This document shows, in pieces, positions 1-36,197 of a stretch of DNA of 36,197 bases. The notes beneath the pieces are model-generated. The model was not told the DNA's origin. It searched no databases and saw only the letters and a program-made list of their open reading frames with translations. The stretch comes from an uncultured virus (IMG/VR IMGVR_UViG_3300049259_000212) (Duplodnaviria; Heunggongvirae; Uroviricota; Caudoviricetes). The translations under genes were made by a program, and so were the position numbers. Numbering within the stretch: the stretch's first letter is position 1; each line of letters begins with the position of its first letter. The DNA is taken from the IMG/VR virus record IMGVR_UViG_3300049259_000212; one strand, given 5' to 3'.

Positions 1-231
1 GGACGGCTTCGTTTTGTCTACTCCACCCACGCTCAGGAGCTGTCGATCCTCTAGCGATCCTTCGTGGCCGTTGTCCCATCGAACACGGATACGTGCTCGT
101 GTTCCACCACTCGCGTTTGGTGCAGTGATCACTTTCAATACGGTACCAGCGAGAGTTCCTGGAATGCCACTAGAGCCCACAGCGCTGTTTCGCGTGACGC
201 GATCTCCCACGCGAAATCGTCTTCTCGTCAT
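1..231 (-). CDS. small SH3/KOW-like beta protein, runs off window start
   Basis: Hand-translated MTRRRFRVGDRVTRN...GTVLKV...IRVRWDNGHEG; ATG overlaps the upstream stop (ATGA). The F.VGDRV...GTV...V.WDNG pattern suggests a small beta-barrel. Confidence 0.55.
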   Translation of the reverse strand, partial: MTRRRFRVGDRVTRNSAVGSSGIPGTLAGTVLKVITAPNASGGTRARIRVRWDNGHEGSLEDRQLLSVGGVDKTKPS

Positions 232-917
232 GTAGGCAATCCGAGTGCCTTGCGGCACGGTTTACAGGTGACGTTGTCCGGATCGTTCGTCTTGAGCAGG
301 TGCGCCGTCTTCGCTGCCATTCCTTTGCAGCACGTCGTGATGCGATTACCCGCGGCACGAGGGATGAGGCGCTCCATGTGAACCGTCGGTTTTTTGGTCT
401 CGGCTCCCGTCGTCGGGTATTTCTCCGGCGCCCAGGTCGCGATCACCTTCTCGTAGGTCTTAACCGCGTTCTGCCAGTAGTCACGCTCGTTCTCGGCCTT
501 GGCGACGCGACGGCTCTTCTCACGCTCATACGATGGCGCGCCCGTGCGCTGTTGATCGTACGGCAGCTCCACGCCATGCTTGAGCGTGATGGGGTTCTTC
601 GTGTCGAACGGCTTGCCACGGACATTGTACAATGTTCGGTACCAAACGAGGTCTGGGTTCGTTGCCAGATGATCGATGTTCTCTTGCGCGCGAGCGACGC
701 CCGTCTGGGCGTGTTCGAGAGCCCAGCGCGCACCCTCGTCTGAAAGTCCGAGATGGGGGAAACGAACTCCCTGACACGGGCCCGTGTGGAAACCCCCGGT
801 ATGTCCATGGCGAACGCCGACAGCGGAGAAACCGTGTCGGATCGGGTGATCACCGTACAGCTGCATTGGACGAAGGCAGACGCTGCACGTGCCGGCGAGC
901 TTGTCGGTGGGAGTCAT
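228..917 (-). CDS. hypothetical protein with Zn-binding motifs
   Basis: ORF 228..962; likelier start MTPTDK at 917 after a purine-rich leader. CSVC...HG...C at N-terminus, VTCKPC at C-terminus. Confidence 0.7.
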   Translation of the reverse strand: MTPTDKLAGTCSVCLRPMQLYGDHPIRHGFSAVGVRHGHTGGFHTGPCQGVRFPHLGLSDEGARWALEHAQTGVARAQENIDHLATNPDLVWYRTLYNVRGKPFDTKNPITLKHGVELPYDQQRTGAPSYEREKSRRVAKAENERDYWQNAVKTYEKVIATWAPEKYPTTGAETKKPTVHMERLIPRAAGNRITTCCKGMAAKTAHLLKTNDPDNVTCKPCRKALGLPT

Positions 918-929
918 GGTCTCTTCTTC

Positions 930-962
930 TGCGAGTACCACGCCAGCGTACACGAGTGCCAA
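930..962 (-). promoter_or_regulatory. putative promoter, class A (TTGGCA-N17-GGTACT)
   Basis: 18 bp at 930-947 identical to 2366-2383; both lie just upstream of minus-strand genes with a TTG-type hexamer at the same spacing. Confidence 0.55.
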
Positions 963-1220
963 GTTCGCGATTCGCGGCTGTGCAACCGCGCGGAGTGTGT
1001 GGACGTGTGGACATGTGGACGCCTCGAGACAGGTCCGCGGCTACCCGGATACCGATTTTGAAGGCGAGGTCCAGGTCCACTCGGATCACGTTGGCGCATA
1101 CGCAGTGAAACAGTGAAACGCAGGTTTGGGTTCGCGGCGGACGTCGAAATCGACGGCGTCGCAGGTGAGGATGGCACAAGAAGGAACTTGAGACGATGTG
1201 CCGTCATGGAGCGTCACGGA

Positions 1221-1589
1221 CTAGCGGTACTTGCTCTGGTTAAATCGTTTCGCACTATCCACACGTGAGAGAGCGATCCGTTCGTCAAGTGTGCCGGCGT
1301 AGAACTGCTCGATGGCGACGAGAGCGTCCTGATCGCGCTGGTTGAGCTTCCAGCCCTTCTTGGCGCGATCGGCAGCCTTCTTGCGGAGCCGTTGCTCTTC
1401 GACCGCGATCCGCGACGTGGGAAACAGCTTCGCGCATCCGCTCATCGCCGCAAGTTGACGACCGTCCTCGACGACGAAATGGTGGATGTAGCGCCCCGTC
1501 GCGCCGCAGTGCGGGCACGAGCTGTCCGGCGAGTCGTCCGTTCCGAGGAAGCGCACGATGCGAGGCAGCTCCGTCTCGGGACCTGTCAC
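1221..1589 (-). CDS. hypothetical protein (CPHC motif)
   Basis: 3' part of ORF 1221..1859; GTG at 1589 overlaps the upstream stop (GTGA). Confidence 0.65.
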   Translation of the reverse strand: MTGPETELPRIVRFLGTDDSPDSSCPHCGATGRYIHHFVVEDGRQLAAMSGCAKLFPTSRIAVEEQRLRKKAADRAKKGWKLNQRDQDALVAIEQFYAGTLDERIALSRVDSAKRFNQSKYR

Positions 1590-1750
1590 TTCACTCCCCG
1601 AACAATCGCCTCGCGCGCGGTCCAGCGCTTTCGACACGCGGGGCACGTGACATGCTCGATCATGTCCGTGTACGAGACGTCCTTGAACGGAAGCTCCTTG
1701 CCACAGAGCGAGACCTGCCCCTTCACGGAGTAATGCGTAGGGCGTGTCAC
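1586..1750 (-). CDS. small Zn-binding protein (54 aa)
   Basis: Hand-translated MTRPTHYSVKGQVSLCGKEL...HVTCPACRKRW; coupled to the downstream gene; not in the ORF track. Confidence 0.55.
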   Translation of the reverse strand: MTRPTHYSVKGQVSLCGKELPFKDVSYTDMIEHVTCPACRKRWTAREAIVRGVK

Positions 1751-1764
1751 ACGTGGATGCACGA

Positions 1765-2117
1765 TCAGTAACCCATCTCATCGTTGTACGCCTCGACGCC
1801 GTGGAGCATGCCGGCTTCCATGGCTCGCTCGTGCTGCCACTCGCGATCGCTGCGGGCATTCTCGGCGCGGCGGCGACGCTGGCTCGGCTGATCGGGCTGC
1901 GCGGTGACCTCGTGGACGTCGGGGCCGTCGATCATGACGAACTCCCAGTCGATGCAGTGCTTGGCGATCCCAGCCGTTGGGAACATGCAGGTCTCGCGGT
2001 ACGCCTGGACGGCCTCGTCCTTGGTCGCGAAGTCGTCCCCGTCCAGCAGTCGTCGTTGTCGGTCTCGTCGGGATTGGAGCCCCAGAGCGTGACGGAGTAT
2101 CGCTTCTCGATCGACAT
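1765..2117 (-). pseudogene. hypothetical protein split by a 1-nt deletion (possibly a sequencing error)
   Basis: MSIEKRYSVTLWGSNPDETDNDDCWTG joins DDFATKDEAVQAYRETCMFPTAG... if one C is added to the C4 run at 2037-2040. Confidence 0.6.
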
Positions 2118-2119
2118 GA

Positions 2120-2353
2120 CTACGCAGCCTCCTGGTTCATGGAAACACCGATGTTGTGCCACGCGAACGTGAACGTTTGCCACTGGCTGAGGGCCACGCA
2201 GCGTTCGAGGTACGCGATCTCGTTGCGCGTGGTCGTCTCGTAGTACCAGCGCGCGTTGGCGCCGATCGCGTCGTAGTCGTACTCGTGCGCGGGAGGCGCC
2301 GGGCGCTCGGTCATCGTGACGCAGCGGCGGAGCAGGGTGAGGCGGGTCAGCAT
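2120..2353 (-). CDS. hypothetical protein
   Basis: Part of ORF 2120..2473 downstream of the class A motif; start 2353 or 2314. Confidence 0.5.
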   Translation of the reverse strand: MLTRLTLLRRCVTMTERPAPPAHEYDYDAIGANARWYYETTTRNEIAYLERCVALSQWQTFTFAWHNIGVSMNQEAA

Positions 2354-2365
2354 GACGGCTACTGG

Positions 2366-2398
2366 TGCGAGTACCACGCCAGCTCGGGCGGACGTCAA
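2366..2398 (-). promoter_or_regulatory. putative promoter, class A (TTGACG-N17-GGTACT)
   Basis: Second copy of the 18-bp motif, with TTGACG at the same spacing as at 957-962. Confidence 0.55.
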
Positions 2399-2428
2399 CG
2401 TGAAGTAAGTCCGCGAGCGGTTTGGCGT

Positions 2429-2444
2429 GGGTAGCGATCTACCC
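2429..2444. promoter_or_regulatory. 16-bp palindrome GGGTAG-CGAT-CTACCC
   Basis: Perfect 6-bp arms, intergenic; variants at 8540, 8614, 14457, 14531, 32540 and 34947. Confidence 0.6.
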
Positions 2445-2756
2445 GTATCCACGAGGACGGGTATCTCTAGCACTGGATACGAAGCGCCACGCGCCCCGCG
2501 CCAGGAGCAGCCCCTGAGACAAGTCCTTCAGAAGGGTGTGCGCTGAAGGTCGTCCGCAAGCGCCGTTACGACGGCGCTCTGTCGTGACGTTCTGCCTCTA
2601 CCTTCGTATCGGCCCAGCCAGACGCTCCGCACGAGCAGAACCACCGCCATGGCTTTGGCGGGAATATCCAGTGATCGTCGCAGGACGGACAGTCCACAAC
2701 GTCACAACCCCTGCGTGCCGGTTTAACGAACGTTGTTAGCTGGCAGCGCTTAGATG

Positions 2757-3086
2757 TCACAACGATGCTCGCAGCTCTTCGATCTGCCAACGCTTCACAA
2801 GCTCAAGCGAGAAGACGTTGCGATTCTGACGAACCGCACGCAATACGTCCTTGTGATCGGGCTCTGCCAGCCCGAAGCGCCAGTAAGAGGCTTCTTCGTT
2901 GATCGGATCGAAGCTGTATTTGGTTAGACATTCTTTTCGCAAGGTCGGATGCGTCTTCCAAAACCTGTTTAGGGCTTCGCGGGAATTTGGGGGGATTCGT
3001 AAGCCTTCGACAGTGCGGCGACGGCGCGTGGACAAAGCCTTGTCAATTTCACGGTCGAGTTGCGTGTGTGTCTTCTTCATCGTCAT
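2757..3086 (-). CDS. hypothetical protein with N-terminal QLDREI motif
   Basis: Start MTMKKTHTQLDREIDKAL overlaps the stop of the kinase-like gene. Confidence 0.65.
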   Translation of the reverse strand: MTMKKTHTQLDREIDKALSTRRRRTVEGLRIPPNSREALNRFWKTHPTLRKECLTKYSFDPINEEASYWRFGLAEPDHKDVLRAVRQNRNVFSLELVKRWQIEELRASL

Positions 3087-3715
3087 AAAAGCTCCTTCAC
3101 AAGGTTGCACTGCCTCTTGGGCAGGTACTGACAGATGTACTTGAGCGTCGGCATGTCGTAACGCTGCCACCGCTCCGTGTCGATGAAGGCGATTTTGCCG
3201 CTCGTCGTGAAGGGCAGGTTTCGAACATCGGAATCGAGTCCGGGATACTTCCGCACCATCGTACATAGCTGCCGAATCGTCTCGTCACTGACGTTGCCGT
3301 AGAGGCGCTTGGACTCGGCGTCCTTCACGAGCTCCATGCGCTCCACGACGAGCACGTAGGCGCGCCGACCTTTGCGCTCGAACGCCGCCGGTAAGGGTAG
3401 GAGGTACTTCCGTGGCACGACGAGCTTGGGTAGTCCTTTCTTTTGGATGCGCTCGCGAACCGCGTCCGCACCTTCGATTCGTGTCTTGTAGTTGCGGCGC
3501 TGATCCTTCAGGTCGACCGATCGGTTGTACTTTTTGAACAGGTAGTCCGTGATCGTGGGGTGGCTTGCGACCATCACATCGCTCTTGTTCCCCTCGCGCA
3601 TGACAAAGAACCCGGCCTTCTGCCAGTGCTCGCGTGAGTCGAACATCGACGGATCTTGAAACAGCTTGGCGAGCGCTGGAAGATCGATCACGGCTTGAAA
3701 TGGTAGCGCGCTCAA
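3083..3715 (-). CDS. protein kinase-like fold protein
   Basis: YLFKK (ATP-site Lys candidate), LVVPRK, VLVVERM, GLDSDVRN (D-x4-N catalytic loop) and AFIDTE (DFG-like). Start uncertain (TTG at 3715). Confidence 0.65.
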   Translation of the reverse strand: MSALPFQAVIDLPALAKLFQDPSMFDSREHWQKAGFFVMREGNKSDVMVASHPTITDYLFKKYNRSVDLKDQRRNYKTRIEGADAVRERIQKKGLPKLVVPRKYLLPLPAAFERKGRRAYVLVVERMELVKDAESKRLYGNVSDETIRQLCTMVRKYPGLDSDVRNLPFTTSGKIAFIDTERWQRYDMPTLKYICQYLPKRQCNLVKELL

Positions 3716-3732
3716 GACACGCCGTGGACGTC

Positions 3733-3921
3733 TCAGCGTCGAGATTTGCGCGAGACAGCCGGCTTGTAGTCCGGGATTTCGCCTGCTTCCGTGAAGGGCC
3801 CCGCTATCCGCACCAAACATTTGGGGCAGTCGAGGCGCAGCCCCGACTCGTCGTGCTCGGCGACAAGGCCGCCGTCGCAGTTACCGCAGGTCAGCAGCGA
3901 GGAGGTTTTCTTCTTCGGCAT
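3733..3921 (-). CDS. zinc-ribbon protein
   Basis: CGNC...CPKC in 62 aa. Confidence 0.6.
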   Translation of the reverse strand: MPKKKTSSLLTCGNCDGGLVAEHDESGLRLDCPKCLVRIAGPFTEAGEIPDYKPAVSRKSRR

Positions 3922-3932
3922 GGAAGCGAAGA

Positions 3933-4400
3933 TTACCGCTGCGAAGGCACGCGTTGATAGGTGAAGTGCTTCGCGCGCTCATGGCACGAGGCCATCCACC
4001 GATCATGAAGCGCCTTGTCCGCTTCGAGTGCGTCGAGAATCGCGACAGCCTTGGTTGCTCCCTCAGCCTGGAGTGCAACCTCCGGGTGTTTGTCGATCCA
4101 AACCTGCGCAAGCATGAGGGCGTCCGAATGGATGCGCTCCCACGCCACGTCCCACATCCGCGTGGTTGCACTGACCGATTGCCGACCATTGAGATCTGGC
4201 AGCTCGACGATCGCATCGTAGGTGGCGTCGTCGAGGCGCATGCGGACGCGAGTTTTGTGGCCGTCATCGATGAAGCGAACGCCCACGGAGAAGTCGGCCG
4301 GCATCTTATGACCGATCGATCGCGCGAGTTCGACGCCCGCTGAGACGTCACGAGCTACGATCTGGGTGACGAGTTCACGAATATCAGAGGTCAGCTTCAT
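3933..4400 (-). CDS. hypothetical protein
   Basis: 155 aa ATG ORF within the co-oriented run. Confidence 0.65.
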   Translation of the reverse strand: MKLTSDIRELVTQIVARDVSAGVELARSIGHKMPADFSVGVRFIDDGHKTRVRMRLDDATYDAIVELPDLNGRQSVSATTRMWDVAWERIHSDALMLAQVWIDKHPEVALQAEGATKAVAILDALEADKALHDRWMASCHERAKHFTYQRVPSQR

Positions 4401-4570
4401 TTTTCAATCTCAGATCTCTCATGCGCCGCTGCAAAACCTGCTTTGTACGCCGCCTCGATCGCGTTGAACACGTCATCGTAGGTGATGTCTTGCTGGACGC
4501 GTGGATACGTCACGTCAGTGGCTTGGAGGGCATAGAGGCTCGCGTGCTGTTTGAGATCGGCGTCTATCAT
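4397..4570 (-). CDS. small hypothetical protein (57 aa)
   Basis: Hand-translated MIDADLKQH...AIEAAYKAGF...; ATGA overlap with the next gene. Confidence 0.5.
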   Translation of the reverse strand: MIDADLKQHASLYALQATDVTYPRVQQDITYDDVFNAIEAAYKAGFAAAHERSEIEK

Positions 4571-4600
4571 TTGTGTGTTCCTGCCATGCCTATCCGGTTA

Positions 4601-4888
4601 TCACCCTTCACGAGGGCTCTTTGTTGAGTCGGCGACGAGGTCGCCGTGATCTTCAACTGAGACGAGTCGGGTTCCGTCCGGCGTGACCATTCGATCGAGC
4701 TTGAGCGCGCCGAGTTTTGCGCTGATGCGCATCATGAAATCTCGCCGGTTCTCACCCTTCGGACACCAGCCGCCGCGCAGGTAATGGTCTCCTAGAGCGC
4801 TGAGCAAATAGGATCGCTCGCTCGCGGTCAATTCAAGCGACCCAGTGAAGATGTCCTCAAGTTTGGCGCGTGTGTCTTCGGTCTTCAC
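4601..4888 (-). CDS. hypothetical protein
   Basis: 95 aa ORF, 4-nt overlap with the PAPS-reductase-family gene. Confidence 0.6.
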   Translation of the reverse strand: MKTEDTRAKLEDIFTGSLELTASERSYLLSALGDHYLRGGWCPKGENRRDFMMRISAKLGALKLDRMVTPDGTRLVSVEDHGDLVADSTKSPREG

Positions 4889-6150
4889 GGCTCAGTCCTA
4901 GCGAGGGGTGTTAACCGGATAGGCAGGGTTCCTGCCGTGGTCATCAGGTCCCCGTAGCGGGCAAGGATTTGGTCCGCCTCTGTGTACTTCACATCGAGTG
5001 CGAGGAGGGTCCCGACGGATCGTCGAACGCCTGCGAGGAGATCCGCCTCGGCTCTCGTCGGCATGACTGTCGGCCAACCCTTGCTGTAGAGCAGATGCTC
5101 GGGGATGCGTGCCTCGATGATGGAACGCTCTACAGCTTTGCTCTTCGCGATAGCTACGCCCTGCAAGGCCTGTTGGTCGAGTAGATGCGGAGCTATGTCG
5201 GCGAGCCAGTGTGAGCCTTGAAACGCAAACGTTGAGGCTATCTCGAGCGCGACCATCGTGTGGAACACCGGCTGGTTGTCTTCGCAGGTCGCCGAGGCGA
5301 TCAGGTCTGATCGCTGCGCCATGATGCAGTAGCGGCACGAGATGCGACTCATCCCGTAGCGCGCGTAGCCTTCGTGCATAGCAAAGCCGCGCGCGGCACA
5401 GAACGCAAACACGTCTCGATCAGACCACTCCGCGATCGGGTTCCAATCGAGGCCTGTTGTGCCAGCGCCTTTTCGTTCGAGGCGCTTATTGATCTGGGCG
5501 GTCTTGGCGCTACTGCGCTGCCTGCTCTCGGACCGCCGGATGCCTGCGGCGGAGATAATCACGGTCCCGGGAAAGCGTTTCACGAGCGCAGCGGCAATCG
5601 GCGCGCTCTTGAGCTCGGAGGTGCAGAAACGCATTGACGGCGTCGACCACGGCAGGATGATCTTGACGCATTCGAGGTTCACGTAGCGCCGGACATTGTT
5701 GTCCCAGCGCCCCAGCCAGCGTTGCATCATGCCGCCGGCCGCGCGTCGTACGACGAGCAGCTCGATCCCGAGCCGGTCGGCGAGACGTCGACATGTTGGA
5801 AGTGAATCGGTCCACTCGACGTTGAACGCTGGATCTTCGTCATCGCCCAGGTCGGCGTGGACGAGGATTCGCGGCCCCGCGTGACCGATGGCGTTCAGGT
5901 GCTCGATGGTGGCGAGGGCCGCGGCGCAGGAGTCTTTGCCCCCAGAGACGCCGATCGCAACGGGCGAACCGTTCGTGAGCGCTGTGTCAAGCGCGTCGAT
6001 AGCAGCGATCTCGGCCTTGGCGTCGGCGCGCTTCGCGGCAGTCGTCGCCTTGTCTGCGATCCGCATTTCGAGATGCACGGTCCGTGAGATCAGCGACTCG
6101 ACTCCGCGATCCGCGCGGCCAGGCGCGGCTAATGTGATGAGCTTGGTCAT
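4885..6150 (-). CDS. phosphoadenosine phosphosulfate (PAPS) reductase family protein
   Basis: PP-loop VSGGKDS, HADLG, RFCTSELK, GIRRSES..R, W.PIAEWS and RISCRYC. Start MTKLIT overlaps the upstream stop. Confidence 0.9.
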   Translation of the reverse strand: MTKLITLAAPGRADRGVESLISRTVHLEMRIADKATTAAKRADAKAEIAAIDALDTALTNGSPVAIGVSGGKDSCAAALATIEHLNAIGHAGPRILVHADLGDDEDPAFNVEWTDSLPTCRRLADRLGIELLVVRRAAGGMMQRWLGRWDNNVRRYVNLECVKIILPWSTPSMRFCTSELKSAPIAAALVKRFPGTVIISAAGIRRSESRQRSSAKTAQINKRLERKGAGTTGLDWNPIAEWSDRDVFAFCAARGFAMHEGYARYGMSRISCRYCIMAQRSDLIASATCEDNQPVFHTMVALEIASTFAFQGSHWLADIAPHLLDQQALQGVAIAKSKAVERSIIEARIPEHLLYSKGWPTVMPTRAEADLLAGVRRSVGTLLALDVKYTEADQILARYGDLMTTAGTLPIRLTPLARTEP

Positions 6151-6893
6151 CCGATCGCGGCGTCGATTTCGATCGCCTTGGCTTCCCACGCGCTCATCAC
6201 GTCTTCAGAGAACGGGTAACGCTCTCGGCTCGCGGGACTCATCGTGACGACCGCGAGGGCCGCGAATCCCATGTCGTCGCCGCGAACAGGGCGCGTGAAC
6301 TGCGCGGGAGGTTCGACGAGCTTTGCTTTGCCATCCGTCACGTCGATCGCAACCACGGGGCGCGCATGGTCCTCGCAGAATTCGCCACTCATGAGTGTCG
6401 CCGTGAGCGTCAGGAAGGGGAACGCCTCAGCGAGGACACGCCAGTCCGCGAGCACTTCATCGATGTTCGGCCACTTGCCGATGTTGTCTATGTGGCTGAT
6501 GCGTCCATTGGGATGGCACCAGCCATGAGGGCCGTGAATGTAGGCAGATCCGATCCAACTGTTGTGCACGTACTGCGTCTCGACAACTCCCCAGGCTTTC
6601 TTCCAGCGATCGCAACGATCGCTGTAGTCTCTCCAGTCGAAGCCGTCGGGTTCTTTCACGGAGTAGTCGTGAAAGTGCGGCATGCGAAAGCGCTTCGCGA
6701 GGCGACGATCGCCTGCACGATCATTGCAGCCGTGCGCACCGACGAACCACGAATCGGTTCGGCGAATGATCTCGATCGCTTGCGCAGGCGTGACGGGGTG
6801 TCCTGTCACGATCATCTGCGGCCACTTCGGCAGCCCGAGGTTGAGCAGGTCGAGGACGGCTTTCTGTTGATCGGCGGTGGTGTCGGTCGTCAT
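6147..6893 (-). CDS. conserved phage hypothetical protein (LPKWPQ...GPHGWCHP...GKWP)
   Basis: Motifs LPKWPQMIVTG, EIIRRTD, GPHGWCHPNG, NIGKWP and AEAFPFL, which I recall from large-phage hypotheticals. Confidence 0.7.
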   Translation of the reverse strand: MTTDTTADQQKAVLDLLNLGLPKWPQMIVTGHPVTPAQAIEIIRRTDSWFVGAHGCNDRAGDRRLAKRFRMPHFHDYSVKEPDGFDWRDYSDRCDRWKKAWGVVETQYVHNSWIGSAYIHGPHGWCHPNGRISHIDNIGKWPNIDEVLADWRVLAEAFPFLTLTATLMSGEFCEDHARPVVAIDVTDGKAKLVEPPAQFTRPVRGDDMGFAALAVVTMSPASRERYPFSEDVMSAWEAKAIEIDAAIG

Positions 6894-7168
6894 CGTTTCG
6901 TCTCCAGCAGTCGTGCGCGAGGGATACGGGGGCTCGTCCAGGTTGTCCACAGAAGCCGCACAGATTGCCACCGTGAAAGCGTGAAACGACCGGGGGAATG
7001 GAACGTGGGAGATCGGCCCGGCCAGCCTTCACTCCGCCACCAGCGGCGCTCGAAGAACTGCGATCCGTGGCGCTCGATGGTGATCCAGACCATCGTCGAG
7101 CCGGATCCTTGCGTCATGCTCGGTGTCGGCAGCTCGTTACAGGCCGCGGCGTCGGCGATGAAGCTCAC
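6890..7168 (-). CDS. hypothetical protein
   Basis: GTG start and stop both overlap their neighbours by 4 nt. Confidence 0.5.
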   Translation of the reverse strand: MSFIADAAACNELPTPSMTQGSGSTMVWITIERHGSQFFERRWWRSEGWPGRSPTFHSPGRFTLSRWQSVRLLWTTWTSPRIPRARLLETKR

Positions 7169-7494
7169 GCCAGTACCTGCGAACGGAGCTTGCCGCTCTC
7201 GGCATCGATCGGCTTTTGGCTCTTGCTCGACGTGCTGACCATCGTCACGTTGCCTGGTTGCAAGTGGTGCAGGCCCTGCAACCAGTTCTTGCAGCGCTCG
7301 ACGGTGAGTCCCTCGACATCGATTCCGCGCCGCATCTGGAGTTCGAGCTTGTAAACCTGCTCGGCGATCAGCTGCTTGGCCTGATGCTCGGTCTTGAGGA
7401 ACGTGCCGATGAGGGTCACGTACCAGATGCGCTTGGTCGACGCGCACTCGTACGCGTGAGTCCAGACGCCTTCTTCATCTTCGGGGTGTTGCAT
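7165..7494 (-). CDS. hypothetical protein
   Basis: 109 aa ORF, GGAGG upstream. Confidence 0.65.
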   Translation of the reverse strand: MQHPEDEEGVWTHAYECASTKRIWYVTLIGTFLKTEHQAKQLIAEQVYKLELQMRRGIDVEGLTVERCKNWLQGLHHLQPGNVTMVSTSSKSQKPIDAESGKLRSQVLA

Positions 7495-7496
7495 GA

Positions 7497-7757
7497 CTAT
7501 GCCGCCTCCAGGAGTGCCAGTTGTTGCTCTTCATACGCCAGCTCGGGCAGAACATCCCAGCCTTTGGAGATCGCTTCACGTAGGCGCAGGACGTTCTCGC
7601 GAGTGTCGCGGATCTGGCGACGGCGACGGGGCGATCGGCGCACGACGGGGACGAAGGTGTTCAGATCATAGATGGACGTGGCGTCGGGATCCGTCGGAGC
7701 CTCCGAGCTGAACGCTTTCATATCGCGGAGGGTGTCGCTGGCGTCGTCGAACATCAC
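7497..7757 (-). CDS. hypothetical protein
   Basis: (V)MFDDASD...; overlaps the upstream stop. Confidence 0.55.
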   Translation of the reverse strand: MMFDDASDTLRDMKAFSSEAPTDPDATSIYDLNTFVPVVRRSPRRRRQIRDTRENVLRLREAISKGWDVLPELAYEEQQLALLEAA

Positions 7758-7960
7758 GGGGTCTCCATGGCGGCTTGAATGAGAAGGCGGAGGCGGAGCA
7801 GCTCGCGCTTGACCTCGACAGCGAGGGCGCATGCGGGATGGTTCGTGGGCATCGCGAAAATGACCCGCGGCTGCGCTTCTTCGAGCGCGTGATAGGCGGC
7901 GTTGAGCAGGCCGAGCACGATTCCGCGCTCTTGTTCGGGGGTGGGGATCGACGAGGGCAT
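7754..7960 (-). CDS. hypothetical protein
   Basis: 68 aa, TAATG coupling with the upstream gene. Confidence 0.55.
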   Translation of the reverse strand: MPSSIPTPEQERGIVLGLLNAAYHALEEAQPRVIFAMPTNHPACALAVEVKRELLRLRLLIQAAMETP

Positions 7961-8238
7961 TAGATGTACCCCAGCGTCATCAACTCGATATCGAAGGGGG
8001 TGCGCCAGTCGCCGTGACGCGTCTCGCGGTTCTTCGCGAGGCGCTCCATCTCATCGTTGGATGCTTTGCAAGCGATGATCGCGGCGTGATGCGCAGCGAC
8101 CCATTCTTGCGAGAAGAAATCGTCGATGGCATCGCGGGCGTTGATCGCCTCTCGTGCGTCGGCGCGAAGGATGGCGAGCATGTTCATCGGAACGGTGTCG
8201 CAGGCGTCGGGAATCGTGATGGTAATGTTCTTGGTCAT
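7960..8238 (-). CDS. hypothetical protein
   Basis: 92 aa ATG ORF with AGGA upstream. Confidence 0.6.
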   Translation of the reverse strand: MTKNITITIPDACDTVPMNMLAILRADAREAINARDAIDDFFSQEWVAAHHAAIIACKASNDEMERLAKNRETRHGDWRTPFDIELMTLGYI

Positions 8239-8247
8239 GGCGGGTTC

Positions 8248-8475
8248 CTAGCGAAGATCGTGGCGCTGGAGCAGGCGGCGGAAGTTGGTTCGATCGAGGT
8301 TGCACAACCGCGCACCCTCCGAGACGGATCCCTTCGCACGCTCCATGATGCGAACAAGATAGCGGCGCTCGAACGCCGCGGCGGCGAGGCGCTTAGCCTC
8401 GGACAACGGCATCGCCATCAGCGCTTCGTCGGTAAGAAGGGTGCGCTGGTCGGCGGTGAGTTCGAGTTCCTGCAT
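8248..8475 (-). CDS. stand-alone Fis-type helix-turn-helix protein
   Basis: LSEAKR...FERRYL..IMERAKGSVSEGARLCNLDRTNFRRLLQRH matches the C-terminal HTH_8 domain of sigma-54 enhancer-binding proteins; no AAA+ domain. Confidence 0.8.
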   Translation of the reverse strand: MQELELTADQRTLLTDEALMAMPLSEAKRLAAAAFERRYLVRIMERAKGSVSEGARLCNLDRTNFRRLLQRHDLR

Positions 8476-8539
8476 GCCGACATGTATTGCGGGCGGCATG
8501 CCGACGCTCAAGAGAGCCAAGTCCGCGAGGAGACAGTCT

Positions 8540-8629
8540 GAGTAGGTTTGTACCCGTGTTTTGGGATCTACACGCGCCTTGCCAGAAGCGCTAAAAATGC
8601 GGCGGCTGTATCCGGGTAGTGGTTCACCC
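8540..8629. promoter_or_regulatory. paired 16-bp palindromes, 74 bp start to start
   Basis: GAGTAG-GTTT-GTACCC (8540) and GGGTAG-TGGT-TCACCC (8614) in a divergent intergenic region. Confidence 0.55.
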
Positions 8630-8655
8630 AGGCCCTCGCCGTGTACCGTCTAGGC

Positions 8656-9303
8656 ATGCTTCAGTGGAAGAAGATCAAACCAGGCGTCTACCACGCGACG
8701 TCGCCGTGGGGCCTGTACACGATCGATGGCACCAACGCAGGTCGCAACCGCTGGACCGTGACGTATCCGAGCAACGATTTTGGGATGACCGATGCGCTCG
8801 CGGAAGCAAAGGCGTGGGCAGCCCTCGACGCGCAAACGCGGTCGCCTCGGAGCTCGAACGTCCACAGCACGCAGGTCGCGAACTGGTGGACCAAGACCGC
8901 ACCGGACGTCGACAAGGTCTGTTATCCCACCAAGACCAAGGCCTTGAAGGCCTTTCTGGATACGAACTACGAGATCGTGCAGAACTACGGCGGCGCGGAC
9001 TACGGCGTGTCGCCGTCCGAGTTCGATTCGATCAATCATAAGTACGATCTTCGTGGCGACAACGCAGCCACGACGATTGCCAAGGCGGTGTGGGCCGCGA
9101 TGCCCGAGGGCAAACCGTTTTGTCTCGACCGGATCGATGTCGATGCGCTGAATGACACGAGCCCTGCTCGAGAGTCGCATCTCGCGTTTCGACTGCCGGA
9201 TTACGTGCATGAAGCGGGCTTCTCAGCCGAAGAGGAGAAGTACCATCGCAGGCAGCTAGGACATGCACGGAAATGCAATCGTTGCGGCGGGCGGTTGAAA
9301 TGA
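8656..9303 (+). CDS. hypothetical protein
   Basis: MLQWKKIKPG...; C-terminal CNRCGG. Confidence 0.7.
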   Translation: MLQWKKIKPGVYHATSPWGLYTIDGTNAGRNRWTVTYPSNDFGMTDALAEAKAWAALDAQTRSPRSSNVHSTQVANWWTKTAPDVDKVCYPTKTKALKAFLDTNYEIVQNYGGADYGVSPSEFDSINHKYDLRGDNAATTIAKAVWAAMPEGKPFCLDRIDVDALNDTSPARESHLAFRLPDYVHEAGFSAEEEKYHRRQLGHARKCNRCGGRLK

Positions 9304-9620
9304 CGGCACGCACGAAACAGTTGGATCGAGAAATTGCGGAGGCGCTCCAGCACAAAGCTCCTCTCCGCGTTGTCTGCCGTACGCTCGCGTTCGGCATCAA
9401 GAGCTGCCAGTGGAAAGTCGACGGCGACTTCCGCGGCGCCGAGTTCACCTCGCGCAAGCAGTCTGGTTCATACGCGGTCGTCCATCCGTCGACGAAGGCT
9501 GCCAAGTGGCAGGTGAGCTTCTTCGACGAGCAGGGAGCCGTGGGCGATTCGCATCACCCGACGGCCGAGTCAGCGCTCGAACAGGTGTCGCCGGAGCGTT
9601 GGAAGCTGCGCGGCTTCTAG
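9300..9620 (+). CDS. hypothetical protein with N-terminal QLDREI motif
   Basis: MTARTKQLDREIAEAL; ATGA overlap. Confidence 0.65.
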   Translation: MTARTKQLDREIAEALQHKAPLRVVCRTLAFGIKSCQWKVDGDFRGAEFTSRKQSGSYAVVHPSTKAAKWQVSFFDEQGAVGDSHHPTAESALEQVSPERWKLRGF

Positions 9621-10015
9621 CAGTTGCTTCCGTGGTTCGCGCCCTTGCACTGGCAGTCGCAGTTAGGACCTGTCGCGTTCGTACAACGGGCTCCGCAGGA
9701 GTGCTTGGACTTCTTTTCCCCTTCGTGAACACGCGCGAGACGGCACCAATGATCCTTGCAACGCACGGTGACGTTGCTCGGATCTGATCCCAGCGCGTCC
9801 GTCATGTACACCAGGCCGTTGTTGTCCTCCACGATGAGGTCGCGCGTGGATGACGTCGCGGGCTTGGCGAGCATGACGTGGCCTTCGAGCTTGTGTGTAG
9901 CACCGCACTTTTTGCAGCGGCCGATCCAGCGAGACGCAATGTCCGAGAGCTTGCCGTTCCGCGTGATCTCCGTGTAGGCGCGATCCGTGTTGGTGTTCAT
10001 GGCGAGCTTCGACAT
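9617..10015 (-). CDS. Cys-rich metal-binding protein
   Basis: CKKC and C-terminal CGARCTNATGPNCDCQCKGANHG. Confidence 0.7.
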   Translation of the reverse strand: MSKLAMNTNTDRAYTEITRNGKLSDIASRWIGRCKKCGATHKLEGHVMLAKPATSSTRDLIVEDNNGLVYMTDALGSDPSNVTVRCKDHWCRLARVHEGEKKSKHSCGARCTNATGPNCDCQCKGANHGSNC

Positions 10016-10107
10016 GTTCCAGCTGTATCACGACAAGAGCGTCAGACCGGTCGAGTTCCGCGTCGTGGCGGGAACCGGCTGCGCCGTCGCGCGCGTGAGT
10101 CGAGAGA

Positions 10108-11391
10108 TCAGCGGTCTTCCTCGCGCAGAGTTTTTCGAAGCGCGGACAACGCTTCCTTTTCAAGCTGACGCACACGCTCACGCGAGACGCCGAAATCGTC
10201 ACCAATATTTGCGAGGGTCCGCTCTGAGGGCTCTACAGTAGCCTCCGGGTCTTTCAAGCCGAAGCGCTTTCTGACGACGTTTGCCAAACGGACAGGTAGC
10301 TGTGCGACAGCCTTCATAAGACGGGCGTGTGTTTCACCAGCGATCATGCTCTCGAGCGCAGAGGTTGAGGCGTCTGTAGCCATAAGCGTATCGAGAAGAC
10401 TCAGACTATTTTCATCCGCTACGCTAATTGGCCCATCCAGCGATATCGCCGGACCTAACGCGCGGCTTAGCCGCTCGGCGTCTTCGAGTTTTGCGGAGGA
10501 CATCCCTGACGCGGTCGCGAGCTCATCAAGCGTTGGTTCTCGGCCCAATGCCGAAAACAGGGCCTTGCTATGCTTACGCCTCTTCTGCGCGCTCTCGATC
10601 GCGTGGATAGGAATTCTGACGGCGCGCTCTTTGTTGTCGATGGCGCGCGCGATGTGCTGCTTTATCCACAGCACCGCATAGGTAGCGAATCGAAAACCTT
10701 TCCTGTAGTCGTAGAGCTGCACGGCATACATGAGTCCAAGATTTCCTTCTTGGATGAGATCCCCAAGGGGAACGCCGGAACGTATCCACTGTTTCGCGAC
10801 CAGGATGACGAGACGAACGTTGCAAGTAATGAAACGCGTGCGGAGTGTTTCTGCTTCACGCTGAAGAGTGTGAACGCGGGCTAGCACCTCTGGGTCGAGT
10901 GTCACTGACGAAAGAACAGAAAGACTGTAGATACGCTCACGGTCGAGGCGGCGTAGTACGGAAGCGACGCTTTCAACAGGCTCTTGAAAATCTGGCAGCT
11001 TCGCATGTGTGAGCGTCAGCTCTTCGCGTTCCGCGAAAACGGTTCGGACTCGCGCAATAACCTCCGTGCCGGAGGTGGATTGTAAGAGTTCACGCCACAT
11101 CTCGGTTTCGGCGTCTTCGAGACGCTTTGCCATCGACAGTTCATCCGTCTTTGTAAGCAGGCCCAGCGACTTGATCTGGTTGAAGTAGATCCCAAGCACC
11201 TCTTTAGGTTTCGTGCTGCCTGAATGCTTTTTGGATGTCCTGGGCGGCGAAGCCTTCGCGGCCACCTTACGACCGCGAAAGCGCGAAATTGGTAGAGAGG
11301 CCTTTGAACAAGAGCGCGGGGCTTGACGCATCGCCGCGAGCAGTCCGCGGGAAGTGAGTCGTAATGTTCGCACCGCTTCCTTAGTTATCAC
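10108..11391 (-). CDS. RNA polymerase sigma-70 factor, RpoD/SigA-like
   Basis: Region 1.2 YFNQIK..GLLTKTDE; region 2 NVRLVILVAK, DLIQEGNLGL, GFRFATYA; region 3 VRIP...LGREPT; region 4 TLANIGDDFGVSRERVRQLE. Start uncertain. Confidence 0.93.
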   Translation of the reverse strand: MITKEAVRTLRLTSRGLLAAMRQAPRSCSKASLPISRFRGRKVAAKASPPRTSKKHSGSTKPKEVLGIYFNQIKSLGLLTKTDELSMAKRLEDAETEMWRELLQSTSGTEVIARVRTVFAEREELTLTHAKLPDFQEPVESVASVLRRLDRERIYSLSVLSSVTLDPEVLARVHTLQREAETLRTRFITCNVRLVILVAKQWIRSGVPLGDLIQEGNLGLMYAVQLYDYRKGFRFATYAVLWIKQHIARAIDNKERAVRIPIHAIESAQKRRKHSKALFSALGREPTLDELATASGMSSAKLEDAERLSRALGPAISLDGPISVADENSLSLLDTLMATDASTSALESMIAGETHARLMKAVAQLPVRLANVVRKRFGLKDPEATVEPSERTLANIGDDFGVSRERVRQLEKEALSALRKTLREEDR

Positions 11392-11439
11392 AAGACCCCT
11401 TACAGGTCCCGCCGTTTAGCTCAGGCATCGAGCATGCTC

Positions 11440-11484
11440 TTGCAAACAGAGATCGTTTGCTATACATCCTCTCGCGAAACGATC
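11440..11484 (+). promoter_or_regulatory. putative promoter and operator of the RAMP operon
   Basis: TTGCAA (11440) and TGcTATACA (11458-11466), overlapped by inverted repeats GCAAAC-N7-GTTTGC (11442-11460) and GATCGTTT/AAACGATC (11451-11458 and 11477-11484). Confidence 0.45.
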
Positions 11485-11514
11485 ACGTCGCGTCACTGAA
11501 AGGTTATCAACTGC

Positions 11515-12327
11515 ATGGCAAAGCCGCCTGAGTCTTCCGAGGTCCACATCGTCAATGTCGAGCGGGGACGCGTCACGTTCTGTCTGCTCGGCACCGCTCC
11601 GCTCTTGCACAACTGTCTTTCCAACAAGGCGAAGCATGAGTTGCTCTTGCCGATGGGACGCAAGACCGAAGCCGAGCGCAAGACGACTCTCAAGCATCAG
11701 CCTCACGAGGAATTTCGCGAATCGATCTACTACAATTCCAAGCCAGGTTCGCCGACACTGGTGCAGCATCTGTCCAGCGCGTTCCGTGGAGCGATGCGCT
11801 CGGCAGCCCTCGATCTACCCGGGGTCACGAAGTCCGAGATTGGAAGGCTCCTCTGGGTCGAAGGCGACCGTGTCGACATCTATGGCGTCCCTTTGCTCGA
11901 CATGCGTATCGTCCGTCAGGCCGGGATGAATCGCTCCCCTGACGTACGCACGCGATGCATCATGCGTGAGTGGGCCTGCGCGATCACCGTCGCGTTCACA
12001 AAGCCTCAGCTCAAGGAGCAGGCGGTGGCGAACCTGATCACGGCTGCGGGCCTTTACATCGGGATTGGCGACTACCGCAATGAGAAGGGCGCTGGTAACT
12101 ACGGATTGTTCCGCGTCTGTGATGCCAACGACCCGGACTACGTGCGCATCTGCAAGTCAGGTGGTCGCAAGGTCCAAGACGCTGCGATGAAGACGCCTGA
12201 ACCCTTCAACGAAGAGACGGCGGAGCTGTTGACGTGGTTCGAAGGTGCTGTCGCGCAGCATCGTACGTTCGCGCCGCTCACGACGAAGGGGAAGCGGGGC
12301 AAAGGGGCTTCCGAGGTTGCCTCGTGA
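11515..12327 (+). CDS. stand-alone Cas7/RAMP-like protein (Vipr-like)
   Basis: N-terminal beta strand plus GTAPLLH, SAFRGAMRSAA helix, and C-terminal Gly-rich loop AGLYIGIGDYRNEKGAGNYGLFRV, typical RAMP features. No other cas genes; followed by the GGY-NN array. Confidence 0.75.
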   Translation: MAKPPESSEVHIVNVERGRVTFCLLGTAPLLHNCLSNKAKHELLLPMGRKTEAERKTTLKHQPHEEFRESIYYNSKPGSPTLVQHLSSAFRGAMRSAALDLPGVTKSEIGRLLWVEGDRVDIYGVPLLDMRIVRQAGMNRSPDVRTRCIMREWACAITVAFTKPQLKEQAVANLITAAGLYIGIGDYRNEKGAGNYGLFRVCDANDPDYVRICKSGGRKVQDAAMKTPEPFNEETAELLTWFEGAVAQHRTFAPLTTKGKRGKGASEVAS

Positions 12328-12791
12328 CATCTTCCGATCGTGACGCAATCGTCGCAAGGCTTGAGACCCTGACTAAGCGCCACGGAGGCAACCTCACTGT
12401 TGAAGCCGTTGTCGAGGATGCACGTTCTCCGGGTAGCCCCCTCCACGCAAAGATCTTCGCGATCTCTGATACAGAAGCCGCACACGAGCACCGGCTGGAG
12501 CTTGCACGCCGACTCATCCGGTCCGTGCGTGTAACGATCACGGTTGAGAGGCAAGCCCTGTCGGTTGTTGCATACGTCCATGCCCCGGAATCGAAAAGCT
12601 TCGTGCCGACAGCTCCTTTCATCGACGTGAAAGAGCGTGGTGCAGAGACACTCCGAGTCGAGTTTGAGAAGATTGCGGCAGCTCTTGAGCGCTGCCGCAC
12701 GCTCACCGAAACGCTCGGGCTGCATGCCGAGTTCGCGAAACTAACAGCCGATGTACAGGCCCTTCTTGTTCAACACAGGAGGGTTGCGTGA
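12324..12791 (+). CDS. partner protein of the RAMP gene
   Basis: GTGA coupling; LTVEAVVEDARSPGSPLH...AAHEHRLELARRLIRSV resembles a widespread phage hypothetical family. Confidence 0.75.
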   Translation: MTSSDRDAIVARLETLTKRHGGNLTVEAVVEDARSPGSPLHAKIFAISDTEAAHEHRLELARRLIRSVRVTITVERQALSVVAYVHAPESKSFVPTAPFIDVKERGAETLRVEFEKIAAALERCRTLTETLGLHAEFAKLTADVQALLVQHRRVA

Positions 12792-12961
12792 CCAAGCAGA
12801 AAACAACCCGCTCGAAGCCGGTACTTGTACGCTTCAAACCTGAAGAGCGGCGCAAGATCGAAGCGCTTGCACGAGCACGGGGACTCGCGACGTCGTCATG
12901 GTTGCGGATGATCGCGTTGGATGCGGTTACAAGCGCGGCGAACAAGGGGGCGAAGGTGTAA
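12788..12961 (+). CDS. ribbon-helix-helix (CopG/Arc-like) DNA-binding protein, 57 aa
   Basis: Hand-translated MTKQKTTRSKPVLVRFKPEERRKIEALARARGLATSSWLRMIALDAV...; alternating beta strand, helix, G turn, helix; GTGA overlap. Not in the ORF track. Confidence 0.7.
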   Translation: MTKQKTTRSKPVLVRFKPEERRKIEALARARGLATSSWLRMIALDAVTSAANKGAKV

Positions 12962-12994
12962 GAGACAAGAAGTTGCGCGGCATAACGGTAACGT

Positions 12995-13317
12995 GGCTGG
13001 GCGTGGTTGGGTCAGGTACGCCAACGCTGGCGTGGATTGGTTGGGCTAGGCTGGGCGAGCGAGGGTCAGGAACGTTTCGGCAAGGCAGGTTTGGCAAGGC
13101 CTGGTGGGGTCAGGCGCGGTTTGGCAGGCTCGGCATTAATCGGTTAGGCTCGGCTCGGCACGGCACGGTGAGGCAGGCTGGGCTCGGTTTGGCGTGGCGG
13201 TGCAAGGCAAGGACAGGCTGGCGAGGCTAGGCGCGGTTTGGCTCGGCGCGGCGAGGTAAGGCAGGCAAGGTTAGGCGCGGTTTGGCTCGGCGCGGTCTGT
13301 TACGGCTCGGTAGGTTC
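12995..13317 (+). repeat. GGY-NN pentamer array, putative guide ncRNA precursor
   Basis: 58 in-phase pentamers (49 begin GGC or GGT) in 7 blocks, each closed by a tetramer (CGCT, GGCA x4, GGCT, GGTA), plus a final GGTTC. Confidence 0.85.
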
Positions 13318-13351
13318 ATCTGCACTGTTACTCAACTCGCAACCGGCTCAA

Positions 13352-14323
13352 CTACTCGGGCTTCTTACCGCGATAGATCAGTTCTTCGTTCGCGAGCCCA
13401 GGATGATCGTAGTTGCGCTCCACCGTATAGCGCTGCGCGAACCAGCGTTTGGCGCGGTGGTCGTTGATGTACTTCCATCGGATCCCGGTTCGTCCTTCGC
13501 CTATACGGACCCGGCGAAGATGCCCTCTGACCGTCGTATCCCCGAGGACGCGCTTGGACGGATCGCCAAGGTGTGTCTCAACAGATGCAGGCGCTGCTGA
13601 CGGCGCCTGGCGATCACGCACACGCACTTCGCGAGTCTTCGTTTTCTTGTCGATCTCGAATCGAAGGGGACCCTCCACGATCTGTTCGAGGAGTCCAAAG
13701 ATCACGAGGAAGCGCGCGGCTGCCTTTGCGTACCGGCGGTGCTCAAAGACTTCGATACTGTCGAGCAGATTCACTCCCCAATCAGGAGGGGGCATTTGCT
13801 CATCGAGATCTTCCCCCGTCCATACAGGTTGCCAACGCGCAGCGAACGTGCGATTCGGCCAGCATTGACCAAACAGCATGATGGCGGGAAGCAACTGTGG
13901 CGGCGTGCGCTCTGCTCCAGTCACCTCGTACCAAGCCAGTGAAACAACATCCTCCCAGAGTCGTTCACCCGTCTCGGGTCGACGTGCCTCGATGATGCCA
14001 GGTGATCGCAAGAGCGGTGGCGGTTCTGACGGGATCGAGCACAGATCGGTGTCTTCTACGACGTGACTCGCAGAGGGTCTGATCATGTATGTCGCGGGCT
14101 GTCCGCGTGACTTGAGTGCTAGTGCCCCGAGCTTGCTGGCGAAGACCGGATCCTCCTTGAGCACCTCCTCGCCGTACTGCTCGGCGATGATGGTGGCGGA
14201 AGCGATTTTCGCAAGACGTGGAGGCATCACGGCTGGAGCCCGCGAAACGAGCTTCTTTAGGGGAGCGATCAGCTTCGTGATCGGTATGAATACGGTGTCG
14301 GTGTCGAGAATGCCCTTAGTCAT
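13352..14323 (-). CDS. hypothetical protein with VRGHLR motif
   Basis: 323 aa, GGAAAGG upstream; C-terminal TTVRGHLRRVRIGEGR. Confidence 0.7.
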   Translation of the reverse strand: MTKGILDTDTVFIPITKLIAPLKKLVSRAPAVMPPRLAKIASATIIAEQYGEEVLKEDPVFASKLGALALKSRGQPATYMIRPSASHVVEDTDLCSIPSEPPPLLRSPGIIEARRPETGERLWEDVVSLAWYEVTGAERTPPQLLPAIMLFGQCWPNRTFAARWQPVWTGEDLDEQMPPPDWGVNLLDSIEVFEHRRYAKAAARFLVIFGLLEQIVEGPLRFEIDKKTKTREVRVRDRQAPSAAPASVETHLGDPSKRVLGDTTVRGHLRRVRIGEGRTGIRWKYINDHRAKRWFAQRYTVERNYDHPGLANEELIYRGKKPE

Positions 14324-14456
14324 TGTCGGTCACCTTTCCGTTCGGCGCCCGTGAAGGCACCTGCCCTTCGGGCAGCGTCGCGGTCATCATGGCCAGTCGC
14401 AATTGCGGGACACGTGCCGACGACAATGATCGTCTAACGCTACGAACGCACAGCAT

Positions 14457-14546
14457 GGGTGAACACGTACCCGTGTTTGACGCTTCACGATCTCGTTGTC
14501 GAAAGGACGAAAAAGCAGTGCTGCGTACACGGGTGAACAGCTACCC
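14457..14546. promoter_or_regulatory. paired 16-bp palindromes, 74 bp start to start
   Basis: GGGTGA-ACAC-GTACCC (14457) and GGGTGA-ACAG-CTACCC (14531); same geometry as 8540-8629. Confidence 0.55.
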
Positions 14547-14609
14547 TCGGTACAGCATGTTTCAGTTTTTGACATGACAGCGCCCCAAAACACCCTCGGA
14601 ACTACGAGG

Positions 14610-14671
14610 TTTTGAGGAATCGCACTGGGTTTTGAGGAAGCTCGAAGCGATTCGCGCGGACTTTTGAGGAA
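14610..14671 (+). repeat. three direct repeats of TTTTGAGGAA
   Basis: Exact copies at 14610, 14630 and 14662. Confidence 0.7.
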
Positions 14672-14722
14672 AGGATGGTTCTACTTCTGTCGCGACGGAT
14701 GAGCCGACACTTCACGACGCGA

Positions 14723-14803
14723 TTACGTAAGCGCGTCACCACAAGAATCATTTTTGCCCGCCTTGTGAACGCGCACGATCTGTCCGCGTTCAAAGCGAGG
14801 CAC
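14723..14803 (-). pseudogene. truncated remnant of the nucleotidyltransferase gene
   Basis: MPRFERGQIVR matches MRRFEREQIVR of 31132..31707 with the same overlap to the upstream gene; similarity ends after 11 codons and the frame stops after 26. Confidence 0.75.
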
Positions 14804-15453
14804 GGATGCGCTTTCCGAGCGAAGGCATGCGACGCAGCGGCTCGTCAGCGGTGTTCTGGACCTTTGCGAAGTAGCTTTGGAAGCTCTCGTCCGGCTCCCC
14901 TACTTCGAGCTTCCACGAAGCTGCGAGGGACGATGGGCGCTTCACTGCCAACTCGCTCTTAAACAGAGCAACCGGGCGCTTCAAGCGGCGACTCTTCTTT
15001 CGCAGTCCGCGCAGAAGAGCGGTCGGACCGTCGAAGGCACTCAGGCGTGCTGTGAGCTCCAGGAAGAACCCGAGCACGCATGCATCCTCGGCAGACACCG
15101 TGAGAAGCCGCCGCGGCTCGGCGAAGAGTTCCGCGCGAGCGCGATGAACAAACACGGGCAGCATGCGCGCCAGTCCGGCGTCCTGGCGACATGCGGCCAC
15201 CGCACGGAGGAGCACCGCCGTGGGATCGCAATTCTTCGCCTGTGCCTGTCCGTTGCCATACTGCGCGACGAACCAGCGCAGCTCTTCAGCCTTACGAGGC
15301 TGCTCGAGCACCAAGATGTCGGGTTGCCACCGTTTCAGTGCAGCGTGGCGCGCGATCTCCGACTTGCGGGCGGGGGCAAGCTTCTTAGCGCGCGGGACCG
15401 CCGCGGAGACCTCCCCGACGCCTGAGGGCCTGTATCTTTGTCTTGGTCGCCAC
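14790..15453 (-). pseudogene. paralogue of 30480..31145 (putative antitoxin) with a 2-nt frameshift
   Basis: Shares EELRWFVAQYGNG, DAGLARM.PVFVHRARAE and GEPDESF.SYF. From GTG 15453 it reads MATKTKIQALRRRGGLRGGPAR then stop; adding one GC to the run near 15388-15394 restores the frame. Confidence 0.75.
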
Positions 15454-15514
15454 CGCTCAAGCATGACACAAAAACGGTGGCCTTGGCTTAGGTGTCGTGA
15501 GGCTGGACGGTTAG

Positions 15515-15724
15515 TCACGGCTGCGCTTCCGCGCAGCCGCACCTCTGGAGTTGGGTGCGGAGCACATCACGCTCCGCGCGCGTGTGGCTGCTTCCGATAA
15601 TCACGGCGAAGTAGACGATGAAGGCGACTATGAACACGGTGAGTACGCGGCACATGCGCAGCACACCCAGATCGCTTGCAGAAAGCTCTCGCACTCGATC
15701 ACGTGGAATCCACCAGAGATTCAT
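15515..15724 (-). CDS. small membrane protein
   Basis: MNLWWIP...VLTVFIVAFIVYFAVIIG hydrophobic helix. Confidence 0.55.
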   Translation of the reverse strand: MNLWWIPRDRVRELSASDLGVLRMCRVLTVFIVAFIVYFAVIIGSSHTRAERDVLRTQLQRCGCAEAQP

Positions 15725-16071
15725 CAAGGCCTCCAAAATCCGCAGGCTGCGATCGTGCAGTGGCCGTGCTCGTGGCACATGTCGCAGTGATGATCTTTGT
15801 ACTCGCAGTTCTTGAGCTTGCCGCGTTCCCACCGGGGTTCGTGATCGTGGCAACCAAAGCACTCGCAGTCTCGCGGACCATCACCAAGCTCGCGTGGAGG
15901 CCACGGGTGCGCTGGATCCTCGCAATCGCAGAGAATCCAGGTCGTGCCGCCGGAGATCCAGCCGTAGTAGCAGCCTCGAGACTCGACGTGCCATGCGGGC
16001 GCGTCGGGGCACGGACCATCGGGACGTTCCGCGAGCAGCTCTTCTAGCGTCGTCGTGTCTTCGATCGTCAT
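15724..16071 (-). CDS. Cys/His-rich hypothetical protein
   Basis: MTIEDTTT...; many CxC and CxxC motifs. Confidence 0.6.
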   Translation of the reverse strand: MTIEDTTTLEELLAERPDGPCPDAPAWHVESRGCYYGWISGGTTWILCDCEDPAHPWPPRELGDGPRDCECFGCHDHEPRWERGKLKNCEYKDHHCDMCHEHGHCTIAACGFWRP

Positions 16072-16400
16072 CGCGGCCCCTGACGGCGCAGATTCTGCGC
16101 GACCCAGACACGAGCTTCTTCGTGACGGCGATACGTCTGGCTCGACTCGTGACGATAGAGACACGCCTCAGGTAAGTCGTCTGGATTGAGAAGCCAAATC
16201 TCCAACAGGACGCCTCGACGACCTCTTCCAGGACGCCGCAAGCGTGTCCCCGCGACGCGCGTGTCGGTGCTGGTTTTGATAGGAGTCGCGACAGCCCCGA
16301 CAGCAAGGCCTCGATCGTCGACCAACATCGTTGTGTTAATCCAGGCCGCGAGCTGTCGATTTGTGCGTGTGGGAGGGATGACGAGTGCTGCACGCTTCAT
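16068..16400 (-). CDS. hypothetical protein
   Basis: MKRAALVIPP...; 4-nt overlaps at both ends. Confidence 0.6.
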   Translation of the reverse strand: MKRAALVIPPTRTNRQLAAWINTTMLVDDRGLAVGAVATPIKTSTDTRVAGTRLRRPGRGRRGVLLEIWLLNPDDLPEACLYRHESSQTYRRHEEARVWVAQNLRRQGPR

Positions 16401-16642
16401 GGCGTCGAATGCTCCTCGGGTCGCCGATCGCGCGTGCAGTCGTGCTCGATCTTGCTGTCGACGAGCGCGCAGCTCCCATCGTTGGCGATCCAGCAACGAT
16501 AGCGCGCGTTCCGATGATCCACGGTTACATGGTCGCAGCACGTGCAGCCCCCGCACGTTTCGCAGACCTCGATTCCTTGGTCAGCAAACTCGACGTAGCC
16601 GTTGCAGACGCGAGTGTAGATAGGCTCGGGATCTTCCTTCAC
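16397..16642 (-). CDS. Cys-rich hypothetical protein
   Basis: CETCGGCTCC motif. Confidence 0.55.
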   Translation of the reverse strand: MKEDPEPIYTRVCNGYVEFADQGIEVCETCGGCTCCDHVTVDHRNARYRCWIANDGSCALVDSKIEHDCTRDRRPEEHSTP

Positions 16643-16861
16643 GGCTAGCGCCTCTTTCCGCTGACGATTCGATATTCGAACAGCTCGATCCAGGTCAACG
16701 GGCGAACCATCGACGGGTGCACGCGCTTGATATAACGATCGGAGAATTGGACTTCCACATACGCCCCTTGCGTGTCACATCCTCGACTGAGCACGTCCAC
16801 CCAATCGCCGGAGTCGCAATAAATGTGTGGCTCCTTATCGCTGTAGGTGAGACCACTCACG

Positions 16862-17233
16862 TCAAGCGCTCGCCTTGGAAGTGGTTGCGAGCTTCGCTTC
16901 CAGTAGCGCAACGCGCTCTTTGAGCAGGTCGCTGTACGTCCTCGCGAGAGCGATTTCTTCCTGGTTTGCTTTCACGATGTCCTTCAGGACCGCGATCATC
17001 TCTTCGCAAGTCTCGATATTCCCCGTCTGTGCGCTGATTAGATCGTTGCGCTCTTGGATGTCGCGATGCAGCTCTGTAATGGTGTGCGCTCGGATCCGGG
17101 ACGTCTCTTGAAGTAGCTCGACGGTCTGAACCAGCATCTGACGCTCTGGCTGGAACGGTGAAGTCGCGAGGTTCACGACTGTGGACAACACGTGATTCGC
17201 AACGCCGTTCGCAAGATCGACGACTCGTTTCAT
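16862..17233 (-). CDS. coiled-coil protein
   Basis: MKRVVDLANG...; heptad-rich C-terminal half. Confidence 0.6.
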   Translation of the reverse strand: MKRVVDLANGVANHVLSTVVNLATSPFQPERQMLVQTVELLQETSRIRAHTITELHRDIQERNDLISAQTGNIETCEEMIAVLKDIVKANQEEIALARTYSDLLKERVALLEAKLATTSKASA

Positions 17234-17457
17234 GGCGTACGCTTCCGGGCTCGCGTGTCGACACAGGCGAGAATCCATCGAGCGACCGGCGAGCCGATAT
17301 TCATGAGGGTTGCGATGAAAGCGCCTTCCCACAGTCCGCGATCGTAGTCTGATCGATCCGCGAGCGCGATCTCCAGAACGCGGAAACCCAGAAGGGTGAT
17401 CAGCACAATTCCGGCTCCCAAGAGGTATGGCAAGATCGCTCGGAACGGTCGTCTCAT
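17230..17457 (-). CDS. small membrane protein
   Basis: MRRPFRAILPYLLGAGIVLITLLGF; ATGA overlaps. Confidence 0.55.
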   Translation of the reverse strand: MRRPFRAILPYLLGAGIVLITLLGFRVLEIALADRSDYDRGLWEGAFIATLMNIGSPVARWILACVDTRARKRTP

Positions 17458-17795
17458 CGAGATGCCCACCACGCGGGCTCCTTGCGCAGGACAAGATCGG
17501 CCGCGGCGTGCGCGTACTTCGAAACGTAGTCGGTGTGTCCGACAGCTGTTCGTTCGATGCGCTCGACATCGGCCAGATCGACCGGGACAAGATGAAGGCG
17601 TTCGCGCTGCCGGTTCACCTCGCGCAGCACGCATTCACGCTCGGCAAGGATCCATTGCTCGACGGTTCGTCCTTCACGACGCGTTGTCTCCGCGGTGAGC
17701 TCCAAGCGAATTGCCTCGAAGATCGGCTTGTAGTGAACCCACATGGAATCGCGCACGTGTTTCCAGAAATCGTTGGACAGCATCGATCCGGTCAT
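17454..17795 (-). CDS. hypothetical protein
   Basis: 113 aa, GGAGG RBS, 4-nt overlaps. Confidence 0.65.
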   Translation of the reverse strand: MTGSMLSNDFWKHVRDSMWVHYKPIFEAIRLELTAETTRREGRTVEQWILAERECVLREVNRQRERLHLVPVDLADVERIERTAVGHTDYVSKYAHAAADLVLRKEPAWWASR

Positions 17796-18724
17796 TGTGC
17801 GACCTCCGGCGCCCGCGGTTTTCTACGCTTCCAGTAGTTGCTCTCGGTCAGCTCGAACCGTTCCCAGTTGCGATACCGCGCAGGGTGTCCGTATCCCTCC
17901 GCGATTTCGAGGACGATGTTGTTTGGCTCCCAACCCTCGTTGGGCGGTGGATCGCCACCGTCCTGCTTTCGAACATTCTCCGTCGTCAGGTACTCGTAGT
18001 CTGGGTGCCTGCGCTCGCAATGAAGCTCATGCTCGGTGAGCCCCGCAACACGATCTTCCTCCGCCTTGCGAGCAGCGATGGCGGCAGCGAGTCCTCGCAA
18101 GGCCTTTTCGAACTCCGCACGACTCTGAAACGCGCCGAGATACTGCTCGTAGACGGGAAGCATTTGCGCGCGCTCGGTCTCCAGCTCGCGGATACGCGCT
18201 CGAAGCCTCTCGTACGGAGGTGGTTGGCCACTCTCTTGAGCTAACGCCGCGTCGTAGCGAGCTTGCATCTCTGGGGTACGCGCGTCCGCTATCATTCCTA
18301 CCTTGGCGATGATCTCGTCGCGAATTTGATCGCTTCGCTTGCCCTCGCGAACATCCTTCGCGATCGCGGCGGCGTGCTCGTTGTCGAGCTTCCGCTGTGC
18401 TTGGCGGTCTTTGATCAGCTGAACCATTTGTTGGGTTCGAACCGTCATTCGCTCCAGCCGCTCGGAGATCTCTTGGTCGATGTCTTGCAGTTCTCGCGTG
18501 AACCACGAGCAGAAGAAGTCCGGGTTGCAGGACCACACTTCGACTCCATCGTCGGTCGCAAGCGAAATCCAAACATACTGTCCGTTGTGTTGTGTGAACC
18601 GCGCAGTGAACGCGCCGCGCGGGCAGCCTTGTTGAATCGCGGACTCGGTCGGGCGATACGTGCCGGGCATCCGGCCCAGGATGGCGGGCAGCCGGATTTT
18701 CGAACTAGAGGCGGAGGCGCTCAT
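17792..18724 (-). CDS. hypothetical protein (multi-module, coiled coil)
   Basis: 310 aa ORF starting 6 nt after the class B -10 element. Confidence 0.7.
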   Translation of the reverse strand: MSASASSSKIRLPAILGRMPGTYRPTESAIQQGCPRGAFTARFTQHNGQYVWISLATDDGVEVWSCNPDFFCSWFTRELQDIDQEISERLERMTVRTQQMVQLIKDRQAQRKLDNEHAAAIAKDVREGKRSDQIRDEIIAKVGMIADARTPEMQARYDAALAQESGQPPPYERLRARIRELETERAQMLPVYEQYLGAFQSRAEFEKALRGLAAAIAARKAEEDRVAGLTEHELHCERRHPDYEYLTTENVRKQDGGDPPPNEGWEPNNIVLEIAEGYGHPARYRNWERFELTESNYWKRRKPRAPEVAQ

Positions 18725-18729
18725 GAAGG

Positions 18730-18749
18730 CACGCTATCACAGCGAGTGC
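18730..18749 (-). promoter_or_regulatory. putative promoter, class B (extended -10 TG-a-TAGCGT)
   Basis: 18/20 identical to 21343-21362. Confidence 0.55.
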
Positions 18750-18806
18750 CGCGGCTATAGTTTCAGTTTGATGTTCGGATAGAGCAGGGCGATCGTCTGA
18801 TCACCG

Positions 18807-19292
18807 CTATCCTTGCGCATCGGCCTCTACCCTGTGGGCAGTTTCTTCATCACGTGTGAACTGATCGTAGTCCTTGCCATGGCTACCGACCGCGCCGCAT
18901 ATCGCGCACTCGCCGAGGAGTGCAAGCAGGCGCTGTTGGATCTGGGAGTCCAGCGCGCTGCGTTCTCCAGGCGCGATAGCGAACGCTTTCGCCGTGAAAA
19001 AGACTAACGTGTCGAGAAGCACGGAGAGAGGTTCTTCAAGAAGGTTGTCGGGCGGCTTGGCTAGTGCTAGCGCATCTGCGGCTACGCTTGTCTGGATAGT
19101 CACGTGGAGAGGGCCTGCCGCCATCTTCAAGTCTCCAAGCGCCTCGATCGAGTCACCCTCCGTCGGATTCTCTGCTTCCTCAGGCATCGAGGACGGGATG
19201 CCCCCCTCTTGCAGCAGCTCGCGGATCGCACGGGCAAGGACTAGGGTCCCGCTGTTTCGCGACCCGGAGACAGTGATGTTGATCTCGTTCAT
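18807..19292 (-). CDS. hypothetical protein
   Basis: 161 aa ORF with ATGA overlap. Confidence 0.6.
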   Translation of the reverse strand: MNEINITVSGSRNSGTLVLARAIRELLQEGGIPSSMPEEAENPTEGDSIEALGDLKMAAGPLHVTIQTSVAADALALAKPPDNLLEEPLSVLLDTLVFFTAKAFAIAPGERSALDSQIQQRLLALLGECAICGAVGSHGKDYDQFTRDEETAHRVEADAQG

Positions 19293-19480
19293 CGGGTGCT
19301 TGGCTTTCTAGCCAGTGCGTCTCCGCACGCGGCGAGGACGGCTCCTACGCGATGGGGCTCGACACGGATCGGTTCCCCGTCACCATCGGGCAATGTGGCG
19401 TAAATGATGAGCGCCCCGTCCTTGCATGCCTCGAACGCGTGGGCGCCACGGAATTTCTTCGGTGTTTTCTTCATGTCCAA
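19289..19480 (-). CDS. hypothetical protein
   Basis: 63 aa ORF between coupled neighbours. Confidence 0.5.
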   Translation of the reverse strand: MDMKKTPKKFRGAHAFEACKDGALIIYATLPDGDGEPIRVEPHRVGAVLAACGDALARKPSTR

Positions 19481-19869
19481 TCACTCACGAGCCACCACGC
19501 CGCCTTCTTTCCCTTGATGTTGATGTCCAGGAGTTTGCAGAACGCTGCGAGCTGCTTGTTCCACGCAGGATCCGTCCGCAGAGCGCGGATCTCTTGCGGA
19601 TGCCCGCGCCACGCGAGCGTGGTCGACGCTTTGATCGCCACGTAAGGCATCGGGCATTCCCCGGAGCAGTGCGTTTCCACGGTGCACGGCTCCTTTGCGA
19701 TGAAGGGCCGAGCGGCTTCGTCCGTTAGGCCCTTCATGCGCGCGTAGCGCTCGTGCCAGCTGTATTCTTCGTCGTCCTCGTCACTGCTGTCGTCGACATC
19801 CCATGGCCACGAGGCTTCGTCCTCCCAGCAGTAGCCGTAGAACAAGATCGCGTTGGTAGCCGTCCCCAT
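19471..19869 (-). CDS. hypothetical protein
   Basis: MGTATNAILFYGYCW...; TAATG coupling. Confidence 0.65.
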   Translation of the reverse strand: MGTATNAILFYGYCWEDEASWPWDVDDSSDEDDEEYSWHERYARMKGLTDEAARPFIAKEPCTVETHCSGECPMPYVAIKASTTLAWRGHPQEIRALRTDPAWNKQLAAFCKLLDINIKGKKAAWWLVSDWT

Positions 19870-20729
19870 TACTGCGGCGACTGTCCCGGTGTGAACCACC
19901 TGCCGAACTCGGTCATGAACGCTGCCGTCTCGACGCCGTCGTAGTAGTCGCCGAAGGGGTTCTTGAACTTCAGGTTGTTGCCGCCCAGCAGTGTCGCTTC
20001 GTTGCGGAGCCAGGGCTCGCGATGCTCAAGGATAAGCTTTGCGGCCAGCACTTCCTCTTCCGGCGGCACGCTGTTGTCGTGGAAGTGGATGATCTGGCCG
20101 TCGTCGAGGTCGAAGCACATGCGCGTGTTGTAGGCCGCGATCTCGCTCTGGCGGTGCGCGAGGACATAGCGGTGACCGGTGAGGCCGCCGGTCACGACGA
20201 TGGCACGTTGTTTCGCCCAGCTCGCGTGCTCGTCGTCGTTCAGGAACGCCAGCAGTACTTCGCTCGCAGGCGTCACGGCGCCGACCAAACAGTCTGGGCA
20301 GCACGGCGTGGGACGCTTGACGCTCGCGGCCTTTGCGGGCTTCTCAGGCTTTTCCGTCGCTTCGGCCTTCTCGATCGCTCCGGCGACCTTCTCGGCCGCT
20401 TCGTCGTCAGCGCCTTCGATGACGCTCAGCTCACCGTCGGAGAACGACACGGCCGTCAGCGTCTGCTTCTTGGGCCGTGCGAGCTTGAGCAGGATCTTCG
20501 ACACCTTCGCCAAGGGGCCCGAGAGCGCCACGCGATCGCGGCTCTTGTCGGTGAACTGGAGGTCGCGATCCTCTTTGTTCACCCAGCCCTTCGCGGCGGC
20601 TTGGCGCAGGAACTCGGTGAGGATCTTCTGCTCGTGCGGCGTCGGGTCGTGGACGACGAGCCGCGACGTGTGATCGCCGATGGATTCGAGTCGGAAGTCA
20701 CCGTTCCAGGACGGAAGGTAGAACTTCAC
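19869..20729 (-). CDS. hypothetical protein
   Basis: GTG start KFYLPSWNGDFRLE overlaps the upstream stop; KRPTPCCPDC motif; GC-biased codons. Confidence 0.7.
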   Translation of the reverse strand: MKFYLPSWNGDFRLESIGDHTSRLVVHDPTPHEQKILTEFLRQAAAKGWVNKEDRDLQFTDKSRDRVALSGPLAKVSKILLKLARPKKQTLTAVSFSDGELSVIEGADDEAAEKVAGAIEKAEATEKPEKPAKAASVKRPTPCCPDCLVGAVTPASEVLLAFLNDDEHASWAKQRAIVVTGGLTGHRYVLAHRQSEIAAYNTRMCFDLDDGQIIHFHDNSVPPEEEVLAAKLILEHREPWLRNEATLLGGNNLKFKNPFGDYYDGVETAAFMTEFGRWFTPGQSPQ

Positions 20730-21304
20730 TGGACGTCCCCTGTCGGATCGACGACGTCGGGATGGGGCTTGGTCATGCCGAGTTTCTTTTCGATGTCGGC
20801 GGCGACATCCGGCATGTTGTTCTCGCGGGCCACGGCCAGGGCCTCGACGAGCTTCGCCGGGTTCTCGTTGACCTTGCCCAGCGCCTCGACGAGCTGCCGA
20901 ACGGCCTGCACGCCGAAGTTCTCGTTGTTGACGCACACGGATCCCAATGGATATCCGGTTTCCAGCGGGAAGGACCCGCCGCCCACGACCGAGCTCCAGC
21001 CTGAGCCGTAGGGGTGCTTGCGGTTCATGAGCAACGAGCCGAGGTCGTTCTCGGACATCTTCTCGGTCATCAGGATCTCTCGCGCCGCGCCGACGAACTT
21101 TTCGACCTGCGTCGCCACCGCGATCGTGAACGCGCCGTCGTTCTTGTCGTCGCCGGTCGTCAGGATACGGATCAACTCGTCCCGGAGGTGGTTCGAGATG
21201 GCGGAGGGCTTGCGCTTCTCGACAGCAGTGACGCGCAGGCCTGCGCGCTCGATCAAGGCGGCCTCGCGGGCGTTCAGGGGAATTTCCATCTCTACATCAG
21301 CCAT
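20726..21304 (-). CDS. hypothetical protein
   Basis: MADVEMEIP after a GAAAGGA RBS. Confidence 0.7.
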   Translation of the reverse strand: MADVEMEIPLNAREAALIERAGLRVTAVEKRKPSAISNHLRDELIRILTTGDDKNDGAFTIAVATQVEKFVGAAREILMTEKMSENDLGSLLMNRKHPYGSGWSSVVGGGSFPLETGYPLGSVCVNNENFGVQAVRQLVEALGKVNENPAKLVEALAVARENNMPDVAADIEKKLGMTKPHPDVVDPTGDVQ

Positions 21305-21342
21305 CGGTCGGGATCCTTTCGTCAACGTGCATGGAGAGTGAC

Positions 21343-21362
21343 CACGCTATCATAACGAGTGC
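21343..21362 (-). promoter_or_regulatory. putative promoter, class B
   Basis: GCACTCGTTATGATAGCGTG, second copy of the class B motif. Confidence 0.55.
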
Positions 21363-21472
21363 AGAAGCCGATCAAATCAACGGGATCTGATCTCGCATGA
21401 ACTGCATGATCGCCCGAGCCACGTCATCTACGGCGTCAACTGTTACGGGAAGGTAGTAGTTGGTCAGGGACT

Positions 21473-21904
21473 TCAAGATGCAACTCTCGCCTCTTTGCAG
21501 CGAGCATTCTTTGGAAGTCTTCCCACGATTCGTGAAGCCTGGCTGTTCCACGTAAGGCTAACTGCTGGAAGATCGATCTCGAAGGCCACTCCATGCGATC
21601 TGTAGGCGCGTAGCACGATCAATCGCAAGCTCCATCCGAAGTCGTCAATGACCCACCACCAGTCGACGTAGGGGGATAGACGCTCTTGATTGATGGGCGA
21701 GGATGTCTCCACCTCGTAACAAATAAGTTCTTGGCGATCGCGATCGAATAGGTAGCCGTCCGGCACGATCCTAGTGCCTTCAAGAGATTCCAGATCTTTG
21801 CTCGTAAGGTTCAGCTCCGAGCGCACGGCACGTTTGAAGCTATGTCGTCGTGCACCGACCTCGCTAAGGAGTTTATCGACAAGCTGGCAATGTTGTTCTT
21901 TCAC
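21473..21904 (-). CDS. putative PD-(D/E)XK-fold nuclease
   Basis: IVPDGYLF...LICYEVETS (PD...E-x-E variant); coupled to the recombinase gene. Confidence 0.5.
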   Translation of the reverse strand: MKEQHCQLVDKLLSEVGARRHSFKRAVRSELNLTSKDLESLEGTRIVPDGYLFDRDRQELICYEVETSSPINQERLSPYVDWWWVIDDFGWSLRLIVLRAYRSHGVAFEIDLPAVSLTWNSQASRIVGRLPKNARCKEARVAS

Positions 21905-22827
21905 GGAGCTTTCCTTCGGTTTGCGCGGAAGGTTGCAACCTGTCGCGCGACACCCGTTCCACGGGCCTTGCCGTCATAACGGGCCGTCATGTCCGCACTC
22001 GCGTGACCCGCAGCTCCCTGAATCTCATACGACGGAAGCCCCGCCTCATGGGCGTCGCGCAGAAACAGCGCGCGGAAGCTGTGGGGGTGCGCTGCGGGCG
22101 CTGCCTTGGCGGCCCACCTGTCGATGATCTTGTTCACGGTGTTGGGGTGCAGGTGACCGTCGCCCTCGCTCGCCGGAAAGAGATAGCTCGAGGTCCGGCG
22201 TTCGGTGAGCCAGTGATCGAGCGCCTGGATGCTCTCATCCGGCAGCTCGACCTCTTGTTCCTTGTCACCCTTCTGTCGATTGAACACGCGACGCCCGTCA
22301 TAGTTGGCCCGTGGTAGGGACGCGATCGCCGTGCGGCGCCAGCCGGTGTCGAGGAGCAGGCACAGCACCGCGTGATCTCGAGCGTGACCCGACGCTGCCT
22401 GCATGATTGCGACTGCTTGGTCATCCGTGATACGCCTCGACTTGAGGACCTTACCTGCACGGGGCCAAGCAAGGATTTCCGGATGGAACGGGTTCGTCGA
22501 GACGATGGGGCGCTGATGCTCGTCAGGGAGCTTTCGCAGCGTGCTGTAGATGGTCGACATCGACGCGAGTCGACGTCGCCGCGTATCTTCGGAGCCGATC
22601 AACGAATCGCGATAGAGCGTCGCGTTGGCGAGCGTTGGCGTCTTGGGATCGATCTGCTTGTGCGAGCAGAACGCGAGCCATCCTTCGAGATCTCGCCTGT
22701 ACGCGTCCTTCGTGTGCGGTGATTTCTTCGCGTCGATCACCTGACGAGCGACGGTCCTGAAATCGATCCGCGATTCGAGCCGCGGGACCAGTGAGGTACC
22801 TGCTTTGTCGGGCGATCGCGGCTTCAC
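21901..22827 (-). CDS. tyrosine recombinase/integrase (XerC/D-like)
   Basis: N-terminal SPHTKDAYRRDL; catalytic DTGWR(R), QKGDK, HPHSFR, AGHAS and TARY. Confidence 0.92.
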   Translation of the reverse strand: MKPRSPDKAGTSLVPRLESRIDFRTVARQVIDAKKSPHTKDAYRRDLEGWLAFCSHKQIDPKTPTLANATLYRDSLIGSEDTRRRRLASMSTIYSTLRKLPDEHQRPIVSTNPFHPEILAWPRAGKVLKSRRITDDQAVAIMQAASGHARDHAVLCLLLDTGWRRTAIASLPRANYDGRRVFNRQKGDKEQEVELPDESIQALDHWLTERRTSSYLFPASEGDGHLHPNTVNKIIDRWAAKAAPAAHPHSFRALFLRDAHEAGLPSYEIQGAAGHASADMTARYDGKARGTGVARQVATFRANRRKAP

Positions 22828-22874
22828 TGGGGCGGGCCCTGGGTGCTCACAGGGGCCATCCTAGCAGAGTGGGT

Positions 22875-22893
22875 ACATAACTCGCAATTATGT
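22875..22893. other. dif-like tyrosine recombinase core site
   Basis: ACATAA-ctcgcaa-TTATGT inverted repeat 48 bp upstream of the recombinase; arms resemble the CATAA/TTATGT cores of Xer dif sites. Confidence 0.6.
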
Positions 22894-22997
22894 CGCGCCA
22901 GGCCAGGCTACCTATATTCAACATGTTGCATTTCATAAGTATGGTGAACATCTGTTTCACTTGCTTAGCGGCCGAAACAGCGACTACAACAGCGCGC

Positions 22998-23408
22998 GTG
23001 ACGGAGCAGAAACAGATCGAGGTATCGCTGCGCGGAGAGCTGGCTGCGCTCGCCAGCCCTGATCGAGCTGCGCCGTACAACGCTGCAATCGCCGATGTGC
23101 TCACAATCTTCGATCGTCATGAACAAGTTCGGAAGAAGCGCAGTGCACGAGCAATCACGCAGCTAAAGAACGATGGAAAGAAGACGGGCGGCGATTTGCC
23201 CTACGGCTTCGAGCTGGCCCCCGACGGAGAAACACTTCGGAAGTGCGTCGCCGAGCAAAAAATCATCGCCGCGGCCAAGAAGTTGCGCAGCGAAGGCCAC
23301 TCGCTGCGCGAGGTCGCGCGGCGGCTCGCGGCCCGCAATATGTTCCCTCGAGAAGGGGACCTGTTCCACGCCGCCCAGGTGCGCCGTATCCTCGACGAGG
23401 ATTCGTGA
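22998..23408 (+). CDS. recombinase-domain protein (serine recombinase DNA-binding part only)
   Basis: GKKTGGDLPYGF...EQKII...GHSLREVARRL...FHAAQVRRIL; no N-terminal YxRxS catalytic domain. Confidence 0.75.
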   Translation: MTEQKQIEVSLRGELAALASPDRAAPYNAAIADVLTIFDRHEQVRKKRSARAITQLKNDGKKTGGDLPYGFELAPDGETLRKCVAEQKIIAAAKKLRSEGHSLREVARRLAARNMFPREGDLFHAAQVRRILDEDS

Positions 23409-23920
23409 GCGTTCGTCGGCTTCCTCGTCAGCTCGGCATTGTCATCGTCTGCGATGAGCACGACTGCACCGAGCGCTTCCAGAGTGCCGCGATCCGTATC
23501 AAGCCGAATCGCGCGCTGCTGCAAACGATCGGCTGGGGCCGGGGAGGCGGTAAGTACGGCAACCACTCCAAGCGGCGCGATCTCTGCGCGGCTCACGCGT
23601 CACTGGAGGCGGAACGTGTTGCGGCGAAGTTGAAGAAGCTCGTCGCCAAGAAGGCCGCGCGGAACGAGAAACTGCGCGAGGTGTTGGCGGCCCACATCCC
23701 GCCGTCGAGGTCGCCTCGATCACTTCAAGCACTGGGACCCGTAGGTCCGACGATGAACAAGCTGTGGGCGAGCTGCTCACATGCCGAAAAGGACGAGATC
23801 CGCGCAGCGCTTCGTGAACGCATCCACAAGAAAAACGCGGATCATGCCAAATCGATTCTTCGCGGGCTGCCCAAGCAATGGCGTGACGCCGTCATCACCC
23901 ACATCCGAGATCTGCCCTGA
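23405..23920 (+). CDS. hypothetical protein
   Basis: GTGA overlap; CDEHDC...GW...DLCAAH motif. Confidence 0.6.
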   Translation: MSVRRLPRQLGIVIVCDEHDCTERFQSAAIRIKPNRALLQTIGWGRGGGKYGNHSKRRDLCAAHASLEAERVAAKLKKLVAKKAARNEKLREVLAAHIPPSRSPRSLQALGPVGPTMNKLWASCSHAEKDEIRAALRERIHKKNADHAKSILRGLPKQWRDAVITHIRDLP

Positions 23921-23972
23921 ACCACGGCCCACGAAGGAGATCGCCTTGTTCCTTGATCCTGCTCTCCACAGA

Positions 23973-24158
23973 ATGATTTGTTCCCGGTGCTATCACATCA
24001 ACGAAGTCACAGCGCCCGTGTGCGTGAAGTGCCGCCACGATGCTGGCACGCCCGTGAACAAGGAGAACGCAGAGAACCTTCGCGGCACGATGCAGCGCCT
24101 CGGCACGGGCAGTGGCCCCGACCCTGTTCTCGTCTCGAAACTGGAAAAGCTGCTGTGA
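23973..24158 (+). CDS. zinc-ribbon protein
   Basis: MICSRCYHIN...CVKC. Confidence 0.55.
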   Translation: MICSRCYHINEVTAPVCVKCRHDAGTPVNKENAENLRGTMQRLGTGSGPDPVLVSKLEKLL

Positions 24159-24345
24159 AGATCATCCGTAAGAGCGACTACGACCATGAAGGCCCCCGAG
24201 GCAATCAGTACATAGCCGCGGAGAATATTCCAAACCGGCACCTTGCCGAGATCATGGTCGCTGCGCTCAACGATCGCTGCCCGACGAGGACTACTTCGTG
24301 ATCGTCGCCGACGACTACGTGCTGCCGTCGCGCTGGGAGCCCTGA
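24155..24345 (+). pseudogene. small phage-type protein split by a 1-nt deletion (possibly a sequencing error)
   Basis: MKIIRKSDYD...AALNDRCP continues DEDYFVIVADDYVLPSRWEP-stop (TGATG with the next gene) if one C is added at 24280-24282. Confidence 0.6.
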
Positions 24346-25019
24346 TGCTGATCCTCATCGAAAACCTGCTACCTCCGAACATCGTCAATCTGCTCCGTGA
24401 CTGGATGACGAGCGCCGTGTTCGAGGACGGCCGCGCAACGGCGGGCGGTAACGCAGCCCTGGTCAAGAACAACGAGCAGGTCAGTTCGGATCCAGATCAT
24501 CCCGAGCCGCGGCTCAAGGAGATGCAGGATCTTATCCTCGATCGGCTGTGGGAGCACCCGCTGTTCTGCGCAGCGGCGCAGCCCAAAGAGATCAAGGCAC
24601 CGTTGTTCTCGCGCTACGCGACGGGCAAGAGCTACGGCCTGCACATGGACAACGCGATGATGGGCGAGTCCCGCGTCGACGTGTCGCTGACGATCTTTCT
24701 CGACGAGCCCACGGCGTACGAAGGCGGCGAGCTCGTGATGTATTTCCCGACCGGCGAGCGATCGATCAAGCTCCCTGCGGGGCACTGCGTGCTCTACCCG
24801 ACGACCGCGCTCCATCGTGTCGCGGAAGTAACTCGCGGAACTCGGCTCGTGGCGGTGAGCTGGGTGCGAAGCCTTGTCCGCGACGCCGCGAAGCGCGAGA
24901 TCCTGTTCGATCTCAAGCTGGCGAGTCAACGCATCGCCGACAAGCTCGGCAAGACACCTGAGATCGACATGCTCAACAAGACGCACACGAACCTTTTGCG
25001 CCAATGGGTGGAGGATTGA
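24345..25019 (+). CDS. piuC: PKHD-type Fe(II)/2-oxoglutarate hydroxylase (PiuC/YbiX)
   Basis: DGRATAG...VKNNEQ, PLFSRY, YGLHMDN (HxD), YEGGEL, YP..LHRV, R..AVSW..SLVRD and NLLRQW. Confidence 0.93.
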   Translation: MLILIENLLPPNIVNLLRDWMTSAVFEDGRATAGGNAALVKNNEQVSSDPDHPEPRLKEMQDLILDRLWEHPLFCAAAQPKEIKAPLFSRYATGKSYGLHMDNAMMGESRVDVSLTIFLDEPTAYEGGELVMYFPTGERSIKLPAGHCVLYPTTALHRVAEVTRGTRLVAVSWVRSLVRDAAKREILFDLKLASQRIADKLGKTPEIDMLNKTHTNLLRQWVED

Positions 25020-25021
25020 TC

Positions 25022-25549
25022 ATGGATGCAGTGATCGCTCGAGAACCGCAGCGCGGCTGGTATTGGCAGCTGACGCAGAACGGGGAGGACGGCCCAAAGA
25101 CGTACGCTCCGAGCTATGAGGCTGCGCAGACTGCCGCGACGCGCCTGGGCTACCGCATCGACAATGGCGGCTGGCATCACAAGTTGCTGTTGTGGAACTG
25201 GGAGGGCCTCTCGCTTGAGGGGTGGCCTGGGTGGGAGAGGGAAGGCCTCGCGCCTGCGTCGTGTTGCCTCGAACACGTCAACAGCAACACCGCATGGCCA
25301 GCGCAGGCTCGTGGCGAACAGGAGCGCACAGCATCCTGCCGTGCTGTGGCAAATGCTTGGGACGACGCGACGACGGATCTGTTCTACGTCCGTGAGTTCA
25401 GCTACGACGGGACCGGTAGCCTTGTGAATGGCGAAGCATACGGATCTAACTGGTGGTTTCGCACCGCTGCCGCGCGCGATCGCTTTCTGATCTGGGTCGC
25501 GGTGTTCGCGACAGATGTTCGAATCGTGAAGCGCTCTGGAAAGGAATGA
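25022..25549 (+). CDS. hypothetical protein
   Basis: MDAVIARE... after GGAGG. Confidence 0.6.
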   Translation: MDAVIAREPQRGWYWQLTQNGEDGPKTYAPSYEAAQTAATRLGYRIDNGGWHHKLLLWNWEGLSLEGWPGWEREGLAPASCCLEHVNSNTAWPAQARGEQERTASCRAVANAWDDATTDLFYVREFSYDGTGSLVNGEAYGSNWWFRTAAARDRFLIWVAVFATDVRIVKRSGKE

Positions 25550-25552
25550 TCG

Positions 25553-26146
25553 ATGACACGCTCGACTCCCGTATCGGAACCCTGCGGCAACATCGATTGC
25601 GATCTCTGCTATCCCTTGCCGCGCTGGCACGTGCGTCACGTGGTCGTGCTTCGTCGAAAGCATCTGTTCGAGGTCAAAGCGGCAACGATCGAGGAAGCGC
25701 GAACCCTCGCAGAGAAGCTCGATCAGCCCTCGTCGTATTCGCAGAGCGTCGTGGAAGACCAACCTATCCTGATCGAGCCCCTGGATCAGGAGAGCCTCCA
25801 ACAGCATGCTGAGCACGCAGCACTGCGGTGCTTCCACAGTATCCGTGCACGGGATGGCGCAAAGCCGACGCGCTTCCCGCGCCCCGTCGTCTGTGAGTGG
25901 TGCAAAAACAGCTTCCGGGCAATCTACTTCGATGAGTCTGCCGACAAGCAGACGCAGGGCGATGACTGTGCTGCCAGCGTCTATCAGAAGGAGGGCAGTT
26001 GGTACGTCGCAGGCCACTACGGAAGTGGAGGTTTCGACATGATGCGGCTGCGTTTCATCGCCACTCATCCGACCCAGCCACTCGATCCGGTGTGTGATCA
26101 GTGCATCAACGAACGCATCGCGGCCGGCGACTTGGTGACGGATTGA
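25553..26146 (+). CDS. Cys-rich hypothetical protein
   Basis: CGNIDCDLC, CEWC, GHYGS..FDM and VCDQCI. Confidence 0.65.
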   Translation: MTRSTPVSEPCGNIDCDLCYPLPRWHVRHVVVLRRKHLFEVKAATIEEARTLAEKLDQPSSYSQSVVEDQPILIEPLDQESLQQHAEHAALRCFHSIRARDGAKPTRFPRPVVCEWCKNSFRAIYFDESADKQTQGDDCAASVYQKEGSWYVAGHYGSGGFDMMRLRFIATHPTQPLDPVCDQCINERIAAGDLVTD

Positions 26147-26356
26147 ACATGGAATTGTCGACAATGCACCAGCCGTCGATCGCCGAGCGCTGCACGTGCA
26201 TCACGGATCAAGTCGTGCCGCAGTATCGCAATAGTGCGTCGGCGTACTCCTGCGCTGTACAGGCAGGAATGCGCGATGCTCTGGGACAACGACAACCCGG
26301 ATGACGTTCCCGTGACGACGAAGAGCAACGACAGTGATGCCGGAGGATAAATAGCC

Positions 26357-26818
26357 ATGGGCCTGTACGACACCGTCCTAGTCATGTGTCCCGAGTGCGG
26401 CGAGAGCAGCGAGCTTCAGTCGAAAGGCGGCGCTTGCAAGCTCGAAACGTACGGTCTTTATGAAGCGCCGGATGATGTGCTTCTCGACATCAACCGCCAC
26501 GGACCTGTGAACTGTTCGTGTGGTGTGAAGTTCACCGTGGAGGTGACAGGCGAACGTCCTCGCCGGACGCTCGCCGCGCGCACGGTTCTCGTGGGTCCGG
26601 CACCAAAGAACGCTGAGATTGCGGACACCCTGGCCGACTGTCTCGAAACCTGTTTCGCGTTGTGGGTGAAGGCGTCCGCCAACCGCTGCTTTGGTGCAAC
26701 AGAAGCGGAGCAGCGCGCGCAGATCGTGAAAGTTCTAGGCCCTGAGCGAACACGTCGGGCTCTCAACACGGCCGGTGTTCCAGGGCACTCTCCGACAGCG
26801 AGCGGGAGGCATGGCTGA
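26357..26818 (+). CDS. hypothetical protein (MGLYD...CPEC...QSK)
   Basis: GGAGG RBS; Zn-ribbon motifs. Confidence 0.7.
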   Translation: MGLYDTVLVMCPECGESSELQSKGGACKLETYGLYEAPDDVLLDINRHGPVNCSCGVKFTVEVTGERPRRTLAARTVLVGPAPKNAEIADTLADCLETCFALWVKASANRCFGATEAEQRAQIVKVLGPERTRRALNTAGVPGHSPTASGRHG

Positions 26819-27053
26819 TGGAGTTCCGTTCTGTGGGCGTTGGATATGGAAATGCGTTGACGACGTCCATTGGATCGAAGGGGGCTTGATGTACCTGCAC
26901 CAATGTCCAGCCTGTCAAAAAACGATCACGTTCGCACAGCCTCTCCGACGTAACACGAAGCTCGCGTGTCCGTATTGCAACACGGAGCTTCGGTCTCACG
27001 TCGTTTCGGCCGAAGGTCATTACAGCGCCTACATCACGATCGCGAGGCGCTAA
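26811..27053 (+). CDS. zinc-ribbon protein
   Basis: GGAGG RBS; CPAC...CPYC. Confidence 0.55.
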   Translation: MADGVPFCGRWIWKCVDDVHWIEGGLMYLHQCPACQKTITFAQPLRRNTKLACPYCNTELRSHVVSAEGHYSAYITIARR

Positions 27054-27058
27054 CCAGG

Positions 27059-27283
27059 ATGGGACGCTTCAATCGCAGACGGACCCGACGTTACGGCGCG
27101 TGCCCCGAATGCACGACCTGGAGCATCCTGATCCAGCCGAACGGTCGCGTCGTGCGCCACACGATCGGCTTTGGTTACGTCGAGCGCTTTCCACCAAACC
27201 ATCCGTTTCGACCAGGAAAAGTCTGCAAGGGCAGTGGAGCGCTCGTCCTCGAGCGGTTACCGAAGGAGCAATGGTACCGATGA
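27059..27283 (+). CDS. small Zn-binding protein
   Basis: MGRFNRR...CPEC...RH...CKGSG. Confidence 0.55.
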   Translation: MGRFNRRRTRRYGACPECTTWSILIQPNGRVVRHTIGFGYVERFPPNHPFRPGKVCKGSGALVLERLPKEQWYR

Positions 27284-27495
27284 AGATGATCTGGTACCGG
27301 CGACCTGACTATCTGTGGAACGCGCGGTGTGCTTGCGGCGCCACGCTGTGCGGATTCGAGTTCGAAGCCCGCGCCGCTGCGGAACGAGGGCACGCAGAAA
27401 ATGTCATACAGGAAAGGGGAGCTGAGGCCCCTTGGGGGGCGTGTGCGCCCGCGCTGCCTGAGATGGATCCTGAGATCGAGCTGGTGTTCCCGTGA
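27280..27495 (+). CDS. hypothetical protein
   Basis: MKMIWYRR...; AAGGAG RBS and ATGA overlap. Confidence 0.5.
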   Translation: MKMIWYRRPDYLWNARCACGATLCGFEFEARAAAERGHAENVIQERGAEAPWGACAPALPEMDPEIELVFP

Positions 27496-27698
27496 TTGGA
27501 ACAATGGCGGGTCGCCGTCGAGCTCGGGGTGAAAAGGATCCAAACTGCCGCGTCTGCAAAGGTTCCGGCGTCATGGAGCAGTGCTTCGCCAATCCCGAGA
27601 AGTATGGAGGTCCGATCAAGGTTTCTTGCCGGCACTGTTTCGAGCCCGAGCCCTACTGCCGATCGTGCGGTGGCGATTGCCTGGGGCCGCACGATTGA
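27492..27698 (+). CDS. Cys-rich small protein
   Basis: CRVCKGSG, CRHC and CRSCGG. Confidence 0.55.
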   Translation: MIGTMAGRRRARGEKDPNCRVCKGSGVMEQCFANPEKYGGPIKVSCRHCFEPEPYCRSCGGDCLGPHD

Positions 27699-27808
27699 GC
27701 GGCTGGCGTGTATGGTGCGCTCTTCACGTGTCGTGCGCGGACGTCGACGAGGACATGTACTGGCTTGATCTGATCATCGACCCTTAACAGCTGAGGGCAC
27801 ACGCCTGA

Positions 27809-28060
27809 TCATGCCGACCGTAATTGCGGAGGCAGCGTGCTATCGAACCTGTTTTTGGTGACAGCCTTGGTTCGCGAGCAAATCACGAACGCTGCGCTCG
27901 CGCGCTCATCAAACGAGTCGGACGCTTCTGCGAGGAGCTGACCTTCCAGGGCTAGCTCGTTCTTGAACCCGTCGAATGTCAGATCGCCGCGCTTCCACAG
28001 GTCGTAGAGCTTCCAGAAGTGCTCACGGAGTTCGCGAAATTCAACGTCAGCGTTCGTCAT
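27809..28060 (-). CDS. hypothetical protein, probably leaderless
   Basis: MTNADVEFRE...; TATAAT (28068-28073, minus strand) 7 nt before the ATG. The longer ORF extension crosses the transposon end. Confidence 0.5.
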   Translation of the reverse strand: MTNADVEFRELREHFWKLYDLWKRGDLTFDGFKNELALEGQLLAEASDSFDERASAAFVICSRTKAVTKNRFDSTLPPQLRSA

Positions 28061-28175
28061 TCCCGGGATTATATCCTCATGCCTACGAGACGTACGAGAC
28101 CGGTGAAGAGCTGGGTAGTGTCCTAGTTTGAATCCTGCCAACTTGGCAAGGTCGTCGTCCTCCATCGTGGAGCGC

Positions 28176-28559
28176 ATGACGATCCTCACGTCCAAGCAAA
28201 TCTGGCGGCGCAACCCGTCGCCGGCTCCCAAGCCGCGGCAGCTCGGGAACTGGCTCAACCCAACCGAGCGCGAGAACGTGCGCCACGCGGTGAACTATCT
28301 CGCTGGGCGCTACGAGACGATGGCAGCGTTCGCTGCTGCGGTAGGTCTTACGCGTGATGGCGTAATGAAGGCACGGTCACCTCATCGCGCGCAGACCTAT
28401 CGTCTCGCGTGTCTCGTTGCTAGCTGCGTCGGCGTGTTACCCGAAAGTATCGTGAGCGGAGCGTGGCCTGGCGATCGATGCCCCCACTGCGGCGGCACTG
28501 GCAAGCGCTCGCAAATCGTCGACGTGACGAGAAAGACGCAGCTGAGACGGGCTCGTTAG
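28176..28559 (+). CDS. HTH (XRE-like) regulator with C-terminal CPHC
   Basis: TMAAFAAAVGLTRDGV helix-turn-helix-like segment; transposon cargo. Confidence 0.6.
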   Translation: MTILTSKQIWRRNPSPAPKPRQLGNWLNPTERENVRHAVNYLAGRYETMAAFAAAVGLTRDGVMKARSPHRAQTYRLACLVASCVGVLPESIVSGAWPGDRCPHCGGTGKRSQIVDVTRKTQLRRAR

Positions 28560-29389
28560 GCTGCGAGAGATTCGGCCGTCTCGAGCAACTCGCCCAGCGA
28601 CCACATCGTCGACTCGACGCCGGCTCCCATCGCGGGCGTGACTCGCGTGGTCGTGTGGCGACGCACGAAGTTGTGATGCGCGACGTACAGCGCCACCGCA
28701 GCAACGTGGTTCTCCAGCTTCTTGGAGAATGCATTCGTCAGGCGTGTGAAGCGCCGCGTGCTCATGCGGATGTTCAGGTTGTTTCGCTCGACATAGCTGG
28801 TGCTCACGAACTCGGAGATCGGTGCGCCCGAGATCGGCGTCTTCTCCGTGGAAGCGACGTTCGGCGGTGAGTACCGCCCTTCACCTGCTGGCTCTGCCTC
28901 GTAGGTTTTTACGATCTGCGCGTAGTCGACTTCGCTGCCGAACGCTTGTTCGATTGCTTCGACGTACTGGCGCAGACCGTCAGTAGAGAGCTGGACACGG
29001 TTTCGCAGACGAGCAGCGAGGTTCGAGACGAAGGCGTTCGTGTTGCGCGCCTCGCGCTTCCCAACGAGGTACGCCGGGATCAACTTCGTCTCCGCGTCGA
29101 GAGCGACGTACACCCACTGATCACCGACGCTCGCGCCATCCGTCTCTCGCACCGTGCGCTGTTTCTTCGCGACGTACGACCACAACTCGTCGAGCTCCAG
29201 GCGCTTGCAGCCAAGATCGACCATCCGATCATCGAGCAGTCGAGCGCAGCCTTCGCCGACTCGAACGAGCAACCGGCAGATGGTGTCACGATGCACACCC
29301 GTGAGACGCTCTGCCGAGCGAACCGAGCAACCCTCGACGAGCGTGGCAAGGACCGCCAGCTTCTTCTCGGTTCGGAGGTGGTTCGCCAT
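28556..29389 (-). CDS. IS1-family DDE transposase
   Basis: N-terminal HTH (EGCSVRSAERLTGVHRDT), ELDELW, STDG, TSYVERNN, RRFTR...FSKKLENH and TPAM. Confidence 0.92.
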   Translation of the reverse strand: MANHLRTEKKLAVLATLVEGCSVRSAERLTGVHRDTICRLLVRVGEGCARLLDDRMVDLGCKRLELDELWSYVAKKQRTVRETDGASVGDQWVYVALDAETKLIPAYLVGKREARNTNAFVSNLAARLRNRVQLSTDGLRQYVEAIEQAFGSEVDYAQIVKTYEAEPAGEGRYSPPNVASTEKTPISGAPISEFVSTSYVERNNLNIRMSTRRFTRLTNAFSKKLENHVAAVALYVAHHNFVRRHTTTRVTPAMGAGVESTMWSLGELLETAESLAA

Positions 29390-30479
29390 GTTGATTCATC
29401 CAATCCTAGGTAGTGACTCTGACGTCGTTGCGGTGATCCGAAAAATCTCGCGGAGAGCGTGGGAGTTGAACCCGACCAGTTTGCCAACCGGTCCACATCG
29501 GGATGTACGCCCCTTAGCGGCCCGCGCCGCGGACGCTCTCCAGCGTCGCCCTCGTCTGAGGGACGACTTGATCAGGCCTAGCGAAGTGTCCGGGCCCGCC
29601 ACGCTCGAAGGCGGACCAGTTGTGAACAAACACGGACTTGTACGAGGTGCATCGGTAGCTCCAGACAACAAGAAGTTGATCCGGTCGCGCGCTGGAGCTA
29701 ACGTCGTCTTGTCACGGACGGACGTTTGCCTCCAGCACACGGCCAGTTGATAGAAAGTCGCGAGACGGAGCCTGGCAGCTCCGTCTTTGCGCTTTCGGGA
29801 TGGAGTCACGGATCCTCGTCGGAGGACCCCGCGCTCGATGTTGTGAGCCTCTAGCTGGGCCTTCGCCGTCGTCGCCTAGTGACCGAGATCTCGACGCTGC
29901 GCTGCGTCGTCGCCGGGCTGCGCGGACACGGGTGCGCCCTGGTGACCGACATGCAGCCGCGTGCGACACGCGGGTCATCTGGCGTCCTCGGCTACGCAAG
30001 CAGGCGTGCGCTCTCGCAAGCAAGAGGGACTGCCTGGCGGCGAGAGCTGCAATACGTTCCTCCAGCTCTCTCGCACGACAGCGGGCTAGCTCTCGCACCA
30101 TGGAGTGTCCCTGAGCGGCGGCTGTCTCAACCGTCGTCAGCTCGATCTGAAGCTCGTCGACGAGTTTAGACAGCTGCCCGCCGAGATCGACGATGCCGCG
30201 ACAGGTAGACGGGAGATCTCCCGTTTCCTCGACGACGATGGACGCGTGTTGTAAGCTTGATCTTGCCACTGAGGCACTCGCACTGCTGACGTGGTACCGG
30301 CCGGTGCGGTAATCGAGGTTCGAGTCTCGGTTGCCGCGCTTTGGCGCTTCGGAAGCAACACGAAGCTGCAAGACCTACGCAGACACTTCCCAGTTTCCGG
30401 ATATGGTGTCCGGACAACACTATAATCATGCGTAGTTAGACGTTCGCGAGGTTCTCGTTTTTTGCGCTATGCTTGAGCG

Positions 30480-31145
30480 GTGGCGAACAAGAAGGTGATG
30501 CAGGCACTCGGTCGACGCGGGGGACTCCGTGGGGGACCTGCACGCGCCAAGACGCTGACGTCCAAACGTAAATCTGAGATAGCCCGCACCGCTGCTACGA
30601 AGCGCTGGCAACCCACCGTCCTCGTGCTCAAGCAACCTCGTGACGCCGAGGAGCTGCGCTGGTTCGTCGCCCAGTATGGCAACGGAAGCGCTCGTGCGGA
30701 GCGCTGTGATCCCGCCGCCGCACTTCTCGACGCGCTGACGGCATGCCGTCACGACGCAGGACTAGCGCGCATGATCCCTGTGTTCGTTCACCGCGCTCGC
30801 GCAGAAGTATTCGCGAATCCGAAACGCCTTCTCGCGGTGTCTGCGGAGGACGCGTGCGCGCTCGGATACTTCTTGGAGCTGACTGCGCAACTGAGCAAGC
30901 GCAAGGGGCCGCCTGGCCTCCTGCGTGCCCTCCGGCAGAAGAGCCGATCGCTGAAGCGCCCTGTCGCGCTCTTCACACGCGCTCTCGCAGCGAAGCAAAC
31001 CTCGCCTCTCGCCACGTCGTGGAAGCTCGAAACTGGAGAGCCCGACGAGAGCTTCGAAAGCTACTTCACGAAGGTTCAGGACGTGCGTCAGGCACCGATC
31101 CGTCGCTTGCCGTCGCTTAGAAAGCGCCTTCGTGCGGCGCTTTGA
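30480..31145 (+). CDS. putative antitoxin with N-terminal KGG-like motif
   Basis: ALGRRGGLRGGPARAKTLTSKRKSEIARTAATKRW; overlaps the nucleotidyltransferase gene; TATGCT (30468-30473) lies 6 nt before the GTG, suggesting a leaderless transcript. Confidence 0.7.
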   Translation: MANKKVMQALGRRGGLRGGPARAKTLTSKRKSEIARTAATKRWQPTVLVLKQPRDAEELRWFVAQYGNGSARAERCDPAAALLDALTACRHDAGLARMIPVFVHRARAEVFANPKRLLAVSAEDACALGYFLELTAQLSKRKGPPGLLRALRQKSRSLKRPVALFTRALAAKQTSPLATSWKLETGEPDESFESYFTKVQDVRQAPIRRLPSLRKRLRAAL

Positions 31146-31707
31146 GCGCGAACAAATCGTCCGCTTTTTGCGGGCCGTGGATTCCGCGCTCGACAGTAAC
31201 GTTGAGGTTTTCGTCGTCGGAGGACTCGCCGCCATCCTTCAATACAATGCTGCTGTGAAGACCGCAGACATGGACGTGTACGCTATCGTGGACGGGAGCC
31301 AAACGGACCTCAAGCACGCGTCGCGTGTCGCGACCGACGTCACGGGCATCGCCTTGGCGATCAACGGCGCTCCCATCACCGAGCTGCCGTATAACTACGA
31401 AGATCGGCTCAAGCGCGTTCGCGGTCTGCGGTTGAAGAAGCTCCGCATGATCGTCCCCGACAAGTACGATCTCGTACTGTCAAAAGCTCTTCGAGGGTAC
31501 GAGCACGACCTGGAGGCGATCGCCTCGATTCACGAGCACCATCCCCTCTCGGAGAAGACGCTCGCGCGGAGATTCGAGGAGGAGATCTGGAAGCTTGCGA
31601 CGGGCAATCCCAGGAACTTCGCGCTCAACATGTTTCAGGTGATGCAGATGCTCTATGGCGCAAAGCGCGCGGAGATCTATCGCGCGCGCTGGGGCCTTGG
31701 GACCTGA
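31132..31707 (+). CDS. nucleotidyltransferase, DUF6036/AbiEii-like (putative toxin)
   Basis: VVGGLA...KTADMDV (GG plus DxD) and DLVLSKALRG..HDL. Confidence 0.85.
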   Translation: MRRFEREQIVRFLRAVDSALDSNVEVFVVGGLAAILQYNAAVKTADMDVYAIVDGSQTDLKHASRVATDVTGIALAINGAPITELPYNYEDRLKRVRGLRLKKLRMIVPDKYDLVLSKALRGYEHDLEAIASIHEHHPLSEKTLARRFEEEIWKLATGNPRNFALNMFQVMQMLYGAKRAEIYRARWGLGT

Positions 31708-31711
31708 AACT

Positions 31712-32014
31712 CTACTTGCGACTCTCTGCCACGATCGCTGCACGTACCGCAGTAGCCGCGTCTCGAACCGGTCCGACGCCCAGGACCGCAACGAACCGCC
31801 TCCGTGGCCCATCGGTCGCGTGACTCCACGCGTACGCGCGCTGCGCGCTGGGGTGCCCGTGCAGCTCGAACACCTGCACCTCGCCAGCCCACGCGGTCTC
31901 GTCACCAAACGTCTCCGTGACGGGCTCCGACGCGAGCCACGTCGCCTCGCAGCCGTGCATGTGACGGATGGCTTCCTGAAGCGCTGGCAGTCCCGCCGAG
32001 TCCACAGCGGGCAC
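31712..32014 (-). CDS. conserved hypothetical protein
   Basis: AIRHMHGCEA...V.ETF...W.GEV.VFEL.GHP.A.RAYAWS...AVRAAI; I recall this family near IS1-type transposases (unverified). Confidence 0.7.
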   Translation of the reverse strand: MPAVDSAGLPALQEAIRHMHGCEATWLASEPVTETFGDETAWAGEVQVFELHGHPSAQRAYAWSHATDGPRRRFVAVLGVGPVRDAATAVRAAIVAESRK

Positions 32015-32018
32015 CGTA

Positions 32019-32279
32019 TCACCGCTCTATCGCGAATTCGACAGCCTCTTGAGAAGTGCGAAGCAGATCCGTGAGCGTCTTGCTCAGCGCGTCGACGAAG
32101 CACGACATCCGGTTGAGCGCGAGACGGCGCTCGGGATCTCCGTCCGTAGGCCAGGACGTCTCTCCATAGAGCGCTTCGAACGCAGCGTGAAACGCATCCG
32201 CCTGGGCGCAGAGCTGGTGCAGCGCTTCCAGCTTCTCGACCAGATCTTCTCGCCGTCGTGACCGTCGCGCAGCCTTCAT
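32019..32279 (-). CDS. hypothetical protein
   Basis: MKAARRSRRR...; helical; inside the transposon. Confidence 0.55.
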   Translation of the reverse strand: MKAARRSRRREDLVEKLEALHQLCAQADAFHAAFEALYGETSWPTDGDPERRLALNRMSCFVDALSKTLTDLLRTSQEAVEFAIER

Positions 32280-32539
32280 GTCGTCACGCTGCACGAGGCC
32301 GCGCAGTGACACGATGGCAATTTCAAATCAGGACACTACCGAAGAGCTGCCCACGGGAGTACCGGGACGGACGGCAGTGCCCGGGTGCGTGGCAGTGCCC
32401 TCGTTGCATGCGGAGGCCTTGGCTCGCGCGACCCCTGTACGCCGCGGGACCCATCGAACGCTTCGCGAGGTCCTGGGCGCGCCCGAACCTGTGTCTTGAG
32501 CGAGACAGCACGGACGTCGGTTGAGGTGCGCCGCATCCT

Positions 32540-32555
32540 GAGTAGCGATCTACCC
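32540..32555. promoter_or_regulatory. 16-bp palindrome variant GAGTAG-CGAT-CTACCC
   Basis: 15/16 identical to 2429-2444; upstream of the operon starting at 32621. Confidence 0.55.
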
Positions 32556-32620
32556 GGGGTTTGGAATTGCCCGCTTGCACTCACTTTGATATGGCATGCA
32601 TGCTGCTCACTAGTCAGCCC

Positions 32621-33010
32621 ATGACCACGATCCTCGACACAGCTCGCGCGATCGACACGTTCGTCGATGACTTAGTGGCCGTCAGTCTGGCGGTCCAAGA
32701 ACATGTCCATCAGGGAACGACCGTCGATGAGATGGCAAAATGGATCCGCCAGCAGGTATACACGGGCATGACGAGCGATGTCGGCGTGCCGCTCTACATC
32801 GCCACTGATGAAGCATCTCAGCGTTGGGCTCGTCGTGAGGTCGCCAAGGCGAAGGCGAACATCGAGTCGGATGCGCATGACGACGATACCGAGACGCGAA
32901 AGTACGATCCCTCGCTGCAACGCATTCATCCGTGTGTTCGCTGCGGCCATCTCTTGGTCGACGAGATCGAGACCATCTGCCAGAACCGTGGTGAAGGCTG
33001 CGCGAAATGA
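32621..33010 (+). CDS. hypothetical protein
   Basis: MTTILDTARA...; first gene of the paralogue run. Confidence 0.6.
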   Translation: MTTILDTARAIDTFVDDLVAVSLAVQEHVHQGTTVDEMAKWIRQQVYTGMTSDVGVPLYIATDEASQRWARREVAKAKANIESDAHDDDTETRKYDPSLQRIHPCVRCGHLLVDEIETICQNRGEGCAK

Positions 33011-33228
33011 TCACCGTCGACACGATCACGGACGACCAAATCCACGAGCTGCGCCGCGCTGTCGTGAACGACTCGACCATGACAAGCCGGCAGGTCGATG
33101 AACTATGTCACCTCGTTTGGATGGCACTCGACGACGGCAAGTTGCGGCATCGGACTATCCAGGAAGCCCGCGCCCGCTGCGCCGAGATCCTCAATATTCG
33201 TGAGAAGGAGTCCCATGATCACCGCTAA
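33007..33228 (+). CDS. TADTITD-family paralogue 1
   Basis: MITVDTITDDQIHELR...ARARCAEILN. Confidence 0.75.
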   Translation: MITVDTITDDQIHELRRAVVNDSTMTSRQVDELCHLVWMALDDGKLRHRTIQEARARCAEILNIREKESHDHR

Positions 33229-33601
33229 CACACTCACCGACGAGCAGATCCGCGTTCTACGCGACGGTCCTCTCGGGCTCTCCGACGAGCATGTCAAACA
33301 GCTGTGTCGTGTCGCTCTCCAGTCAGGTGAACCGACCGGCAAGCACCCGTTCTGCCGAGTGTGCTCATGGCGCAAGGGAGGCGTCGATTCTTGGGACGGC
33401 AAGGCGTGCAAATGCGGGCTGCGCGAAGAGATGTATCATCGCTGCGATCGCTGCGGAGGCGTCGGCAGAGTGTCTTATGATCTCGGCTCGGTTGCGTGTT
33501 CGTCGTGTGATGGATCCGGCCTTGTCAGCCCCGCAGACATCCGCAACGCGCGAGCCCGTTGCGCCGAGATGTTGAATGTACGTGCGCAAGGGGCCCGGTA
33601 G
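33215..33601 (+). CDS. TADTITD-family paralogue 2 with Zn-finger insert
   Basis: MITANTLTDEQIRVLR...CDRCGGVG...CSSCDGSG...ARARCAEMLN; AAGGAG RBS. Confidence 0.75.
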   Translation: MITANTLTDEQIRVLRDGPLGLSDEHVKQLCRVALQSGEPTGKHPFCRVCSWRKGGVDSWDGKACKCGLREEMYHRCDRCGGVGRVSYDLGSVACSSCDGSGLVSPADIRNARARCAEMLNVRAQGAR

Positions 33602-34033
33602 ATGCTGACCGCTGACACGATCACCGATGCGCAGATCCGCGAATTGGCGCGCGGTAAGCGCACCCCTGCGCAACAGGCAGACTGCGCGCTCGCACTCAAG
33701 AAGCGCGATCGGAGCTGGACACGGGTCCAACGCAATTCACAACTTTATGCGCGAACGCGCTGCGCTGCGCTGTTCAACGTGTTGGCGGCACGGCCGCAGT
33801 GCGACTTCCGCGACGCTCACGATCCCGTCACGGACACACCCCTCGGAGAGCGCTGCGGGGCGCCCGCGACGCACTACATCATGTGGGACGATGGCCGGCG
33901 CTATTCGGTTGCGTGCGATCAGCATCTGGAGATCGACAGCACCGCAACGGTCAAGCCGACGAGCATTGTTCCGCTAGCACCGAAGGAGTCGCTAGTGCCG
34001 ACCGCTGATGCGCGTAGAAAGAAGGCGCCGTAG
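33602..34033 (+). CDS. TADTITD-family paralogue 3 with C-terminal extension
   Basis: MLTADTITDAQIREL...ARTRCAALFN. Confidence 0.75.
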   Translation: MLTADTITDAQIRELARGKRTPAQQADCALALKKRDRSWTRVQRNSQLYARTRCAALFNVLAARPQCDFRDAHDPVTDTPLGERCGAPATHYIMWDDGRRYSVACDQHLEIDSTATVKPTSIVPLAPKESLVPTADARRKKAP

Positions 34034-34324
34034 GTGCGGGCGCGCCCGCCACTCTCGCTGTTTTCGTCGTGGCCGACTACTTGGCTGTTCCTGAGCGGAC
34101 ACGCGGCGGCATGCGATTTCTCAGGCCTGGCAGGTTGGTGCCACGTTCGCAGCGTTGACCTTGCCTACATTCTCTCAACGGAGTCCATCGAATGCTGACC
34201 GACCCATGTACTGGGCGGGAGATCACAGCGTGTGGAACGACATCAACCTGTGCCGCATCGCCTTGGTTGACCGCGATCCGCACGCGCGAGCGCGCTGCGC
34301 AGACCTCCTGAGAACGCACTACTG

Positions 34325-34652
34325 ATGCTGCTTACCGCAGACACGATTACGGATGCCCAAATTCTCGCGCTGCGCGCTGAGGCTCAAGGGCGACTCCGTC
34401 GCGCTTACGGCCGTGGGAATGAAGATCTTGTTATCGCGTGCGATCGCGCGCTCGGCTTCGATCCGGGCGCCGATGACGCGGACGAGGACGAAAGCAGAGC
34501 GCTGGCGGAAACATCTCGCGCGCTGCGTCGAGATCTTGAATGCACGCACTGTCGCTTCCGATCCCGATCATCGCTGCGAGAAGCACCACTGTTCTATCTG
34601 GCGCTGCTGGGCACGCGGCCAGCATCCGAGCTATGCAAAGGAGTACCGCTAA
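34325..34652 (+). pseudogene. TADTITD-family paralogue 4 with a 2-nt frameshift (possibly a sequencing error)
   Basis: Adding one CG to the run at 34517-34523 gives ...AETSRARCVEILNAR...EYR-stop, ending TAATG with paralogue 5. Confidence 0.65.
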
Positions 34653-34864
34653 TGTTGACCGCAGAGACGATCACCGACGGCCAAATCAAAGCGCTCCGCA
34701 AGGAAGCCGAAGCTCTCGGCCTCGACGATGTCGAGTCCTGGTGCGACGTCGCGCTCGGCCACAATCCGTTCCACACGCCTCGCAGTACGCGCGAAGCGAT
34801 CATGATGCAGATCGACGCGAAAGAGCGCTGCGCGGAGATCCTCAACGATCGGAACGCGAAGTGA
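34652..34864 (+). CDS. TADTITD-family paralogue 5
   Basis: MLTAETITDGQIKALR...AKERCAEILN; AAGGAG RBS. Confidence 0.75.
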   Translation: MLTAETITDGQIKALRKEAEALGLDDVESWCDVALGHNPFHTPRSTREAIMMQIDAKERCAEILNDRNAK

Positions 34865-34946
34865 TTCGTCCCTCGACGAGTTCTCGAAAAACTGCGGTTT
34901 CGCGGTTTCGCCGTAAGTGATCGCGATGAAAGCGCCGCGAATCCTT

Positions 34947-34962
34947 GGGTAGCGATCAACCC
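34947..34962. promoter_or_regulatory. 16-bp palindrome variant GGGTAG-CGAT-CAACCC
   Basis: 15/16 identical to 2429-2444; intergenic. Confidence 0.55.
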
Positions 34963-35080
34963 TGTATCTTGAGCGACGCGAAAAGCGTGAAAGCGAAACA
35001 CCGGGTGAAAACCCCAGCCCTTTGAGCACGTGCACTTACACCCACGAGCTGTCGGCACACCAGCTGCTTAGAGGAAAGGC

Positions 35081-35578
35081 ATGACGAATCTCGATATCGA
35101 CACCATCAAGAGCCTTCGCCAGATCTACGCAGTTGCGGGTGGGACGGTCGCGAGCTCCGCGTCACTGGCGACCCTGCTGCACGAAGCACCGTTGCTCTCG
35201 ATGTCGGTCGCCGTTCTCAAGTCCTCTGGTATTGCGTACCGCCTCGCGGATATCGAAGGCTTCGGCACGTACCTCGTGTGCCGCTATCGACGCACGCAGG
35301 CGTGGATCCCTGTGTTCGCAGCGGCCTCGGCGGCAGCATACGCTCCCAAGACGATCTCGGCCGAGCAGCTCGCGGCGCTTCGCACCTTCGCGACCGCGAA
35401 CGGCGCTCAATGGAAGTCCAAACTCAACGTCGCGTGGATGACGGGCCGTTACAACGACTACAACGGCACCGAGGAGTACGGCTTGCTCCAGCAGGTCCGC
35501 AACACGTTCGGTCCGTCCTGGCTCGTGAAGTTCTCGTTCGACAACCCCAAGACGCACAGCGCGAAGGAGAAGGCGTAG
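35081..35578 (+). CDS. hypothetical protein
   Basis: GAGGAAAGG RBS; C-terminal WKSKL..AW...LQQVRNTFGPSWL. Confidence 0.7.
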   Translation: MTNLDIDTIKSLRQIYAVAGGTVASSASLATLLHEAPLLSMSVAVLKSSGIAYRLADIEGFGTYLVCRYRRTQAWIPVFAAASAAAYAPKTISAEQLAALRTFATANGAQWKSKLNVAWMTGRYNDYNGTEEYGLLQQVRNTFGPSWLVKFSFDNPKTHSAKEKA

Positions 35579-35806
35579 ATGCTGACCGCTGACACGATCA
35601 CCGACGAGCAGATCCGCGAGTTGCGCGCGGAGACCCGCGCCCGATTGCCGCGTACGAAGCACGAATCACGCAGCGAAGCGCTCGGGATTATCGAGACCTG
35701 CATGCTCGCATTAAACGAGGCGCCACTCCAGACACGCGCGGACGTGCACGCCGACGCTCGCGCCCGCTGCGCCGAGATCCTCAACGCCCGCACCGCCAAG
35801 GAGTAG
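35579..35806 (+). CDS. TADTITD-family paralogue 6
   Basis: MLTADTITDEQIRELR...ARARCAEILNAR. Confidence 0.75.
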   Translation: MLTADTITDEQIRELRAETRARLPRTKHESRSEALGIIETCMLALNEAPLQTRADVHADARARCAEILNARTAKE

Positions 35807-35808
35807 CC

Positions 35809-36197
35809 ATGCAGACCACGCAAACCGTCGTGATGTTCACCGCCGACACGATCACCGACGAGCAGATCCGCGAGCTGCGCGCGTCATCGTCCGACAACAA
35901 AGACATCGTCAAGATGTGCACCGCCGCGCTCTCCTACGATGGATCGATCGGCCAGAATCAGCTCTTGAACCCTCGCGAGCACGCGCAAGCGAAGGCGCGG
36001 CGTTTTCTCGCGCGCACGGGTTGCGCGGACCTGCTGAATGAACGCATGCGGCCCGAGCCTCTGACCGCCGAGACGATCGATGACGATCAAATCGTGAAGC
36101 TGATCGATCTCGGAAATGAAATTCTCCGCGTTGCCCATGAAGCGCTCGACACGAGCCGCTCTGGCCATGACCGACGCATCGTGGCCCGCGCCCGCTG
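35809..36197 (+). CDS. TADTITD-family paralogue 7 with two tandem domains, runs off window end
   Basis: Hand-translated MQTTQTVVMFTADTITDEQIRELR...ARTGCADLLNER...LTAETIDDDQIVKL...VARAR; AAGGAG RBS. Confidence 0.7.
   Translation, partial: MQTTQTVVMFTADTITDEQIRELRASSSDNKDIVKMCTAALSYDGSIGQNQLLNPREHAQAKARRFLARTGCADLLNERMRPEPLTAETIDDDQIVKLIDLGNEILRVAHEALDTSRSGHDRRIVARAR

Follow-up and report, generated by a model that had tools for sequence, protein, structure and literature searches.

A probable VIPR system with a distant Vipr protein and a staggered guide array on a mobile-element-like stretch of soil-metagenome DNA

Systems of the Viral Interference Programmable Repeat (VIPR) kind combine a RAMP protein, Vipr, with an accessory gene (vap) and with guide RNAs (vrRNAs) made of GGY/NN pentamers, their arrays being recognised by at least four tandem YNNGG/GGYNN units (10.64898/2026.04.26.720920). 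The survey in the same preprint comprises 667 systems of seven types, of which about 71% have a viral or proviral carrier, and repression-type VIPRs are described there as carrying DNA-binding vaps. In the cryo-EM structure, each repeat is bound by one protomer, which sequesters GGY and leaves NN exposed, and the GGY contacts of the Vipr protein of SUSP1 are made by R138, D177, W178 and R179 (10.64898/2026.04.26.720927). Vipr follows a period of 5 nt with three bases sequestered, in contrast to the 6 nt with one flipped base of Csm3/Cas7 (10.64898/2026.04.26.720927). Among the arrangements of vrRNAs, the legend of figure S18 mentions staggered arrays with "1 nt overlapping positions"; the text of the preprint states confirmation by sRNA-seq for the ribozyme-interspersed and single-vrRNA architectures and not for the staggered one (10.64898/2026.04.26.720920).

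The locus analysed here lies in a stretch of 36,197 nt (the window) and is composed of three plus-strand ORFs with a pentamer array downstream. A preliminary description, made from the sequence alone, had noted three coupled genes of 270, 155 and 57 aa and had compared the locus with recently reported VIPR systems; both junctions are indeed 4-nt GTGA overlaps, and the comparison was correct, such systems being described in 10.64898/2026.04.26.720920. The features of the coding part are as follows.

11392..11514 (+): intergenic region, flanked by a divergent sigma-70-family gene and by vipr
11515..12327 (+): vipr, 270 aa, Vipr-family RAMP
12324..12791 (+): vap-like accessory gene, 155 aa, 4-nt overlap with the vipr stop
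12788..12961 (+): ribbon-helix-helix (RHH) gene, 57 aa, 4-nt overlap with the vap-like stop

The intergenic region 11392..11514 is presumed to be the promoter/operator region of vipr. An 8-bp perfect inverted repeat, GATCGTTT/AAACGATC, is located there at 11451-11484, between the sigma-70-family gene and vipr. Simple scans revealed no consensus sigma-70 promoter in 11392..11514 and no promoter or terminator consensus at the locus.

Both motifs that had suggested a RAMP protein are present in the translation of vipr (GTAPLLH at residues 26-32 and GIGDYRNEKGAGNYGLF at residues 183-199), with H32 of the former unconserved in the wider family. The expected RAMP fold is also recovered in the structural model of the 270-aa protein, which is predicted to comprise an RRM core, a long beta-hairpin "thumb" (residues ~123-163) and a glycine-rich loop (G-loop, residues 183-198), together with an additional C-terminal helical domain (residues ~206-250). 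Foldseek TM-scores of this model are modest (0.36-0.51), and the sequence identity of Cas7/Csm3 backbone subunits with the window protein is 6-15%. A profile of 66 family members (A1) searched against the PDB returned a sole significant match, 36pp_D, "SUSP1 Vipr protein" (E 5.9e-9), spanning the thumb-to-G-loop segment of about 50 residues, with the runner-up at E 0.43. As a single sequence, the window protein matches SUSP1 Vipr at E 0.77 only; the significance of the homology derives from the family profile, by which alone the sequence similarity is detectable. SUSP1 R138, D177, W178 and R179 align with R147, D186, Y187 and R188 of the window protein, and across the 66-sequence family alignment R147 and R188 are invariant (66/66 each), D186 is found in 59/66 and an aromatic residue occupies position 187 in 51/66. 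No counterpart of SUSP1 H17 or K33 could be mapped on the window protein. The Vipr clade of the window encompasses 1,636 representative clusters at E <= 0.001; a single-protein scan for relatives in viral contigs returned none.

The start of the vap-like gene at 12324 is backed by the N-terminal alignment with its homologues, and this 155-aa partner is conserved, being found in 8 loci. Its N-terminal domain appears winged-helix-like, with weak support, and its C-terminus is a helical hairpin. We regard it as the conserved accessory factor of the clade and probably a nucleic-acid binder; the predicted complex of Vipr with the vap-like protein scored 0.00, which gives no verdict for or against binding. 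The 57-aa protein matches the NikA-like Pfam family PF21983 (1.5e-7) and the Arc-like repressor family phrog_3431 (3.9e-8), with weak NCBIfam matches to TraJ/MobA/RelB that all fall under the cut-off. No tblastn match to the RHH gene was obtained in any related locus, so that, as judged from sequence, it is a locus-specific addition; its product probably acts as a local regulator of transcription for the operon or the array.

The regular GGY-NN array begins at 12995, 33 nt past the RHH stop, and extends to about 13317, in agreement with the preliminary description. It is divided into 6-7 units and does not form a single uniform run, and degenerate GGY occurrences appear already from 12979. The array is strand-specific and, with 41 GGY-5nt-GGY pairs, far exceeds chance expectation; it is the sole cluster of at least four such pairs on either strand of the window; no such cluster was found in 17 unrelated control loci (L020-L036). 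Read in frame, 55/63 pentamers are GGY-NN. The units consist of 8-12 pentamers each and are joined by 4-nt steps (GGCA/GG), each of them a shift of -1 nt.

12962..12994 (+): leader, from the RHH stop to the regular array, including 2 GGY units of irregular spacing (12979 and 12987)
12995..13019 (+): unit A, 5 in-frame GGYNN pentamers, then a 9-nt break
13029..13088 (+): unit B, 12 pentamers, 8 canonical GGY, terminal junction GGCA/G
13088..13127 (+): unit C, 8 pentamers, 8 GGY, NN string TT AA CT GG CA GC TT AG
13127..13176 (+): unit D, 10 pentamers, 9 GGY
13176..13220 (+): unit E, 9 pentamers, 7 GGY, junction GGCT/G
13220..13264 (+): unit F, 9 pentamers, 9 GGY
13264..13313 (+): unit G, 10 pentamers, 9 GGY, end GGTA/G
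13327..13336 (+): 10-mer GTTACTCAAC, 14 nt beyond the last unit

The unit lengths between junctions (39, 49, 44, 44 and 49 nt) are all 5n-1. The final G of the GGCAG pentamer also belongs to the first GG of the following unit, so that each unit ends where its successor begins, and in this 1-nt overlap of successive units the array matches the staggered vrRNA arrays of the figure S18 legend. Units F and G have the NN run TA GC TT TC GC in common. The 10-mer GTTACTCAAC is single-copy in the window and, among 36 loci, occurs only in L005 and L013, directly past their arrays; it may constitute a 3' terminal element. Folding of the array RNA is no better than that of shuffled sequences (z -0.66). 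Searches of Rfam, hammerhead included, gave no match at E <= 1 in 11300-13500 and none at gathering score in the whole window, which differentiates this array from ribozyme-interspersed VIPR arrays, with their hammerheads between vrRNAs.

The type II VIPR of SUSP1 / Pseudomonas fulva likewise consists of a single small RAMP with RRM, thumb and G-loop, carrying conserved GGY-contacting R and D-aromatic-R residues, with an RNA array of GGY-NN pentamers, a small accessory gene of predicted DNA-binding function, and neither Cas genes nor CRISPR repeats. The two systems differ in that the solved SUSP1 chain has 202 residues, compared to 270 aa with an extra C-terminal helical domain in the window protein, and in the addition of the RHH gene to the window locus. 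Furthermore, the SUSP1 vrRNAs are separate, about 100 nt long and each provided with a conserved 3' pseudoknot tail, whereas the window units abut tail-less through 4-nt junctions, and units C (8 pentamers) and A (5) fall below the published range of 9-16 repeats in vrRNAs of type II. Compared with the type III (and VII) CRISPR effectors, of which Csm3/Cas7 are backbone subunits, the window lacks a CRISPR array, Cas10/Cas5/Cas6/Cas11 and adaptation genes. The earlier statement that Cas1, Cas3, Cas5 and CRISPR repeats are missing is borne out by PADLOC (no Cas protein among 40 ORFs), by Pfam (none among 41 ORFs) and by a repeat search, in which no CRISPR-like repeat or repeat-spacer array was found in the window. 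Neither the two vipr-coupled genes nor the scanned neighbours contain an HNH, helicase or other nuclease domain. This lack of a nearby nuclease, helicase, Cas gene or CRISPR array fits repression-type VIPRs. Other window ORFs encode an integrase, part of a recombinase and an IS1-like transposase, and PHROGs recognised no phage structural or virion gene among the 36 window ORFs scanned; we interpret the carrier as a mobile-element-like stretch of a soil-metagenome contig.

To follow up the proposal that homologues should be accompanied by pentamer arrays, we inspected 17 homologue loci and observed a same-strand array adjoining the vipr homologue in 13 of them (L001, L003, L004, L005-L008, L011, L013, L014, L015, L016 and L018, where L004 is a duplicate of L003, L014 and L015 are plasmids and L016 is Mycobacterium phage Saal). 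The loci without an array (4/17) are truncated contigs or a marginal match (L019, E 8.9e-4): L002, L009 and L010 are short contigs (1.4-5.1 kb) ending at most about 300 nt downstream of the module, and in L012 the contig ends inside vipr. Array and vipr coding sequence always lie on the same strand, in loci without other common genes. In 12 arrays, the entropy of 471 pentamers is 1.95 bits at position 4 and 1.96 bits at position 5, and 520 of 616 successive GGY spacings are in frame, with 66 steps of -1 and 30 others. Between-locus NN similarity did not exceed that of shuffled controls, so no guides common to related loci were detected, and guide content is wholly different even with respect to L003, whose Vipr is 84% identical. 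Members of the clade come from soil metagenomes, from alphaproteobacterial plasmids, from an Acidobacteriota MAG and from well-studied mycobacteriophages. In the last of these, the homologue is Saal gp51, with 28% identity over residues 10-201, and 24 further mycobacteriophage records were found, the annotation being "hypothetical protein" in Saal and in these records. The Saal locus shares with the window a same-strand GGCNN array with GGCA/GG junctions, in 59-nt units, and a following gene of about 150 aa. The Saal array is directly upstream of the homologue, in contrast with the downstream array of the window, and its locus resides in a bona fide temperate phage, beside immunity repressor, antirepressor and excisionase genes, compared to a window without recognised virion genes (36 ORFs).

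Taken together, these data indicate that the locus is very probably a VIPR system on a mobile-element-like stretch, with a mode of action that can be proposed by homology with the SUSP1 VIPR. The vipr/vap-like/RHH operon and the downstream array would be transcribed rightward, and the array RNA would give rise to 6-7 guide units (vrRNAs), each with 8-12 GGY-NN pentamers. On each unit, Vipr protomers would polymerise, one per pentamer, with the GGY bases held by the thumb arginine R147 and by D186-Y187-R188 of the G-loop, and the NN dinucleotides displayed. Double-stranded DNA would then be read by the NN string with one base skipped per pentamer (the NNx rule), over a footprint of 24-36 bp, and the DNA-bound filament would block transcription of a competing mobile element. 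We further infer that the 4-nt junctions (GGCA/GG) shift successive units out of the 5-nt register, so that filaments or processing sites would be delimited without tail or ribozyme.

For self-targets, each of the seven units was scored under the NNx rule on the two window strands and compared with 200 shuffles; 15/18 NN positions (83%) of unit E match within the IS1-like transposase ORF 28556-29389(-), at 29157-29182, with the skipped base at the codon wobble position; 2% of shuffled guides reach 15/18. This match would be expected of a VIPR that controls resident elements of its own replicon or host, such as IS transposases, and thereby stabilises its carrier instead of acting against rivals, and there is a precedent in a VIPR that targets the excision recombinase of a satellite (10.64898/2026.10.15.759431). 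However, because seven guides were tested, the family-wise chance of such a match amounts to about 13% with the frame argument left aside, none of the other six units has a self-target in the window above shuffles, unit E contains two degenerate pentamers, and the VIPR preprint reports no self-targeting at >=80% NN for the clades it examined (10.64898/2026.04.26.720920). We hence consider control of resident elements unlikely. A search of IMG/VR with four exact NNx patterns of 18 specified bases each gave 1, 9, 3 and 4 matches; 7/9 of the unit D matches represent one near-identical giant-virus gene that has an acidic low-complexity stretch, and a single phage gene accounts for 2/4 of the unit E matches. 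The GC of the hosts spans 0.31 to 0.56, and for 5 of about 10 independent matches the skipped base is at the wobble position. Counts, host GC and wobble are all compatible with chance, and we rejected these matches as natural targets. Unit G has one perfect match, which lies in a DDE transposase (L020); this single event, about the number expected by chance, was likewise discarded.

Two further readings concern the effector and the nature of the tract. The neighbourhood includes defence-like genes, namely one for a PAPS-reductase/DndC/BrxP-like protein at 4885-6189 and the sigma-factor gene of the region, which matches PADLOC MzaA, and these could accompany a host-defence VIPR coupled to a nuclease, comparable to the preprint's types III-V, whose targets would be destroyed instead of repressed. 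The absence of any HNH, helicase or nuclease domain from the coupled genes and scanned neighbours argues against this, as does a conserved partner composed of a weak winged-helix-like fold and a helical hairpin, and we deem nuclease coupling very unlikely. Alternatively, the tract could be a repeat acting at the DNA level, be it a G-rich microsatellite, a tract prone to G-quadruplexes or a set of iterons bound by the RHH or winged-helix-like protein, with the RAMP-like protein acting on some other RNA. The encoding of two DNA-binding-type proteins directly upstream of the tract, the failure of a simple scan to find a promoter or terminator consensus, and the lack of an RNA-seq run containing the locus, the stretch being present only in what is probably its source DNA run, are in line with such a repeat. 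It is nonetheless hard to reconcile with a tract invariably on the vipr coding strand in loci without other common genes, with array-bearing relatives that all lack the RHH gene, with a fixed GGY next to NN positions near maximum entropy, and with the conservation of residues that contact GGY in the solved Vipr-vrRNA complex. A DNA-level repeat is thus highly improbable.

The locus is therefore a fresh example of an already published kind of system, VIPR, in a distant Vipr clade, which the supplements of the preprint (tables S2-S3, data S4, figures S16-S18) may already list. More tentatively, we suggest that guide units could be delimited by register alone, a 4-nt GGCA slip after 8-12 pentamers breaking the phase of the filament and splitting the transcript into independent filaments or cut sites for host RNases, with the RHH protein then serving as a dedicated switch of array expression. 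If true, this would be a mode of guide-RNA punctuation distinct from CRISPR and TIGR repeats and from type II vrRNA tails, and the RHH protein would be a new class of VIPR accessory.

VIPR systems have been in print since April 2026, with type II alone studied in depth and sRNA-seq presented for types III and V in the published accounts. With the window locus and related loci, a distant Vipr clade is documented whose array architecture is mentioned, and not reported as confirmed, in the preprint. The system is compact, with a single protein of 270 aa and guide units about 40-60 nt long, and may be of interest as a programmable DNA binder. Furthermore, the mycobacteriophage relatives, in phages of Mycobacterium smegmatis, offer a tractable model for how staggered guides arise and what they target.

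The window locus is a VIPR (Viral Interference Programmable Repeat) system by every criterion that can be assessed computationally. Such systems, to which the preliminary description had likened the locus, are described in 2026 bioRxiv preprints; in one of them, a minimal locus comprises the RAMP protein Vipr, an accessory (vap) gene and guide RNAs (vrRNAs) of 9-16 YNNGG repeats, whose NN positions read dsDNA with one base skipped (10.64898/2026.04.26.720920). The corresponding predicted operon of the window encodes:

11515-12327 (+): vipr ORF, 270 aa
12324-12791 (+): vap-like accessory ORF, 155 aa, overlapping the end of vipr
12788-12961 (+): ribbon-helix-helix (RHH) ORF, 57 aa, overlapping the end of the vap-like gene

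The vipr/155-aa and 155-aa/57-aa junctions are each GTGA overlaps, bearing out the coupled layout described previously, and the protein motifs quoted with it are found in the 270-aa translation. The start of the 155-aa gene at 12324 is backed by N-terminal alignment with homologues, which lie 3' of vipr in eight loci (35-66% identity); in the plasmid locus L014, a weak homologue follows the array. Family searches identify the 57-aa protein as RHH, and its gene is considered a local addition because no related locus compared has a counterpart. A perfect 8-bp inverted repeat (GATCGTTT / AAACGATC, 11451-11484, 18 nt between arms) in the intergenic region upstream of vipr could act as an operator, with the RHH protein as one possible ligand.

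A G-rich tract begins 33 nt past the third stop codon (12995 to about 13317) and contains 41 GGY pairs at exact 5-nt spacing, confirming the GGY-NN array reported before. Neither strand of the window has another cluster of four or more such pairs, and none occurs in 17 unrelated control loci. By our count, 55 of its 63 in-frame pentamers read GGY-NN. The tract is not uniform: after each 8-12 pentamers a 4-nt step (GGCA/GG four times, GGCT/GG and GGTA/GG once each) moves the register by -1, and the units between junctions measure 39, 49, 44, 44 and 49 nt, all 5n-1. The relatives show this pattern too: of the 616 successive GGY spacings counted over 12 arrays, in-frame steps account for 520 and -1 steps for 66, leaving 30 others; nine arrays could be parsed into 53 units of at least five pentamers, mostly 10-12. 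Over 471 pentamers, with positions 1-3 fixed by selection, entropy reaches 1.95 bits at position 4 and 1.96 bits at position 5. Predicted folding of the array RNA does not exceed that of shuffled sequences (z -0.66), and no Rfam family matches it. We infer that the 4-nt step alone delimits guides.

This organization agrees with the staggered arrays of a published figure legend (fig. S18), in which vrRNAs arise from '1 nt overlapping positions', the end of one being the start of the next (10.64898/2026.04.26.720920). The accessible text of that preprint distinguishes seven types, with staggered arrays, ribozyme-interspersed arrays and single-vrRNA loci, and states sRNA-seq confirmation for the latter two architectures, not for the staggered one. 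Units F and G (13220-13313) have in common an identical 22-nt stretch (NN run TA GC TT TC GC), and a related locus, L007, presents duplicated units differing at one NN; guides thus appear to diversify through local duplication. Shortly after the last unit, the window carries the 10-mer GTTACTCAAC (13327-13336), a possible conserved element of the 3' end; two relatives have it at the equivalent place (L005, 127-136; L013, 1076-1085), and it is absent from the remaining loci of the 36 compared.

The 270-aa protein matched no family in Pfam or NCBIfam, but it does hit phrog_4652, whose function is unknown. A word-indexed search returned 81 matches, its own entry included, and an exhaustive search 1,636 representative clusters at E <= 0.001 (342 at E <= 1e-30). 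Searched against the PDB, a 66-sequence family profile (A1) reached significance with a single protein, 'SUSP1 Vipr protein' (36pp_D), the alignment covering the segment from thumb to G-loop at E 5.9e-9; as a single sequence, the window protein attains only E 0.77. In the cryo-EM preprint, one protomer binds each repeat and GGY is held by R138 (thumb) and D177, W178 and R179 (G-loop) (10.64898/2026.04.26.720927). The residues aligned with these contacts in the A1-36pp_D alignment are R147, D186, Y187 and R188, conserved in 66/66, 59/66, 51/66 (aromatic) and 66/66 sequences. A modelled helical domain at about 206-250 lacks a counterpart in the matches found. The window locus departs from the SUSP1 system in its staggered array, its longer protein and the absence of tails, and hence is not of SUSP1 type.

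The association of array and vipr was examined in 17 homologue loci. The sources of the loci compared were:

Metagenome contigs: 12 loci
Acidobacteriota MAG contig: 1 locus
Plasmids (Paracoccus, Sulfitobacter): 2 loci
Mycobacterium phage Saal: 1 locus
Weak matches among 401 scanned genomes of the phylum to which the MAG belongs (3/401 matched): 2 loci

A GGY-pentamer array lies on the vipr coding strand in 13 of the 17, as anticipated if homologues are consistently accompanied by such arrays. It stands 3' of vipr and vap in L001, L003, L004 (identical to L003 in this region), L006, L007, L008 and L011, 5' of vipr in L005, L013, Saal and L018, and between vipr and the vap-like gene in the plasmids L014 and L015. 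Four contigs, all of 1.4-5.1 kb, show no array: L002, L009 and L010, which stop no more than about 300 nt past the module, and L012, which stops inside vipr; the marginal match L019 (E 8.9e-4) likewise has none. Flanking genes differ between loci, with the sole exception of a sigma-factor gene in L003, indicating that the module moves as a cassette, and no guide content above shuffled controls is common between loci. In L009, one open frame (2916-4994, +) also combines a fragment of Vipr (76% identity over residues 26-207) with a prolyl-oligopeptidase N-terminal domain, possibly a chimeric assembly or else a fused or decayed copy.

The window (GC about 0.61, from a soil metagenome) further contains a recombinase fragment and:

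4885-6189 (-): PAPS-reductase/DndC/BrxP-like gene, 434 aa, PAPS-reductase domain
10108-11391 (-): sigma-70-family gene, regions 2, 3 and 4 (PADLOC MzaA-like, 5.5e-36), adjoining and divergent from vipr
21901-22827: tyrosine integrase
28556-29389 (-): IS1-like transposase ORF

The first gene listed matches BrxP, DndC and SspD weakly in PADLOC, and its role on the vipr-carrying element may lie in DNA modification or defence. The array of L003 is followed by a sigma-factor gene (6603-8315, +) 32% identical to that of the window; a link between VIPR and a sigma factor is seen in both loci, which otherwise share no synteny. Of 36 window ORFs scanned, none was recognised as a virion gene, and the window yielded no tRNA genes; PADLOC and repeat searches found no Cas genes or CRISPR repeats there, as previously claimed.

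When seven guides were tested in a window scan, unit E (13176-13220) alone beat shuffles, matching 29157-29182 (-) in the transposase ORF at 15/18 NN positions, a score reached by 2% of shuffles. This match keeps the reading frame (codons W-S-Y-V-A-K-K-Q-R, starting at aa 70) and puts the skipped base on the wobble position; it may represent a self or IS target, or chance. Four exact-pattern scans of IMG/VR gave hits with numbers and properties consistent with chance, and neither these nor the window scan established natural targets.

By homology with SUSP1 VIPR, Vipr would coat the array RNA with one protomer per pentamer, sequestering GGY within the filament and leaving the NN bases to read the target with a 1-nt skip; the predicted outcome would be that rival mobile elements are silenced transcriptionally. 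Two further preprints report a phage VIPR silencing the excision recombinase of a satellite (10.64898/2026.10.15.759431) and the recovery of 99 VIPR-like array clusters (10.64898/2026.10.21.760802).

In the phage collection, unannotated Vipr homologues occur in 25 mycobacteriophage records, with locus detail from Saal alone, and also in Gordonia phages, one cyanophage and one Pseudomonas phage. In Saal (L016, NC_023580.1), the homologue (gene 51) follows a staggered GGCNN array (2598-2842), with the antirepressor region on one side and the excisionase gene on the other. Saal provides a tractable model for the Vipr clade of the window.
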